From assembly GCA_016718405.1 (NCBI GenBank), contig JADKDJ010000035.1, forward strand, positions 39,972 to 103,971: a DNA stretch of 64,000 bases, given 5' to 3'. Both the position numbers and the translations under genes were made by a program. Position 1 is the stretch's first letter. Every line of letters starts with the position of its first letter. This document shows positions 1-64,000 of the stretch, in pieces. The notes below the pieces were generated by a model that saw only the letters and a list, made by a program, of their open reading frames with translations, was not told the DNA's origin and ran no database searches. Source of the DNA: Candidatus Rhodoferax odensensis. GTDB lineage: Bacteria; Pseudomonadota; Gammaproteobacteria; Burkholderiales; Burkholderiaceae_C.

Positions 1-434
1 CGGCCAATGAAGCCCACCCGCTCCTGAATCGCGCGCAGCACGACGCCGACCGTGGCGGCAATGATGGCGTAGCCCAGAATGCTGCCAAGCTTCGAACTCG
101 CCACGCGCAGCCCGTCGCGCACCGTCGGCACGCCCCCGTCAAAACGAATCATCGCAGCACCAACCAGGGCGGCGTTGAAAAAGAAGATCACGAAGTACAG
201 GCTGACATAGAACAGGAAACCCACGAAGTAGGTGGCCATCGACACGGCCGAACCCCCTCGGTCCGACAAGCCGTCGATCGCACCCAGCCCCAACAGCGGC
301 AACGCGAAGGACGCCACCACAAGCAGGGCCGCGATGGCAGAGATCAGAGGAAACACCAGCAGTTGCTGGTCTTGCTTGAGTACGGCCCAACTGGCCTTGA
401 CCAGATGCCAACTGCGAGATAGACGATCGAACAT
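1..434 (-). CDS. multi-pass membrane protein, N-terminal part (DUF6159-like); continues beyond the window edge
   Basis: ATG at 434..432 opens an unbroken minus-strand frame down to position 1 (MFDRLSRSWHLVKASWAVLKQDQQLLVFPLISAIAALLVV...). It has several hydrophobic helices. It is absent from the ORF track because the window edge truncates it. The family name is from memory only. Confidence 0.55.
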   Translation of the reverse strand, partial: MFDRLSRSWHLVKASWAVLKQDQQLLVFPLISAIAALLVVASFALPLLGLGAIDGLSDRGGSAVSMATYFVGFLFYVSLYFVIFFFNAALVGAAMIRFDGGVPTVRDGLRVASSKLGSILGYAIIAATVGVVLRAIQERVGFIG

Positions 435-659
435 GGCTTTCCCCAAGAATGTGGTGAATGGAAACGAAACCGCCGACGCCTTGGTACGGTCACCGACGCG
501 AATGATACGGCCAGAAGGTCCGCGCGCCGACGTGACGCAGGGCCACACGCACGTTCGACGCGGCTCGCCGGCGAGAAACGCTCCAGCAAGGCCGGTACAC
601 TTGCCTCAAGCCTCGTGGCAGGCCCCGCCAAGGCAAACCGAACTCAGCAGCTCGCAGCC

Positions 660-1115
660 ATGAACCTCGAAGTCGACGACCTCTCCCGCCCCGCCATCCA
701 CGCCTTGCTCAATGAACACCTGCAAAGCATGTACGAGCTGTCGCCGCCCGAGAGCGTGCACGCCCTGGACCTTGAGAAACTCCGCAAACCCGAGATCACG
801 TTCTGGAGCGCCTGGGAAGGCCCGCTGTTGCTTGGCTGCGGCGCGCTCAAGGAACTGGACCCAACCCATGGCGAGGTGAAGTCCATGCGAACGCCCAACG
901 CCCACCGTCGCCGGGGAGCCGGCCGCGCCATCCTTTCCCATGTGATCGGAGTCGCGAAGTCGCGCGCTTATGAACGGCTGAGCCTGGAAACCGGCACCCA
1001 GGCAGCCTTCAAACCGGCTCACCGGCTCTACGAGAGTTTTGGTTTCAGCTACTGCGGACCGTTCGGCGACTATATTGAGGACCCAAACAGCGCGTTCATG
1101 ACCCTGCGGCTGTAG
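660..1115 (+). CDS. GNAT family N-acetyltransferase
   Basis: ORF 615..1115. I chose the internal ATG at 660 (MNLEVDDLSR...). An acetyl-CoA-binding type segment (HRRRGAGRAILSHV) and a C-terminal YESFGF match the GNAT fold. Confidence 0.85.
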   Translation: MNLEVDDLSRPAIHALLNEHLQSMYELSPPESVHALDLEKLRKPEITFWSAWEGPLLLGCGALKELDPTHGEVKSMRTPNAHRRRGAGRAILSHVIGVAKSRAYERLSLETGTQAAFKPAHRLYESFGFSYCGPFGDYIEDPNSAFMTLRL

Positions 1116-1342
1116 GCCAACGCGGCAGGGCACCTTGCCCGATATCAACCGCGCAGGCTTGAGTCCACCTCTTGAATCCGGCCCGACCCGACCCAAGATG
1201 CAGGCCAGTCGAGTGCCTCAAAGGCGCAGGAACAGACGCTTCGTCCGGCCAAGTGTCCGGCCAAGTGGACCTGGCCGACACGAGGGGATACATTACGGCT
1301 AAACGGGTTGCCGCAAACCACACGTATAACGGGAGACAACAA

Positions 1343-1993
1343 GTGGAACTCTGGACACTCTGGACACACACGCTTGATGCGGCGCTGTCGCTGCTGGCCA
1401 CCCATTTTGGCTTTTCCCAGGCGCTGACGATCATCGCGCTGACCGTGATTGTTCGCGCCGCCTTGCTGCCCCTGTCGCTCACGTCGGCCTACCGCGTGCA
1501 GCGAAACAAAGAGGCTATGGAGCGCATCAAGCCCAAGGTGGCGGAACTTCGCGAGGCACTCCAAAACAATCCGCGTGAACTGGCGACGCGAACGATGGCC
1601 CTCTATCAAGAAAACGGCATTGTTTTGATCGACAGGCTTTCGATCCTGAACTTGTTCTCGCAAGGTGTGTTTGGCATTGGCTTGTTCCAGTCGCTCCACA
1701 AGACGGTGTTCCACTCAAAGTTTCTATGGATTGCTGACCTTGGCAAACCAGACCTGTGGCTGACGGTGCTGGTCACCTCTCTCATGTTGGTAGGAATGGC
1801 CTTGATGCCGGGCGCCACGCACGACACCTCCATGCTCTTGATGCTGGCCATACCGGCGCTTGTGTCAGTCATTGCCGTGGCCGCGCTTCCGTCAGCGCTG
1901 GGCATTTACTGGGCCACGTCCAACGCAGTCACCGTGGTGCAGACGCTGGCCTTGCGTGCACTTCTCGCCAGACGCCGCAGCGTCGCGGCGTAA
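1343..1993 (+). CDS. short YidC/Oxa1-family membrane insertase paralog
   Basis: ORF 1172..1993. It shows the YidC core pattern (ALTIIALTVIVRAALLPLSL, QRNKEAMERIKPKVAELRE, MALYQENG, WIADLGKPD). The start is set at in-frame GTG 1343, 6 nt after GGGAGA, and is uncertain. Confidence 0.7.
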   Translation: MELWTLWTHTLDAALSLLATHFGFSQALTIIALTVIVRAALLPLSLTSAYRVQRNKEAMERIKPKVAELREALQNNPRELATRTMALYQENGIVLIDRLSILNLFSQGVFGIGLFQSLHKTVFHSKFLWIADLGKPDLWLTVLVTSLMLVGMALMPGATHDTSMLLMLAIPALVSVIAVAALPSALGIYWATSNAVTVVQTLALRALLARRRSVAA

Positions 1994-2041
1994 CCATTGG
2001 CCGCCCGCGTAGCACCGCACTTGTGCTGAGAGACCGCTGCC

Positions 2042-3301
2042 ATGACGCCGCCTCAACCCACTGGCTCCTCCACCAACCCGGAAGTGCTGCAGGCCATCGT
2101 CAAGGCTGGCGAGACCTATTCGATCATCGCCTCGCAAGACATCGTCGACGTGCGCGGCCTCAAGCTGTGGGCCAAGGGTCAACCGGTATCGGCGGCCTTG
2201 CAGCAGCGCCTGCTTGACCGCAAGTTGCAGCGTCCACTGGAGGCCTGCCTGGCGGTTGAGGACGGGGTGACTCTGTTTGGCCTGCACGATGATCTGCAGG
2301 CATTTCTGGGCAGCGACGCGCCGCTGGGCCTGGCGTTGCGACCCTGGGCGCCCGTGCTGTTTGCACAGGTCAAACAGTTGCCACTGCACTCGGTGGCACA
2401 ACTGCTATTGACCACGGCGCTGGCGACGCGGCCCGATACATTGCCTCACGCCGTGACGGCCATGGCGCTGGCCGGCGCCATGGCCAGCTCGCGAAACACC
2501 CTGGTCGACACCCGCCTGGCCATGCTGGGCGGATTGCTGCACGACATTGGCGAGGTCTACACCCAGCCGCAATACCTTGATTTTGTGGGTCCACTCGACC
2601 TGGTCGGGCACAAGCACCTGGTGGTGCACCCCCGACTGGCGCAAATGATGCTGAGCAGCATCACCGACTACCCCGAGGCACTGTGCCGCGCCATCGGCGA
2701 ACACCACGAGCGCCACGACGGCTCGGGCTACCCAGCACGGTTGACACAGCCCAGCTGCTCCAATTTAGGGTCCCTGCTGGCCGTTGTGGAGGCAACTGCC
2801 GGCATTTCGCGCAAAGCGCATGCACCACTGACCCGTGCCGGCTTTGCGCTACGGGTGGTGCCGGGCGAGTTCGACCCAACATGGGCCAGCTTTGTGTGCA
2901 ACCTCGCGCGTGGCGTGGAGGACCTGCCCGACAGTGACGCACAAGGGCAGGTTGGCCCGAGTTCGCCATTGGCCCAGATTGGCCAACGTATCGAGCAAAC
3001 CCACCAGCTGAAGGCAACGCTGCAGGGACAGGGCCGCGCTGGGCCGATACTGGAAATCGTGGAGACTGCGCTCGCGCGCCTGAACCGTTTGCAAGTCGCG
3101 TGGAATGCCCTGGGGTTCTGGGGCGTCGCGCCAGAGGAGCTCAGCGCGTCAGAGCGCTTCGAACTGGCCCTGGCAAACCGCGAACTGCAGCAGCGCCTAA
3201 GCCAGCTTCAACGCGAATGCCTGCTGCTGTCCGAGCGTCTAGGTCAACTCGAGAAGACTTGGATTGAGCCCCTGTGGCGCGGCGTGTTGCTTGAGCGTTG
3301 A
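2042..3301 (+). CDS. HD-GYP domain c-di-GMP phosphodiesterase-like protein
   Basis: 419-aa ORF with LLHDIGE and HHERHDGSGYP motifs. Confidence 0.85.
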   Translation: MTPPQPTGSSTNPEVLQAIVKAGETYSIIASQDIVDVRGLKLWAKGQPVSAALQQRLLDRKLQRPLEACLAVEDGVTLFGLHDDLQAFLGSDAPLGLALRPWAPVLFAQVKQLPLHSVAQLLLTTALATRPDTLPHAVTAMALAGAMASSRNTLVDTRLAMLGGLLHDIGEVYTQPQYLDFVGPLDLVGHKHLVVHPRLAQMMLSSITDYPEALCRAIGEHHERHDGSGYPARLTQPSCSNLGSLLAVVEATAGISRKAHAPLTRAGFALRVVPGEFDPTWASFVCNLARGVEDLPDSDAQGQVGPSSPLAQIGQRIEQTHQLKATLQGQGRAGPILEIVETALARLNRLQVAWNALGFWGVAPEELSASERFELALANRELQQRLSQLQRECLLLSERLGQLEKTWIEPLWRGVLLER

Positions 3302-3364
3302 GGACTGGCCAAGCCGTGCCGCAGCATGGCACGCAACGTGGCACGCCCGGGGACCAACGCTTGC

Positions 3365-3580
3365 TCAGTAGTGCGGCGGCAACTCGTCGCGCAAATTGCG
3401 CCCAACGCCGTCGCCGCCCGCCTGGGGCGCACGCGATTCGGCGACCTGGCCAATCAGCATGTCGATTTGTCGCTGCTGGCGCACGATGATCTGCTCAAGC
3501 TGGTCAACCAGATCCTCGGCAAAGCTGGCCTTGACTTCAAGATCGGTCAAGCGCTTGTTGATACTGTCGTGATCGGACAT
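3365..3580 (-). CDS. slyX: SlyX family protein
   Basis: 71-aa coiled-coil ORF (INKRLTDLEVKASFAEDLVDQLEQIIVRQQRQID) typical of SlyX. Confidence 0.8.
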   Translation of the reverse strand: MSDHDSINKRLTDLEVKASFAEDLVDQLEQIIVRQQRQIDMLIGQVAESRAPQAGGDGVGRNLRDELPPHY

Positions 3581-3587
3581 CGATTAT

Positions 3588-4835
3588 TCATCCGTGGTTG
3601 GCTGCGGCAAGTGCGTGACGACGGTGACGCCGAAAGTGGACCACCGCCAAACAAAGCGAAGCAAGCTGCAGCAGCGAGCAGAAGTAGAACGGCGCGCCAA
3701 TGCGCCAGTCCCCTTTAGGATAGTGCGACACCAGCGCCAGCAGGGGCGCCGCCAGCATCGGTGCCAACACCGCCATCAAACTGTTGAGCGAGCTCACGGC
3801 CCCCATGGTCTGGCCCTGGCTGCGGCTGTCCGCAGCGGATGAGATCAGGCTTTGCACCGAGGCAGTAACCGTGACGCCAAAGACGTTGCAGGCGATGATG
3901 GCAAACATCATCCAACCCTGCGTGGCCGCTCCCCACAGCGCATAGGACAGTGCCGACGAAACCAAGCCCATGATGGCCAGGCGCTGCGGCGAAAAGAACT
4001 TGAGCAAACGCCCGAGCAGAAAGCCCTGCACGGTGACCGAGACGATGCCGACCACGGCCAACGACCAGCCGTTCTCCATCGGCCCCCAGCCAAACTTGAA
4101 GGTGGTGTAGAGCACCCAACTGGTGTACAGGATGAATTGCGCCAAGCCGCTGAAGGCCACCACGCCCACCAGTGGCCCGACCCCTTTGAGTTGCGCCAGC
4201 GCGCGCAAGGCGGTGACCGGATGCGCCGCGCGCCAGGCAAAGGGCTTGCGCTGCGCCAGCGCCAGCGATTCCGGCAGCACAAAGTAGCCATAAAGCAGGT
4301 TCGCGATGGCCAGCGCGCCCGCCACGAAAAACGGCAGGTGCAGGTCGATGGCGCCGAGCAGCCCGCCCATCACCGGCCCGATGATGAAGCCCAGTCCCAT
4401 CATCGCACCCAGCAAACCAAATCGCTTGGCGCGCTGCTCGGGGGCGGTGATATCGGCCACATAGGCATTGGCAATCGCGGCGTTGGCCTGCATCGCGCCC
4501 GCCACCACCCGCACCGCCACAAGCACCCACAGGGCCGTGGCCATGGCAGTGCCAAAGAAGCTCACGCCAAGACCCAGAAAACCCAGCAGCAGCACGGGTC
4601 GGCGGCCGTGGTGGTCGGCCAGGGCACCCAGCAGCGGCGAGGCCAGGAAGTTGGCTATGCCAAAAGAAAACGCCACCACGCCGTACCAATAGGCCTGCTC
4701 CGACTGGGAACTGGAAAAGCTGCCGACCAGCGCTGGCAGCACCGGAATGATCAGCCCGATGGCGACCATGTCGATCAACACGGTCAGCATGATGAAGGGC
4801 ATCGCGGCTTCGCGCGAACGCAGAGTCTTGAGCAT
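3588..4835 (-). CDS. MFS transporter (TCR/Tet-like family)
   Basis: 415-aa ORF with about 12 hydrophobic helices. The MFS loop motif GALADHHGRRPVLL lies between TM2 and TM3. Confidence 0.9.
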   Translation of the reverse strand: MLKTLRSREAAMPFIMLTVLIDMVAIGLIIPVLPALVGSFSSSQSEQAYWYGVVAFSFGIANFLASPLLGALADHHGRRPVLLLGFLGLGVSFFGTAMATALWVLVAVRVVAGAMQANAAIANAYVADITAPEQRAKRFGLLGAMMGLGFIIGPVMGGLLGAIDLHLPFFVAGALAIANLLYGYFVLPESLALAQRKPFAWRAAHPVTALRALAQLKGVGPLVGVVAFSGLAQFILYTSWVLYTTFKFGWGPMENGWSLAVVGIVSVTVQGFLLGRLLKFFSPQRLAIMGLVSSALSYALWGAATQGWMMFAIIACNVFGVTVTASVQSLISSAADSRSQGQTMGAVSSLNSLMAVLAPMLAAPLLALVSHYPKGDWRIGAPFYFCSLLQLASLCLAVVHFRRHRRHALAAANHG

Positions 4836-4880
4836 CGGTGGTGTGCGCGAGTTGGTCAGCTCAGGTCGAACCGGTCGGCG

Positions 4881-6482
4881 CTACTGAACTGGCACCGCGT
4901 AGCCGCTCGAGTCCGTGAAAACGACCTGCCCGTCCGAATCTACCCGAAAGACTCCCGCTCGGTAGTCGCGACGCAGTGCGGCCACCAGTCGACCGAACGC
5001 TATGTCGACCGTGCCGGACACCGCCACGCCGACTTGTACGCTCGCGCTGCGACCCAGGGCGATTTGCTGGTCGAGTTCATCCAGCTCAGCCAGCGATCGT
5101 CCGTGAACCGCGGCGGTCTGCTCGCGCGACGCTTTGGCGCGCTCCAACACCCCCTTTGGATCGCCGGCCGCCGTCAGGTGTGCCACCAGTTTTTTCAGGC
5201 TGGCGTGCGCCGCGTCTTCCTTCTCAATGCGCTCCTGCAATGCCTTGCGCTTGGACTGCAGTACTGGGTTGGCGCCCATCACCACCCGGGTTACGCCGCT
5301 CGTGGCCGAACCCAGCAGCGGCACCTTCAGCAGCATCATGGCCGTCGCCACACCACCGATCAGGCGCCCACGCTGCGGTGATGCATCACCCACGATGATC
5401 TGGTTAAGCGACTGCAGCTCGCAGTCCAGCGCCATGTCACGAATCACGATGGTCGTGCCAGCGTGGATCTGCACCGCCTCGGCGAACCGTGCCGTCACCG
5501 ATCCGGCGGCGCACAGTCTGGCGCGCCCTACCACCCCGCCCGTCACGGTGATGTTGCCGCCAGCCTCCAGCACACCACCGTCAACCATGCCACCTACTTG
5601 GATGTCGCCCGTGGCCTGCACCATCATGCCGTGACCGACCTCACCGTCGACCTGCACGGTGCCGTCATAGTGGATGTTGCCGCTGGCCATGTTGACTTCC
5701 GGCACGCGCAAAACCGGCTCCACCATCACGCCGCACGGCACCCGCACCGGTTGTCCGGTCAGGCTTGCCTGCAACAAGTTGGGGTCATTGGCGGCGACTT
5801 CGGCACCGGCGAGCTGCGCCGTAAACGGCAAGTCCATACCCGCACGCGCCGGCAAAACCTTGCCGCGCACGCAGTAGCCGTCAACGCCAGCGGTGGCAGG
5901 CTTACGGCGCATCAAGGGTGCACCAGTCTTCACCACCACGATGGTGCCGCGCTCGCGGTAATCAATCAGCCCGTGTTCGTCAACCCTGGGGGTGCGGTCC
6001 TGCTGGACCGAAGTCAACTCCTCAAACTCCGCATCCTGCCCGTGCTCTGGCGGCAAACCGCGCGCCACCACAACGCCATTGCACGCGCCTTGCTCGCACA
6101 CCGAAGCGACAGCCGCGTAGTCGACACCCTGCGTCACACCGGCTGCGGCCAAAGCCCGCAGCACCGCCGCTGGCGTGGCAGCCTCGCCGCCACGAGCGGC
6201 GGCGATACTCAACGCGGCGCTCATGTCATCGGGCGCAATTTGTACCTGAAACGCTGCATCACAGCGCTGCGCGACCAGCAGCACAAACGGTTTTTGACTT
6301 GTGTGGGCGTCACGCGCCGCCTGGTCGATCGCCTCGGTATGCATCAGGCAGTTGCCGTACCCTTGCTCAAGCAGCCAAGCCAGCAGGGTCACGCTTTCCA
6401 GCGGCGCACGGTCCTGCACAACCTGGACGGTCAGAAAGACCTGGCCGTCGGCTTCATTCAAGGCAATCCCGGACAAGTCCAT
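4881..6482 (-). CDS. FapA/DUF342 family protein
   Basis: ORF 4881..6584. The likely start is ATG 6482 (MDLSGIALNE...). A glycine-rich beta-helix repeat region (GNIHYDGTVQVDGEVGHGMMVQATGDIQVGGMVDGGVLEAGGNITVTGGVVG) is characteristic of DUF342. Confidence 0.8.
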   Translation of the reverse strand: MDLSGIALNEADGQVFLTVQVVQDRAPLESVTLLAWLLEQGYGNCLMHTEAIDQAARDAHTSQKPFVLLVAQRCDAAFQVQIAPDDMSAALSIAAARGGEAATPAAVLRALAAAGVTQGVDYAAVASVCEQGACNGVVVARGLPPEHGQDAEFEELTSVQQDRTPRVDEHGLIDYRERGTIVVVKTGAPLMRRKPATAGVDGYCVRGKVLPARAGMDLPFTAQLAGAEVAANDPNLLQASLTGQPVRVPCGVMVEPVLRVPEVNMASGNIHYDGTVQVDGEVGHGMMVQATGDIQVGGMVDGGVLEAGGNITVTGGVVGRARLCAAGSVTARFAEAVQIHAGTTIVIRDMALDCELQSLNQIIVGDASPQRGRLIGGVATAMMLLKVPLLGSATSGVTRVVMGANPVLQSKRKALQERIEKEDAAHASLKKLVAHLTAAGDPKGVLERAKASREQTAAVHGRSLAELDELDQQIALGRSASVQVGVAVSGTVDIAFGRLVAALRRDYRAGVFRVDSDGQVVFTDSSGYAVPVQ

Positions 6483-6617
6483 GCGCACCGTCTCCGTCCA
6501 AACGCGTTTGCTACGATGTTTATAGCTTATAGCAGCGATTGCACCAAGCGCCCAGGCTGGATGTGGGAATGACGCAGACGCCAACTCAGACAGATTGGCA
6601 ATCTACCAGGCAGCACC

Positions 6618-7883
6618 TCACCTGAAAACCCAAAAAGCCGCAGCCGCTACCAGCGTGGGCGGCAGAGCTGCCACCAGCAATCCCAGCGGGTGAACGACGC
6701 CCTCATGGAAATGCGGACGCAGAATGGCAATGCCCGCTGGATTGGGCGCATTGGCGATGATGGTCAGGCCACCACCGGTCACTGCTCCGGCCACCAGCGC
6801 ATATTTGAAACTTTCACTCAAGCCCTCCACCAGCGAACCCAGGTAGGTCAATGCCGCGTTGTCGGTGAAAGCGGTCAGAACAATCGCGCCCACAAACACC
6901 ACATCGCTGCTCATGCGCATCAACAGCGGCTGCAGCCACCACTGCTGCTGACCGCCCAGCACCACCAGCCCGGCCAGGAAGAACGCCACCAGCAAGCCCT
7001 CTTTCAAAATCAGCCGGTCCTGGTGGTGTTCATAGGCGTGGGTGATGCCCAAGAAGAACAAGAACAGCCCCATGAAGATGGGCGGATGGTGCGCAAACAC
7101 GACCACCCCTACCAAGAACGCCAGGTGCACGGCCACCAGCGAGAAGGGAACCAGCGGCGTGGCAGTTTCAGCACCACCATGCAGGGGTAATGCCGCCAGC
7201 TCCTTGCGAAACACCACCGACACGCCCACCGCATTCACCACCACGGCAATGGCTGCCTTCCAGCCAAAGGTGACGGCCATGAAGGCGGTGTCCCAGCCCC
7301 ACTGCGCGGCCACCATCAGCACCGGCGGCGCGGCAAACGAGGTGAGCGTGCCGCCAATCGAGATATTCACAAACAGCGCGCCCAGGGTGGCGTACTTGAG
7401 TCGGGTGGAGAGGTTTCTGGCAAAGAAGCGGCCACCCAGAATCAGTGCAGCCAGTGTCATGGCGGCGGGCTCGGTGATAAACGATCCCATCAGCGGGACC
7501 AGCACCATCACCACCAGGTAATAGCCCAGGCTACCCTGCAGAGGCACGGCGCGCGCCAGCCATTGCACCAAGGCCAATGCCGCCTGCAAAATGGGCCGCG
7601 TGGCAGCAATCACCATCACCGCAAACACAAACATGGGCTCGGTGTAGTTGCGATTGTCGATGTAGTCCACTGCCGCCTGAGTACCCAGCATGGCCACCAT
7701 GGCAATGGCCAGCACCAACGCCCAGAAGCCAAACACCACCTCCACCTCGCCCAGCCAGTGCCACAGGCCGGCGTGGCGAGGCTGCAGGTGTGCCAGGTGC
7801 TCGAAGTATTTGGTCGAGAACGTGTGGACTATGGCCAGCGCAAACAAAAAGGCGCAAACCAGTTGAAACGAGGTCATGGACAC
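6618..7883 (-). CDS. putative Na+/H+ antiporter family membrane protein (Na_H_antiport_2-like)
   Basis: 421-aa polytopic ORF. The N-terminus (FALAIVHTFSTKYFEHLAH...LGEVEVVFGFWALVL) resembles that family as I remember it. It overlaps the upstream MscS gene by 10 nt. Confidence 0.65.
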   Translation of the reverse strand: MSMTSFQLVCAFLFALAIVHTFSTKYFEHLAHLQPRHAGLWHWLGEVEVVFGFWALVLAIAMVAMLGTQAAVDYIDNRNYTEPMFVFAVMVIAATRPILQAALALVQWLARAVPLQGSLGYYLVVMVLVPLMGSFITEPAAMTLAALILGGRFFARNLSTRLKYATLGALFVNISIGGTLTSFAAPPVLMVAAQWGWDTAFMAVTFGWKAAIAVVVNAVGVSVVFRKELAALPLHGGAETATPLVPFSLVAVHLAFLVGVVVFAHHPPIFMGLFLFFLGITHAYEHHQDRLILKEGLLVAFFLAGLVVLGGQQQWWLQPLLMRMSSDVVFVGAIVLTAFTDNAALTYLGSLVEGLSESFKYALVAGAVTGGGLTIIANAPNPAGIAILRPHFHEGVVHPLGLLVAALPPTLVAAAAFWVFR

Positions 7884-9538
7884 CGCACTTTATTTACAGG
7901 CTCATTCGTGGACTTGTCAGCGGGCGCGCGGAACCACTTGTCGGGTGGCACCAGCTTGGCTTGTTTGGGATCTTCAACATACTGTGGCGACATGATCTGC
8001 ACCCCGTAGGTGTTGAAGACATCCTGGATGCTGGCGTGCAGCGCACTGAGCAGCAAGGCGCGGGGCCGTGGTTCCGTGGGAGTGGCGTGGCACACCAGGC
8101 GGTATACCGGGTACCAGTCGTTCAACGCAGCCTGAAATACCTGCGGGGCGGTGTCCTTCGAGATGCCTTCGGTTCTGGTGGCCGCCTCGACCAGCATGGC
8201 GTGCACCTGGCGCCAGGGGGTGTCGTAGCCAATAGTGACCGTGGTGTCGAGCACAAAGCCTGCGCCCGGCACCGTGCGGGAATAGTTCGTGGTAGTGGCG
8301 CCCAGAATGCTGGCATTGGAGATGGTGATCTCTTCCCCCAGTCCGGTGCGGATGCGCGTAGTGAAGATGCCCATCTCGGTGACCGTGCCTTCATGCTCCG
8401 ACAGGCGCACGTATTCGCCTTTGCGAAAAACCCGTCCATAGGTCAGGATCAGCCCGCTGGCCGCCTGACCCACCAGGCTGGAGGCCCCCATGGAAAGCAT
8501 CAGGCCCACCAAAACCGACAGACCCTTGAAGGCTTCGGTGTCGGATCCCGGTAAATAGGGGTAAGCCATGGCCAATGCAAACAGCCACACTACCACCTTG
8601 GCAATGCGCCGCGTCGGAACGATCACATCTGCATCGAGCCAAGGCAACTGCAACATACCGCTGTGCGCCCTGGCGAAGAATTGCCCCAAAGCCTGAGTGA
8701 TCAAGAAGGCCAGGTAAAAGATCAACATCGCAGTCAGCAGTTCGGGCACAGCCGCTGTAGCCGCCGTGAGGACTGGCAGGGCCAGGCTCAATAGGTAGCT
8801 GTTGAGCGACTCCCCCCAGGCGCGCGTGTACGGAAATCCACGCAGCACAAAGCTCACCCACTCCAGGGTCAACAGCAATAGCATCACGCGGTACACCAAT
8901 GTCAGCGCCAGTTGAACGAGCCGGGCCATTCGATCCCGGCGCATCAGGGCCACGCCACCCACACGAAGTTTGGGCGTGTGCCGGTGCGACAGATCCACCA
9001 ACCGACTTGCCAGCGCTTGGCGGGCGTGAGCGGCCAGCCAGATCAGCACACCATACAAAGCGGTTCCCGCCAATGCCAGCGCCAGTGCACGGGTCAGTGC
9101 CTCCAGACTGCGGCTCTCCGCGCTTTCAACAATCACCAAGTTCAGGGCCGAGACAGCACGCCGTGCCGCCTGCTCCAGACTCTCTTCGCTGGCAGGATTC
9201 AGGTCCGCCGACGTGACCACGAAGCTGGTGGCGCCATTGATCTGAATCTCAATACCGAGGGGGCCGGTCTTCAGACTAACGAGGTGTGGGCCTGGCAACG
9301 CCAACTGGTCGTGGATGCGAGCGTGGGCGCGCGTAGCTCGGTCACGCGCCGACACCCCCAGCAGCGAACCACGAAAGCCAAAAACCGGCCGGCTGAAAAA
9401 GTTCAGCTTCTCAGCAGCCTGCGGCTGCACCAACACCGCCTTCGGGGCACCCGCAGCCGGTTCACCCGCGGTTTGCGCCCATGCCGCGGCACCTAGCTGA
9501 GCGAGAACGAAAGCAATGGCGACGAAGTGGTGACGCAT
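7874..9538 (-). CDS. mechanosensitive ion channel (MscS family) protein with signal peptide
   Basis: ORF 7874..9625. The start is set at ATG 9538 (MRHHFVAIAFVLAQLGAAAWA). The MscS beta-domain pattern is present (GEYVRLSEHEGTVTEMGIFTTRIRTGLGEEITISNASI). Confidence 0.85.
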   Translation of the reverse strand: MRHHFVAIAFVLAQLGAAAWAQTAGEPAAGAPKAVLVQPQAAEKLNFFSRPVFGFRGSLLGVSARDRATRAHARIHDQLALPGPHLVSLKTGPLGIEIQINGATSFVVTSADLNPASEESLEQAARRAVSALNLVIVESAESRSLEALTRALALALAGTALYGVLIWLAAHARQALASRLVDLSHRHTPKLRVGGVALMRRDRMARLVQLALTLVYRVMLLLLTLEWVSFVLRGFPYTRAWGESLNSYLLSLALPVLTAATAAVPELLTAMLIFYLAFLITQALGQFFARAHSGMLQLPWLDADVIVPTRRIAKVVVWLFALAMAYPYLPGSDTEAFKGLSVLVGLMLSMGASSLVGQAASGLILTYGRVFRKGEYVRLSEHEGTVTEMGIFTTRIRTGLGEEITISNASILGATTTNYSRTVPGAGFVLDTTVTIGYDTPWRQVHAMLVEAATRTEGISKDTAPQVFQAALNDWYPVYRLVCHATPTEPRPRALLLSALHASIQDVFNTYGVQIMSPQYVEDPKQAKLVPPDKWFRAPADKSTNEPVNKVRCP

Positions 9539-9649
9539 GCCAACATTGTTACCCAATCGACACAAGCGCATTTGGGCTGTGGGCAAGCCGCAACGGTCAA
9601 CAGTCTGCCCAGCATTCGCAATCAACCGCGGCCGCAGTGTGTCTGCGCA

Positions 9650-10603
9650 TCAGGCTCGCCCCGCCAAACGGCGCAGTCGGCTGGCGAGATCGCGCAGGGC
9701 CAGGCGCAGCGGCGCGGGCTCGACAACGGCGAAGTCAAATGGCAGGCGCGCCAGTTGCCGGGCGTACCAATCCAGATCATCAACCTGACTGTGCAGCAGC
9801 ACATCGTCACCCACCGGTTGAAACAGGCCAATCTCGTCAAACAAGGCGGCGCGTGCGTTGGCCAGATCGGTCTTGAGGCGCACGGTGACGGCATGCGCCC
9901 TGGGTAGACTGGCCAGCCCCAAAGCCAGTTGGCGCGCCGCGTCGAAGTTCTGGGGCGGCGTGAAAGTGGCCGACAGGGCCACCGCCGACTTAACCCGGTC
10001 GAGCCTGAATGAACGCAGGCCGGCGCGCAGGTGACAGTACCCCAATGCGTACCACTTGCCGTTGCGCCAGGCCAGGCCGTAACAATCAAACTCCCGATCA
10101 CTGTGCTCCTCCTTGGCAGAGCCATAACGCATCCTGACGCGCTGACGCGCGTGCGCGGCGCCGCTCAGGGTCAGCAGCGCTTCATGGGGCACCGAGGCTC
10201 CGGCACTCTGTACGTCCAACTGCACCGTGCTGGAAAGTGCCCGCAACTTGGCGCGAAGAGTCGCGGGCAGCACACGTTCGAGTTTCACCTGCGCGCTCTG
10301 GGCGCCAGCGCCGCTGGCGGCCACCGGAAACCGCCTGGCAAACAGCAGACCCAGGGACAAGGCCACCGCCTCGTCATCCGTGAACATCATCGGCGGCAGC
10401 TTGGAACCTGGCGTCAGCCGGTACGCACCATAACGACCCCGGTCCGATGCGATGGGGATGCCCAACGCCTGCAGCTTGCTGATGTAACGGCGCAGGGTGC
10501 GTCCATCCACCTCCAGCCGTAGCGCCAAGGCGGTGCCGCTCAGCTCGTCGCGGCTCTGCAGCAGCTCCAGCACGGTGAAGAGGCGGGTGGCGGGGGAAGA
10601 CAT
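9650..10603 (-). CDS. YafY-family transcriptional regulator (HTH + WYL domain)
   Basis: The N-terminal HTH (RLFTVLELLQSRDELSGTALALRLEVDGRTLRRYISKLQALGIPI) and a central WYL-type region (YGLAWRNGKWYALGYCHLRAGLRSFRLDRV) match this family. It is divergent from the LysE gene. Confidence 0.85.
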   Translation of the reverse strand: MSSPATRLFTVLELLQSRDELSGTALALRLEVDGRTLRRYISKLQALGIPIASDRGRYGAYRLTPGSKLPPMMFTDDEAVALSLGLLFARRFPVAASGAGAQSAQVKLERVLPATLRAKLRALSSTVQLDVQSAGASVPHEALLTLSGAAHARQRVRMRYGSAKEEHSDREFDCYGLAWRNGKWYALGYCHLRAGLRSFRLDRVKSAVALSATFTPPQNFDAARQLALGLASLPRAHAVTVRLKTDLANARAALFDEIGLFQPVGDDVLLHSQVDDLDWYARQLARLPFDFAVVEPAPLRLALRDLASRLRRLAGRA

Positions 10604-10705
10604 GCCTCGAGTTTAAGTCGATCCGATTTCAATTAGGGCAAATATTGTCCGCATTCGCTCTTACAGTTCGACGCAACCCTCCCATCGGGGAGACGAAAGG
10701 ACCGC

Positions 10706-11353
10706 ATGTTGAACCAGTTGTTGTTAAGCCAGACCAGTCACCTTTGGCTGTTTGCCCTGATGGTGCTTGGCATCATCGCCCTGCCCGGCATGGACATGGC
10801 CTATGTTGTGGCGAGCGCCATCACGGGTGGGCGCCGCCAGGGTTGGGCGGCGGTGGCCGGCATTGTGGCCGGTGGCCTGGTGCACGTGGCGATGGCCATG
10901 CTCGGACTCGGGCTGCTGCTCAAGCTCTACCCGGCCGCATTCAACACCTTGCTGGTAGCGGGCTCGCTCTACATCGCCTGGATCGGATGGTCCCTATGGC
11001 GCACTGCAGCGGCGTTGGGAGAGGTGGGTACCGTGCCACGGGTGACCGGCGCGCAGGCCTTCTGGCGCGGCGTGATGTCCTGCCTGATGAACCCAAAAGC
11101 CTATGTGTTCATGGTGGCGATCTTTCCGCAGTTTGTCAGACCGGAATACGGCCCACTGCCCACTCAGGCGGTGGCGATGGGTCTGATCATTGCAGCGACC
11201 CAGGTCACCGTCTATGGCGCTTTCGCCTGGGGCGCATGCAACGTGCGGCATTGGCTGCAACACAACCCAAAACGCCAGGTCGCGATTGGGCGGGCAGTGG
11301 GCCTCTTGCTGGTGCCGGCCGCACTGTGGACGCTATGGCACGGGTGGCGATGA
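10706..11353 (+). CDS. LysE family amino-acid translocator
   Basis: 215-aa ORF with six hydrophobic segments. The N-terminus is LysE-like (LPGMDMAYVVASAITGGRRQG). Confidence 0.8.
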   Translation: MLNQLLLSQTSHLWLFALMVLGIIALPGMDMAYVVASAITGGRRQGWAAVAGIVAGGLVHVAMAMLGLGLLLKLYPAAFNTLLVAGSLYIAWIGWSLWRTAAALGEVGTVPRVTGAQAFWRGVMSCLMNPKAYVFMVAIFPQFVRPEYGPLPTQAVAMGLIIAATQVTVYGAFAWGACNVRHWLQHNPKRQVAIGRAVGLLLVPAALWTLWHGWR

Positions 11354-11424
11354 ACACTCTGATAGCCACCCGCCCGGCACCACGACCCCTAGCTACAACC
11401 GCTTTTCTTTAGGAGACTCCCAAC

Positions 11425-11940
11425 ATGCCCTTGTTCGACGTTCCCGCCAGCCTTAGTACCACCTGGCCCGCCGGTGCCCGCGACTTTGACTTTCTGCAGG
11501 GCGAATGGCTCATTTCGCACCGCCGGCTGCGCGAGCGCCTGGTTGGATCAACGCATTGGCTTGAATTCGAGACACCCTTCGTCATGCAAGCCATATTGGG
11601 CGGTCTGGGCAATATTGACCAATGCCGCACCACTGAGGGCGCCTTCTACGAGGGAGTTTCCTTGCGCTTGTTCGACCTAGCCACGGGCACGTGGCATATC
11701 TACTGGATCGACAGCAACGGGGCACGACTCTGCCCACCGGTGGTGGGTGGGTTCAAAGGCTCATTGGGCAGTTTTCATGGCGAAGACACCCACCAGGGCC
11801 AGCCGGTGTTGGTCACTTTCCAGTGGAACCGCGAGGACGCCACCCGGCCAGTCTGGCAACAGGCCTTTTCGGCAGATGGCGGCAACTCCTGGGAAACCAA
11901 TTGGGTCATGCACTTTCGCCGACCCAGCGACGTGCCGTGA
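11425..11940 (+). CDS. conserved hypothetical protein (family not recognised with confidence)
   Basis: 171-aa ORF with coding-like composition, preceded by AGGAGA. I found no diagnostic motif. Confidence 0.6.
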   Translation: MPLFDVPASLSTTWPAGARDFDFLQGEWLISHRRLRERLVGSTHWLEFETPFVMQAILGGLGNIDQCRTTEGAFYEGVSLRLFDLATGTWHIYWIDSNGARLCPPVVGGFKGSLGSFHGEDTHQGQPVLVTFQWNREDATRPVWQQAFSADGGNSWETNWVMHFRRPSDVP

Positions 11941-11989
11941 CCGGCGGACACACGGAGACTCGAAGCGGGCGATCGCCCACCGCGGTCGC

Positions 11990-14014
11990 TTAGGGCCGTG
12001 CTTTGGCCGTCGCGCGCGGCGCGTTGGACTGGCCGGTGATTTCCCGAAAGAACGCGTCAGGCGAAGGCTTGCGTTGAAGAAATGCCTCCACCAGCTCGGC
12101 GGGGTGGCGCTGCCCGCCACTCTCCAGAATCAGCTTGCGGTAACGCGCGCCGACCTTGGTGTCCATCGCATTGGTGCCAAATGCCGAGCGCATGTCCAGC
12201 GCCATCACCTCGGACCACATGTAGCCGTAGTAGCCCGCCTGGTAACCGCCCATCACATGACCAAAGCCCGCTGGCACCAGCGTGCCCGCCTCGTGACCCA
12301 GCGGTGTCTTGCCTTCGAGCTCGATCCACTTCTGCATCGGGTCCACCGTGCCTGGCGTATGCAGTGCCATGTCCCATGCCGAGTAGAGGCGCTGGCGCGC
12401 GTACTGGATGCCCTTACCAAAGGCGCGCGAGGCATTCATGCGCTCGATCAGCTTGGGGTCGATTGGCTTGCAGCTCGCGCAGACCTTGGCGAACAAAGCC
12501 AGCGTCTCGGGGCGGCGCGACCATTCTTCAAACATCTGCGACGGCGCTTCCACGAAGTCACGCTTGACGCCGGTGCCGGCGTTGAGCACATAACGCGTGC
12601 GCGACAACACGCCGTGCAGAATGTGGCCAAACTCGTGGAACAGCGTTTCCAGCTCGTTCTGGTCGAAGCCGTCGCGGTTGAAGTTGGTTACCAACACCGA
12701 GATCGGCGTGCGCTGGGCCGCCAGTGACACGCCACGCACGCCAAACGCGGCAGCGTGTTTGTACTTACCGTCGCGCGGGAACAGGTCCAGGTAGAAGCTG
12801 GACAGGTATTTGCCGCTGCGCGTATCAAACACGTCATAACCGCGCACGTCCTGCTGCCACACCGGCAGATTCTTGTTGGGACGGAACTGCACACCATAAA
12901 GCGTGCTGGTGACCTTCATCATCCAGTCGATGGTGGGGTCGGTCGGAAACTGCGCCCGCACCTCGCTCTGGTCGACGCTGTAGCGCGCCTTTTTGAGGCG
13001 TTGCTGGAAGAACGCCACATCCCAGCGTTTGAGGACCGCGTCCTTCTCGCCCGTCAAGGTAGCCTTCTCGGCGCGCAACTCATCGAGTTCCTTGCGCTCC
13101 AACGCCTCGACCCGGCCCTGCACGTCGTCCAGAAAACGTGTCACAGCGCTCGACTTGCCGGCCATCTTGCGTTTGAGCGACCAATCGGCGTAGCTGGCGT
13201 CACCCATCAATTGCGCCAATTCAAGACGCAACTGAACGGCTTCCTTGAGCAGGTCCAAGTTGGCCTGCCCACCACGCTGCTGAAACGCCGTCCAGAACGC
13301 CTTGCGGGTGCTCTCAACCTGCACGTTGTTCATGATGGCGTCGTACTCGGGGTAGTCCAGCCCGAACAAATAGTTGCCCTGAGCATCCTTGGCGCGGTTG
13401 GTCAGTGCGGCGGGAAGCACACCCGTCAACACCGCCTCCGAAAAGGCGAGCTTGGTGCTCACGTCGCGCACGTTGCGTGAAAAGTCCTGCGACAGCTTGT
13501 CCAGCCGCTCAAAAATCACTTTAGCGCGGGTGCGCTTGTCGACGCTGAGGCTGACGCCGCGCTCCTCGAAGTCGTCCAGAATGCTCTGGCGAGCCATGGC
13601 GTCAATGGGATCGGTGGTGCGCAGCGCCTTGACGCGCTGAAACAAGGCGTCGCTCTGCAGGTACTCATTGGGCAGCGCCGACAACAGCAAATCACACGCT
13701 TCAGCGGCCTTGCGCACGTCGGCGTCGGGGCTGGTTTCCGATAGCAGGCCGACGGGGCCACCAATGTCCTGCAAACCGATATCGAGTTCGTTCCAGGCGC
13801 CCAGCACACTCTTGGCGTTAACTTTGTCCAGCGGCAAGGCTTTAAGCTTGTCGATGCGGGCACGCGCCTGGGCGATGCTCTGATCACACAGCTTGGGGAT
13901 TTCGGCAGCGCTGGGTTGCGCTATGGCGCCGCGTTGCGCCGTAAGCGCGTTGGCACTGGCAAGGGGAAGGACAAGCGCTGCGCAGGCAGCCAACACCGTG
14001 GTTTGAAGCTTCAT
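11990..14014 (-). CDS. M3 family zinc metallopeptidase (Dcp/oligopeptidase-like), secreted
   Basis: ORF 11990..14122. The start is set at ATG 14014 (MKLQTTVLAACAALVLPLASANA, a signal peptide). It has the HEFGH zinc motif and M3-type C-terminal conservation. Confidence 0.9.
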   Translation of the reverse strand: MKLQTTVLAACAALVLPLASANALTAQRGAIAQPSAAEIPKLCDQSIAQARARIDKLKALPLDKVNAKSVLGAWNELDIGLQDIGGPVGLLSETSPDADVRKAAEACDLLLSALPNEYLQSDALFQRVKALRTTDPIDAMARQSILDDFEERGVSLSVDKRTRAKVIFERLDKLSQDFSRNVRDVSTKLAFSEAVLTGVLPAALTNRAKDAQGNYLFGLDYPEYDAIMNNVQVESTRKAFWTAFQQRGGQANLDLLKEAVQLRLELAQLMGDASYADWSLKRKMAGKSSAVTRFLDDVQGRVEALERKELDELRAEKATLTGEKDAVLKRWDVAFFQQRLKKARYSVDQSEVRAQFPTDPTIDWMMKVTSTLYGVQFRPNKNLPVWQQDVRGYDVFDTRSGKYLSSFYLDLFPRDGKYKHAAAFGVRGVSLAAQRTPISVLVTNFNRDGFDQNELETLFHEFGHILHGVLSRTRYVLNAGTGVKRDFVEAPSQMFEEWSRRPETLALFAKVCASCKPIDPKLIERMNASRAFGKGIQYARQRLYSAWDMALHTPGTVDPMQKWIELEGKTPLGHEAGTLVPAGFGHVMGGYQAGYYGYMWSEVMALDMRSAFGTNAMDTKVGARYRKLILESGGQRHPAELVEAFLQRKPSPDAFFREITGQSNAPRATAKARP

Positions 14015-14144
14015 GGCAATCCTGAAATCGGGGGTAGGGATGGGATTGTTCGGACTGGGTCCGTCGTGCCCACGTGGGCCTTCTGGGCGCGTGAGGTGGA
14101 CGCGATTATAGGCAGGGCGCACAAAAAACTTCTGCGCGTGGCGG

Positions 14145-15647
14145 TCAATCCCGTTCGATCCCGCCCACCACGACGCCGCGCAAGAAGGCGACCACCGTCG
14201 AATCCACCCCGATAGCGTCCATCAGCTCGATCGCGCGCACCAGATCGCGCCTGGCGCCCAACTGGTTTTGCAGCGTCACGGCCTGCTGCTGCCAGGCAGC
14301 CGCCCAGGGCTTGTGCCACAACCCGCCCAAGGCCTCGATACCGTAGCGCAAGTGCTTCGCGAGAATGCGCACGCGGTGCTGCCCCAGGGTGTCTTCCTCG
14401 CCCCGGCTCTCGCGCATGGCCCCTCGCAGGCGTTGATGCAGCCGCCGCAGTCGGCGCCGCCCCCAACCGCGCAGGCGAGGGTCCGGTGGCAGCGTCGCCA
14501 CTTGCGGCTGAGCCAAGCCTTCCAGCCACTGAGTGGTCGCCAACAGGCAGGCACCCACGCTGGGCAGCGTGATGGCATGCCGCACCGACTGACGCTGTTG
14601 CCGGGCAGCGTGGGACACCAACCTCAGCATGGCCTGCCAGATCCGTTGGCGCGACGTGCTGCCGCGCACAAAGGCATCGGCCAGCGGCGGCAGCGTATCG
14701 GTCCGAGCCACGTCCAGGTCACGCAGTACGCCCAGGGCCTGACACAGCGGTCGCAACGCCATCCACGTAGGCGCATTGCTGGCGCCCAGAACCGGCTTGA
14801 ACAAGCGTTGCAGGCTCCTGAAGCGGCGCCAACCGACACGGGCCTGGTGCACGACCTCCGGGTCGTCCGAGTGCGCCAGCAGGTGCAGGTTGCTTACGAA
14901 CTGATCAAACGCCTCACCCAGGACACGCTGTGCCGCCTGCACCACGGCAAGATCCGGCGTCAAGCTCGGCGGCCGGGCGCGCCGTGGCGGCAGAGCGCCG
15001 TGCTGTGCCATGGCGTAGGCTCGCTCGGACTTGCTGACGCTGAGGGGCAACACCGCGACGTGCTGGGCAATCTGCCCCGCCAGCGCAAACAGCGCCTGTG
15101 GCGTGCCGGCAAGCAGCTCCAGTTCCAGTTCGCACAAGCGCAGGCGGTGCTTGCCGGCTGCAATGTGACCGCGGTCCAGTGCAACTTCGACCGCACTGCC
15201 ATCGCGCTGGCGCACCACCCAGCAGCTTCGCTCAAAGCTGGACTCGAAACAAGGCACGAGCTGGGCCAACAAGCGTCCGTCTGGGTCGATCTCGCGCCAG
15301 GGCGTAGCCTGCAACGCCAACAAGGACAAAACAGGGCCAGTCACCGGCGTCTCCCACTCGCCACGCTGGCTCAGGGCTGAGTCACCCGCACCCCCTACTT
15401 TGAGTGTCTGCAACCACTGCGGTGCATCTGCGCCACCCACGCGGCGCAGACGCAAGGCCACGCGTAGCTGGCGCAAGGTTTGCGCGGGCGTGTCGTAATA
15501 AACATTGTGCAGGTGCAAGGTGGTCACCTTGCGCCGCGCCAGAGCAGGCACACGCGACAACTGCTGGCGCAGCGCCGCTGAATCGGCGCCGGGCAATGCA
15601 AGCTTAAGCTCGACCTCTTGCGTGGGAAGGATGGACTGGGCGTTCAT
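14145..15647 (-). CDS. CYTH and CHAD domain-containing protein
   Basis: 500-aa ORF. The N-terminal CYTH start (QEVELKLAL) is followed by a long helical Arg/His-rich CHAD-type region. Confidence 0.8.
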   Translation of the reverse strand: MNAQSILPTQEVELKLALPGADSAALRQQLSRVPALARRKVTTLHLHNVYYDTPAQTLRQLRVALRLRRVGGADAPQWLQTLKVGGAGDSALSQRGEWETPVTGPVLSLLALQATPWREIDPDGRLLAQLVPCFESSFERSCWVVRQRDGSAVEVALDRGHIAAGKHRLRLCELELELLAGTPQALFALAGQIAQHVAVLPLSVSKSERAYAMAQHGALPPRRARPPSLTPDLAVVQAAQRVLGEAFDQFVSNLHLLAHSDDPEVVHQARVGWRRFRSLQRLFKPVLGASNAPTWMALRPLCQALGVLRDLDVARTDTLPPLADAFVRGSTSRQRIWQAMLRLVSHAARQQRQSVRHAITLPSVGACLLATTQWLEGLAQPQVATLPPDPRLRGWGRRRLRRLHQRLRGAMRESRGEEDTLGQHRVRILAKHLRYGIEALGGLWHKPWAAAWQQQAVTLQNQLGARRDLVRAIELMDAIGVDSTVVAFLRGVVVGGIERD

Positions 15648-15848
15648 GGTGCTGCCTGCAGGCGCCGCTGAGGAAACGCAGCTTTGCGCAACCCCGACCG
15701 GCGCGCACCATCATAGCGGTCACGGGTTGCAATTGTCCCAGCGCATTTATCCCGACGCAGTTCGCCGCTTTCATCACGGCCATCAGCAACACCTTCACGC
15801 CAACCCAGCTCCGGAGGCGGCGCTGGCCGCAGTCAAGCAGGTCAAGAC

Positions 15849-16110
15849 TCACTCGTAATGCGTCCACATGCGCAGCACGCGAACGGTCTTCTCCTTCTTG
15901 AACACCGCTTACACCAGTTGACGCTGGATGTTGATTCGCCGCGAATCGGCGCCATCCAAGTCCCCAACCAATTTCTAATAGGGTGGGGGAACCTGAAACG
16001 GATCATGGGCGATCAACTCCAGAAGCTCTTGGGCCTTGGGTTTCAAACCGGCGGCCCTGGCGCGAGCCGGTCTGCATTGCCGGAGCAACTTGAGGCCGCC
16101 GCACTGCCAC
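15849..16110 (-). pseudogene. YoeB/Txe-like toxin relic with two in-frame nonsense codons and no cognate antitoxin
   Basis: Minus-strand translation reads AAGLKPKAQELLELIAHDPFQVPPPY*KLVGDLDGADSRRINIQRQLV*AVFKKEKTVRVLRMWTHYE*. This matches the ...PPPYEKLVGDL.G.YSRRINIQHRLVY.V....VKVLRMWTHYE toxin family. A TAG at 15975..15977 and a TAA at 15909..15911 interrupt it. The N-terminal part is degenerate. Confidence 0.65.
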
Positions 16111-16133
16111 TACGGAAGGCACGCGATGACCGC

Positions 16134-16154
16134 GATACGGTAAAATGCCGTATC
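16134..16154. promoter_or_regulatory. inverted repeat GATACGG-N7-CCGTATC, candidate TacA operator
   Basis: A perfect 7-bp inverted repeat ends 7 nt before the TacA ATG, next to an A7 run. Autoregulatory operators are usual for type II TA modules. Confidence 0.4.
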
Positions 16155-16160
16155 AAAAAA

Positions 16161-16442
16161 ATGGAGCGTCCCATGACCGCCACCGCCCGATTTGATCTCA
16201 AGCTTGACGCCAGCGACAAGGACATCTTCCTGCGCGCCGCAACGCTGGTGGGCACGTCCATGGCCGGATTTGTTCGCGCGGCAGCCAAGGAGAAGGCCTT
16301 GGCACTGCTGGACGAGCAGTCAAGGGTCACCCTTTCTCAACGTGACTTCGCTGCGTTCAGCGCGGCCATCAATAACGCATTTGCACCGAATCCCGCGCTC
16401 AAGGGCGCCCTGGCAGCGGCCAAGCGGGTCAAACGTGTTTGA
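16161..16442 (+). CDS. tacA: DUF1778 (TacA-type) antitoxin
   Basis: In-frame ATG 16161 within ORF 15858..16442. The sequence RFDLKLDASDKDIFLRAATLVGTSMAGFVRAAAKEKALALL is typical of DUF1778 RHH antitoxins. Confidence 0.85.
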   Translation: MERPMTATARFDLKLDASDKDIFLRAATLVGTSMAGFVRAAAKEKALALLDEQSRVTLSQRDFAAFSAAINNAFAPNPALKGALAAAKRVKRV

Positions 16443-16917
16443 AGAACATGCGCTGAACGCCTCGCTGCATGACCGCGCAGGCTTCTGCTGCGGTGTGCCA
16501 GAGCTTGACGACTACCTACACCGCTACGCGCTGCAACACACGCGCAAAGGCGTCACGACGGTGCATGTTCTGGTGAACTCGAAAGCCCCGCACGTGATCC
16601 TGGGCTACTACAGCCTGAGCGCGGCGCAGGTCGATGTGACGCAATTGAACGAGCGCGACCAGAAGAAGTTGCCGCGCTACCCGGTGCCCTGCTTTCGCAT
16701 GGGCCGCCTGGCCTGCCACGCCGATCAGCGCGGACGCGGCTTAGGCAAGATACTGATCGGCTGCGCCGTGGAGCGCTGTCTGCAGGCACGCAAACAAGTC
16801 GCCGCCTTCGCACTGATTGTGGATGCCAAGGGCATTGAGGCCAAGCGCTTCTATCTACACTACGGCTTCACCGCCTGCGCCGATTCGCCGATGACACTGT
16901 ACCTGCCGTTGGGGTGA
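16435..16917 (+). CDS. tacT: GNAT-family acetyltransferase toxin (TacT-type)
   Basis: GTG 16435 overlaps the TacA stop (16440..16442). The sequences LSAAQVDVTQL..KLPRYPVPCFRMGRLACHADQRGRGLGKILI and FYLHYGF are typical of TacT toxins. Confidence 0.85.
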   Translation: MFEEHALNASLHDRAGFCCGVPELDDYLHRYALQHTRKGVTTVHVLVNSKAPHVILGYYSLSAAQVDVTQLNERDQKKLPRYPVPCFRMGRLACHADQRGRGLGKILIGCAVERCLQARKQVAAFALIVDAKGIEAKRFYLHYGFTACADSPMTLYLPLG

Positions 16918-17226
16918 ATCCACGGCAACGCGGGCACTGAGGATCTGCCCCTTTCTCGCGCAGACTGGGCTACACACGAAGCAGATATATGGCGACAGCA
17001 AGTGCCCCGACACAGAGTGGAGTTGCGGCGATGGGAAAACCGACTGCCAGGAGTCGCCGCTGCACCAGCAAGGACCAGACACCGCCGCTAAAGCAGGCCG
17101 CATGGATCGCGTCGAACACGATCCCGACTGTGCAATCCGTCGGGTCGCCAAGCAACCCCCACGATGGAATCCATGCGACCCGAAGGTGTGTGCATCGCAG
17201 TCTGTTTGCGCCAACTGCTACGCCTA

Positions 17227-20103
17227 TCAGTGTCTGCCACCGACCACCTCCCTCGCAATCGCCACCGCGCAATACTTCAACTCCGGTATCTTCCCAAACG
17301 GGTCCAGCGCCGCGTTGGTCAGCAGGTTGGCTGCTGCTTCCCGGTAGGCAAAGGGCATGAAGACGGTGCCTTTGGGGGTGCCGTCGTCGCGGCGCAGTTG
17401 CACGCTGATTTCGCCGCGGCGTGAGCTCAGGCGCACGGTGTCGCCGGGCTGCAGGCCCAGGCGGGCCAGCTCCGTTCCGTGGATGGAAGCCGTGGCCACG
17501 GGCTCGAGCGCGTCCAGCACCACCGAGCGGCGCGTCATGCTGCCGGTGTGCCAGTGTTCGAGCTGGCGCCCGGTGATCAGCACCAGCGGGTAGTCGGCGT
17601 CGGGCAGTTCGTTGGCCGTGATCAGCGTGGTGGGCACCAGGTGCGCGCGGCCGTCGCTGGTGTGGAAGTGATCGGTAAACACGGTGGGATGGCCGGGGTC
17701 GCTTGTGTTCAGACAGGGGTAGGTCACACTGCCTTCGCGCTGCAGGCGCTCCCAGGTGATGCCACCAATAGCCGCGTGCATGGCCTGGCGCATTTCCTCA
17801 AACACCTGGGCCACGCCCTGGTGTTCGCCCTCGTAGCCGCACGCGAGCGGGCGTATCCCGGCCTGCGTCGACTGAGCGGCGTCGGGATGGGCGCAGCCGA
17901 CGCGCTGCGCGATCTGCTGAATGATCCACAAGTCCGGCCGCGCGTCACCCGGCGGCTCGATCGCCTGGCGGCCAAGCTGCACCATGCGGTCGGTGTTGCT
18001 GACGCTGCCGGTCTTCTCGGGCCAGGCGCTCGCCGGGAGCACCACGTCGGCAGCCCAAGCGGTTTCGGTCATGAAAATGTCCTGTACGACCAGGTGCGAC
18101 AGCGACGACAAGGCCGCCCGTGCGTGGTTCAGGTTGGGGTCGCTCATGGCCGGGTTTTCGCCCATGATGACCATGCCGCGCACCTTGTGCCGGTCGCTCT
18201 CGGGGGCCAGCGCCTTGTGCATGATCTCGACCACGGTGTAGCCGGGTTTGGCGTCCAGCGGCGTGCCCCAGAACTGTTCGAACCACTGGTGTGCGGCCGC
18301 GTTGTCCACGCGCTGGTAGTTGGGGAACATCATGGGGATCAGGCCCGCGTCGCTGGCACCTTGCACGTTGTTCTGGCCACGCAAGGGGTGCAGACCGGAG
18401 CCGGGCTTGCCGATCTGCCCGCACACCATGCACAGGGCAATCAAGGCGCGTACGTTGTCGGTACCGTGCACGTGCTGGCTGATGCCCATGCCCCAGAAGA
18501 TCATGGCCGACTTGGCCTTGGCATAGGCGCGCGCCACTTCGCGAATGGTCTCGGCCGCGATGCCACACACCGGCGCCATGGCCTCGGGGCAGAAGGCTTG
18601 CACGCCAGCTTGGATGGCCTCGAAGTTGGAGACGCGCCGCTTGATGAAGTCCTGATCGGCCAGGCCTTCTTCCAGCACGGTGTAGATCATGGCGTTGACC
18701 AGCGCTACATCGGTGTCGGCGCGGAACTGCAGCTTGCGCCAGGCGTGGCGCGACAGGTCGGTGCCGCGCGGATCGGCCACCACCAGTTTCAGGCCACGCT
18801 TGACCGCGTTCTTGATCCAGGTGGCCGCCACGGGATGGTTGCCCGCCGTGTTGGAGCCAATCACCAGCGCCAGCTCGGCGTGCTCGACATCGGTGACCTG
18901 GTTGCTGACGGCGCCGCTGCCCAGCCCTTCGAGCAAGGCTGCCACGCTGGAGGCGTGGCACAGGCGGGTGCAGTGGTCCACGTTGTTGCTGCCAAAGCCG
19001 GTGCGCACCAGCTTCTGGAACAGATAGGCTTCCTCGTTGCTGCCTTTGGCGGAACCAAAGCCCGCCAGCGCTTTGGGGCCGTGTGCGTCGCGCAACTGCA
19101 CCAAACCGCGGGCCGCGAAGTCCAGCGCCTCGTCCCAGGTGGCCGGGCGGAACACGCTGGCCCAGTCCTCGGGTGAACGGGTCACGTTCACGTCCTTGGG
19201 CACATCGGCTCGCCGAATCAGCGGCTGGGTCAGCCGGTGCGCATGGTGCACGTAGTCAAAGCCAAAGCGCCCTTTGACGCACAAGCGGCCCTGGTTGGCC
19301 GGGCCATCACGGCCCAGCACACCGACGATTCTGTCGTCCTTGACCTGGTAAGTCAGCAGGCAGCCGACACCGCAGAAGGGGCAGACCGAGTCGACGGCAC
19401 GTAAAGACATGGATTGCCGCGCTTCGCTCGCAATGACGGCGGTGGCAGGAACCTTGGCGCTCAGTGCGCCCGTGGGGCAGGCCTGCACACATTCACCGCA
19501 GGCCACGCAACTGCTGGTGCCCATGGCGTCGTCCAGGTCAAACACAATCTGGCTGTGCGCGCCACGCCGGGCGTAGCCAATCACATCGTTGACCTGCAGC
19601 TCGCGGCAGGCACGCACGCAACGGGTGCACTGGATACAGGCGTCCAGGTTGACGGCCATCGCCGGGTGCGACAGGTCGGCCTTGGGTTGGGCCCGCGTCA
19701 TTGCGCGCAGGGCAGGACGAACGCGCACCTGCGAACGGGCGAGCCAGTCGCTGAGCTCGCCATACGGACGCTCTGTGGTGGATTCCGAATCAGGTTCGGG
19801 ATGACAAGCGTCTGGCAAGTCCGACAGCAGCAGCTCCAGCACCATGTTCTGGCTCTTGAGTGCACGCTCGCTGTGGGTCTGCACCTCCATGCCGGGTGTG
19901 ACAGCGCGGCAGCAACTGGGGGCCAGGGTGCGTTCGCCCGCCACCTCCACCACACAGGCGCGGCAGTTGCCCTCAGCGCTCAGGCCATCCCTGTAGCAAA
20001 GGTGAGGGATTGCCACGCCATGGCGCTGCGCCGCCTTGAGGATGCTCTCACCCGGTTCGGCCTGAACGTCGGTGCCGTTCAGCTTGAAATCGACGGCGCC
20101 CAT
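17227..20103 (-). CDS. fdsA: NAD-dependent formate dehydrogenase alpha subunit (Mo/W-bis-PGD; N-terminal 2Fe-2S and 4Fe-4S domains)
   Basis: ORF 17227..20178. The start is set at ATG 20103 (MGAVDFKLNGTDVQAEPGESIL). It has NuoG-like Cys clusters and a molybdopterin oxidoreductase core. The start abuts the stop of the upstream gene. Confidence 0.9.
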   Translation of the reverse strand: MGAVDFKLNGTDVQAEPGESILKAAQRHGVAIPHLCYRDGLSAEGNCRACVVEVAGERTLAPSCCRAVTPGMEVQTHSERALKSQNMVLELLLSDLPDACHPEPDSESTTERPYGELSDWLARSQVRVRPALRAMTRAQPKADLSHPAMAVNLDACIQCTRCVRACRELQVNDVIGYARRGAHSQIVFDLDDAMGTSSCVACGECVQACPTGALSAKVPATAVIASEARQSMSLRAVDSVCPFCGVGCLLTYQVKDDRIVGVLGRDGPANQGRLCVKGRFGFDYVHHAHRLTQPLIRRADVPKDVNVTRSPEDWASVFRPATWDEALDFAARGLVQLRDAHGPKALAGFGSAKGSNEEAYLFQKLVRTGFGSNNVDHCTRLCHASSVAALLEGLGSGAVSNQVTDVEHAELALVIGSNTAGNHPVAATWIKNAVKRGLKLVVADPRGTDLSRHAWRKLQFRADTDVALVNAMIYTVLEEGLADQDFIKRRVSNFEAIQAGVQAFCPEAMAPVCGIAAETIREVARAYAKAKSAMIFWGMGISQHVHGTDNVRALIALCMVCGQIGKPGSGLHPLRGQNNVQGASDAGLIPMMFPNYQRVDNAAAHQWFEQFWGTPLDAKPGYTVVEIMHKALAPESDRHKVRGMVIMGENPAMSDPNLNHARAALSSLSHLVVQDIFMTETAWAADVVLPASAWPEKTGSVSNTDRMVQLGRQAIEPPGDARPDLWIIQQIAQRVGCAHPDAAQSTQAGIRPLACGYEGEHQGVAQVFEEMRQAMHAAIGGITWERLQREGSVTYPCLNTSDPGHPTVFTDHFHTSDGRAHLVPTTLITANELPDADYPLVLITGRQLEHWHTGSMTRRSVVLDALEPVATASIHGTELARLGLQPGDTVRLSSRRGEISVQLRRDDGTPKGTVFMPFAYREAAANLLTNAALDPFGKIPELKYCAVAIAREVVGGRH

Positions 20104-20104
20104 G

Positions 20105-21832
20105 TCAGCCCCCGATCTCATGAGCAAAGTACTGCTGCACGCAGCGCAGGGGATTCGGCGCGGCCTGGCCCAGACCACAGATCGACGCGTCCACCATCAC
20201 CGCACTCAGGTCGTTAAGGGTCGGTAGGTCCCACACCGGGGCTTCCATCAGCGCAGCCGCCTTGACCGTACCAACGCGACACGGCGTGCACTGGCCGCAG
20301 CTCTCGTCGGCAAAGAAGCGCGTGGCGTTCAACGCGGCATCCCGCGCGCGGTCGTGTTGGCTGAGCACCACCACCGCCGCCGAACCGATAAAGCAGCCGT
20401 GCGGCTGCAAGGTGTCAAAGTCCAGCGGAACATTGGCCAGGCTCGCGGGCAGAATGCCACCCGAGGCGCCACCGGGCAGGTAGGCATAAAGACTGTGGCC
20501 ATCCGCCATGCCGCCGCAGTATTCGTCGATCAGCTCTCGCAGCGTGATTCCGGCCGGCGCCAGCTTGACACCGGGCTGGCGGACACGCCCGCTGACGCTG
20601 AAACTGCGCAGCCCCGTGCGGCCATGACGGCCAAATCCGGTGAACCAAGTTGGGCCTTTTTCCAGGATGTCGCGCACCCAATGCAGGGTCTCCAGGTTGT
20701 GTTCCAGCGTCGGGCGGCCAAACAGGCCGGCCTGCGCGATGTAGGGCGGGCGCAGGCGTGGCTGGCCGCGTTTGCCTTCGATGCTCTCGATCATGGCCGA
20801 CTCTTCACCACACACATAGGCGCCCGCGCCACGGCGCAGCTCGATCTGCGGCAGGGGGCAAGGCGGGTCGGCCTGCAGGGCAGCGAGCTCGCGCTGCAGC
20901 ATGCGCCGCAGTGCATGGTATTCATCGCGCAGGTAGATGTAGCAGCGCTCGGTGCCCGCCAATTGCGCGGCGATCAGCATGCCTTCCAGAAAACGGTGCG
21001 GATCGCGCTCCAGGTAGTAGCGGTCCTTGAAAGTGCCGGGCTCGCCCTCGTCGATGTTGACGGCCATGTAACGCGGGCCGGGCTGCTCGCGCACAATGCG
21101 CCACTTGCGCGCCGCCGGGAAACCGGCACCGCCCAGGCCGCGCAGGCCCGAGTCTTCCAGCGCGCGAAAGATGTCCTCGGGGTCCTCCTCGCTGTTGACA
21201 ATGGCCGCCGCCGTGCCATAACCACCGGCCTCGCGGTAGGCGCGATATGCTACAAAATCAGGAGCTAACTCATCAATATCCGCTTTGCCTGTAGCACTAT
21301 TTAACGCTTCAAGCACGCTGGTTTCGGTAGTCTGGACCAAGGCTCGATGCCCCAGCAGTGCGGCGGGCGCCTGCTCGCAGCGGCCGATGCACGGCGCGTC
21401 GACCACGCGCACATTGGGGCCCAGCACCGCCAGCAGGCGCGCTTTCAGGGCTTGCGCGCCAGCCATGGCACAGCTTTGGCTCTGGCAAACACGCAGGGTG
21501 ACGGTGGGTGGCGTTTGGTCATCCTTCAGCACCTCAAAGTGGTGGTAGAAGCTGGCCACCTCAAACACCTCCGCCATAGGTAAGCCGGTCATGCTGGCCA
21601 GTGCCACCAAGTGGCGCTCAAACAGACCACCAAAATGGTCGTTGAGAAGATGAAGCTGCTCAATCAGCAGGTCGCGCCGATAGCCCTCGGGCGGCCTGAC
21701 ACCCACCAGGGTGGACACCTCCAGCAGCGCATCGCCCTCAGGCTGCCTGCCTTTGAGGTGCGCCACGGCGCGCTGCGCGGGCGTCTCGGGGCGGATTGGC
21801 ACGATGGGGATGGACTTCAGTGTTGGATTCAT
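20105..21832 (-). CDS. fdsB: formate dehydrogenase diaphorase subunit, fused NuoE-like (gamma) + NuoF-like (beta)
   Basis: ORF 20105..21997. The start is set at ATG 21832 (MNPTLKS). The N-terminal 2Fe-2S thioredoxin-like part (CQSQSCAMAG...CIGRCEQAP) is followed by an NADH/FMN part (GAGFPAARKW, GEPGTFKDR) and the 4Fe-4S motif ESCGQCTPCR. Confidence 0.9.
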   Translation of the reverse strand: MNPTLKSIPIVPIRPETPAQRAVAHLKGRQPEGDALLEVSTLVGVRPPEGYRRDLLIEQLHLLNDHFGGLFERHLVALASMTGLPMAEVFEVASFYHHFEVLKDDQTPPTVTLRVCQSQSCAMAGAQALKARLLAVLGPNVRVVDAPCIGRCEQAPAALLGHRALVQTTETSVLEALNSATGKADIDELAPDFVAYRAYREAGGYGTAAAIVNSEEDPEDIFRALEDSGLRGLGGAGFPAARKWRIVREQPGPRYMAVNIDEGEPGTFKDRYYLERDPHRFLEGMLIAAQLAGTERCYIYLRDEYHALRRMLQRELAALQADPPCPLPQIELRRGAGAYVCGEESAMIESIEGKRGQPRLRPPYIAQAGLFGRPTLEHNLETLHWVRDILEKGPTWFTGFGRHGRTGLRSFSVSGRVRQPGVKLAPAGITLRELIDEYCGGMADGHSLYAYLPGGASGGILPASLANVPLDFDTLQPHGCFIGSAAVVVLSQHDRARDAALNATRFFADESCGQCTPCRVGTVKAAALMEAPVWDLPTLNDLSAVMVDASICGLGQAAPNPLRCVQQYFAHEIGG

Positions 21833-22119
21833 GGCATGCACGGCGCGTTGGGTGAACCACTCAAGCTTACTACCGCGCGATGCGGTTTTCCGCACTCGGG
21901 GGTCACTTCGCAGCGAACAACCGCGTCGCTGCACGGCAGGACCGCGTGAGCAGCGCCGCCCCCACGCGGGCAAGTGCAAGAGTGGCACTCTCCACACCGT
22001 TCACAATGCCAACAACTACCTGCATTTGCACGCCAGGCCATGTGACGTCAGGTCCCACGCAACGGACTTTGGCGCGCGGATGGCGCACCGGTGAACCACT
22101 TACTTCAGGAGACAGCCCC

Positions 22120-22710
22120 ATGAGCAAGCAAGTTGAGTTCTACTTCGATGTCGGCAGCCCCTACACATATCTGGCCTACCACCAGTTGCCGAAGATCGCC
22201 GCCAAGCGAGCCGCCACCATCGTCTGGCGCCCGATGCTGCTCGGCGGCGTGTTCCAGGCCACGGGCAACCACAGTCCCATGGAGATACCAGCCAAGGGAC
22301 GCTACTCGCTGATCGATCTGCAGCGCTGGGCCCAGCACTTCGGGGTGCCGATGACGATGAACCCACACTTTCCGATCAACACCCTGACGCTGATGCGGGG
22401 CGCGGTGGCCATGCAAGGGCGCAGCGAGGCGGAGTTTCAGCGCTACCTGGCCGCGATCTTTGCGGCGATGTTCGAGCGACCCCGCAACCTGGGTCAAGCC
22501 GAGGAAGTGACCGCGGTGTTGCACGAAAACGGCTTCGATCCCGTGCAGTTCCAGCGCCTGGTCAGCGACCCGGCCGTGAAGGAGCAGTTGAAGCGCAACA
22601 CCGAGGAAGCCGTGGCACGCGGTGTGTTTGGCGCCCCCACCTTCTTCGTGGGTGAGCAGATGTTCTGGGGCCAGGACCGGCTGGCTTTTGTTGAGCAGGC
22701 GTTAACCTAA
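22120..22710 (+). CDS. 2-hydroxychromene-2-carboxylate isomerase family (DsbA-like) protein
   Basis: ATG 22120 lies in frame within ORF 21880..22710. The sequences MSKQVEFYFDVGSPYTYLAY and GVFGAPTFFVGEQMFWGQDRL are typical of this family. Confidence 0.85.
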   Translation: MSKQVEFYFDVGSPYTYLAYHQLPKIAAKRAATIVWRPMLLGGVFQATGNHSPMEIPAKGRYSLIDLQRWAQHFGVPMTMNPHFPINTLTLMRGAVAMQGRSEAEFQRYLAAIFAAMFERPRNLGQAEEVTAVLHENGFDPVQFQRLVSDPAVKEQLKRNTEEAVARGVFGAPTFFVGEQMFWGQDRLAFVEQALT

Positions 22711-22814
22711 ATGGCACTTCCATAACGTGTTTACCCAAGAGATTCCAGTTTGGTGGCAGATCGATAGGGCTGGATCGGAAGCAACAGAGAGCAGGCGCCA
22801 ATTGGTGGGCGCGG

Positions 22815-22906
22815 GGAGCAGGCTGCCTGGGTGTTCTGCTCCGTGTCCCCCGCCCGCCACGCGGGCTCCTCCTTGACCTGCGCAGAACACCCAGGCAGCC
22901 TGCTCC
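22815..22906. repeat. palindromic element A: perfect 25-bp inverted repeat around a 42-nt core
   Basis: GGAGCAGGCTGCCTGGGTGTTCTGC (22815..22839) is the exact reverse complement of 22882..22906. The core has its own GCCCGC/GCGGGC hairpin. Confidence 0.9.
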
Positions 22907-22937
22907 GGAAATTGCGTGGTTTGGCTCTAAACAGTTG

Positions 22938-22975
22938 GGGTCAGAGCACATTTGCTGCGCAAAGTGGTCTGACCC
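22938..22975. repeat. 12-bp imperfect inverted repeat hairpin
   Basis: GGGTCAGAGCAC (22938..22949) pairs with GTGGTCTGACCC (22964..22975), 11 of 12 complementary. Confidence 0.7.
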
Positions 22976-23005
22976 GCAAGGTTTCACCAAAGCAGCCCTT
23001 CGCAA

Positions 23006-23095
23006 CAGCAGGGTGGGGGCACACGCCATAGTGAGGTCAAGGAGGAGCCCGCAGGGCGGGGGACACGAACGGCGGCGTGTGCTCCCACCCTGCTG
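23006..23095. repeat. palindromic element B: 19-bp inverted repeat (1 mismatch) enclosing the element-A core in opposite orientation
   Basis: CAGCAGGGTGGGGGCACAC (23006..23024) pairs with GTGTGCTCCCACCCTGCTG (23077..23095). The inner GGTCAAGGAGGAGCCCGCAGGGCGGGGGACACG (23035..23067) is close to the reverse complement of 22842..22878. Confidence 0.85.
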
Positions 23096-23190
23096 CGGGT
23101 CCAGCACAATGGCTCCGCACAAAGGCCTCTACAAGCTCAAAGGAAACAAAGTTATCCTTAAGCAAGTGTCAATTGCGTCAACCTGAGACA

Positions 23191-23270
23191 TTGCGGGACA
23201 GACCAAAGTGACATGCGTTCTCGGCTCCCGCCGATTCCGGGGCAGTGCACTTTGCTCTGTCCTCAACTGA
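23191..23270. repeat. REP-like element copy 1 (TTGCGGGACAGACC ... GCTCTGTCCTCAACTGA), long-loop variant
   Basis: It shares its termini with the two copies at 50241..50335. It lies just downstream of the apbC stop. Confidence 0.75.
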
Positions 23271-23292
23271 TCATCTCAACGCCAGCGCGCGA

Positions 23293-24384
23293 TCAGGTGT
23301 CCTTGGAAATCTTGATCGACGGAAACTTGGACGAGAAGTCCTTGTTCTTGGCCGCGATCGACACCGCCACCTGGCGCGCCACCGCCTTGTAGATGCCGGC
23401 AATCTCGCCGTCGGGATCGGCCACCACGGTGGGCTTGCCGCTATCGGCCTGCAGGCGGATCTCAATGTTCAGCGGCAACGCGCCGAGGTAGTCCATGCCG
23501 TACTCCGCGGCCATCTTCTTGCCGCCGTCGGCGCCAAAAATGTGCTCAACGTGGCCGCAGTTGCTGCACACGTGCACCGCCATGTTTTCCACCACGCCCA
23601 AAATCGGCACGCCCACCTTTTCGAACATCTTGATGCCCTTGCGTGCGTCCAGCAGGGCAATGTCTTGCGGCGTCGTCACGATCACGGCACCCGTCATCGG
23701 CACGCGTTGGGACAGCGTCAACTGAATGTCACCCGTGCCTGGTGGCATGTCCACAATCAGATAGTCCAGTTCCCGCCAATTGGTCTGGCGCAGCAACTGC
23801 TCCAGCGCCTGGGTGGCCATCGGGCCGCGCCAGATCATCGCTTCGTCCTGCGCCACCAGGAAACCGATGGACATCAGTTGCACGCCGTAGTTTTCCAGCG
23901 CTTCCATGGTTTTGCCGTCTTCGCTCTCGGGTTTGCCATCCACCCCCATCATCATCGGGATGCTGGGGCCGTAGATGTCGGCATCCAGCAAGCCAACACT
24001 GGCGCCCTCGGCCGCCAGCGCCAGGGCCAGATTAACGGCGGTGGTGCTCTTGCCGACGCCGCCCTTGCCAGACGCCACCGCCACGATGTTCTTCACGCCC
24101 GGCAGCAATTGCACGCCACGCTGCACGGCGTGCGGCACGATCTTCACGTTCAGGTTGACGGAGACGTTTTCCACCCCCGCCACGCCCTTGGTTGCGGTCA
24201 CCAGCGCCTTGCGAAAGCCCGCAATCTGGCTCTTGGCCGGGTAGCCCAGTTCCACATCAAAGGCCACATCGGCGTCAGTAATCGAGAGATTCTTGACGGA
24301 CTTGGAGGACACGAAATCGCGCCCGGTGTTGGGATCGACGACGCTCTTGAGCGCGTCCAGAACTGCTTGTTCGGTGATGGCCAT
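23293..24384 (-). CDS. apbC: iron-sulfur cluster carrier protein ApbC/Mrp
   Basis: ORF 23293..24456. The start is set at ATG 24384, after AAGGAG. It has an N-terminal MIP18/DUF59-like part, the Walker A motif GKGGVGKSTTAVNLA, and a CxxC (CSNCGH). Confidence 0.92.
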   Translation of the reverse strand: MAITEQAVLDALKSVVDPNTGRDFVSSKSVKNLSITDADVAFDVELGYPAKSQIAGFRKALVTATKGVAGVENVSVNLNVKIVPHAVQRGVQLLPGVKNIVAVASGKGGVGKSTTAVNLALALAAEGASVGLLDADIYGPSIPMMMGVDGKPESEDGKTMEALENYGVQLMSIGFLVAQDEAMIWRGPMATQALEQLLRQTNWRELDYLIVDMPPGTGDIQLTLSQRVPMTGAVIVTTPQDIALLDARKGIKMFEKVGVPILGVVENMAVHVCSNCGHVEHIFGADGGKKMAAEYGMDYLGALPLNIEIRLQADSGKPTVVADPDGEIAGIYKAVARQVAVSIAAKNKDFSSKFPSIKISKDT

Positions 24385-24558
24385 TGGTTGCTCCTTAGCC
24401 CAGTAGTCTAGCGAACGGCGTTTTGCCCACAGATTCATTGGGTGTATCCCAGGCACCGCGCCACAGGTGTTGCACCGCGCCCATACCCAGACCGGTTTGG
24501 CGCCGGTTCAGCGCAGTTTTTCGTCGTGCCAGCCCGGTTCCGGGCCGATAATCATTCC

Positions 24559-25848
24559 ATGTCTGAACCCAGTCCCAAAACGAACAAGGCCGGACTGCTG
24601 CTCACTGGTGGCGGCGCCCGCGCCGCTTACCAAGTGGGGGTGCTCGAAGCGATTGCCAACATCCGCAAGGAGTGCGGCGCCATCGACGAGCCCAACCCCT
24701 TCCCCATCATCACCGGCACCTCGGCGGGCGCCATCAACGCCGCCGCCGTGGCGTGTGGGGCTGACAACTTCGACGCCACGGTGCGTACGGTGGTGGGGGT
24801 GTGGCGCAATTTCCACGCGCACCAGGTGTATCGGGCCGATTCCATCGGCATGCTGCGCTCGGGCGCCAGTTGGATGACGCTGCTCTCAATTGGCTGGCTG
24901 CTGGCCAAATGGCGGCGCATCAAGCCGCGCTCGCTGCTGGACAACGCACCTCTGCTGGACTTGCTGCAGGATTTGGTGCCGCTGGCGCGCATCCCTGACT
25001 TGATTGAGTGTGGCCACATTCACGCGCTGGCCATTACTGCTTCGAGCTACAGCTCGGGCGACCACGTCACTTTTTTCGACGGCGCGCCAAGCGTCATGCC
25101 CTGGGTGCGCACGCAGCGCTTGGCCATACGCGACCGCATCACGCACCAGCATCTGCTGGCGTCCTCGGCAATTCCGTTCGTGTTCCCGGCCAAAGCCTTG
25201 CCCATCGATGGCCACGACCAGTATTTTGGTGACGGCTCGATGCGCCAGTCCGCCCCGGTTGCGGCCGCAATTCACCTGGGCGCGGAGCGCATTTTGGTGG
25301 TGGGCGCCGGGCGCATGCACGAACCCAAGAATGAAGCGCACCTGAACACCACCAACACGTACCCGTCACTGGCGCAGATCGCCGGCCATGCCCTGTCCAA
25401 CATCTTTTTGGACGCGCTGGCGGTCGATATTGAGCGCGTCAAGCGCATCAACCAGACTATTTCGCTGGTGCCGGCCGAGATGCGCGCGGCCAGCGCCCTC
25501 AAGCCGGTGGAACTGCTGGTGATCTCACCCACCCAGCGCTTGGACGGCATTGCCGCCAAACACGTGGGCGACCTGCCTGGCCCAGTGCGCACCATGCTCG
25601 GCGGCGTGGGGGTATCCTCCAAGAAGGCCGACGTCAAAGGCGCCGCGCTGGCCAGCTACCTGTTGTTCGAGGAAGGCTACACGCGCGAATTGATGGCGCT
25701 GGGCTACGGCGACGCGATGAACAAGAAGGGCGAGATCTGCGCCTTTTTTGGTTGGACCGACCCAGGCGTGGCGGCATCGGGGCCGGACGATCCGGCCTAC
25801 TGCAAGTTGTTCGTGGATCGCCGCCGCGACCCACTGCGGCTGAGGTAA
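24559..25848 (+). CDS. patatin-like phospholipase family protein
   Basis: ORF 24442..25848. The start is set at ATG 24559. It has the oxyanion GGGARAAYQVG, the nucleophile elbow GTSAGAINAA, and the catalytic DGS. Confidence 0.88.
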   Translation: MSEPSPKTNKAGLLLTGGGARAAYQVGVLEAIANIRKECGAIDEPNPFPIITGTSAGAINAAAVACGADNFDATVRTVVGVWRNFHAHQVYRADSIGMLRSGASWMTLLSIGWLLAKWRRIKPRSLLDNAPLLDLLQDLVPLARIPDLIECGHIHALAITASSYSSGDHVTFFDGAPSVMPWVRTQRLAIRDRITHQHLLASSAIPFVFPAKALPIDGHDQYFGDGSMRQSAPVAAAIHLGAERILVVGAGRMHEPKNEAHLNTTNTYPSLAQIAGHALSNIFLDALAVDIERVKRINQTISLVPAEMRAASALKPVELLVISPTQRLDGIAAKHVGDLPGPVRTMLGGVGVSSKKADVKGAALASYLLFEEGYTRELMALGYGDAMNKKGEICAFFGWTDPGVAASGPDDPAYCKLFVDRRRDPLRLR

Positions 25849-25852
25849 GCAC

Positions 25853-27196
25853 GTGTCCGACCCGGACTTCAAATCCGACCCCCGCTGGTTCAAGCAGTTG
25901 TTCGAGTCGTCGCCCGACCCGACCTGGATCATCGACAACAACCAGTTCATCGAATGCAACCAGGCGGCCATTTCAGCCCTGGGCTATGCCAGCCGCGACG
26001 CGCTGCTCAACGTCCACCCCTCGGCGCTCTCGCCCTTGCGTCAACCCGACGGCGAGGACTCATACACCAAGGCCGAGCGCATGATGACCCTGGCCAAGCA
26101 ACAGGGTTTGCACCGCTTTGAATGGTTGCACCGCAAGGCCGACGGCACCGATTTCCTGGCCGAAGTAACCCTGTCGGTCATCGGACTGAGCGACCGTACA
26201 CTCATCCATTGTGTCTGGCGCGACATCACCGAACGCAAGCGCGTAGAAGAACAGGTGCAGCGGCAAAACGAGCTGCTACGCGCCGTGATCGAGAATTTTC
26301 CCGGCGCCATCTCGGTGGTGGACGCGGACCTGCGACTATTGACATGCAATCGGCAGTTTGGCCGCCTGCTCGACTTGCCGGATTGGCTGCTTCAGAAGCC
26401 CGGCGTCGGCTTTGGTGACGTCGTCCTCTACAACGCGCAGCGGGGCGACTACGGCCTCGGAGACCCCGAGCAGCAAGCGGCCGCACTGGTGGAGCGCGCC
26501 CGCAGCTTTCAAGCACACAAGTTTGAGCGTGTTCGCCCCAACGGCACGGTGCTGGAGATTCGCGGCGAACCCATGCCCGGTGGCGGCTTCGTCACCACCT
26601 ACCTGGACATCACCGCGCGCAAGCAAGCCGAGCAAGAAATCCACCAGTTGGCCTTTCACGACGCACTCACCAAGCTGCCAAATCGCCGTCTGCTCAACGA
26701 CCGGCTGAGCCAGGCGATGGCCACCAGCAGACGAAGCGGGGGCTTTTGCGCGCTGATGTTTCTCGATCTGGACAATTTCAAGCCGCTCAATGACACCCAT
26801 GGTCACGAGGTTGGCGATTTGCTGCTGGTTGAGGCTGCCAATCGCTTGAAGCGTTGCGTTCGCGAAGTGGACACCGTCTCGCGCTTCGGCGGCGACGAGT
26901 TCGTGGTGCTGTTGAGCGATTTGCCGGCCGACCGTACGGCATCGACCAAGCAGGCCCGGGTGATTGCTGAAAAGATCCGCGTCGCCATGGCCTTGCCCTA
27001 CCAGCTGACCCGCGAGCACGAAGGGCAAGCCGACACCATCATTGAGCACCATTGCACGGTCAGCATCGGCGTGACTGTCTTCGTCAACCAGGAGGCCAGC
27101 CATGACGACCTCCTCAAGTGGGCCGACATGGCCATGTACGAAGCCAAGCAAGCCGGGCGCGATACCGTGTGTTTTCACGGCTCAAGTGCCGGATAA
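25853..27196 (+). CDS. PAS/PAS-GGDEF diguanylate cyclase
   Basis: The GTG start lies 4 nt after the patatin stop. It has two PAS-like regions, then LDLDNFKPLNDTHGHEVGD, the I-site REVD, and RFGGDEF. Confidence 0.9.
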   Translation: MSDPDFKSDPRWFKQLFESSPDPTWIIDNNQFIECNQAAISALGYASRDALLNVHPSALSPLRQPDGEDSYTKAERMMTLAKQQGLHRFEWLHRKADGTDFLAEVTLSVIGLSDRTLIHCVWRDITERKRVEEQVQRQNELLRAVIENFPGAISVVDADLRLLTCNRQFGRLLDLPDWLLQKPGVGFGDVVLYNAQRGDYGLGDPEQQAAALVERARSFQAHKFERVRPNGTVLEIRGEPMPGGGFVTTYLDITARKQAEQEIHQLAFHDALTKLPNRRLLNDRLSQAMATSRRSGGFCALMFLDLDNFKPLNDTHGHEVGDLLLVEAANRLKRCVREVDTVSRFGGDEFVVLLSDLPADRTASTKQARVIAEKIRVAMALPYQLTREHEGQADTIIEHHCTVSIGVTVFVNQEASHDDLLKWADMAMYEAKQAGRDTVCFHGSSAG

Positions 27197-27302
27197 TCCC
27201 GCCGTGGGGCGGGTGGAGGCAACGGGCGCCATGTTTTGCTGAACTGCCCGCCGCGGGTTGAGGAGACTAAAATTGAACGCTCCTCCTGATAAGCCTGCCC
27301 TC

Positions 27303-29438
27303 ATGTCCCGCCAACTCTTCGTCACCACCGCCCTGCCCTACGCCAACGGCAACTTCCACATCGGCCACATCATGGAGTACATCCAGGCCGATACCTGGGT
27401 GCGGCACCAGCGCATGCAGGGCAGCACGGTGCATTTTGTCTGCGCCGACGACGCCCACGGCGCACCGATCATGATCGCGGCCGAAAAGGCCGGCAAGACA
27501 CCGCAGCAGTTCGTGGCCGATATCGCCGCCGGGCGCAAACCCTACCTGGACGGCTTTCACATCAGCTTTGACAACTGGCATTCGACCGATGGCCCCGAAA
27601 ATCACGAACTGGCGCAGGACATCTACCGCGCCCTCAGGGCCAATGGGCTGATCAGCACGCGCACCATCGAGCAGTTTTACGACCCGCAGAAGGCCATGTT
27701 CCTGCCGGACCGTTTCATCAAGGGCGAATGCCCCAAGTGCGGTACGCAGGACCAGTACGGTGACAACTGCGAATCGTGCGGTGCGGTCTACAGCCCGACC
27801 GACCTGAAGAACCCCTACTCGGCCCTGTCGGGTGCCACCCCGGAGCTACGCAAATCGGAGCACTACTTCTTCAAGCTGTCCGACCCGCGCTGCGTGGCCT
27901 TTCTGGAGGGCTGGACCGCCGACGGCAACCACCTGCAAACCGAGGTCTACAACAAGATCAAGGAATGGCTGGTCCCGAAGGAAGACGGCCAGCGCGACCT
28001 GGGCGACTGGGACATCAGCCGCGACGCGCCCTACTTCGGTATCGAAATCCCCGACGCCCCCGGCAAGTATTTCTACGTCTGGCTGGACGCGCCGATTGGC
28101 TACCTGGCTTCGCTGAAAAACCTGTTCACCAAGAACCACGGGGCCACTGAAGGCGCCAAAGCGTTCGACAGCTTCCTGGCCGACCCGGCGACCGAACAGG
28201 TGCACTTCATTGGCAAGGACATCATCACCTTTCACACGCTGTTCTGGCCGGCCATGCTGCATTTCAGCGGCCGCAAGACGCCCAACGTGGTGCATGTGCA
28301 CGGCTTTTTGACCATCAACAGCGGCGAGAAGATGAGCAAGAGCCGCGGCACCGGGCTGGACCCCCTGAAGTACCTCGCCCTGGGTATGAACCCCGAGTGG
28401 CTGCGTTACTACCTGGCGACCAAGCTCAATGCCCGCAATGAAGATGTGGAGTTCAGCCCGGAAGACTTCATGGCCCGGGTCAACTCGGACCTGGTGGGCA
28501 AGTTCATCAACATTGCCTCACGCGCGGCGGGCTTCATTGCCAAACGCTTCGACGGCAAGTTGGGCGGCACCTCCGCGCACGGCGCTGGGGTGTTGGACAT
28601 CCTGCGTCAGCAGCGAGACTCGATCCGCGACGCGTTCGAGGCGCGCGAGTTCGCCCGCGCCCTGCGCGAGACCATGTTGCTGGCCGACCGCGTCAACGAG
28701 TACGTGGACCAGAACAAACCATGGGAACTGGCCAAGCAGGCCGGCATGGACGCACACCTGCAGGATGTCTGCACGGTGTGCATCGAGGCGTTTCGGCTGC
28801 TCACGATCTATCTCAAGCCGGTGTTGCCGGCGCTGGCGCAGCAGGTGGAAAGCTTCCTGAAAATCGAGCCGCTACGCTGGAGCGACGCCGACCAGAGCCT
28901 GGGCGCGGGCCACGTCATCGGCAACTACCAGCACCTGATGCAGCGCGTCGACGCCAAGCAGCTCGAAGCCTTGTTTGAGCCACCTGCGGACGCCACGCCA
29001 GCCCCTGCAGGCAACGCAGCTGCGGCGCCGCCGGCCGAGGTGCCACCTGGGGCCGCACCGGGTGGCGAGGCCATCGCCGCCACCATTGGCATTGACGACT
29101 TCGCCAAAATCGACCTGCGCATTGCGCGCATCGTGCACTGCGAAGCCGTGCCAGGCTCCACCAAGCTGCTGCGCCTGACGCTCGACGTCGGCGAGGACCA
29201 CGCCAACGGCAGCCCCAAGACCCGCAATGTGTTCAGCGGCATTGCGTCGAGCTACCAGCCGCAAGACCTGATCGGTAAGTACACCGTGCTGGTGGCCAAC
29301 CTGGCGCCGCGAAAAATGAAGTTCGGTGTATCCGAAGGCATGGTGCTGGCTGCCAGCCACGGCGACGAGAAGGCCAATCCGGGCATTTATGTACTGGAGC
29401 CGAGCCCCGGCGCGCAACCCGGCATGCGTGTGAAGTAG
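27303..29438 (+). CDS. metG: methionine--tRNA ligase
   Basis: ORF 27258..29438. The start is set at ATG 27303 ([22 protein letters not shown]). It has KMSKS, a zinc knuckle (CPKCG...CESCG) and a C-terminal tRNA-binding domain. Confidence 0.95.
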
Positions 29439-29718
29439 ATGTCGCGCGGGATGCCCCGACACGAAACCCAAGAACTGTAAGGGTTTGTATCCGTCAGGCG
29501 TAAACTACGCACCTGCATGCCTGCATCGCAACCCGTCCTCTCCCTGTTGACCAAGAAGCGTTTGTTCATCACACGCATGCGCCACTGTGGGCCTCCCCAG
29601 ACGATTTGAACCCTGCTCGTTCATTTCGTTGGTGGAGCCCTCATGAATCAATCTTGCCCAGCTAGTCATCTCCCTCTTGTTGTACCCGGACCTGCCGCCA
29701 TAGAGCGGGCTTAGCGCC

Positions 29719-31719
29719 ATGGTCCTGCTGATACTGGCGTCGAGCATCCTGCTGATCGGCGCCGGGCTTTGCCTGTTGCCGACACGCAATGCGGCGCGCG
29801 CCCGCGTCGCCATCGCTTCCCAAGTGCTGGCCACGGCGCTGGTGCTGGCGGTTGCGCTTCCGGTTCTTTTTGGTGCGCCCGAATTGAGCGCCAAACTGCC
29901 ATGGGCGTACCCGGTGGGCATATTTCGCATGCGTCTGGACGCGCTGGGCGCGTTCTTCCTGGTCTGGTCGCTGCCGATGACTTTGCTGGGCAGCCTCTAC
30001 GCCGTGGGCTACATGCGCCCCCACTTCAAAGGGCCACGCCACCTGGGCGTGCACTTTGCCCTGCTCAACCTGACTTCCATCTCTTTTGTATTGGTCTACA
30101 CCGGCGAGCACGCATTGATTTTTCTGCTCGGGTGGGAGGTGGCGGCGCTGGCCGCCTGGCTGTTGGTGATCTGGGACTACACCAACCAGAAGGTGCGCTT
30201 TGCGGGCTTCAACTACCTGGTCTCCACGCACATCGGTCTGATCTTTCTGGTGGCGGCGGTGATGATTCTCTACACCCATGCGGGCACTTGGTACCTTGGC
30301 GACTTTGGCGTCTGGCTGCACGCCAACCCAGGTCCCTTGCGCAATGCGATTTTTCTGCTGCTGGTGACCAGTTTCGGCCTCAAGTCCGCCTTCTTCCCCT
30401 TTCATTCGTGGTTGCCGCGCGCCCACGCAGCGGCACCGGCACACGTCTCCGCTCTCATGTCGGGCGTGATCCACAAGGCGGGCTTGTATGCGCTGGTGCG
30501 TTTCGTATTGCTGATCGGTCGGCCCGATGAATGGATGGGCTGGTTCCTGATTGGCTTCTCGGTCTGTTCCGCCCTGATCGGCGGCCTCTACACGGTGGGC
30601 CAGCGCGATCTGAAGCGGCTGCTGGGCTACTCGTCCACCGAAAACGTAGGCATTGCCGGCATCGGCCTGGGCGTGGGTTGCCTGGGGCTGACCTGGGGTC
30701 TGCCAACTTTGGCCGCACTCGGCTTTGCCGGCGGCCTGCTGCACATCCTGAACCATGCGTTTTTCAAGTGCCAGCTCTTCTATGCCGCGGGTGCGGTCTA
30801 CCAGACCACGCACACGGTGGACATGGAGCGCCTGGGCGGGCTGTCGCGCCTGATGCCCTGGACGGGCGTGTTTTTTCTCATCGGCGGTGTGGCGATCTCC
30901 GCCTTGCCGCCGCTCAACGGCTTCGCCAGCGAGTTCGTGATCTATTCCAGCCTGTTTGACAAGGGCTCATTCGACATCTGGGCCAAGCTCAGTCTGTGCG
31001 CCGTGGCCGCTGCGCTGGCTTTTGTGGGGGCGGTCTCGGCGCTGAGCATCACGCGTGCCTTTGGCGTCGTCTTCATGGGCGCGCCGCGCGACCCGACGCT
31101 ACCCGACGCCCACGAAGTCAATCGCTGGATGCTGCTGCCGATGGGCCTGCATGCCGTGGGCAGCGTGGTGCTGGGCGTGGTCCCGGCAGCGGGCTTTGCG
31201 CTGGTGTCCGGACCGGTTGCGCTGCTGCTGGGCGTGGCACCCAGCACGCCCAATGCCACCCTTGAACGTATCAGCGCGAGCTTGTCACGCATCGGGGCCA
31301 TCTCGGCCGTGCTGCTGGCTGGTGTACTGCTGGTGCTCTGGTGGCGCTCGCGGGTCCCGCTACGGCCTGCCCAAAGCGGTCCCACCTGGGGCTGCGGTTA
31401 CGGCAACATCAACACCCGCATGCAGTACACCGGCGCCAGTTTCTCCAACGACTTTTCGCGTCGCTTTCGCTCGGTGATGGTGTTGTTGCAGCGCAAGAAG
31501 GCGCCGCTTGGCTATTTCCCCGAGGACAGCTACGTCATTACCGATTGCGTGGACGCCGTCGAACGACGGCTCTATGCGGTCATTGGCCATGGTGACGAGT
31601 CGGCGACCCGCATCTCGAACAATCTGCACGAGGACGACCCGCGTTTTGCCTTCGCCGCCGCGCTGGTCGCCTTGCTGGTCATTGCCACGCTGGTGCGATT
31701 GGCAGGGGGCCCCCTGTGA
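29719..31719 (+). CDS. module 1: NuoL/HyfB(HycC)-like proton-conducting antiporter subunit
   Basis: 666-aa polytopic ORF. It has the signature FHSWLPRAHAAAPAHVSALMSGVIHKAG and a HyfB-type C-terminal extension (WGCGY...). Confidence 0.88.
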   Translation: MVLLILASSILLIGAGLCLLPTRNAARARVAIASQVLATALVLAVALPVLFGAPELSAKLPWAYPVGIFRMRLDALGAFFLVWSLPMTLLGSLYAVGYMRPHFKGPRHLGVHFALLNLTSISFVLVYTGEHALIFLLGWEVAALAAWLLVIWDYTNQKVRFAGFNYLVSTHIGLIFLVAAVMILYTHAGTWYLGDFGVWLHANPGPLRNAIFLLLVTSFGLKSAFFPFHSWLPRAHAAAPAHVSALMSGVIHKAGLYALVRFVLLIGRPDEWMGWFLIGFSVCSALIGGLYTVGQRDLKRLLGYSSTENVGIAGIGLGVGCLGLTWGLPTLAALGFAGGLLHILNHAFFKCQLFYAAGAVYQTTHTVDMERLGGLSRLMPWTGVFFLIGGVAISALPPLNGFASEFVIYSSLFDKGSFDIWAKLSLCAVAAALAFVGAVSALSITRAFGVVFMGAPRDPTLPDAHEVNRWMLLPMGLHAVGSVVLGVVPAAGFALVSGPVALLLGVAPSTPNATLERISASLSRIGAISAVLLAGVLLVLWWRSRVPLRPAQSGPTWGCGYGNINTRMQYTGASFSNDFSRRFRSVMVLLQRKKAPLGYFPEDSYVITDCVDAVERRLYAVIGHGDESATRISNNLHEDDPRFAFAAALVALLVIATLVRLAGGPL

Positions 31720-32639
31720 TGCCAACGCTGTTGACGCTGGTCCACGTTGCGCTGGTGCTGTGCATGCCGATTGCGCTGGTTGGCATCGTCAACCGCACCA
31801 AATCGTGGTGGGCCGGCCGCAAGGGTCCACGCTTGCTGCAATCGGCCCATGACCTGCGCCGGCTGCTGGGCAAGCGGCCTGTCTACAGCCACACTGCTGG
31901 GCGCTTGTTTGGCGCGGGCGCCTACATCACCCTGCTGGCCGGCTTGCTGGCGGCGAGCATGGTGCCGATACTAGGCGGCTTTGCGCCGCTGCAGTTCGAG
32001 CATGACTTCATCGTCGTGGCCTACGCCCTGGGGCTTGGCCGCATCGTGCTGATGCTGTCGGCGATGGACGTTGGCAGCGCGTTCGAGGGCATGGGCGCGG
32101 CGCGCGAGGCGTCTTTCACCGCATTTGTCGAGCCCGCCCTGTTTCTGCTGATCGGTACCGCCAGCGTGGCTACCGGCCACACCAGCTTCGCCAGTCTGCT
32201 GGGCGGTCTGCACGCGGCCCCCGGCTTCGGCTGGTTGGTGGCACCCGCCGTCGTCGCACTGCTCATCTTGCTGCAGGCCGAAGCCGCCCGCGTGCCGGTG
32301 GATGACCCTATGACCCACCTTGAACTCACCATGATCCACGAGGTCATGATTCTCGACCACAGCGGGCCGGAGCTGGCAGCGATGCAGTACGCGGCAGCGC
32401 TGAAGATGAGCCTGTACGCGGGCCTGATTAGCACCCTGCTCAACCCGCTGGACCCGTTCGCGGCACCGCTCGCCAGCCTGGCCATGACGCTGCTGCTAAC
32501 GAGCGGCGTGGCCGTCGCCGTCGGCTGCGTGGAGTCCCTGACGGCGCGCCTGCCGATGCGCTGGGTGCCACCTTACCTGCTGGTGGCGTCGGTGGCGGCC
32601 CTGATGTGTTGGTTACTGGTCGGCACGCTGACGCCATGA
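31716..32639 (+). CDS. module 1: NuoH/HyfC(HycD)-like membrane subunit
   Basis: 307-aa ORF. A GTGA/ATG overlap joins it to the upstream stop. The sequence EAARVPVDDPMTHLELTMIHEVMILDHSGPELA is typical of the HycD/NuoH family. Confidence 0.85.
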   Translation: MMPTLLTLVHVALVLCMPIALVGIVNRTKSWWAGRKGPRLLQSAHDLRRLLGKRPVYSHTAGRLFGAGAYITLLAGLLAASMVPILGGFAPLQFEHDFIVVAYALGLGRIVLMLSAMDVGSAFEGMGAAREASFTAFVEPALFLLIGTASVATGHTSFASLLGGLHAAPGFGWLVAPAVVALLILLQAEAARVPVDDPMTHLELTMIHEVMILDHSGPELAAMQYAAALKMSLYAGLISTLLNPLDPFAAPLASLAMTLLLTSGVAVAVGCVESLTARLPMRWVPPYLLVASVAALMCWLLVGTLTP

Positions 32640-33259
32640 CTCTCGCCATGACACCCCCGCTGAGTCTGTTTCTGGCGGCTTGCGTGCTGCCGGTTTTCTT
32701 CGCCAGGATTCGCGCCGTGCCGCTGTGGCTGGCGGTGCAGGCGCTGGCGCTGGCCTGGATCACGCTGGCGCAGCATGGCGAACTGTCCCTGCACTCACTG
32801 ACCGCTGCTGTGGAAATCGTGGCCGTGCGTGGCTGGCTGGCGCCTGCTCTGCTATGGCGAACGCTGGCAGCGCACCCATTGGCGCGCACTGACCTTATGC
32901 CGTCCAATCTGTTTGCCTGGGGCGCGGCCGTCACGGTCATCATTCTGGCCCTTGAATTCGGCATCGGCGCAAGCGTCGATGCGGGCGCATTGACGCTGGG
33001 CGCGGTCAGCGTCAGTGTCAGCGTGGCCTTGCTCATCCTGGCCACCAACGCTGCCGCGCCCGCGCAGTTGCTGGCCCTGCTGTTTATGGAAAACGCACTG
33101 GCCCTGTTCGAATCCACCATGCCAACGCCATGGCCATGGCCCGTGCACGGCGCCTTGAGCGCGGTCTATCTGCTCACGGTTGCCGTTGGCAACTGGCTGG
33201 CGGCCAGCGATAAGTCGCTGGGGACCGTGGTCGCCGAAGAAGCGAGGGACAACGCATGA
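32636..33259 (+). CDS. module 1: HyfE-like (NuoK-related) small membrane subunit
   Basis: ATG 32636 forms an ATGA overlap with the upstream stop. It has the FMENALALFES motif and four or five TM helices. Confidence 0.8.
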   Translation: MTLAMTPPLSLFLAACVLPVFFARIRAVPLWLAVQALALAWITLAQHGELSLHSLTAAVEIVAVRGWLAPALLWRTLAAHPLARTDLMPSNLFAWGAAVTVIILALEFGIGASVDAGALTLGAVSVSVSVALLILATNAAAPAQLLALLFMENALALFESTMPTPWPWPVHGALSAVYLLTVAVGNWLAASDKSLGTVVAEEARDNA

Positions 33260-34770
33260 GCGCCGCGCCGGGCCGCCCCAAGCAAGCTCGCACCGCGGCC
33301 CGTAAGGGCGAAGCTACCCCCGCGACCACGGTAAGACTGGCGGACGCCAGGCTGGCTGCGCCGACAGCGACCAGCGATTCAGCGCACCCGCGCAAATGGG
33401 TGGCGCCGGCCCTGGTGGTGGTGGCCCTGCTGGTCTGGCTGGCGGCGCTGGCGCTTTTCATCACGACGCCGCTCAGCGAATTGCCGCGCTACTTCCTGCA
33501 ACGCTATTTCGTGCTGGATGCCACCTCGCTGCTGTTTGTGTTGCTGATCAACACGGTGTTTCTGGGCATTGCGGTCTATCTGTATTCCCGTGAACGATCG
33601 TCGCGCCTGCTGGCGCAGGACATATTGCCGCGTGCCCTGTTGTCGCTGATGTTCATGCTGATCATGAATCTGGGCGTGTTGTCCAACAACCTGGTGGTGC
33701 TGTGGGCCCTGATCGAGGCCAGCACGCTGTGCGCCGCGCCGCTGGTGGCGCGCGGGGATGCCGCCAACCCGCGACAAGTGGCCTGGCGCTACATGCTGTA
33801 CTCGGCGATGTCGCTGGCCATCACCTTCCTGGGTTTTCTGTGTCTGACCGAATCGGCTCACCTGCGTGGCGTCGCGATCAGTTTCCAGGTCGATCAATTG
33901 GGCTCGGCTCTGTCGGCCTCGCCCGATCGCTGGCAGCGGCTGGGCTTGGCGCTGATGCTGTTCGGGCTGGGCAGCAAGCTGGGACTGGCGCCGCTTTACG
34001 GCTGGCTGCCAGAAACCTACGAGACTGCGCCCACCAGCACCAGCGCCTTGTTGGCGGCGGTGCAGTTCAACATCAGCGTGGTCGCGGTGTTTCGGGTGCT
34101 GCAAGTGTTCCGGGGCCAGGACGGCGGCTTTGTGTCGCAAGAGCTGCTGGTGATGGGCTGCCTGTCCCTGATCGTGGCCGCCATTCAGGTCATGGCGGCG
34201 CGCAATTACAAACGGCTGATCGCCTACGCCTGCGTCAGTTCATCCGGGGTGATCGCGATTGGCCTGTCGGTTGGCAAGGCCGCCACCTACGGGGTGGTGC
34301 TGTATGTGGTCAGCAACGCGTTTGTCAAGGCACTGCTGTTTCTGTCGGCGGGCCGCCTGCGCTCGGTCTACGGCACCAACCAGACCGCCGCGCTGACCGG
34401 TGTGATCAAGGTGCTGCCCTTCTCTGGATTGCTGTTCGCGGTGGGTATCTTCGCCCTGCTGGGCTTTCCGCCATTTGCCAGCTTTCTGGCCGAAATGCTG
34501 ATCCTCTCGGGCATTGTGCAGGCTGGCAACCTGATGGCCTTTGCCCTGTTGTGCAGCATGCTGACCATCATCTTCGTGGCCACCGGTCGCACCGTGTTCC
34601 CGATGCTGTGGGGCGCCAGCGAGCAACCCCGCGCGCCGCATCAGGAGTCGATCCTGACCATCCTGCCCAAGCTTGGATTTGTTGGCGTATTGGTGATGCT
34701 GGGCGCCTACACGCCAGAGCGAGTGAGTCGCCTGCTGGTCGTGGTGGCCGAGTCGATCGGGGGGCGATGA
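33256..34770 (+). CDS. module 1: NuoN/NuoM / HyfF-like antiporter subunit
   Basis: 504-aa ORF with an ATGA overlap at 33256. It has the sequence LGLAPLYGWLPETYETAPTSTSALLAAV. The Ala/Arg-rich N-terminal 45 aa make the start uncertain. Confidence 0.82.
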   Translation: MSAAPGRPKQARTAARKGEATPATTVRLADARLAAPTATSDSAHPRKWVAPALVVVALLVWLAALALFITTPLSELPRYFLQRYFVLDATSLLFVLLINTVFLGIAVYLYSRERSSRLLAQDILPRALLSLMFMLIMNLGVLSNNLVVLWALIEASTLCAAPLVARGDAANPRQVAWRYMLYSAMSLAITFLGFLCLTESAHLRGVAISFQVDQLGSALSASPDRWQRLGLALMLFGLGSKLGLAPLYGWLPETYETAPTSTSALLAAVQFNISVVAVFRVLQVFRGQDGGFVSQELLVMGCLSLIVAAIQVMAARNYKRLIAYACVSSSGVIAIGLSVGKAATYGVVLYVVSNAFVKALLFLSAGRLRSVYGTNQTAALTGVIKVLPFSGLLFAVGIFALLGFPPFASFLAEMLILSGIVQAGNLMAFALLCSMLTIIFVATGRTVFPMLWGASEQPRAPHQESILTILPKLGFVGVLVMLGAYTPERVSRLLVVVAESIGGR

Positions 34771-36251
34771 TGGAGATACGCGAGCCCGTCCTGGTGCTGC
34801 CCCTGCGCGAACTTGCCGTGCTGGATATGCCAGCGCTGGCGCAACGCTGCGCCGAACAATTGCAAGCGGGTGCACGGCTGGTGACCCTTTTTGGTCGGCC
34901 CGACGCCGAGGCGAGTTGGGTCGCCACTGCCATCCTGCAAGGCCCGGACGGTGAATTGACTGCCCTGCGGGCCGAGTTCCAGAGCGGTACAAGCTACCCC
35001 GGGCTGACACCACGCTTTGCGCAGGCCCAGATCCTTGAACGCGAGTTGTGGGAGCAAACCGGTATCACGCCACTTGGTCACCCCTGGCTCAAGCCGGTGC
35101 GGTTTGAGGGCACACGCCAGCAGCAGATGGCGGACTACCCCTTCTTCAAGGTGCGTGGGCAGGAGGTGCATGAGGTGGGCGTGGGCCCGATTCACGCCAG
35201 CGTGATCGAGCCGGGGCACTTTCGCTTCATGTGCCTGGGCGAGCGGGTCTACCACCTTGAAATCCAGCTGGGCTACCAGCATCGCGGCATCGAGCCGATG
35301 CTGCTACGACGCGCACCCCTGACCTTGGCCAGCACGGTGGAGTCCATCTGCGGTGACGCCTGCATCGCCTACGCGTGGGCGTATTGCTCAGCCATGGAAG
35401 CACTCGGCGATACCCCGATCCCGGCCGAGATCGAGCTGATACGCGGTGTGGCATTGGAACTCGAACGTATTGCCATGCACTTGGCCGCCCTGGGCGGCTT
35501 GGCCACCGACATTGCCTTCCTGCAAGGCGGTGCCAGCTATGGCCGCCTGCGCACCGCCATCATCAACGCCAGCATGCGGGTGTGTGGCAGCCGCTTCGGG
35601 CGTGGCTGGTTGTGCCCGGGCGGAGTCCGATTTGGCTTGACCGATGCACTGCGCCAGGATCTGGCTCAGACGCTGGGCGCGTTTGCCAGGGACATTGCCG
35701 AGGTCAACGCGTTGATGTTAGGTGCGCGCAGCGTGCAGGCGCGCTTTCAGGGTATCGGCAAGGTCAGCACGCAGGCTGCGCGGGACCTGGGCCTGGTAGG
35801 TCTGGTGGCGCGCGCCAGCGGCGTGGCACTCGATACGCGCAGCAGCCTGCCGGGCTTGCTGCACCAGCACTGGCCAATCTCCAGCCTGACCGAAAGCACG
35901 GGCGATTGCTGGGCGCGCATGCAACTGCGCATGCGCGAGATCGACACGTCCCTGACCTGGCTTGTGAACGTGCTTGGCGACCACGCGTTGGACCTGCGCG
36001 CCCAGCCGGTGCGGGTCAACCCGGCGCTGCGCCCAGACGCCTTGTGCGTGTCCCTGCGAGAGGGCACGCGCGGACCTGTGTTGCACGTGGCGGAAACCAC
36101 TGGGCAAGGCACGCTGCGGCACTACAAGGTGCAAGACCCGTCCCTGCAGAACTGGTTTGGCCTGGCGCTCGCGGTACGCGACAACGGCATTTCGGACTTT
36201 CCCATCTGCAACAAGAGCTTTGACCTCTCCTATTGCGGCAACGACCTGTAG
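34767..36251 (+). CDS. module 1: NuoC-NuoD/HycE-like large subunit without canonical NiFe CxxC pairs
   Basis: ATG 34767 (ATGA overlap) lies in the frame of ORF 33702..36251. It has GVGPIHASVIEPGHFRF and HLEIQLGYQHRGIE. At the L1 position it has ESICGDACIAY, and its C-terminus is FPICNKSFDLSYCGNDL. Confidence 0.85.
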   Translation: MMEIREPVLVLPLRELAVLDMPALAQRCAEQLQAGARLVTLFGRPDAEASWVATAILQGPDGELTALRAEFQSGTSYPGLTPRFAQAQILERELWEQTGITPLGHPWLKPVRFEGTRQQQMADYPFFKVRGQEVHEVGVGPIHASVIEPGHFRFMCLGERVYHLEIQLGYQHRGIEPMLLRRAPLTLASTVESICGDACIAYAWAYCSAMEALGDTPIPAEIELIRGVALELERIAMHLAALGGLATDIAFLQGGASYGRLRTAIINASMRVCGSRFGRGWLCPGGVRFGLTDALRQDLAQTLGAFARDIAEVNALMLGARSVQARFQGIGKVSTQAARDLGLVGLVARASGVALDTRSSLPGLLHQHWPISSLTESTGDCWARMQLRMREIDTSLTWLVNVLGDHALDLRAQPVRVNPALRPDALCVSLREGTRGPVLHVAETTGQGTLRHYKVQDPSLQNWFGLALAVRDNGISDFPICNKSFDLSYCGNDL

Positions 36252-36259
36252 GCCCTCCC

Positions 36260-37009
36260 ATGTTGAAATCCATCGCTGTACGGGTGTCACAAGGCACGCA
36301 ATACATCCCGGACCCGCGCAAGGCAAATCCGGTCGGGTTTCGCGGCAAACCCGTCATCGCAGATGCCGCGTGCGAGCCCTCTTGCGAGGCCTGCGTGACG
36401 ACCTGTCCGACCGGTGCCATCACACTCGATCCGGTTCAGATCGATCTGGGTCGCTGCACACTTTGCATGGATTGCGAGAGCGTCTGCCCCAGCGCCAAGT
36501 TCTCGTTCTCCAATGACTTCAGGCTGGCCAGCGCCGAGCGGGCCGGTCTGGTGCTGACGGCGACGCGACGCAACGTGGACCCGGTCGAAGTGTCGCAGGC
36601 GCTGCGCCAGCGCTTTGGCCGCTCGCTCAAATTACGCTCGGTGTCGGCCGGTGGCTGCAATGGCTGCGAGCTGGAGGTGAATGCCCTGGCCAACGTCAAC
36701 TTCGACATCGGCCGCTACGGCATCGACATCGTTGCCTCGCCACGGCACGCCGACGGTCTCGTGCTAACCGGCCCGATCACCCGCAACATGACCGAAGCCT
36801 TGCAGATTTGCTGGGATGCGATGCCCGCGCCCAAGCTGGTGATTGCGGTGGGCGCCTGCGCCATATCGGGCGGCCTGTTTGCGCACCAGGATGCCGTGGA
36901 TCGAGGCTTCCTGGAGCGCGTCAAACCAAGCTTGTATGTGCCCGGCTGCCCGCCCCATCCGCTGACCTTTGTCTGCGGGGTGCTTGATCTGCTGGGTATT
37001 CCGAGCTGA
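36260..37009 (+). CDS. module 1: fusion of 2x[4Fe-4S] ferredoxin (HycF/NuoI-like) with NuoB/HycG-like small subunit
   Basis: ATG 36260. The ferredoxin part has CEPSCEACVTTCP and CTLCMDCESVCP. The NuoB-like part has GGCNGCELE, GACAISGG and PGCPP. Confidence 0.85.
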   Translation: MLKSIAVRVSQGTQYIPDPRKANPVGFRGKPVIADAACEPSCEACVTTCPTGAITLDPVQIDLGRCTLCMDCESVCPSAKFSFSNDFRLASAERAGLVLTATRRNVDPVEVSQALRQRFGRSLKLRSVSAGGCNGCELEVNALANVNFDIGRYGIDIVASPRHADGLVLTGPITRNMTEALQICWDAMPAPKLVIAVGACAISGGLFAHQDAVDRGFLERVKPSLYVPGCPPHPLTFVCGVLDLLGIPS

Positions 37010-37056
37010 CGGGCACGACTGTGGACCGACGCACGGGATGAGACCGCAGCCACGGG

Positions 37057-38232
37057 TCAAGGCGCCAAGGGGTTGGAGAAACGACGCCAACTTATGCAGC
37101 GCACCCCTTCACGGGTATAGCTCTCATTGCCACCGTGAATGAGCCAGGGCTCGGGCGTTGGCTCAGTGACAAAGCGGGCGGCGCGTTGCCCGGCGCGCAC
37201 CAGGTCCGGCGTGATGGTCTGGCCGGACTTGATCTCGACACACTGCAAGCCCTGCGCGCTCTCGAACACCAGGTCAGCCTCCAGCCCGTTGTTGTCGCGC
37301 CAGAAGTAGAGGTCCGCCGGCAAGCCGCGATTGTCTCGGAACTTGCGAAACTCGCCGACAACCCAGGTTTCAAACAAGGCGCCGCGCATCGGGTGCAGCG
37401 CCAGCAGTGGCTCCTCGCGGATGCCCAACAGCCACGCGGCCAAACCGGTGTCGGTGAAATACAGTTTGGGTGTCTTGACCAGGCGCTTGCCAAAATTGCG
37501 GTGATACGGCTGCAGCAGGAACACCAGTTCGCTCGACTGCAGCACCGACAGCCAATGGCGCGCCGTGGTGTGACTCACGCCGGCGTCCGTGGCAAGCGAC
37601 ACCAGATTGAGCAGCGTGCCGGTTCGGGCGGCGCACAGGCGCACGAACCGCGCAAAGGTGGACAAATCCTGGACGCGCAGCAGTTGGCGCACGTCGCGTT
37701 CGACATAGGTCGCCACATAGCTGGAGAACCAGTCCATTGCCTCGATCGGTGAACGCTCCACCTGCCACAGGCTGGGGTACGAACCCAGCCACAAATGGGT
37801 ATACAAGTCTCGCTGCACTGCCGGGCCTAACTCGGACATCGCCAATGGCAGCAGCCTGGTGAGCCCAACGCGACCAGCCAGGGATTGCGTGACACCGGCC
37901 ATCAGGCCAAACTGTTGCGACCCGCTCAGGACGAAGCGCCCTGGCCTGCGGTCGGCATCGACCATGCCTTGCAGTAGAGAAAACAGCTCGGGCCAGCGCT
38001 GCGCCTCGTCGAAGATGGCGCCCTGGTCGAAGCGCTGCAGAAACCCCCTCGGATCGGTCTGCGCAAAACCAAGTTCCACCGGGTCTTCCAGCGACACATA
38101 GGTCTTGTCGGCAAAGACTTCGCGCACCAGCGTGGTCTTGCCGGACTGTCGCGGCCCCGTCACCGCCAAGACGGGGAACTGGCGCGCCAGGCGCAGCAAG
38201 GTAGCAGATAAGTCTCTGGGGAAGATATTCAT
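37057..38232 (-). CDS. AAA-family ATPase with DUF4143-type C-terminal domain
   Basis: ORF 37057..38256. The likely start is ATG 38232 (MNIFPRDLSATLLRLARQFPVLAVTGPRQSGKTTL). It has Walker A and Walker B-like (IFDEAQ) motifs. The upstream region is very AT-rich. Confidence 0.85.
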   Translation of the reverse strand: MNIFPRDLSATLLRLARQFPVLAVTGPRQSGKTTLVREVFADKTYVSLEDPVELGFAQTDPRGFLQRFDQGAIFDEAQRWPELFSLLQGMVDADRRPGRFVLSGSQQFGLMAGVTQSLAGRVGLTRLLPLAMSELGPAVQRDLYTHLWLGSYPSLWQVERSPIEAMDWFSSYVATYVERDVRQLLRVQDLSTFARFVRLCAARTGTLLNLVSLATDAGVSHTTARHWLSVLQSSELVFLLQPYHRNFGKRLVKTPKLYFTDTGLAAWLLGIREEPLLALHPMRGALFETWVVGEFRKFRDNRGLPADLYFWRDNNGLEADLVFESAQGLQCVEIKSGQTITPDLVRAGQRAARFVTEPTPEPWLIHGGNESYTREGVRCISWRRFSNPLAP

Positions 38233-38327
38233 ACAATTTGCATATATAAAATTCATATTGTATAGAAATCAGTCTTGAAGTCCATCCCGAGTGGCGGCTT
38301 CAAGTCGGGGCGGTCGCGCCCGCTGGT

Positions 38328-38840
38328 TCAGGCTCGCCGGCGCACCGCGCTCAGGATGCCGCGCAGAATCTCCAGCGGTGGCGGCGGGCAGCCCGACACC
38401 AGCACATCCACCGGGATCACATTGGCCACCGCGCCACAACTGGCGTAACTCTCGCCAAAAATGCCGCCATCACAACCACAGTCGCCCACCGCCACCACCA
38501 GCTTGGGAGAAGGCGTGGCGTCATAGGTACGCTTGAGCGCTTCTTCCATGTGGCGCGACACCGGCCCGGTCACCAGCAGCAGATCGGCATGGCGCGGACT
38601 GGCGACAAACTTGAGGCCCAGCCCCTCAATGTTGTAGTAGGGATTGGTCAACGCGTGAATCTCCAGTTCACAGCCATTGCAGGAGCCGGCATCCACCATG
38701 CGAATCGCCAGCGCCTGGCCCAGAATCTCCAACAATTCGCGCCCGATCGCCTGCGCCTGCGCGCGCTGGTTCTCGTCGAATGCGGGCGGCGCCTCCGTGC
38801 GAATTCCGTTGACCGCGATCTGGCGAATGATCTTCCACAT
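38328..38840 (-). CDS. module 2: NuoB/HycG-like small subunit
   Basis: ATG 38840 (ATGA overlap with the large-subunit stop) lies within ORF 38328..38948. It has GSCNGCELE, GDCGCDGG and SGCPPPP. Confidence 0.85.
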   Translation of the reverse strand: MWKIIRQIAVNGIRTEAPPAFDENQRAQAQAIGRELLEILGQALAIRMVDAGSCNGCELEIHALTNPYYNIEGLGLKFVASPRHADLLLVTGPVSRHMEEALKRTYDATPSPKLVVAVGDCGCDGGIFGESYASCGAVANVIPVDVLVSGCPPPPLEILRGILSAVRRRA

Positions 38841-40372
38841 CAGAGGTCGTGCCCCGAGTAACTGAGGTTGAAGGACTTGTTGATCAACGGAAAGTCCGGC
38901 ACGATGTTGCCAATCACCGCGTGCTCCAGCACCGGCCAGTTTTGCCACGAGGGGTCATGGCAGTGGCAGCGGCGGATTCGTTGTGGCTGCCCTGCATCGG
39001 CCAGCTCCAGCGCCACCAACACTTCGCCGCGCCAGCCCTCGACCCAACCGGCACCAAACGCGGCTGGCGGTGGCAGCGGCACAGCAGTGTGAACCGGCCC
39101 GGGCGTCAAACTCTCCAGAAGCGTCTGCATCAGGCGCAAGGACTCGGCCAACTCCTCGAACCGGACGATCACGCGGGCCGCCACATCACCGCCACGGTGC
39201 GTCACCATACGCGCCTGCAAGCGGTCATAAGGCGGCACGGCATGGTCGCAGCGCACGTCCCAAGCTTGCCCGCTGGCGCGCCCGGCCAGGCCGGTCAGAC
39301 CAAGTTGCGCCGCCAGGCCCGGCATGACCCGCCCGGTTGTCAAAAAGCGGTCCTGCAGACCCGCGTGCTCGTCGTAGATGACCCTCAGCGCCTGCACCTC
39401 GCGAGCGATGGCTTCGCCATGCTGGCGCAGTTGATCGACCTGCGCCGTATCAATATCGCTAGCCACGCCACCTGGGACGATGCGGTCCATCATCAGACGG
39501 TGCCCAAACACCTGGCCCGACCGGCGCAGCCAGTCTTCGCGCAGGCGCGAGAACTGCGCCAGACCAAAAGCGAATGCGGCGTCGTTGCCGAGGGCACCGA
39601 GGTCAGCCAGGTGGGCTGCCACGCGTTCGCGCTCCAACATCAGCGCGCGCAGCTCCGCCGCGCGGGCCGGCACCTCGACACCGCAGGCGGACTCCAGCGC
39701 CATGCAATAGGCCCAGGCATAGGCCACGGTGGAGTCGCCCGACACACGGCCCGCCAAACGGTGAGCCTGCAAGGGGTCGAGCTGCGTGAAGCGCCGCTCA
39801 ATCCCCTTGTGGGTGTAGCCCAGGTGTTGCTCCAGCCGCAGCACCTTCTCGCCCACCACCGAGAAGCGGAAATGCCCCGGCTCGATGATGCCCGCGTGCA
39901 CCGGACCCACCGCGATTTCATGCACGCCGTCGCCTTGCACCCGCACAAAGGGATAGCCACCGGGCGGCGTCCCCGCCGCCCAATTGCATGCCTCGTCAAG
40001 CAAGGGCGGCCGCGCGCCAAGCCACAAACCATGGTCGAGCCAAGGCCGACTGTCCAGGCTGGACGCGGCCTGCAGCCCATTTAGGTCCGCCAAGGCCCGC
40101 TGCATGCGGCTAGCGGCCGGAAATATGCCAGCCAGGTCGGGATAGACCCGTTCGGGGGGGCTAAGCACCAGCTCCAGCCAGAGCAAGCCTTCCAGCACGG
40201 CATAGGCCACCGATACCGCCACCCGATCCGCCGCGGTCACCCCCCACACCGCTACCAGTCGCCCGCCACCCTGGCGCACCGCCATGGCTGTGCTCAGCCA
40301 TTGGTCGGCGCTGACAAGGCCACGCCAGATTGGCGCCGCGCCGGGCAGACGTTGCAGGTCCAGGTCCATCAT
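38840..40372 (-). CDS. module 2: NuoC-NuoD/HycE-like large subunit with no cysteines at the NiFe-ligand positions
   Basis: ATG 40372 (ATGA overlap). It has AVGPVHAGIIEPGHFRF and LEQHLGYTHKGIE. At the L1 position it has GRVSGDSTVAY (39725..39745), and its C-terminus is FPLINKSFNLSYSGHDL. Confidence 0.85.
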   Translation of the reverse strand: MMDLDLQRLPGAAPIWRGLVSADQWLSTAMAVRQGGGRLVAVWGVTAADRVAVSVAYAVLEGLLWLELVLSPPERVYPDLAGIFPAASRMQRALADLNGLQAASSLDSRPWLDHGLWLGARPPLLDEACNWAAGTPPGGYPFVRVQGDGVHEIAVGPVHAGIIEPGHFRFSVVGEKVLRLEQHLGYTHKGIERRFTQLDPLQAHRLAGRVSGDSTVAYAWAYCMALESACGVEVPARAAELRALMLERERVAAHLADLGALGNDAAFAFGLAQFSRLREDWLRRSGQVFGHRLMMDRIVPGGVASDIDTAQVDQLRQHGEAIAREVQALRVIYDEHAGLQDRFLTTGRVMPGLAAQLGLTGLAGRASGQAWDVRCDHAVPPYDRLQARMVTHRGGDVAARVIVRFEELAESLRLMQTLLESLTPGPVHTAVPLPPPAAFGAGWVEGWRGEVLVALELADAGQPQRIRRCHCHDPSWQNWPVLEHAVIGNIVPDFPLINKSFNLSYSGHDL

Positions 40373-42270
40373 CGCCCGACGCCCCCCAACATGCCAGCGG
40401 CCTGAACGTACCATTGGTTCAAGTAAGGCGGAATGAACAGGCCCAGCACCAACCCCAGACCAAGATGAACGAACACCGGTAGCAAGGCCGGTGGATGCGC
40501 CAGCGGTTTGAGCGAGGTTTCGCCAAACACCATCGGCAACACGCGCACCAGCACCGAGGCAAAGGCCAGACCCAGCGCGAAGAACAGGAATGGCGCGGCC
40601 CAGGGCTGCTCGCGCATGGCGGTGGTCAAAATCAAAAACTCGCTGGCAAACACGCCAAAAGGCGGCATGCCCAGGATTGCCATGACGCCCAGCATCATTC
40701 CCCAGCCCACTCTCGGGTTGACCTTGATTAGACCGCGAATTTCACTCATCACCTGGGTCCCGGCCTTCTGCGCCGCATGCCCGACGGTGAAGAAGATGGC
40801 CGACTTGATCAACGAGTGCACCGTCATGTGCAACAGCCCCGCAAAGTTGGCCACCGGCCCGCCCATTCCAAAAGCAAACATGATCAGACCCATGTGTTCG
40901 ATCGACGAGTACGAAAACATGCGCTTGACGTCCTTCTGGCGCGACAGGAAAAAGGCCGCCACCACCAGCGACAGTAGGCCAAAACCCATCATCAATTGCC
41001 CAGCCAGTGGCCGCTGCAAGGCGCCATCGGTCAACACCTTGCAGCGCAGCAGCGCGTACATCGCCACATTGAGCAGCAGACCCGACAGCACGGCGGACAC
41101 CGGCGTAGGCCCTTCGGCATGCGCGTCGGGCAGCCAGCTGTGCAGCGGCACCATGCCGACCTTGGTGCCGTAGCCGATAAACAGGAAAGCAAACGCCAGC
41201 GTGATGATGTGCGGATCGAGCTGGGATTTGACCGCATCCAGATTCGTCCACAGCAGCGCGCCGCCTTCGGGGCCCACCACCTTTTCCGCCGCCATGTAAA
41301 GCAAAATGGTGCCGAACAGGGCCAGGGCGATGCCAACACCGCACAGAATGAAGTACTTCCAGGCCGCCTCCAGGCTGGCCGGTGTGCGGTAGACACTAAC
41401 CAGCAGCACGGTGGTGAGCGTCGCTGCCTCCATCGCGACCCACAGAATACCCAGGTTGTTCGTGGTCAGGCCCAGCAGCATGGTGCAACTGAACAACTGG
41501 TACATGCCGTGGTACAGGCGCATGCGCGGCGGAGTCATCTTGCCGTGGTCTTGCTCAACACGCATGTAGGGCCGCGAGAAAATGGCCGTGGTGAGGCCGA
41601 CAAACGCTGTCAAGGTGACCATGAAGACGTTCAGCGGGTCAATAAAGAGGCTGTCGAACTGCTCGCGAATCTGGAACATGAAGACGCCCCGAATCAGCAC
41701 ACCGACCAGCACGTCGAGCGCAACACCAAACTCCACAATCATTGGCATGCCATTGGTGACGGTGGTGGCCGCAAAAATCAAGCCGTTTTCCATCGACAAA
41801 AAGCCGATCACCTGCGGCACCGCCTTGGACCGGGTGATCATCATCAGGAAGGACAGCAGCACGCAGGCCAACGCGATGCCCAGCGAGCCACCGGCCATCG
41901 AACTGGACAAGCGAGAGATGGGCAGCGCCAGGCTGAACGAGAAGATCACCAGCCCAATCCCGACCAGCATGGTGGTTGGGATGTTGATCAGGGTCTCCAC
42001 ATCCCAGCGCACGTTCAATCGACGAACGACCACGTGCAGCAGCCACGGAATCAACATGACTTTGAGCACCAGCGTCAAGGCCGCCGACACGTAGAGTTCA
42101 TTCTGGTGCGTGACGTAGCCAAGCAGCACGGAGGCAATCACCAGCGCCAGGCCCTGCAGCATGAACAGGTTGATCAGCGACACAATGCGTCGCTGCGAGA
42201 TCATGGCGAAGGACAGCAACAGGATCACGGTGGCGCACAGGTTGATCAATTGCGGGATGTACTTCATCAC
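40369..42270 (-). CDS. module 2: fused HyfE-like + NuoN/HyfF-like membrane subunit
   Basis: 633-aa ORF. The N-terminal ~215 aa are HyfE-like (FLSMENGLIFAATT). The rest is antiporter-like (VPLHSWLPDAHAEGPTPVSAVLSGLLLNVA). A GTG/ATG start overlaps the upstream stop. Confidence 0.85.
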   Translation of the reverse strand: MMKYIPQLINLCATVILLLSFAMISQRRIVSLINLFMLQGLALVIASVLLGYVTHQNELYVSAALTLVLKVMLIPWLLHVVVRRLNVRWDVETLINIPTTMLVGIGLVIFSFSLALPISRLSSSMAGGSLGIALACVLLSFLMMITRSKAVPQVIGFLSMENGLIFAATTVTNGMPMIVEFGVALDVLVGVLIRGVFMFQIREQFDSLFIDPLNVFMVTLTAFVGLTTAIFSRPYMRVEQDHGKMTPPRMRLYHGMYQLFSCTMLLGLTTNNLGILWVAMEAATLTTVLLVSVYRTPASLEAAWKYFILCGVGIALALFGTILLYMAAEKVVGPEGGALLWTNLDAVKSQLDPHIITLAFAFLFIGYGTKVGMVPLHSWLPDAHAEGPTPVSAVLSGLLLNVAMYALLRCKVLTDGALQRPLAGQLMMGFGLLSLVVAAFFLSRQKDVKRMFSYSSIEHMGLIMFAFGMGGPVANFAGLLHMTVHSLIKSAIFFTVGHAAQKAGTQVMSEIRGLIKVNPRVGWGMMLGVMAILGMPPFGVFASEFLILTTAMREQPWAAPFLFFALGLAFASVLVRVLPMVFGETSLKPLAHPPALLPVFVHLGLGLVLGLFIPPYLNQWYVQAAGMLGGVGR

Positions 42271-43217
42271 CCCACCCCCAGCAAGATGTTCACCAGCAAG
42301 CCAATCACCGCCAGCAGGAACGCGGTAGCCAAAAACTCGGGCACGCGGAAGATCCGCATCTTGGCGCTGAAGGTTTCAACCAGCGCCAGCAACATGCCCC
42401 CAATGGCGAGCTTTCCTACCAGCGCCGGCAAGGCCATGATCAGCGCCAAGGGCGCATCCGCCTCGGCCACGCCCCACGGGAAAAACAGCGCCAGGCCGAT
42501 GCACGAGTAGGCAAATAGCTTGAGGCTGGCGGCCCACTCCAGCAACGCCAGATGGCGCCCGGAGTATTCCAGAATCAGCGCCTCGTGAATCATCGTGAGT
42601 TCCAGGTGCGTTTCCGGGTTGTCCACCGGGACACGAGCGTTTTCCGCCAACGACACCATGGTGAAGGCCACGCCCGCCACCAGCAGGCTGGGGTAAATTG
42701 CCAGCTCCCTGTGCGCAAGCGTCTCGACAATGGTGGTCAACGAGGTGGACTTTGAAATCATGGATGCGCAAAACAGCACCATCAGCAACGCGGGCTCCGC
42801 CAGAAACCCCACCAGCATGTCGCGGCGCGCGCCCAGGCCGCCAAAGGCGGTGCCGATGTCCATCGCCGCCAGGGAAGCAAAGACACGGGCCAGTGCAAAC
42901 AGACCGACCAGGGCAATCGCGTCCGCCGCGGGGGACAGCGGCAGGTCGGTCGATAGCGTGGGCACAATGGCGCACGCCAGCACCATGCAGCCAAAGCTGA
43001 TGTAGGGAACCATCCGAAACAGGGACGAAGCCTGCTCGGCCACCACCGATTCCTTGTGAAACAGCTTGCGCAATACCCGATAGGGCTGCAACAGGCCCGG
43101 CGCCGACTTGTTCTGCAAGCGGGCGCGCCACTGGTTGACCCAGCCCGTCAGCAGCGGTGCCAGCAGCAGCGCCGCCACAATCGCCATCAGTTGCGAGAAC
43201 AGGCCCAGAAGACTCAT
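42267..43217 (-). CDS. module 2: NuoH/HyfC(HycD)-like membrane subunit
   Basis: ATG 43217 (ATGA overlap) lies within ORF 42267..43358. It has ENARVPVDNPETHLELTMIHEALILEYSGRHLA. Confidence 0.85.
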   Translation of the reverse strand: MSLLGLFSQLMAIVAALLLAPLLTGWVNQWRARLQNKSAPGLLQPYRVLRKLFHKESVVAEQASSLFRMVPYISFGCMVLACAIVPTLSTDLPLSPAADAIALVGLFALARVFASLAAMDIGTAFGGLGARRDMLVGFLAEPALLMVLFCASMISKSTSLTTIVETLAHRELAIYPSLLVAGVAFTMVSLAENARVPVDNPETHLELTMIHEALILEYSGRHLALLEWAASLKLFAYSCIGLALFFPWGVAEADAPLALIMALPALVGKLAIGGMLLALVETFSAKMRIFRVPEFLATAFLLAVIGLLVNILLGVG

Positions 43218-45238
43218 TGCTGGACCACCAGCAAGACCACGATCAGGGTCACGAAGCTGTACAACAAATAGACCGCGATGCGGCCCCGCTGCAAGCGGCC
43301 AACCAGGCGCGACAGACGCTCGACAAAAGCCGCCACCGGCAGGTACAGCGCCCGCCACATCGGGTCCTCGACGGTGACGCGGTAAGCCGGGTCGGTATCG
43401 AAAGGGCTCGGCAACTCACGCGTCATGCGAAACATCGGCTCGAAGATCTGGCGTATCGGTTGGCCAAAGCCCTCCGCGCTATCCTGCATGCGGGGGGTCT
43501 GCAGCGCAAAGCCGCAATCCCAGGGCGGCGCGCGCCGCGTGCGCCCGTGGTAGAACCGGCGCACCAGAAAATAGGCCAGTGCGAAGCTGGCCAGCACACC
43601 CAACAGGAAAATGACGGGCGCGTAGCTGGCGCGCTCGGCATTCACCGGCACCAGCAACCAGTCGGCGGTCGTCAAGGATTGCGGCAGCGCGTCGGAAACC
43701 AGCAGGCGCGTGACCGGTCGAATCAAGGCAATGACCTGGTTAGGCAACAGCCCCAACACCACGCAACCGGCCGCCAGCCAGAGCATACCCACGCGTTCCC
43801 AGAACCCGGCGTCATGGGCTCGGGTCAGCTTCTCCTCGCGCGGCTGCCCCAGGAAGATGACCCCAAAGTACTTGACCATGGTGTAGCCCGACAGCGCCGC
43901 AATCAACGCGATCAGGGCCGCCACCACCGGTACCAGCATGTTCAAAAAAGAACTTGGCAAACCCGTGGTGAACAGAAAGCTCTGCAGCAGCAACCACTCC
44001 GCCACAAAACCGCCGAGCGGTGGCAAGCCGGCACAGGCCAAAGCGCCAATCAGCGTTGGCCAGGCGACCCAGGGCATGTAGCGGATCAGGCCTCCGAGCT
44101 TGCCCAGGCTGCGCTCGCCGGTGGCATGCAAAACCGAGCCGGTGCTGCAAAAAAGCAGGCTCTTGAACACACCGTGGCTGAGCGCATGGTAGAGCGACGC
44201 CGTCAGCGCCAAGGCCGCCGGACCGGTCATGCCGTAGGCCGAGAACAACAGGGCCAGCCCGAAGCCGGCACACATCAGCCCGATGTTCTCGATCGACGAA
44301 TAGGCCAGCAAACGTTTCATCTCGACCTGCACCGTGGAGAACACCACGCCGAACAGCGCAGTGGCCAGACCCAAGGTCATCAACAGCACGCCCCACCACC
44401 AAATGCGCGTCTGCAACAGGTCGAACGAGATGCGCAGCAAGCCATACAGGGCAATCTTCAGCATCACGCCACTCATCAGCGCAGAGAAAGGCGATGGCGC
44501 CGCCGGATGCGCCTCGGGCAGCCAAGCGTGCAAGGGCACAATGCCGGCCTTGGCACCGAAGCCGAACACCGCCAGCACAAAGGCGACCGAACCCCAGAAC
44601 GGCGACAGGTGCTGCGCACGCATGTTGGCAAAGGTGTAGTCGCCCGTGTTGGCCTGAAGCACCCCGAAGCACAGCAGGATGCCCAGCGCGCCAATGTGGG
44701 CCACCAGCATGTACAGGTAGGCCGCGTTGCGGATTTCGGGAATGCGGTGGTTCGCCATCACCAAGAAAAAAGAAGACAGCGCCATGGTCTCCCAGACGAC
44801 CATGAACACATACGCGTCATCGGCCATCACCACCATGGCGATGCTGGCCAGGAATACGTGGTACTCCAGGCAGATCAGGCCGGGTGGCGTGCCCTCGCCC
44901 TTGCGAAAGTAGCCCGCCGCAAACGCCGACACGCCCGTCGATACCCCGCCGATGAGCAGCAGGAAGAAGGCCGACAGGCCATCCAGACGCAGATGGAAAG
45001 GCAACTGCGGCAGGCCGATGGGCAGCACCGCAACCTCGGGCGTCCCCAGCGCCGCGTTGAAGGCCACCACGAGCAGGACCAGCGAGCACAACGCGCTCAG
45101 GGGGAACAGCACGGTGGCGATCAGCCGCAGCCGCCACAAAGCCACCACGCCGTCGCAGCCTATCAGCAACCAGGCCACAACCACCACCAACACCCAGTCG
45201 AGATGCACCCAGCCGGACGGCATCACCAAGGCGCTCAT
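43214..45238 (-). CDS. module 2: NuoL/HyfB(HycC)-like proton-conducting antiporter subunit
   Basis: 674-aa ORF. It has VPLHAWLPEAHPAAPSPFSALMSGVMLKIA and a HyfB-type C-terminal extension (PPWDCGF...). Confidence 0.88.
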   Translation of the reverse strand: MSALVMPSGWVHLDWVLVVVVAWLLIGCDGVVALWRLRLIATVLFPLSALCSLVLLVVAFNAALGTPEVAVLPIGLPQLPFHLRLDGLSAFFLLLIGGVSTGVSAFAAGYFRKGEGTPPGLICLEYHVFLASIAMVVMADDAYVFMVVWETMALSSFFLVMANHRIPEIRNAAYLYMLVAHIGALGILLCFGVLQANTGDYTFANMRAQHLSPFWGSVAFVLAVFGFGAKAGIVPLHAWLPEAHPAAPSPFSALMSGVMLKIALYGLLRISFDLLQTRIWWWGVLLMTLGLATALFGVVFSTVQVEMKRLLAYSSIENIGLMCAGFGLALLFSAYGMTGPAALALTASLYHALSHGVFKSLLFCSTGSVLHATGERSLGKLGGLIRYMPWVAWPTLIGALACAGLPPLGGFVAEWLLLQSFLFTTGLPSSFLNMLVPVVAALIALIAALSGYTMVKYFGVIFLGQPREEKLTRAHDAGFWERVGMLWLAAGCVVLGLLPNQVIALIRPVTRLLVSDALPQSLTTADWLLVPVNAERASYAPVIFLLGVLASFALAYFLVRRFYHGRTRRAPPWDCGFALQTPRMQDSAEGFGQPIRQIFEPMFRMTRELPSPFDTDPAYRVTVEDPMWRALYLPVAAFVERLSRLVGRLQRGRIAVYLLYSFVTLIVVLLVVQQ

Positions 45239-45360
45239 TCGCCTACACCCACAACAACGACCAGCACAGTCAACGACATGGCAACATCATGTTACAGGCC
45301 CCGCCTGGCGTCAATTGTCTCCACCATGCAGGTTGTGGCTACCGCGCACAACCGTTGGCG

Positions 45361-46155
45361 TCACCGTACCAGTTCGGGGGCAAACAGGCTCAGCCCGTCG
45401 CGCACTTGCTCCAGCGACAGACCGGCCAGCGCGACCCTGCGGGTCAGGCGCATCGGTCGAGCCGTCTGCAAGCGCGGCATCACCAACAAGACGCACAGCT
45501 CGGCCTCATCACCGCGCATCAGACGTTTGTGCGCAAGCACGCCTTGCCAAACCGAATCGTGTGGATCAACCTGCGGCAACAGGGTGACGCAGATGGTCCG
45601 CCTGTCGCAAAGAAAGACCGCGGCACTGAATGGCTCTGAAGTGGGGTCCACACTCAACTCGCCCCCGTCGAACAAGGGGTCCGCCTTTAGGATACGGTGC
45701 AGCATTTCCGCCAGGCTATAACGCATGGTCTCGGCGGGCAACAACCGCAGGGGTTCTGGGTGCCGCGTAAGCCCCCCCAAGCCAAGCAAGGCGTCGCAGC
45801 CGTCGTAACGCTCACAGGAGAGCCCCCAGTCCGGCTCCGTCTCACACGCTGCCATCACCTGTTTGGTGTCTTCGGCTACATAGCAAACAGCGTCGAGCCA
45901 CTCCATGGCTCGCTCAAAAACCCGGCTCATGTCGAATGCCTCGGGAAACTGCCGAATGAAGGGTAGCGGGTCGATCGCGCCGGCCGTGCTGTGCATCAGC
46001 GGTGATGCCAGATGCACCCGCTGCCCGTCGCGCCAAATCACGGCGCAAACATGCCCGTTTGTTGAGCCGGGCGGGCGGAATCTGACGAGCTTGAGCGCGC
46101 GCCGACCGGAAGGCGAGTCAGGCGTCTGGGTCGTTGCTCGCGGGCGCAGCGCCAT
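45361..46155 (-). CDS. hypothetical protein, no recognisable family; first gene upstream of module 2
   Basis: 264-aa ORF with coding-like composition, co-directional with its neighbours. It lies 19 nt after the OmpA-like gene and 122 nt before the HyfB-like gene. The start is uncertain. Confidence 0.55.
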   Translation of the reverse strand: MALRPRATTQTPDSPSGRRALKLVRFRPPGSTNGHVCAVIWRDGQRVHLASPLMHSTAGAIDPLPFIRQFPEAFDMSRVFERAMEWLDAVCYVAEDTKQVMAACETEPDWGLSCERYDGCDALLGLGGLTRHPEPLRLLPAETMRYSLAEMLHRILKADPLFDGGELSVDPTSEPFSAAVFLCDRRTICVTLLPQVDPHDSVWQGVLAHKRLMRGDEAELCVLLVMPRLQTARPMRLTRRVALAGLSLEQVRDGLSLFAPELVR

Positions 46156-46173
46156 CGGTTCCCCAGTGTCGCG

Positions 46174-46722
46174 TCAACGTGTCTTGTAGTTCAAATCAGC
46201 ACGGCGATTCTTGGACCAGGACTCTTCGTCGTGACCAAGCCCCACGGGCTTCTCCTTGCCAAAACTGATGGCTTCCATGCGCTTGTCGGACACTCCCAGC
46301 AACTTGAGTGACTGCAATGCCGCCTCGGCACGCTTTTGTCCCAACGCCAGGTTGTACTCGCGGCCGCCACGCTCATCGGCGTGGCCCTCCAGCCGCAGAT
46401 TGGCGGTCTGGTGACTGAGCATGTATTTGCCGTGATTGTCCAGAATGGCGGCATCCGACGCATGGACAACATAGCTGTCGAAGTCGAAGTGCACACTTCT
46501 TGCGGCCAATGGCGACTTCGGATCATCCAGGGGGTGAACCACCACTGCGGCCACGGTGGATTTGGCCGCTGGCTGCGTACCACCGGTCGCAGCACCAGCG
46601 CCGGAACCTGCTGCCGCCCCAGATGCGGAAGATGCGGTTGAGGACAACGGAGTCGGGCTGCTGCAACCCGCTGCTACCAATGCCAATGCGATGACGGCGC
46701 CAGCGAGGAATTTCGAATTCAT
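46174..46722 (-). CDS. OmpA-family (Pal-like) lipoprotein
   Basis: ORF 46174..46800. The start is set at ATG 46722, after AAAGGAAC. It has a lipobox (LVAAGCSS), a low-complexity linker and an OmpA C-terminal domain (LEGHADERGGREYNLALGQKRAEA). Confidence 0.88.
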   Translation of the reverse strand: MNSKFLAGAVIALALVAAGCSSPTPLSSTASSASGAAAGSGAGAATGGTQPAAKSTVAAVVVHPLDDPKSPLAARSVHFDFDSYVVHASDAAILDNHGKYMLSHQTANLRLEGHADERGGREYNLALGQKRAEAALQSLKLLGVSDKRMEAISFGKEKPVGLGHDEESWSKNRRADLNYKTR

Positions 46723-46819
46723 GATGGGTTCCTTTGAGATGTTACGGGAGTGCCCGCCCCTCTGATTTCCTTGGTGGGCGATCGCGATGCGAAGCTTCAT
46801 TTTTATTTACCTTGTGTTT

Positions 46820-46845
46820 AATTGCAATTGCAATTCAATTAACAT
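46820..46845 (+). promoter_or_regulatory. AT-rich (G)CAATT-repeat element, copy S1 (AATTGCAATTGCAATTCAATTAACAT)
   Basis: It matches copy S2 at 48735..48760 at 23 of 26 positions, in the same orientation. It contains the palindrome AATTGCAATT. It lies 98 nt upstream of the OmpA-like start. AT-rich similarity extends about 20 nt further 5'. Confidence 0.6.
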
Positions 46846-46903
46846 GCTCGGTGTTTTGTGATGTGACTTCGGGGGGCGCGCCGACCCCCGTGGCAGGCCA
46901 TTT

Positions 46904-47648
46904 CTAGAGCGAACTGTTGGCGCGGCGCTCCAGAACACGCAAGATGCGTTGGAACTCGGGTCTGAGTTGAACTTGTGCCTCGGCAGCGTGGCGCTTCAAG
47001 CTCCAACTCAGACTCATCCCACGCGCCGATATCGGCACTCCCTTGCCTGCGAAAACAACACAATTGTCTCGTTCGTTGACATCGACCGGAACGGCATTTC
47101 CGTGAAACGACTGCTCGATCCGCGCAACGAAGGTGGCGTGCGCCGGGTGTCCGGCGTCCAGATTCACTGCCAACACGCTGCGTTCACGCATCGCCCGCCA
47201 GCAGTCCTTGTAAAAACTCTGCGAGCAAAGCTGCGCGGCCAATCCATGCTGCGCATAGCCGTCAACCAGGATGACATCAAACTGAGGCCCGACGTCGGGA
47301 ACAAAGTCGATTGCATCGGCGCAGACCACTCGCAAGCGCTCATCGTCATCGGGAATCGAAAATTGGCGCCTGACCGCAATCACATGGGGATTGATCTCGA
47401 CCACCGTCATGCGGGTCGCGGGCAGGTGCCGATGGCAAAATCTTGACAATAGAGCCGCCTCCCAAACCGACCATCAGGATGTGTACCGGGTTTGGGATGG
47501 TCAGAAGAAATCCCATCATCGTTTTGGTGTAGGCCACTTCCAGGTCGAATGGCCGCGCGGGACACATCATGCTTTGCACCTCATCAATGCTGAAATGCAA
47601 AGTCCGATGCTCGCCATCGTCGCTGATAAAGGGAAGGCAGTGCAGCAT
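46904..47648 (-). pseudogene. SpeE-like (spermidine synthase fold) SAM-dependent transferase, frameshifted paralog
   Basis: Two overlapping ORFs (47346..47648 and 46904..47449) together align to the intact paralog 47817..48554. The frame switches right after GLGGGS, near 47437..47445 (AAGATTTTGCC on the coding strand). Deleting 1 nt there restores ...SIVKFCHRHLPATRMTVVEINPHV. Confidence 0.7.
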
Positions 47649-47816
47649 GGGTTTGGAGTGATCACTCGTTGGGCACTATCGCGCAGGCGCAAGGCGCCAC
47701 CCATGTGACAGCCAGCACGACGGAGCCCGCCACACAGGGGCCGGGGCAAGGGCCGGCAAATATCACCCCAAGACACTTCGCAACCCAGCGTTGACTTGAC
47801 CGAATGGTCATGTCCA

Positions 47817-48554
47817 TTAAGCCTCGCTGAACGAAGCCGTCTGCAACAGATTGCTGTCGCCAAAGGTGGCACGGAACAATTCAATACTGTCGCGCAAATC
47901 AGCTGCCGAAAGTGCATGACCCTTCCCGGCAAAAACAATCACGTTGCCTTCCCGATTGGCCAAGACTTCTGCGAGGTTACCGTTGAATGATCGATCTATT
48001 CGCTCGATGAATGTCTCGTAGAAGTGATGGGTCTCATGAAGGTTGACAGCCATAACGCCGTGGTCGCTCAAAACCCTGCTACAGCCGTCGTAAAAATCCT
48101 GGGAACACAATTGCGGTGGCTGCCCGCGGTGATCAAAACCGTCAACCAACAACACATCCACATCACATTCTGCGTGACGTACAAAGTCGGCGCCGTCCGC
48201 CTCGATCACTTTGAAACGCTCGTCATCGTCGGGCACCAGGAACTCTCTTCGCAATGCGATGACATGAGGGTTGATTTCCACTGCTGTTATCCGTGCTTCT
48301 GGCAGATTCCGATAGCAATACTTCGCCAGACTCCCGCCCCCCAAGCCGATCATCACAATGTGGCGCGGCCGAGGGTTCAGAACCAGGAAGCCCATCATTG
48401 TCTTGGTGTAATCAACATCCAATTGGTCCGGTTGAGCAACCCGCATCCTGCTCTGCAGTTGATCAATGGAAAAGTGCAACGACTTGCAACCCCCTTCGTA
48501 AAAGGCAAACGGAATTGGGTGTTTCGGAATTTTTGTATCGACGTGTTCTGACAT
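47817..48554 (-). CDS. SpeE-like (spermidine synthase fold) SAM-dependent transferase
   Basis: ORF 47817..48641 (TTG start). I prefer the ATG at 48554 (MSEHVDTK...) by comparison with the paralog N-terminus. It has IVMIGLGGGSLAKY, AVEINPHVI, LLVDGFD and MAVNL. Confidence 0.8.
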   Translation of the reverse strand: MSEHVDTKIPKHPIPFAFYEGGCKSLHFSIDQLQSRMRVAQPDQLDVDYTKTMMGFLVLNPRPRHIVMIGLGGGSLAKYCYRNLPEARITAVEINPHVIALRREFLVPDDDERFKVIEADGADFVRHAECDVDVLLVDGFDHRGQPPQLCSQDFYDGCSRVLSDHGVMAVNLHETHHFYETFIERIDRSFNGNLAEVLANREGNVIVFAGKGHALSAADLRDSIELFRATFGDSNLLQTASFSEA

Positions 48555-48734
48555 CGGCAAGAGGATCGCTTTATTGAAAGGTGCCACCCTGCGCTTGTTC
48601 CGGTTCAAGGCTCTCGCGGGAGGTCTCGTAAACAATAACAATGCCTTCGAAGAGTTGTGACACGGCGAATTCGCTCACGCACGACAGGAAGCGCATTTTT
48701 AGTGGCTTAGACACATTTTATTAACTTTTTAGTC

Positions 48735-48760
48735 AATTGCAATTACAATTTGATTAACAT
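48735..48760 (+). promoter_or_regulatory. AT-rich (G)CAATT-repeat element, copy S2 (AATTGCAATTACAATTTGATTAACAT), candidate RHH operator
   Basis: It ends 13 nt before the RHH gene ATG (48774), just before the CTGGAG ribosome-binding site, in the divergent intergenic region shared with the SpeE-like gene. Confidence 0.6.
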
Positions 48761-48773
48761 ACTGGAGCCCTCC

Positions 48774-48971
48774 ATGGAACTGAAGACCGCGCGCCTGACC
48801 GTCTTGATAGACCCTGCCAAGAAGCATGCCTTCGAGCAACTGTGCGGCCGCCAGGACATGACCCCCTCGCAGATCGTGCGCAAACTCATCCGGGACTACC
48901 TCGTGCTTCACGGGGAAGAGTTCATCCCCAGCGGTTTGGCCAAGAAGACCGGCCGCACACCGCGCAAGTAG
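48774..48971 (+). CDS. ribbon-helix-helix (CopG-like) DNA-binding protein
   Basis: ATG 48774 lies within ORF 48750..48971. The sequence RLTVLIDPAKKHAFEQLCGRQDMTPSQIVRKLIRDYL fits a beta-strand followed by two helices, the RHH pattern. Confidence 0.75.
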   Translation: MELKTARLTVLIDPAKKHAFEQLCGRQDMTPSQIVRKLIRDYLVLHGEEFIPSGLAKKTGRTPRK

Positions 48972-49108
48972 GCTCCAACTCAGGCTCGTACGGCGCGCGG
49001 ACATCACAGCCAAGGCCAGAATGGTCACGCCCCTTGGTACAAGCGGGGAGCGGAGACGCGGATCAGAGAAGTTGGGTAGCCGCTAAAATGCTCGCCAAAG
49101 GCCCATTC

Positions 49109-49315
49109 ATGAACATCTTTTACCGCCCCAAATACCAATCCGACGCCACCCAGTTTCTGGAGCAGCTCAAAGCCAGCAATCCCGAACTGGAAGCCAGCCA
49201 GCGCCAGGGGCGCGAGTTGCTGTGGGACAAAAAAGTGGATCGCCAGATCTGGAGCGAATACCGTGAGGCGCAGGTTGCGCAGCGGCCCTACGTCTACCAG
49301 ACCGAGCCAAGCTGA
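49109..49315 (+). CDS. DUF3460 family protein
   Basis: ATG 49109 lies in frame within ORF 48842..49315. The sequence MNIFYRPKYQSDATQFLEQLKASNPELEASQRQGRELLWDK matches the DUF3460 pattern as I remember it. Confidence 0.7.
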   Translation: MNIFYRPKYQSDATQFLEQLKASNPELEASQRQGRELLWDKKVDRQIWSEYREAQVAQRPYVYQTEPS

Positions 49316-49375
49316 GCGGCAAGGGCGGCGCAGGCCATGCTCAATGCACGCAGGCCGCTATTATTTCAATAGCAT

Positions 49376-50236
49376 ATGATGACCAGCCTGGCTGACCGCA
49401 CAAGCCTGGGCGACGCGCCTATGGCGCATCGGGCCGACATGCCCGAGGTGATCGATCACGTCGCCGTGGCACGACTCTATGGCGAGCCGCTGTTCGCCAT
49501 GCCCCAGGACCTGTACATCCCGCCCGATGCACTGGAAGTCTTTCTGGAGGCCTTCGAAGGTCCGCTGGACCTGCTGCTGTACCTGATCCGCAAGCAGAAT
49601 TTCAACATCCTCGACATCCCGATGGCGGCGGTAACCCGCCAGTACCTGATCTACGTGGACGAGATTCGTGGCCGCAACCTGGAGCTGGCCGCCGAGTACC
49701 TGCTGATGGCAGCGATGCTGATCGAGATCAAGTCGCGCATGCTGCTGCCACCCAAAAAGGTAGCCCAAGGCCAGGAGCCGGAAGATCCGCGCGCCGAGCT
49801 GGTGCGCCGCCTGCTGGAGTACGAGCAAATCAAGCTGGCGGCGGCACGTCTGAACATGGTGCCTCAGCTCGGGCGCGACTTTCTCAAGGCGGAAGTCTTC
49901 ATCGAACAGGCGCTGCAACCTCGTTTTGCCGACGTCAATATCGTTGACCTGCAAGACGCCTGGCGCGACATCCTCAGGCGCGCCAAGCTGGTCCAGCACC
50001 ACCACATCACCCGCGAAGAGCTGTCGGTGCGCGAGCACATGAGCCTGGTGCTGAAGAAGCTGCAAGGCCGGCGCTTTGTCGAGTTCGAAGACCTGTTCGA
50101 CCCAGCCAGCGGTGCACCCGTGCTGGTGGTCACCTTCATCGCCTTGCTGGAGCTGGCCAAAGAGACCCTGATCGAAATCACCCAGGCCGAGGTCTATGCC
50201 CCGATCTATGTCCGGCTGGCCTATTCCCCTTCCTGA
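49376..50236 (+). CDS. scpA: segregation and condensation protein A
   Basis: It has FEGPLDLLLYLIRKQNFNILDIPMAAVTRQYL and a C-terminal winged-helix region. The start may be one of several N-terminal ATGs. Confidence 0.88.
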   Translation: MMTSLADRTSLGDAPMAHRADMPEVIDHVAVARLYGEPLFAMPQDLYIPPDALEVFLEAFEGPLDLLLYLIRKQNFNILDIPMAAVTRQYLIYVDEIRGRNLELAAEYLLMAAMLIEIKSRMLLPPKKVAQGQEPEDPRAELVRRLLEYEQIKLAAARLNMVPQLGRDFLKAEVFIEQALQPRFADVNIVDLQDAWRDILRRAKLVQHHHITREELSVREHMSLVLKKLQGRRFVEFEDLFDPASGAPVLVVTFIALLELAKETLIEITQAEVYAPIYVRLAYSPS

Positions 50237-50240
50237 TACC

Positions 50241-50335
50241 TTGCGGGACAGACCGGAGCGAAGCGTAGCTCTGTCCTCAACTGATCAAGGGTGTTCTTGC
50301 GGGACAGCCCGAAGCGAAGCTCTGTCCTCAACTGA
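50241..50335. repeat. REP-like element copies 2 and 3 in tandem (50241..50284 and 50297..50335)
   Basis: TTGCGGGACAGACCGGAGCGAAGCGTAGCTCTGTCCTCAACTGA is followed by TTGCGGGACAGCCCGAAGCGAAGCTCTGTCCTCAACTGA. The GGGACAG/CTGTCC stems can form hairpins. They lie between scpA and nadB. Confidence 0.85.
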
Positions 50336-50351
50336 CTAGAAAGAACCGGCG

Positions 50352-51944
50352 ATGCCCCATCAATTTGACGTGCTGATTGTTGGCAGCGGCTTGGCAGGCC
50401 TCAGCGCCGCCCTGCTGCTCGGCGCCACGCAGCGTGTGGCGGTCATCACCAAGCGCGCGGTGCACGAAGGCTCCAGCGGCTGGGCGCAGGGCGGCATTGC
50501 CGCGGTCTGGAACAAGGACGACAGCTTTCAGGCCCACGTGGACGACACCCTGGTGGCCGGCGCAGGTCTGTGCGATCTGGCCGCCACCCGCTTCGTGGTG
50601 GAACAGGCGCCGCAGGCGATTGCCTGGCTGCAGCAAATGGGCGTGCCGTTCTCCGAGGAAGACGGCCACCTGCACCTGACGCGCGAAGGCGGCCACAGCG
50701 CGCGGCGCATCGTGCACGTGACCGACGCCACCGGTGCCGCCGTGCAGCGCACCCTGATCGAGCGCGTGCGCCAGACGCCCAGCATCACCCTGTTCGAGAA
50801 CCACACCCTGGTGGACCTGATCACCAGCGACAAGCTGGCCGCGCACAGCGCGCCCGGCAGCGCCACCGTGGGCGCCAACCGCTGCCTGGGCCTGTATGCG
50901 CTGGACGAGGCAACTGACGAGGTGCTCACCTTCCAGGCGCCCAACACCATCCTGGCCACCGGCGGCGCGGGCAAGGTCTACCTGTACACCACCAACCCCG
51001 ACACCGCCACCGGCGACGGCATTGCCGCCGCCTGGCGCGCCGGCTGCCGGGTCGAGAACATGGAGTTCATCCAGTTCCACCCGACCTGCCTGTACCACCC
51101 GCACGCCAAGTCCTTTTTGATCAGCGAAGCGGTGCGCGGCGAGGGTGGCCGTTTGCTGCTGCCCGATGGCACGCGTTTCATGCCGCAGCACGATGCACGC
51201 GCCGAGCTGGCACCGCGCGATGTCGTGGCGCGTGCGATCGACTTCGAGATGAAGAAGGGCGGCCTCGATTGCGTCTACCTGGACATTTCGCACCAGCCGC
51301 TGGCCTTTCTGCAGGAGCACTTTCCCAACATTTATGCGCGCTGCCTGGAGCTGGGCATCGACATCAGCAAACAACCCATTCCCGTGGTGCCCGCGGCACA
51401 CTACACCTGCGGCGGCGTGCTGGTCGATCTGGCCGGGCGCACCGACGTGGCCGGCCTGTACGCGATTGGCGAGACCGCCTGCAGCGGCCTGCACGGCGCC
51501 AACCGGCTGGCCAGCAACTCGCTGGTGGAATGCATGGTGTTTGCGCGCGCCGCCAGCCAGGCCATCACCGAGTCGGCGCGCCCACCGGCGGTGCCGCTGC
51601 CAAATTGGGACGACAGCCGCGTCACCGACTCGGATGAATGCGTGGTGATCTCACACAACTGGGACGAGCTGCGCCGCTTCATGTGGGACTATGTGGGCAT
51701 TGTGCGCACCAACAAACGCCTGGAGCGCGCGGCGCACCGCATTGCGCTGCTGCAAGGCGAGATTCAGGAGTTCTATGCGCACTTTCACGTCACGCGCGAC
51801 TTGCTGGAACTGCGCAACCTGGTGCAGGTGGCCGACCTGATCGTGCGCAGCGCACAGGCACGCCACGAGAGCCGTGGCCTGCACTTCAGCCGCGACTACC
51901 CGCAGCTGGAAGACTCGGTGCACCCGACCATTCTCACACCCTGA
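50352..51944 (+). CDS. nadB: L-aspartate oxidase
   Basis: 530-aa ORF. It has the FAD-binding N-terminus [12 protein letters not shown], and the sequences HPTCLYHP and [21 protein letters not shown]. Confidence 0.93.
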
Positions 51945-53818
51945 TTCAGCGGGCCGGGCTGCCACTGCGCGCCCAGCCAGCCGCGCAGGCTGTTGAAGAA
52001 GGCGATCGCCTGGGCTTGGTGCAGGTCCGTGAGCGTCAGCACCGCCTCGGCAATCTCGCCGCGCGCCAGCAGTTCCGCCCGGTAGGTGCCGGCCAACAAA
52101 CCACAATGAAGCGCCGGCGTGAGCCAGCGGCCGCCCAGCTTGAGCGCGACGTTGCCGCGGGTGAACTCGGTCAATTCGCCCCGCTCGTTGACCAACAGCG
52201 TATCGAACACGCCCGACGCCGCCACCAAACGCGTGTCGTAGTGCTGGCGCCGAGTGGTTTTGTGCACCACGAACTCTTGCGCCAGCCCGGAGCTCTCCAA
52301 AGGGCAATCGCTGAGATTGAAGAGCACCGGTTCCGGCGTCGGCATCAAGTCGGCCACCCGCGCCGCTGACTGCCCCGCCGCCGAACAGGTCAAGCGCACC
52401 CGGTAGACACCCCGCGCGCGGCCCGGCACCACGGCCTGCAAGGCGGCAAAGACTTCGTGCGGCTGCCAGTCAAAACCGAAGTAGGCGGCGCTGCCAGCCA
52501 TCCGCGCCAGGTGCCGATCCAGCAGCCAGTAAACCCCGTCCTCCAGGCGCAACGTTTCCAGCAGATCAAAGTCGGACCCAGCGCGCTGCAGGACGCGGGT
52601 CTTGGCCGCCAACTCGCGCCACTCGGCGGCTGGCTCGGCATAAAAGGTAATGGCACTGCCCACGCCATAGCGCGCGCGCCAGCGCGGCGCGGCCAAGCGT
52701 TTGATGGCGACCCTGTCTCGCTCCAGGGCAACGGTGCGAATCGGCACATTGAAAGTGGCCGCACCGCCGGGTCGCACCAACCCCACGGCGCCACAGTAGA
52801 CACCGCGCGGCTCGGGTTCCAGTTCACGAATCCAGTGCATGGCGCGGGCTTTGGGCGCCCCGGTGACCGAGCCACACGGAAACAGCGCCGCAAACAACTC
52901 GGGCAAACCCACGCCGGGCCGGGTGCGCGCTGTGACGGTGGAGGTCATCTGCCACACGGTGGGCAGCGCCTGCACCTCGAACAAGCCCGACACCTGCACA
53001 CTGCCGGGCAGCGCAATGCGGCCCATGTCGTTGCGCAACAGGTCCACGATCATCACATTCTCGGCCTGTTCCTTGGCGCTGCCGCGCAGGTCGGCACAGG
53101 CCTGGGCGTCCAGCGAGGCATCCGCATGGCGTGGCGCGGTGCCCTTCATGGGCTGGCAGGTCAGCCGCCCCTCACTGCCATCCGGGCGCCAGTCGAAGAA
53201 CAACTCCGGCGAGAGGCTCAGCACCTGCTGATCGCCCCAATCCAGCCAGGCCTGGTAGCCACCCGGCTGGGCCGCGCGCAGGCGCTCGAACCAGGCGGCG
53301 ATGTCGCGCACCTCGGCCAGCGGCCAGTCTGCCTGCAGCGCCTCGGTCAGGTTGACCTGGTAACACTCGCCCTCCAGCATGGCCTGGCGCGCGCGCTCCA
53401 CGCTGTCGGCATAGTCTGCGTAAGACCGGCCAAGCTGCCACTCTCCAATGGCTGGTCGCGGCGCAGCTGGGCTGGCGACAGCGCACGCGGGTGGCGGCGG
53501 TTGAGACGGTTGTTGCGGCCACGGCCCAGCATCCATGCGCTCAAACACGGCAAAACGAGCCAGCGGCCAAGCGGGGCGCGGTCTTTGGGTAACGAGTGCC
53601 GGATCAAATGCGCCCGCCGCCTCGTACGCCAACTCACCCACGCACCAGCGTCCGGCCTGCGCATGCGCCTGCACCTGGCGCAGCAAAGCACGCACCTCGT
53701 CGTGCTGCCAGGCCGTCAGGACCTGCAGCGGGTTCTGAAATCGAGCTTGCCAGCGTGGGGCGCCTGGGCTGGCGGGATCGGGGGGGGCGCAGGCGGGGAA
53801 ATCGATGAAGGCGCGCAA
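51896..53818 (-). CDS. pabB: bifunctional aminodeoxychorismate synthase component I / class IV aminotransferase (ADC lyase-like)
   Basis: ORF 51896..53920. The chorismate-binding core has [15 protein letters not shown] and [10 protein letters not shown] PabC-like C-terminal domain follows. The start is tentatively TTG 53818 (MRAFIDFP). The 3' end overlaps convergent nadB by 49 nt. Confidence 0.85.
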
Positions 53819-53852
53819 AACGGCGCTCCGGGCGGAATGAAACGAGCCCGCA

Positions 53853-54677
53853 TTATCCCTGGCCGGTTTGCCCGGACTGCGGCCGACCCAGCATGAGGAC
53901 GGTGGTATAGCGAACCACAATGCGCTCGTCCGTTGCCAAGGCGTCGAAGATCACGCGCACACCTGCCGCCACCCGTTGCCCAGGCGGCGACTCGCGTGTG
54001 GGCATGTACGAGCGCGAGAACACCAGGCCAAGCAAGCCGTCTTGGCTCAGCACATGTTCGTGCGGCCATTCAAACGTCTGGAGTCGACCTGCCCCGAAGA
54101 ACTGAGGAACGTTGCCACGGTCCTCGTGCGCCAGCAAGGCCGCCCGCTTCTCGCCACCGTACTCGGCGAAAACATCGTCCAGCGCCACGTGCAAGGGATC
54201 ACCCAACAAGCGGTCATTCCAGATCAGCGCCACCTGCCCGGCCGCGCGCAGGACACGCAGGCACTCCGCGCGGGCGCGCTCAACGTCGAACCAATGGAAG
54301 GCCTGGGCCGCGGTGATCAAGTCCACCGAGCCGTCCTGCAGCGGCATGGCCTCGGCGCTTCCCTCCACGCTGCGGTAACTCGGCTGGGATTGCAGGTCGT
54401 GGTCGCAAGCACCGCGCATGGCCGCATTGGGCTCCACCGCGATCACGCTGGCGCCGGTCTGCAACAGGCTGCGCGTCAGCAAGCCGGTACCGGCACCGAC
54501 ATCGGCCACGGTAGTCTCGGCACTCAGACCACATTCAGTCCTTAGCAGTTCAATCATGGCCCTCGGATAGTCCGGTCGCGAGGCCATGTAGTCCGCCACC
54601 TTGGGGCCAAAGATCTGGCCCACGCCACCAGTCGGTTCGTAAAGGTCGCGCAACGTTTTTGCTGACGGTAAGTTCAT
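53853..54677 (-). CDS. class I SAM-dependent methyltransferase
   Basis: 274-aa ORF. It has the SAM motif VADVGAGTGLLT and a later DLITAAQAFHWF. Confidence 0.85.
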   Translation of the reverse strand: MNLPSAKTLRDLYEPTGGVGQIFGPKVADYMASRPDYPRAMIELLRTECGLSAETTVADVGAGTGLLTRSLLQTGASVIAVEPNAAMRGACDHDLQSQPSYRSVEGSAEAMPLQDGSVDLITAAQAFHWFDVERARAECLRVLRAAGQVALIWNDRLLGDPLHVALDDVFAEYGGEKRAALLAHEDRGNVPQFFGAGRLQTFEWPHEHVLSQDGLLGLVFSRSYMPTRESPPGQRVAAGVRVIFDALATDERIVVRYTTVLMLGRPQSGQTGQG

Positions 54678-54742
54678 GAATGGTCTGCCGGGTTGGTGGT
54701 GCGCTGGCGCGGTCTGGTCACGGCACTGCGGCGCGCTTGTGA

Positions 54743-55150
54743 TCAGGACTCGCTTGCTTTCCTGGGCAACGCGTCGCCAAGGTCAACCCACGGCACGTGG
54801 GTGTCAAAGTACACATGCGCCTGGGGCTCTCGATCCAGCGCGTCCAAAAACAAGGCCCGCGCAATGTGGAGCTCGCCCGCCCAGCGCTCGGCCTTGAAGA
54901 ACATCGGGCTGCCGCAGACACCACAGAAACCGCGCGAGCCGCCCTCCTTGGCAACAAACCAACGCAGCGCCGACTGCGCATCCTGCACCGCCACCGCCGA
55001 CTCGGTGAACCCTGCCCAGGTGACAAACGGCGCCCCATGCGCCCGCTGGCAGCGTGTGCAGTGGCAATGGGCCACCCACTTCGAGGGCAGTTGGGCGGTG
55101 AATTGAACGGCGCCGCAGAGGCAACTGCCTTGGGAGGAGTGGTGGTTCAA
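54743..55150 (-). CDS. GFA (glutathione-dependent formaldehyde-activating/CENP-V) family protein
   Basis: It has the zinc-binding Cys pattern CLCGAV, HCHCTRCQ and FCGVCGSP. Confidence 0.85.
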   Translation of the reverse strand: MNHHSSQGSCLCGAVQFTAQLPSKWVAHCHCTRCQRAHGAPFVTWAGFTESAVAVQDAQSALRWFVAKEGGSRGFCGVCGSPMFFKAERWAGELHIARALFLDALDREPQAHVYFDTHVPWVDLGDALPRKASES

Positions 55151-55171
55151 GTTAGTCTCCTGTCTTGGCCA

Positions 55172-55543
55172 TCAATGACTCAGCGCATGGGCCAAACCAA
55201 GCCGGGTGGCTGCGGCCTGGAGGCGTTTGTCCATGGTCCACACCTGTGTGCCGGCGGTAAGCCGTGCCGCCGCGAGCAGATGCGCATCGACATAACCGAC
55301 ACCCACACCATACAGCGCTTGAGTGCTGATAAAGCTCAATACCTCGGCGTCAGTGGCCATGGTCACGACGGGCAGGTTTTGCAGGGCCTCCAACACAACG
55401 GCGCGCTGCTTGAGGCTGCCCAGCGCAAGCTCACCCACCACGAAAGGGTGCGACAACACCTGCCCATGATTGAGCCAGCGCACCAAGTCTTTGTTCCCTC
55501 GCTGCAGGTGATCGACCCAAACCGAGGTGTCGACCAAAATCAT
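55172..55543 (-). CDS. vapC: PIN-domain toxin VapC
   Basis: The N-terminus MILVDTSVWVDH and acidic residues at PIN positions fit VapC. An ATGA overlap joins it to the upstream antitoxin ORF. Confidence 0.88.
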   Translation of the reverse strand: MILVDTSVWVDHLQRGNKDLVRWLNHGQVLSHPFVVGELALGSLKQRAVVLEALQNLPVVTMATDAEVLSFISTQALYGVGVGYVDAHLLAAARLTAGTQVWTMDKRLQAAATRLGLAHALSH

Positions 55544-55728
55544 GTTTGAGCTCTGCGCCGAGGCGTGACTTCAAGGTCAGGCTCGGTGCCACCCAGCAAA
55601 GCCAGGCGTCGAGCGCTTTCACGCTCGATCAGCGCTAGCTTCGCGCACCAGGGCGGACTTCTTTCAGGCCGGTGATGAGTTGGGCTTTGGGCCAACAGTT
55701 GATCATCAAGGGCAAGCGTCGTTCGCAT
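55540..55728 (-). CDS. vapB: VapB (DUF2191-type) antitoxin, possibly degenerate in its central third
   Basis: It has the N-terminus MRTTLALDDQLLAQ and the C-terminus ALIERESARRLALLGGTEPDL. The central SPTHHRPERSPPWCAKL looks out of frame (see findings). Confidence 0.6.
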   Translation of the reverse strand: MRTTLALDDQLLAQSPTHHRPERSPPWCAKLALIERESARRLALLGGTEPDLEVTPRRRAQT

Positions 55729-55965
55729 CAGGAGCCTCCAGTCTTCGCGGTCAAGTAGGCATCGATACTAGCATCACTCAATGCCGTCTTTGATGCCAGC
55801 GAACAATACCCGAGCGGGTCGAATACGCGCTCCGCAGCCGCGTTGGACGATCACAGCAGGACGAGGCGGAATAAATCCATGCGTGTCGGGGCTGACGACA
55901 ATCGAGATGTTGTGAAAAAGGAAACAAGTGTAATATGCCACTGTCATATCAATCGGGAGCCAGTC

Positions 55966-56217
55966 ATGTCCGTCACCGCAAAACTATTCATGAGTGGGCG
56001 CAGCCAAGCCATTCGCTTGCCAGCCAAGCTGCGCATTGATGCCAAGGAAGTCCGCATCGAGCAAGTCGGCAACGCGCTATGGATTCAACCCGACACGTCG
56101 CCGCAACACGACCTCGCCGGCTGGCTCAAGACCTTCTACGCCACCAGCGATCCACTTCCCGACACCTACCTGGCTGATCGCCACGACGCGCCGCCCCAAA
56201 TTCGTGACTGGACCTGA
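55966..56217 (+). CDS. vapB: AbrB/SpoVT-type antitoxin VapB
   Basis: ATG 55966 follows GGGAG, within ORF 55843..56217. The sequence MSVTAKLFMSGRSQAIRLPAKLRIDAKEVRIEQVGNALWIQP matches this antitoxin type. An ATATG-N7-CATAT inverted repeat lies at 55933..55949 upstream. Confidence 0.85.
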   Translation: MSVTAKLFMSGRSQAIRLPAKLRIDAKEVRIEQVGNALWIQPDTSPQHDLAGWLKTFYATSDPLPDTYLADRHDAPPQIRDWT

Positions 56218-56225
56218 GCATCAGC

Positions 56226-56624
56226 ATGCGCCGCACCCTCGATACCAACATCTGCAGCTACATCTTGCGGCGCCACCCGCCCGCAATGATCGAGCGCTTC
56301 ACCGAGTTGAACCCCAGCCAGGTCTGGTTGTCCGCCATCGTGGCCGCCGAGTTGCGTTTCGGCGCCGCCAAGCTGGCATCGCCGCGGTTTTCCGCTGCGG
56401 TGGAAGCCTGGTTGGCTGGCTTTGAAGTGCGCCCCTGGCCGCTGGATGCGACGCAACACCACGCCAAAGTTCGGGCCAAGCTGGAGCGTGCCGGCAAGAC
56501 CATCGGCGGCATGGACTTGCTCATTGCCGCACACGCCATGGCGGAAGACTCGACAGTGGTCACCAACAATGCCCGCGAGTTTCTGCGCGTGCCCGGCTTG
56601 GCAGTGGAAGAGTGGGCACTGTGA
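56226..56624 (+). CDS. vapC: PIN-domain toxin VapC
   Basis: It has the N-terminus MRRTLDTNICSYILR, and the sequences MDLLIAAHAMAEDSTVVTNNAREF. Confidence 0.88.
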   Translation: MRRTLDTNICSYILRRHPPAMIERFTELNPSQVWLSAIVAAELRFGAAKLASPRFSAAVEAWLAGFEVRPWPLDATQHHAKVRAKLERAGKTIGGMDLLIAAHAMAEDSTVVTNNAREFLRVPGLAVEEWAL

Positions 56625-56967
56625 CGGCACCTGCGATGAAGCCAACGACGCGCCCAAGCGAGCCCATGGGTCTTTTCGCGGCATCCCCAGCAACTTGACC
56701 AACAGCGAAATTGCGCGTGAGCCTGATCGGCTGTAGCGGCGCATCCGACTTAACCAGCGACGGCGCGTCGATGGATGCTCTCGCGACGCGGCGCACGATT
56801 TGCATTGCGAACAGCACGATCAACAGGGAGCTGCGGCCTTGAAAACCCGAGCGGTATGGCACGACGATACTCTTCGCCGCAGGGCACGGAACTCCCCCAC
56901 CTCAGGTCTGCTAAGGGCCGACACTTTATGACAACAGCGACCACTCTGCTTGCACATAAAGCCCAAC

Positions 56968-57829
56968 ATGCTTCTTCGAAACAACTCGTTCAAACGGACG
57001 ATGCAAATCGTTCTGATCACATCGGCGCTGACGACCTCAACCCTTTTGATAGCGACCAACACCCAGGCGTAGCCCATGCAAACCGATCGCTGGGCACTCA
57101 AGCTGCGCAAGTGGTATCTGGACGGCGTCACGCCGGCGGGTGATGTGTGTATTGGTTACCAGGCGCAACTTCAAGCGGGTCCGCTGGCCACCGGTTACCG
57201 GGGCCTGTTGCTGCGCAGTGCACAGGGCGTGGTCGAAGACCACTCTGGCGGGCAGCGCCGGCCAGGCGTCGCGGCCCGGCACTGGTCGGAATGGTGATGA
57301 CGCATGGCAACCACTGGCCTGGCATGGCATCCCTGTGGGACGGCCCGGGGCGCATTCACTGGAACTGCGTGGCCCCCCCCGGCACGGCAGTCGGTTTGCG
57401 CTGGCGCTGCGGTGGATTGGGCCATGGTGGGTTATCTGGAGTGCATGGAACTGAGCCTGTCCACGCTACGGCTGCCTTTTCGTAGCCTGCGTTGGGGCCG
57501 CGCTATCCTGGCCGGCCATTCGCTGGTGTGGATCGATTGGGATGGGGGCCAAACCCTGAGCCGCGTTTGGCTCGACGGTGTTTTGGTGGACGCGCGTTTG
57601 GAAGGCCCAGGGCCGCAACGCATTGTGGCTGCCAACTGGACCCTCGAACTGCAAGAGCATGCCGTGTTGCGTGACCGCGAGTTGGGCATGGCACTGCCGG
57701 ACACGATCCGGCGCCAAGCCGGGGCCTTGGCCAATTCACATGAAGTGAAGTGGCTGGGGCACGCCAGCCTGCACGGCTTGGCTGCAGATCAGCCCACAGG
57801 ATGGGCCATTTTGAACGGGTGGAGTGGAA
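56968..57829 (+). pseudogene. secreted CrtC/AttH-like (hydratase/lipocalin fold) gene, disrupted
   Basis: A signal-peptide mini-ORF (MLLRNNSFKRTMQIVLITSALTTSTLLIATNTQA) ends at an in-frame TAG (57070..57072). The same frame continues MQTDRWALKLRKWYLDGVTPAGDVCIGY... to TGATGA at 57292..57297. Family-like sequence then appears in another frame (IHWNCVAPPGTAVGLRWRCGGLGHG) and returns to the first frame (GYLECMELSLSTLRLPF...). The family assignment is tentative. Confidence 0.45.
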
Positions 57830-59730
57830 ATGAAGAAGAAGACGATGCAGGCGCTGGCCTATGGCGTGTTGTGGGCGCTAGTGGCGCCGCTGCTGCTGTG
57901 GTGGTGGTGCCACCAGATCCCTATGGCCTTGCCAGCCTTGCACCTGCCGCTGGTGGGTGGCTTGTTGTTGGCGGCGGGCTTGACCATCTGGTTGGCCGGC
58001 GTTTCGCGCTTACGTTCTGAAGGCGGTGGTTTGCCGATGAACGCGTTTCCGCCACCGCGTCTTGCGGTTGGTGGCATCTACGGTCTGGTGCCGCATCCCA
58101 TCTACACCGGGTTTACCTTAGGCTGGAGCGGCTTCGCGTTGTGGGTGGGTGCTGCGCCTGCCCTGTGGCTGGGCACCCCGGTGCTGATAGCGGTCTGCCT
58201 GGCCTTGATATGGGGCTACGAGCGACCCGATCTGGCACGCCGCTTTGGCCCCCACAACAGCCCGCGCCCGTGGATTGGTTTCCGGCGGAGGGACACGACC
58301 TGGCGTTTTCAGAGCGCTTTGGCGCGATGCTGGCTGGCACCCTGCCCTGGCTTACCACGTATGCGTGGGTCAAGCAGATGGGCGCATATCCCGACGCGCT
58401 GGAGACCCGCATGGCCTGGGAGTGGCACATCCCCATCTTGGGCTGGACCACGCTGATCTATTCCAGCCCTTACCTGCTGGTGCCGCTTGCCTTGCTGTTG
58501 CAGCACGACCGACGCGCATGCGTAGCTTGCTGGTGCGCGCCTGGTTGTGCACCGGCGTGGCCACGCTGATCTACCTGACCCTACCGCTGACAGCAGCATT
58601 TCGGCCGCCCCAGCCAGGCCTGCTGGCACAGTGGATCGAGCTGGAACAAATGGCGGCCTGGCCAGCGGTAGCCTCGTGGCCCTCATTCCATGTGCTGTGG
58701 ACGCTGCTGGTCGCCCAAGCACTGGTCGGGCGCGCGCCGGCCTGGCTGCGTTACGGCTGGGCGGTGGCCGTGTCCGTCACCTGTTTGACCACTGGCATGC
58801 ATTCGGTGAGTGATGTGGCGGCGGCGCTGGTGTTGTGGTTGTGCTTGCGCAAGCCCGCCCAGCTCTGGAAGCGCACGCTCGCGCTCACCGAGTCATTGGC
58901 CAACGCCTGGCGCTGTTGGCGTCTGGGGCAAGTGCGCATCATCAGCCATGGCCTGTGGGCCGGTTTGGCCGGGGCTGCAGGCCTATTGGTGGTGCTGTCT
59001 GCAGCCGGGTCAGACATGGTAGCCCCCGCGCTGCTGGTCTTTGTGTGCGGGCTGCTCGGCGCCGCGTTGTGGGCGCAGGTGGTGGAAGGCTCTTCTGTCT
59101 TATCGCGGCCCTTTGGCTATTTTGCGCGCTGCTGGGCGGGCAGTGGGAGTAGGCCTGGTGGGGTGACGGCGACTGGACGCTGCTGGCAGGTGCCTTCCGG
59201 TGGCGGCGGCGCCCATGCAGGCGCTGGGGCGGCTGCGTTGCCTGGAGCAGGGCTGTTGTCATGGGCATCCGGTGGCCTGGGGCATCCGGGTGAACAACAT
59301 CCATTCACGTGTCACCGCCTTGGGCGCGCTGCGCGGCGTGCCGATTCATCCCACCCAGCTGTATTCCATTCTGGGCAACATCGTCAGCGGCATGTTGCTG
59401 GCCCGCATGTGGGCACTGGGCGTAAGCGCCACCGTGGTGGCCGGGCTGTACCTGATGTCGGCCGGGGTGCTGCGTTTTGTCGAAGAGGCCTACCGGGGCG
59501 AGCCACAGACACTGCGCACCGCCGGCCTGCCGCTGTACCAATGGCTGGCTTTGGCTTCTTTTCTGGGCGGCATGGCCGTGTGCGTGGTGCCTGCCGCGCC
59601 GGCCGCCGGATTCGCGATGCCCAGCATCGCCGGCTGGGGCTGGGCCGCATTGGTGGGCGTGGTCTGCGCCGCCGCCATGGGTGTGGACTTTCCCAAGGCG
59701 ACTTGGCGGTTCTCGCGCTTATCGGGGTGA
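57830..59730 (+). pseudogene. degraded ICMT-like methyltransferase / PAP2-like / Lgt-like (diacylglyceryl transferase fold) gene or gene fusion
   Basis: Recognisable sequence hops between frames. The ICMT-like part (GGIYGLVPHPIYTGFTLGW...GYERPDLARRFG) uses the frame of ORF 57824. The next part (FSERFGAMLAGTLPWLTTYAW...YLLVPLALLL) uses the frame of ORF 58141. The PAP2-like part (PSFHVLW...TTGMHSVSDVAAA) and the Lgt-like N-terminus (RPFGYF) use the frame of ORF 58245. The Lgt-like core (GRLRCLEQGCCHGHPVAWGIRV...IHPTQLYS) uses the frame of ORF 59200. A C5 run at 58249..58253 marks the first shift. Confidence 0.5.
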
Positions 59731-59742
59731 GTGATCGGGTCG

Positions 59743-60537
59743 TCAACCCAGCGGCGCGGCTTGCAGCCACGCCTTGAAATCAGCCGCCCGCTCCTGACTG
59801 ACGAACACCTCTTCGGCGCCGCCGGGCTCGATGGTCACCTTCAGTCGGCCCTTGCCCGCCGGGCTGTAGTGGCGCACCGCCTGCGCCGCCACCAGCAGTT
59901 GGCGGTTGATACGAAAGAAGCGACTGGGGTCAAGCTCGCCCTCCAACTCGCTCAAGGTCTGCTCGATCAGGTAGCGCACACCATCCATGGCCACCGCGTA
60001 GGTCAATTTGTCCAGTGACACCAGGTGCGAGAGCTGTGCCACCGGCACGGCATGAAACTGGGCCGATCCCTTGCGCCCCACCAGGCGCTGGCGCCACGGC
60101 CCGGCCGCCGCCGTGGAGGCGCGCGCCAGCCAGGGGCCCACGTCGCGCGCAAAACGCATCTGCAGGCGCTGCGCCTTGGCCAGCGCCTGTGCCAGGGTCT
60201 CGTCCGCAATGGGCTTGAGCAAGTAGTCCACCGTCAGCGCCGCAAACGCATCCAGCGCAAAGCGGTCGTAGGCGGTGGTGAAGATCACCGGCACCTGCAG
60301 CATGGCTGGTGGTGGCTCGCCACGAAACAACTCCAGCGATAAACCGTCCGCCAACTGGATGTCCAGCAGCAGGATGTCTGGTGCGACGTTCGAGGCCAAC
60401 CAGTCGGCCGTGCCGCGCACGCTGTCGGTGCAGGCCACCACGCGGGCCTGCGGCGCAACTCGCGCCAAGGCCTCGATCAGGCGCTGGCGCGCGGGCGGCT
60501 CGTCTTCGGCAATAAAGATCCGCAGCGCCTGCGTCAT
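59743..60537 (-). CDS. LytTR-family response regulator
   Basis: It has a REC domain (IFIAEDEPPARQRL...LLLDIQLADG) and a LytTR C-terminal domain. An ATGA overlap joins it to the kinase stop. Confidence 0.9.
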   Translation of the reverse strand: MTQALRIFIAEDEPPARQRLIEALARVAPQARVVACTDSVRGTADWLASNVAPDILLLDIQLADGLSLELFRGEPPPAMLQVPVIFTTAYDRFALDAFAALTVDYLLKPIADETLAQALAKAQRLQMRFARDVGPWLARASTAAAGPWRQRLVGRKGSAQFHAVPVAQLSHLVSLDKLTYAVAMDGVRYLIEQTLSELEGELDPSRFFRINRQLLVAAQAVRHYSPAGKGRLKVTIEPGGAEEVFVSQERAADFKAWLQAAPLG

Positions 60538-61628
60538 GGCCGCACCAGGGGTACTGTCACTTCAAAATGTGGGCCATCGGCGCGAACCTGCAAGGCGCGG
60601 CCCGTCACCAAGCGGCAGCGCTCGTCCAGGTTGGCCAGGCCCAGGCCGCTGCTGGGCAGGCTGCTCAGTCGCGGCCGGCGCACATTGCGCACAGTGATGG
60701 CGTCACCCGTCCACTGCAGGCTGACCACCAGCGGCGTTTCAGCCCCAAGCTGGTTGTGTTTGACGGCGTTCTCGATCAGCGTTTGCAGCGCCAGCGGCAC
60801 CACGCGCAGCTCGCCCGTCAGGGCTGCATCGTCCAGCTCGGGGCTCACTTCCAACTGCATCGCTTCACCAAAGCGCAGGGCCAGCAGCCGGTGGTAACGG
60901 CGCACAAAGGCCAGCTCGTCAGCCAAGGCAACCAGGTCTTGCTCGCGGCTGGCCAACACGTAGCGATAGACCTCGGCCAAGGCATCACAAAACTCGCGCC
61001 CACGCTGCGCATCGCTGCTGATCAAGTGGCCCAGGGTGTTGAGGCTGTTGAACAAAAAGTGCGGGTCTATCTGCGCCTTGAGCGCGCCCAGCTCAGACTG
61101 CACGCGTGCGCGCTCCAGCCGCTCCACCCGCATCAGATCGGACTCGCGTTCGCGGATCAAAAACATGGTCTCGTAAGCGTGGGTGACAAATAACACGCAG
61201 ATCACGTTGGCCAGCACCACCACTTGCAGGGCGGCACGGTCCACCGGCAGGCCAGCCCAGGCAAACCAGGCCAGCAAACCCAGCGCCGTGACGGGCGCCG
61301 TGTACAGCACATTGACTGTGACCAGCATCAGCAACTTGCGCAGCGGGTGGCTGAACCAATCGAAGTGCTGGCGCTGTTTGAGCAACAACCAGCGGTTGCC
61401 ACCCCAGATGGCCGCCGCCAGCGCCACAAAACCCACTTGCCCCACCCAGAACGTGCCTTGCGCCGGTGTGTAAGGGCCGTAGAGACCCGTTATCAGGGGA
61501 ATGGCCAGCCCAAAGCCGAGTGAGCCCAGGCCCATCAACCAACGGTCGTCAAAGCGCACCAGGCCGCCCGGTGCCAGCTCAGCGCGGGGGGCGGTCAACT
61601 TCAACCCAGCAGTGTCGGCGTTGGGCAT
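60534..61628 (-). CDS. LytS/YehU-type sensor histidine kinase
   Basis: ORF 60534..61733. The start is set at ATG 61628. It has an N-terminal TM region, the His_kinase motif QIDPHFLFNSLNTL, and an HATPase_c domain. Confidence 0.88.
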   Translation of the reverse strand: MPNADTAGLKLTAPRAELAPGGLVRFDDRWLMGLGSLGFGLAIPLITGLYGPYTPAQGTFWVGQVGFVALAAAIWGGNRWLLLKQRQHFDWFSHPLRKLLMLVTVNVLYTAPVTALGLLAWFAWAGLPVDRAALQVVVLANVICVLFVTHAYETMFLIRERESDLMRVERLERARVQSELGALKAQIDPHFLFNSLNTLGHLISSDAQRGREFCDALAEVYRYVLASREQDLVALADELAFVRRYHRLLALRFGEAMQLEVSPELDDAALTGELRVVPLALQTLIENAVKHNQLGAETPLVVSLQWTGDAITVRNVRRPRLSSLPSSGLGLANLDERCRLVTGRALQVRADGPHFEVTVPLVRP

Positions 61629-61731
61629 GCAAATGTCCGGCTTCGGTGGGTGGGCGCTTGCGCCGCGCGGGTGGCCGGCGGCACTATTGCCAACACCAAG
61701 CCAGCCCATCAACCCACCACAGGACTCCACC

Positions 61732-62136
61732 ATGGAACCCCTTCATTTTCATTATCCCGCCGTTCTTGCCGCAGCCCTGATCAGCTTTGTGATCGGCGGG
61801 CTGTGGTACTCGCCCATCCTGTTCTCCCAAGCCTGGATGAAGGCCTGCGGCATCACCGAGGCGCAAGCCAAGGCCATGAATGTGGCCAAGGTGTTTGGGC
61901 TGGCGCTGCTGGCCAACCTGGTGATGGCCTTCAACCTGGCGGCCTTTCTGGGCGCCAAGGCCACGCTGCAGTTTGGCCTGTTCGCCGGGCTGGCCACCGG
62001 CCTGGGATGGGTGGCCATGTCGCTGGGCGTGATCTACCTGTTTGAGCAGCGCCCTTTCAAGCTGTGGCTGATCAACAGCGGCTACCAGGTGGTGACGTAC
62101 ACGGTGATGGGGGGGATTTTGGGGGGTTGGAAGTGA
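61732..62136 (+). CDS. DUF1761 family membrane protein
   Basis: ATG 61732 lies within ORF 61501..62136. The sequence AVLAAALISFVIGGLWYSPILFSQAWMKACG matches DUF1761. Confidence 0.8.
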   Translation: MEPLHFHYPAVLAAALISFVIGGLWYSPILFSQAWMKACGITEAQAKAMNVAKVFGLALLANLVMAFNLAAFLGAKATLQFGLFAGLATGLGWVAMSLGVIYLFEQRPFKLWLINSGYQVVTYTVMGGILGGWK

Positions 62137-62146
62137 AGTGGAGATG

Positions 62147-62165
62147 CATAATGCGCAGTATTATG
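62147..62165. promoter_or_regulatory. inverted repeat CATAAT-N7-ATTATG, candidate Phd operator
   Basis: It lies in an AT-rich patch about 30 nt upstream of the antitoxin ATG (62194). Confidence 0.4.
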
Positions 62166-62193
62166 TACACTTCTCATCCAACTGGAGGCCATC

Positions 62194-62391
62194 ATGGCGT
62201 TCACTGCAAGCGATGTGGTTCCCCTCACTCTGGCGCGGGCAACCTTGTCCGAATTGGTTGAGCAGGTCAAGGCCGGTGCCGAAAAAATCATCACCAAGAA
62301 TGGCGAGAGCTATGTCGCCATCATCGACTCTCAACGGCTTGATTACTACCATCAGTTGGAGCGGGAACGCATCCACCTGCTGCTAGATTGA
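62194..62391 (+). CDS. Phd/YefM-family antitoxin, apparently truncated by a frameshift (tail continues in the +1 frame to 62497)
   Basis: The ORF MAFTASDVVPLTLARATLSELVEQVKAGAEKIITKNGESYVAIIDSQRLDYYHQLERERIHLLLD stops at 62389..62391. The expected continuation IDDAGKGLDDITSGKVKDARNTLAALKRRRAAKAQA is encoded from 62387 in the next frame. Confidence 0.7.
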   Translation: MAFTASDVVPLTLARATLSELVEQVKAGAEKIITKNGESYVAIIDSQRLDYYHQLERERIHLLLD

Positions 62392-62511
62392 CGATGCTGG
62401 CAAGGGTTTGGACGACATCACTTCTGGAAAGGTGAAGGACGCACGAAACACATTGGCCGCATTGAAGCGCCGCCGCGCTGCCAAGGCCCAAGCCTGAGCA
62501 ATGTCCGCACC

Positions 62512-62898
62512 GTGGCCCGCAAGCATCTCGTCAAACTTACCGCCAACTTCGAGCGCAATCTCGAAGAGGCTGAAGCGTTCTTACTTGCGGCAGATGCGCC
62601 GCAGGCATTTGATGCGCTGCTGGACTCACTCACCGACACCGTCATTCCGAACCTTGAGCGCTTTCCCGGCATGGGCCGGCTGTTCTTTGAGCGCCCCACC
62701 CGCTCGGTTGAAGCCAGCAACGGTATCGACGGTCTAAAACGCAAGCTCAAGGCGATTTCCAAGGATGGCGAAATACGCGAATACGTGATGTCGAATTACC
62801 TGCTCTTGTACGCACGCTTCGACGCCACCATTTACCTGCTGTCGATCCGGCACCATCGGCAACTGTCGTTTGATTTTCAGTCTCTGTGGGGGCGTTAG
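62512..62898 (+). CDS. parE: RelE/ParE-family toxin
   Basis: GTG start at 62512. The C-terminus IREYVMSNYLLLYARFDATIYLLSIRHHRQLSFD is typical of ParE-like toxins. Confidence 0.82.
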   Translation: MARKHLVKLTANFERNLEEAEAFLLAADAPQAFDALLDSLTDTVIPNLERFPGMGRLFFERPTRSVEASNGIDGLKRKLKAISKDGEIREYVMSNYLLLYARFDATIYLLSIRHHRQLSFDFQSLWGR

Positions 62899-63040
62899 CA
62901 ACCGGTCGACCGGTCTGGGCGCCAACACCTGCCCGTGGCGCACGCCCCGCCGCGCCGCGTGACTCGGCCGGCGTGATGTAATCGCCCTTTTCCCGGTCAC
63001 CGATCCGGCCCCCGAGCCGCCTGCATACCAAGGAGCTGCC

Positions 63041-63925
63041 ATGAGCACACCCGTTGACACCACCAGCGCCAGCCCCTACGGCACCTTGCCGCCCACCAGC
63101 ACGCCGGCGCTGCGCAAACCCATCAGCCTGCCGCGCCTGCTGGAGATGCGCGCCCGAGGCGAGAAGATCACCATGCTGACCGCCTACGACGCCACCTTTG
63201 CCGCCGTGGCAGACGCCGCCGGCGTGGACTGCCTTCTGGTGGGCGACTCGCTGGGCATGGTGTGCCAGGGCCTGGCCAGCACGGTCGGGGTGACCCTGCA
63301 AGACATGTGTTACCACGTGCAGAGCGTGGAGCGCGGCCTGCGCCGCTCCCAGGCCACGGCGTGGTTAATTGGCGACATGCCGTATGGCTCCTACCATGAG
63401 TCCAGGGAACAGGCGCTGCGCAGCGCCACCGCGCTAATGCAGGCCGGTGCCCACATGGTCAAGCTCGAAGGCGGTGGCTGGACCACCGAGACCGTGCGCT
63501 TCCTGGTCGAGCGCGGCATACCGGTTTGTGCGCACCTGGGCCTGACGCCGCAGACCGTACACTCGTTGGGCGGCTACCGAGTGCAAGGCAAATCGGTCGA
63601 GGCGGCAGCACTGCTCAAGTCACAAGCCCTCGCGCTGCAGGATGCGGGCGCGGCCTTGTTGGTGCTGGAGATGGTGCCGGCGGCGCTGGCGGCTGAGGTG
63701 ACCCAGGCACTGAAGCACTGCGCCACCATCGGCATTGGCGCGGGCAAGGACACAGCCGGTCAAGTGCTGGTGATGCACGACATGCTGGGCGTCAACCTGG
63801 GCAAGATGCCGCGCTTTGTGCGCAACTTCATGGCCGGCGCGGCCGGCGTGCGCGAGGCGATGCATGCCTATGTGCAGGCGGTCAAGACCGGCGAGTTCCC
63901 CGACAACAGCCAACACGCCTGGTAG
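63041..63925 (+). CDS. panB: 3-methyl-2-oxobutanoate hydroxymethyltransferase
   Basis: It has [28 protein letters not shown] and IGIGAG motifs. AAGGAG precedes the ATG. Confidence 0.93.
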
Positions 63926-63946
63926 ACGCTTCATCCCGACTGAATC

Positions 63947-64000
63947 ATGCTGATCGCTCACACCATTGCCGAGCTGCGCCACCACCTGGCGGGCTTCAGT
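63947..64000 (+). CDS. panC: pantoate--beta-alanine ligase, first 18 codons only (runs off the window)
   Basis: It reads MLIAHTIAELRHHLAGFS, lies directly after panB, and has a typical PanC N-terminus. Confidence 0.7.
   Translation, partial: MLIAHTIAELRHHLAGFS

Follow-up and report, generated by a model that had tools for sequence, protein, structure and literature searches.

Two copies of a predicted RHH_9 operator on either side of a SpeE-like gene pair in Candidatus Rhodoferax odensensis

Introduction

Small ribbon-helix-helix (RHH) repressors such as Arc and Mnt of phage P22, CopG of plasmid pMV158 and omega of pSM19035 are encoded directly beside their own operators. These operators are composed of short repeated or inverted units spaced about one helical turn apart, which overlap the hexamers of the respective promoters, and in systems of this type one repressor is common to divergent or multiple promoters. 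Ehr/Hyq-type complexes, in turn, occur widely, are related to complex I and the group-4 hydrogenases and have an unsolved physiological role. One such gene cluster, the hyqRBCEFGI 'endo-hydrogenase' operon of Azorhizobium caulinodans, encodes a hyfB-like six-gene membrane complex, starts with the small gene hyqR and has been reported to be under the control of a NifA box and a sigma-54 promoter (PMC2650096).

The locus described here is part of a 64,000-nt stretch of the genome of Candidatus Rhodoferax odensensis (the window) and combines features of both kinds of system. Like Arc, Mnt, CopG and omega, it comprises a short RHH gene beside a site built from repeats, here a predicted operator, while this RHH_9 gene is chromosomal and tied to respiratory-complex-like genes instead of a phage or plasmid function. 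The position of hyqR in front of the hyq genes is paralleled in many Burkholderiales loci by an RHH_9 gene followed by the Ehr-2 L gene; in contrast to the hyq promoter, however, the element found here is sigma-70-like and palindromic, and the protein type of HyqR is not stated in the hyq papers. With the operators of RHH antitoxins in type II toxin-antitoxin systems the locus shares the small RHH protein and a palindromic site at what is predicted to be its own promoter. Such a system was nevertheless rejected: no toxin-family domain occurs among the neighbouring genes, which upstream are SpeE-like, YoaK, Pal-like or Ehr genes and downstream the conserved set DUF3460, scpA and nadB. The literature search yielded no paper connecting hyf/Ehr clusters with RHH_9/PF19839 or with other ribbon-helix-helix proteins. 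As judged from its sequence, the element would be a conventional RHH-type operator, hitherto undescribed.

The RHH_9 gene and its neighbourhood

The features of the locus are compiled in Table 1. The RHH protein was assigned to Pfam family RHH_9 (PF19839; E=5e-22) over residues 1-52 of its 65 amino acids. A six-frame hmmsearch of the genome gave one match (6e-36), followed by a next hit at E=0.01; the gene is single-copy. The protein carries no obvious ligand-binding domain, the family has neither a solved structure (best PDB match E=0.94) nor an NCBIfam name, and PF19839 is a family without a characterised member. RHH_9 is borne by 252 species in all; plasmid-borne homologues were found in Betaproteobacteria and one Pantoea only.

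Table 1 Features of the RHH_9 locus (positions refer to the window)
Feature	Position	Strand	Remark
Ehr-2 genes (hydrogenase-4/HyfB-like, NuoH-like, NuoL-like, NuoCD-like)	38840..45238	-	distal part of the gene string headed by S1
Block of ~3.8 kb (hyp264, Pal-like, S1, SpeE-A, SpeE-B, S2, RHH)	45306..49087		missing from congener G001
hyp264, hypothetical protein of 264 aa	45361..46155	-	no family assignment found
Pal/OmpA-like lipoprotein gene	46174..46722	-	first gene left of S1
S1, extended unit of ~45 bp	46801..46845		weak promoter-like hexamers at positions homologous to those of S2
S1 core 26-mer, AATTGCAATTGCAATTCAATTAACAT	46820..46845	+	counterpart of the 19-bp palindrome at 46827-46845 (ATTGCAAT-TCA-ATTAACAT)
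SpeE-like A	46904..47648	-	split over two frames (46904-47449, 47346-47648)
SpeE-like B (polyamine aminopropyltransferase-like)	47817..48554	-	Pfam, NCBIfam; divergent from RHH at S2
Divergent sigma-70-like promoters overlapping S2	48715..48749	both	consensus matches only
S2 core 26-mer, AATTGCAATTACAATTTGATTAACAT	48735..48760	+	palindrome portion 48742-48760
RHH_9 ribbon-helix-helix gene, 65 aa	48774..48971	+	presumed trans-acting regulator

Several of the surrounding genes recur near RHH_9 genes elsewhere. Homologues of hyp264 were present in 15 of 80 loci, and an orthologue of the Ehr-2 gene at 43214-45238 lies immediately 3' of RHH_9 in many loci. In L049, L071 and L081, the RHH_9 gene is placed between metG and the Ehr-1 L gene. 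Generally, the gene order around the element varies between genomes. An operator in front of the Ehr-1 genes of the present window (29439-29718) was considered as well and dismissed, neither an RHH gene nor a site being present there. In the congener G001, the Ehr-2 L gene and DUF3460 are about 100 nt apart and the sequence in between is unrelated. SpeE-like B differs in composition from the genes around it (GC3 of 0.59 versus 0.75-0.85). Its product shares ~50% protein identity with that of SpeE-like A and the two genes display zero nucleotide similarity, which argues against SpeE genes and repeat having recently been duplicated in tandem.

Sequence and uniqueness of S1 and S2

Direct inspection bore out the coordinates, the like orientation and the identity at 23 of 26 positions that the first-pass annotation had claimed for the two repeats, both of which read on the plus strand. 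The distances it had given to the adjoining genes hold as well: S2 ends 13 nt before the start codon of the RHH gene, and S1 starts 98-99 nt (98 claimed) from the ATG of the Pal/OmpA-like gene at 46722, where a lipoprotein start (MNSKF...AAGC) is encoded. Additional phased CAATT units flank the palindrome core.

None of 100 shuffles of the window reproduced a match of this kind, and in the whole 4.87-Mb genome (62.7% GC) S1 and S2 are the sole sites for either 26-mer when up to six mismatches are allowed. The sequence AATTGCAATT occurs at five places in the genome, three of them within S1/S2. Furthermore, a 23-nt degenerate form with at most one mismatch was found only four times in 41 related whole genomes, namely at S1, at S2 and immediately 5' of an RHH_9 gene in two other genera, whereas its reversed control gave no match in the same genomes. 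Chance is therefore excluded as the source of the likeness between S1 and S2.

Beyond the cores, the similarity extends to the 5' side only, spanning about 45 bp in total (48716-48760 in the case of S2). The 5' extension of about 20 nt described in the first-pass annotation stands when compared with random genomic DNA, in which a match as good as the observed one (13 of 19 nt) was obtained 11 times in 5000, and falls when compared with shuffles of the same AT-rich letters, among which it is not unusual. On the 3' side of the cores, no significant similarity was detected (score of 2.0 versus a random genomic mean of 3.7). Hence, a remnant of a second RHH gene behind S1 is not supported. Such a remnant had been suggested by alignment A1 (ATGTGACTT..GCGCGCCGACC); when the 60 and 100 nt 3' of S1 were aligned semi-globally, however, the scores did not exceed those of random genomic DNA, and six-frame hmmsearch revealed no RHH remnant at this position. 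S1 keeps the orientation in which S2 faces the RHH gene, with no gene on that side. A structured RNA element was discarded in view of weak folds (-5.5 and -5.8 kcal/mol) and the absence of any Rfam match better than E=0.5 for S1/S2.

A promoter scan located candidate hexamers on both strands of S2. Towards the RHH gene, TTAACT (48721) and TACAAT (ending at 48749) are separated by 17 nt; towards SpeE-like B, TTGCAA (48742-48737) and TAAAAT (48720-48715) are 16 nt apart. This leftward pair is conserved in position (TTGCAA, 16 nt, TACAAT) in the close metagenomic relative L116. At S1, TTGCAA (46827-46822), 16 nt and TAAAAA (46805-46800) face the Pal-like gene, while TTTACC, 17 nt and TGCAAT point to the right. 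The S1 hexamers TAAAAA and TGCAAT are weaker than their counterparts in S2, and both are below the threshold of the scan; they were read from the sequence and by homology to the S2 predictions.

A predicted operator family across Burkholderiales

Of 80 other Burkholderiales loci, about 76 show TAnAAT and then a 19-bp palindrome, ATGnnAAT-N3-ATTnnCAT, in front of the RHH_9 gene; the AT, AAT, ATT and CAT positions of this palindrome are conserved in at least 70 of the 76 aligned sites. S1 and S2 carry this palindrome in the version ATT(G/A)CAAT-N3-ATTAACAT. In the alignment of the 76 sites, the half-sites comprise 8 bp each and their centres are 11 bp apart, a spacing that would be expected to fit two RHH dimers.

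From the RHH_9 loci of other genomes a family matrix was built. With this matrix, the genome scan that had been proposed along with the repeats ranked S2 first (30.0 bits) and S1 second (24.9 bits), and the next independent match (19.3 bits) lies inside an ORF. Of the matches other than S1 and S2, C3:133233 within an ORF of 681 aa and C10:150957 (18.5 bits) at the 3' terminus of one of 515 aa were unconvincing as operators. The three mismatches between S1 and S2 coincide with the degenerate matrix positions 11, 17 and 18, and S1 retains all positions conserved in the family despite its diverged flanks. Sequence 38231-38263, which had been put forward as a weaker relative in front of an ATPase gene, did not hold up as a family member: its score of 13.9 bits is on a level with the 26 background matches of at least 14 bits in the genome. 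The concern that the motif might be common genome-wide in unrelated intergenic regions proved unfounded as well, since only the two copies were found; accordingly, a REP/MITE-like dispersed intergenic repeat was rejected, with two copies per 4.87 Mb and no other matrix score above 20 bits.

Near-identical sequences are located 12-15 nt 5' of the ATG of RHH_9 genes in other genera, and the element accompanies these genes across dozens of genera. The 23-nt core of S2 was found in identical copy 5' of the RHH_9 gene in G012 and on eight metagenome contigs. The pattern used to scan the metagenomes was too degenerate, with 68 of the 80 loci it yielded representing chance matches in low-GC DNA, and the 12 GC-rich ones are informative. 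All 12 abut an RHH_9 gene, and eight of them contain the exact 23-mer next to genes whose proteins are just 48-88% identical. Among 41 genomes (the one studied here and 40 relatives), the operator pattern is confined to those bearing RHH_9. Judging from this conservation and the matrix ranks, S2 belongs to the RHH_9 gene as its native control region, and S1 is a true member of the predicted operator family. As the genome contains one RHH_9 gene, S1 and S2 are most likely both served by this lone protein.

Origin and function of the two copies

Comparison with sister genomes lacking the SpeE-like pair had been suggested as a way to recognise an empty site. Relatives of this kind indeed have a single repeat copy: in L116, a Pal-like gene and RHH_9 diverge from one site, the flank consists of DUF3460-scpA-nadB as here, and the spacing between site and Pal-like ATG amounts to 99 nt in both. 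Similarly, a Pal-like homologue is divergent from RHH_9 across one site in L023 and L054. These arrangements, read from sequence and synteny, support a derivation of the two copies from one site, the putative ancestral order being Pal-like, site, RHH with the two genes in divergent orientation. The second alternative offered in the first-pass annotation, repeats around an inserted or deleted segment, therefore appears sound as a history, given the single site of L116 and the atypical composition of the SpeE-like genes; as a mobile cassette, no sign of it was seen.

Such a history raises the possibility that S1 is a functionless relic of the insertion of the SpeE pair, and that the Pal-like and Ehr-2 genes are read through from S2 or transcribed from a different promoter. 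The lone site in L116, with matching flank synteny and no SpeE pair, the atypical GC3 of the SpeE pair, the weaker hexamers of S1 and the lack of an RHH gene or remnant behind it would all agree with a relic. However, 21 of 24 core positions are shared between S1 and the L116 site, compared with 50 of 99 in the orthologous flank of 99 nt (Fisher p=0.001), which indicates that S1 is under constraint. Moreover, every difference between S1 and S2 falls on a degenerate position, and the distance to the Pal-like ATG equals that of L116, where the operon has no other site at its disposal. A relic is thus considered unlikely.

Even less probable is that the element represents a conserved promoter, or the site of another protein, which is linked to RHH_9 by driving that gene and is not bound by RHH_9 itself. 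Although a -10-like TAnAAT hexamer does lie within the conserved block, the conserved positions exhibit the twofold symmetry typical for a dimeric binder, the conservation of the 23-mer exceeds that of the protein, and sites away from RHH genes occur solely in genomes bearing RHH_9. Additionally, the choice of V or L at residue 10 in the beta-strand of RHH_9 covaries with that of A or C at position 13 of the operator (41/7 versus 4/17, without phylogenetic correction). Hardly any credence can be given to a SpeE cassette, mobile or moved by site-specific recombination, of which the repeats would be the termini or attachment sites: direct repeats do flank a 1.9-kb segment of atypical composition amid variable gene order, but no recombinase or transposase is nearby (neighbours SpeE-like, Pal-like, RHH, DUF3460 and ScpA), the sequence has no terminal inverted repeats, the genome holds two copies only, SpeE-like genes are regular in this neighbourhood (adjoining RHH_9 in 33 of 80 loci), and the repeat itself represents the conserved putative operator of the gene next to it.

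The other alternative of the first-pass annotation, an operator shared through the RHH protein, is in turn strongly backed by comparative evidence, as the predicted site is palindromic, tracks RHH_9 and is gone where the regulator is absent: G001, the congener, is devoid of RHH as well as of both sites and possesses Ehr-2. We hence regard it as probable that the RHH_9 promoter/operator is present in two copies, S1 and S2, which stem from one site and are both bound by the single RHH_9 protein; binding, repression and transcription start sites are what we infer here, whereas the sequence, uniqueness, cross-genome conservation, co-occurrence with the regulator and synteny of the copies were observed directly. 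At S2, RHH_9 would regulate the promoters of its own gene and of the divergent SpeE-like gene. Binding at S1 would place the leftward promoter under its control, and with it the string of Pal-like, hyp264 and Ehr-2 genes. The SpeE-like pair may have been placed between the copies via insertion, or reciprocal deletion, at the operator.

Second sites that lie apart from the RHH gene and precede homologues of the same gene string also occur in several other genomes. An operator-like sequence precedes homologues of hyp264 in four loci (L064, L070, L080 and L068); the respective genomes also contain a second RHH paralogue and are therefore no proof of one protein acting on two sites. On a Burkholderia stagnalis plasmid with one RHH gene nearby, a strong palindrome is located in the divergent region of hyfB and yoaK, and the RHH gene has another site of its own. 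The chromid of Cupriavidus metallidurans CH34 carries RHH genes at both ends of Ehr-2. The link between RHH and Ehr is frequent and not obligatory, G005 possessing RHH and site with the Ehr L gene absent and G012 having RHH and Ehr L gene 3 Mb apart.

Implications

In a more tentative reading, which we hold to be possible at best, RHH_9 would be the dedicated repressor of a conserved and hitherto undescribed Burkholderiales regulon comprising Ehr-1, Ehr-2, SpeE-like, YoaK and Pal-like genes and the 264-aa orphan, joined by a universal stress protein in some genomes, and the 45-bp operator would also serve as short homology for the insertion, deletion and inversion of modules between strains. 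If true, one sequence would both control and shuffle a gene set. With the operator matrix at hand, candidate co-regulated genes (SpeE-like, YoaK, Pal-like, hyp264) can be listed, which may include Ehr accessory factors. PF19839 thereby gains a testable function and a candidate DNA target, and Ehr clusters, whose function is unsolved, would become approachable through a small regulator dedicated to them and the sharply defined, highly conserved operator located at their head.

Two related elements and their gene context

The first-pass annotation had described two like-oriented AT-rich 26-mers with (G)CAATT repeats, S1 and S2, on either side of a SpeE-like gene pair. Both were recovered at the stated positions, with 23 of 26 positions identical. 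The observation is real and far from random: shuffling the window never yielded a match of this type, and across the assembly's 4.87 Mb (42 contigs, 62.7% GC) S1 and S2 are the sole matches to either 26-mer with up to six mismatches. The element is neither a generic, dispersed repeat nor an RNA element or a toxin-antitoxin locus. The palindrome AATTGCAATT occurs five times in the genome, three times inside S1/S2. Similarity between the copies spans about 45 bp (46801-46845 and 48716-48760) and is no better than random 3' of the core; an apparent vestige of the RHH start-codon region after S1 was therefore dismissed, and a six-frame hmmsearch gave no RHH remnant there.

Features of the locus (window coordinates)
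Feature	Position	Strand	Remark
Ehr-2 genes	43214-45238 downwards	-	starting with a hydrogenase-4 subunit B-like gene
hyp264	45361-46155	-	264-aa protein without family assignment
Pal/OmpA-like lipoprotein gene	46174-46722	-	
S1 core 26-mer	46820-46845	+	sequence comparison; between SpeE-like A 3' end and Pal-like gene start
SpeE-like A	46904-47648	-	split between two reading frames
SpeE-like B	47817-48554	-	divergent from RHH_9 across S2
S2 core 26-mer	48735-48760	+	sequence comparison; in the divergent region of SpeE-like B and RHH_9
RHH_9 gene	48774-48971	+	65 aa; ribbon-helix-helix family PF19839, E=5e-22

According to the six-frame hmmsearch, the genome holds exactly one RHH_9 gene, which is followed on the plus strand by DUF3460, scpA and nadB. 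GC3 of the SpeE-like genes is 0.50 and 0.59 vs 0.75-0.85 in all neighbours; contig C41 carries a third SpeE paralogue (~42.8-43.5 kb) with 55% identity. Of the two Ehr gene clusters (encoding hydrogenase-like membrane complexes), Ehr-1 is without an RHH_9 regulator in this genome, since the 280-nt gap that separates metG from the Ehr-1 cluster's first gene (window 29439-29718) holds neither gene nor operator site. In three loci from elsewhere (L049, L071, L081), RHH_9 and its operator lie between these same two genes.

A conserved family of putative operators upstream of RHH_9 genes

A sequence nearly identical to S2 is found 12-15 nt before the ATG of RHH_9 homologues in other genera, for example gaTTGCAATTACAATTTGATTAACAT in G012 and gTGCAATTATAATGTGATTAACAT in G005, two relatives' genomes. 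A scan of species-representative genomes gave 252 relatives, all Burkholderiales, of which 80 were kept as loci. Their upstream regions have one theme in common, and with an iteratively refined 26-nt matrix the site could be aligned in 76 of the 80. Columns conserved in 61-73 of these 76 sites read T...AT-G..AAT-...-ATT..CAT, and the family consensus consists of a -10-like TAnAAT hexamer followed by ATGnnAAT-N3-ATTnnCAT, a 19-bp palindrome whose two half-sites are centred 11 bp from each other. When metagenomes were scanned with a 23-nt degenerate form, mostly low-GC chance matches were obtained, while all 12 GC-rich matches directly adjoin an RHH_9 gene. Eight of the 12 contain the exact S2 23-mer next to RHH_9 proteins 48-88% identical to that of the window. 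Hence, conservation of the DNA element is no lower than that of the protein, which is the signature of a predicted cis-regulatory site under selection.

Only other genomes contributed to the position weight matrix, which started from sites picked by S2 similarity and in which S1 had no share. In a genome-wide scan of the kind proposed by the first-pass annotation, S2 (30.0 bits) and S1 (24.9 bits) rank first and second, followed by independent matches of 19.3 and 18.5 bits inside ORFs. S1 and S2 differ at three places, all of them degenerate columns of the family matrix (positions 11, 17 and 18). A search of 41 related whole genomes for the 23-nt pattern, allowing one mismatch at most, returned four occurrences: S1, S2 and the sites upstream of RHH_9 in G012 and G005. 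S1 is therefore the sole copy in this sample not immediately before an RHH_9 gene; the reversed pattern, used as control, does not occur. Outside the window, a site of 18.5 bits (CAATTGCATAATCAACTCATTAACAT, C10:150957-150982) falls within the final codons of a 515-aa ORF (membrane/ferredoxin-like), and a 166-aa ORF (MSKFTRYT...) starts ~45 nt beyond it. This may be a weak third site or a chance match. A supposed weaker relative at 38231-38263 does not fit the matrix (13.9 bits); this AT-rich stretch (38225-38263) forms a separate inverted repeat, ATACAAT...ATTGTAT, before or overlapping the start of a DUF4143 ATPase ORF.

Conserved neighbourhood and second sites

Comparison of the window's proteins with the 80 RHH_9 loci by tblastn placed an Ehr L-type subunit within 4 kb of RHH_9 in 49 loci, either the Ehr-2 orthologue (often with RHH directly followed by Ehr-2 L) or the Ehr-1 orthologue (downstream or divergent). 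SpeE-like genes were found at 33/80 loci, hyp264 homologues at 15/80 and the Pal-like gene at two (L023, L054), there divergent from RHH_9 across a single site. In agreement with this, annotated records show a hyfB cluster, yoaK and RHH, and a convergent spermidine synthase gene on a Burkholderia stagnalis plasmid (hyfB-cluster <-, yoaK -> RHH ->, <- spermidine synthase), divergent RHH_9 and Ehr-1 on a Variovorax plasmid, and RHH -> Ehr-2 as well as RHH <- site -> SpeE-like on the Cupriavidus metallidurans CH34 chromid. In the source genome plus 40 relatives, Ehr-2 is present in 5/8 genomes with RHH_9 vs 5/33 without; the link is thus frequent, not obligatory. Across L009-L088 and L101-L103, RHH_9 recurs near Ehr-1 or Ehr-2, one to three SpeE-like genes, YoaK/DUF1275, hyp264 and Pal-like genes, in module orders and orientations that vary widely between genomes. 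Many of these genomes have two RHH_9 paralogues, one in the operon and one divergent.

Matrix matches of at least 19 bits away from the RHH ATG were detected in 15/80 loci; in the Hydrogenophaga group, such a site is merely one small ORF further upstream. In L064, L068, L070 and L080, a second site, oriented as the RHH-proximal one, lies just upstream of a hyp264 homologue and heads an operon of hyp264, SpeE, a second RHH paralogue and Ehr-2 L. In B. stagnalis, where a single RHH gene lies nearby, a strong palindrome of 27 bits is located between the divergent hyfB and yoaK genes, and a weaker site (~18-20 bits) directly precedes RHH. Off-regulator sites before this gene set thus recur.

Two further observations concern Variovorax. 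On plasmid 3 of strain PBL-E5 (L103, 227-259), a strong operator-like palindrome (26.6 bits) precedes a universal stress protein gene by ~100 nt, at the Ehr-1 cluster end far from the RHH gene. In strain CF079 (L080, 2697-3770), the two operator sites are separated by fragments of an Ehr-1 L-type pseudogene and by a long, GC-rich microsatellite with a 6-nt unit of GCGGAT type, whose open frames read as Cys-Gly, Arg-Met, Asp-Ala, His-Pro and Ala-Ser dipeptide repeats. This suggests decay and rearrangement around these elements.

Origin and retention of the second copy

The closest relative found is metagenome contig L116 (NadB 93%, ScpA 90%, RHH 88%, Pal-like 78% and Ehr-2 L 91% identical), which has no SpeE pair and carries a single site (nadB <- scpA <- DUF3460 <- RHH <- site -> Pal-like -> Ehr-2 L). 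This site equals S2 across the 24-nt core (TTGCAATT…AACAT) and has the RHH gene on its right, while its left flank is orthologous to that of S1 (50/99 identical vs 31-34/99 in non-homologous pairs), and the core lies 99 nt from the Pal-like ATG in L116 and at S1 alike. What the window has beyond L116, between the Pal-like gene and RHH, is the SpeE pair and one more site copy; L116 thus provides the empty-site comparison that the first-pass annotation had proposed. The window state may have arisen by insertion, e.g. single-crossover integration at the operator, or the L116 state by deletion between the repeats. The earlier reading of S1 and S2 as direct repeats bounding a ~1.9-kb SpeE cassette is correct as an account of how the duplication arose, though not in the sense of a mobile cassette, as neither recombinase nor inverted termini are present at S1-SpeE-S2. 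A recent tandem duplication of SpeE is ruled out, the two genes being old paralogues with ~50% protein identity and no nucleotide match.

In G001, of the same genus (Ehr-2 L with 96% identity), the entire 3.8-kb block of hyp264, Pal-like gene, S1, both SpeE genes, S2 and RHH (window ~45306-49087) is missing, and no operator site was found in the 14 kb examined; regulator and sites were hence gained or lost together. At the junction (L224, G001:C12, 3175-3275), identity to the window extends until 45305 and is followed by ~100 nt of unrelated DNA, before homology resumes at GCCGCTAAAATGC, just before DUF3460.

The S1 core matches L116 at 21/24 positions, above its orthologous flank (50/99; Fisher p=0.001), and all family-conserved positions are intact. 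A leftward promoter-like pair with 16-nt spacing occupies the same position in all three sites (TTGCAA/TACAAT in L116, TTGCAA/TAAAAT in S2, TTGCAA/TAAAAA in S1, the last read from the sequence and under the promoter scan's threshold). Together, this argues for continued constraint on S1, whose activity is putative.

Proposed regulation and significance

RHH proteins bind as dimers that place a two-stranded beta-sheet in the major groove, typically at adjacent sub-sites one turn apart (Arc, Mnt, CopG, omega). The palindrome, with its 11-bp half-site spacing, fits this binding pattern, and the conserved RHH_9 N-terminus, MELKTARLT(V/L)L, is the predicted DNA-contacting beta-strand. Residue 10 (V/L; window 48801-48803) covaries with operator position 13 (A/C) in the left half-site (41/7 vs 4/17, p=2e-7, 69 loci), which, uncorrected for shared ancestry, is only a hint.

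The comparative evidence (family matrix, conserved sites, single RHH_9 gene) supports the first-pass proposal of a shared operator well, and S1 and S2 probably serve RHH_9 jointly in this role. Bound to S2, which overlaps predicted divergent promoters, RHH_9 would repress its own gene and the SpeE-like genes, and bound to S1 the Pal-like/hyp264/Ehr-2 transcript. The 65-aa protein has no sensor domain. By analogy, the element would work like classical RHH autoregulatory operators. RHH_9 has no characterised member, NCBIfam name or solved homologue, and no paper tying an RHH protein to hyf/Ehr/Hyq clusters was found. Azorhizobium hyqRBCEFGI, described as NifA/sigma-54 controlled with the protein type of HyqR not stated (PMC2650096), is similar in having a small first gene in the position equivalent to RHH_9. 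While the kind of element is already known, this operator family, its consensus and the Ehr link appear undescribed. Not surprising in itself and of moderate interest, the probable S1/S2 operator offers a useful entry point to complexes of unknown function.
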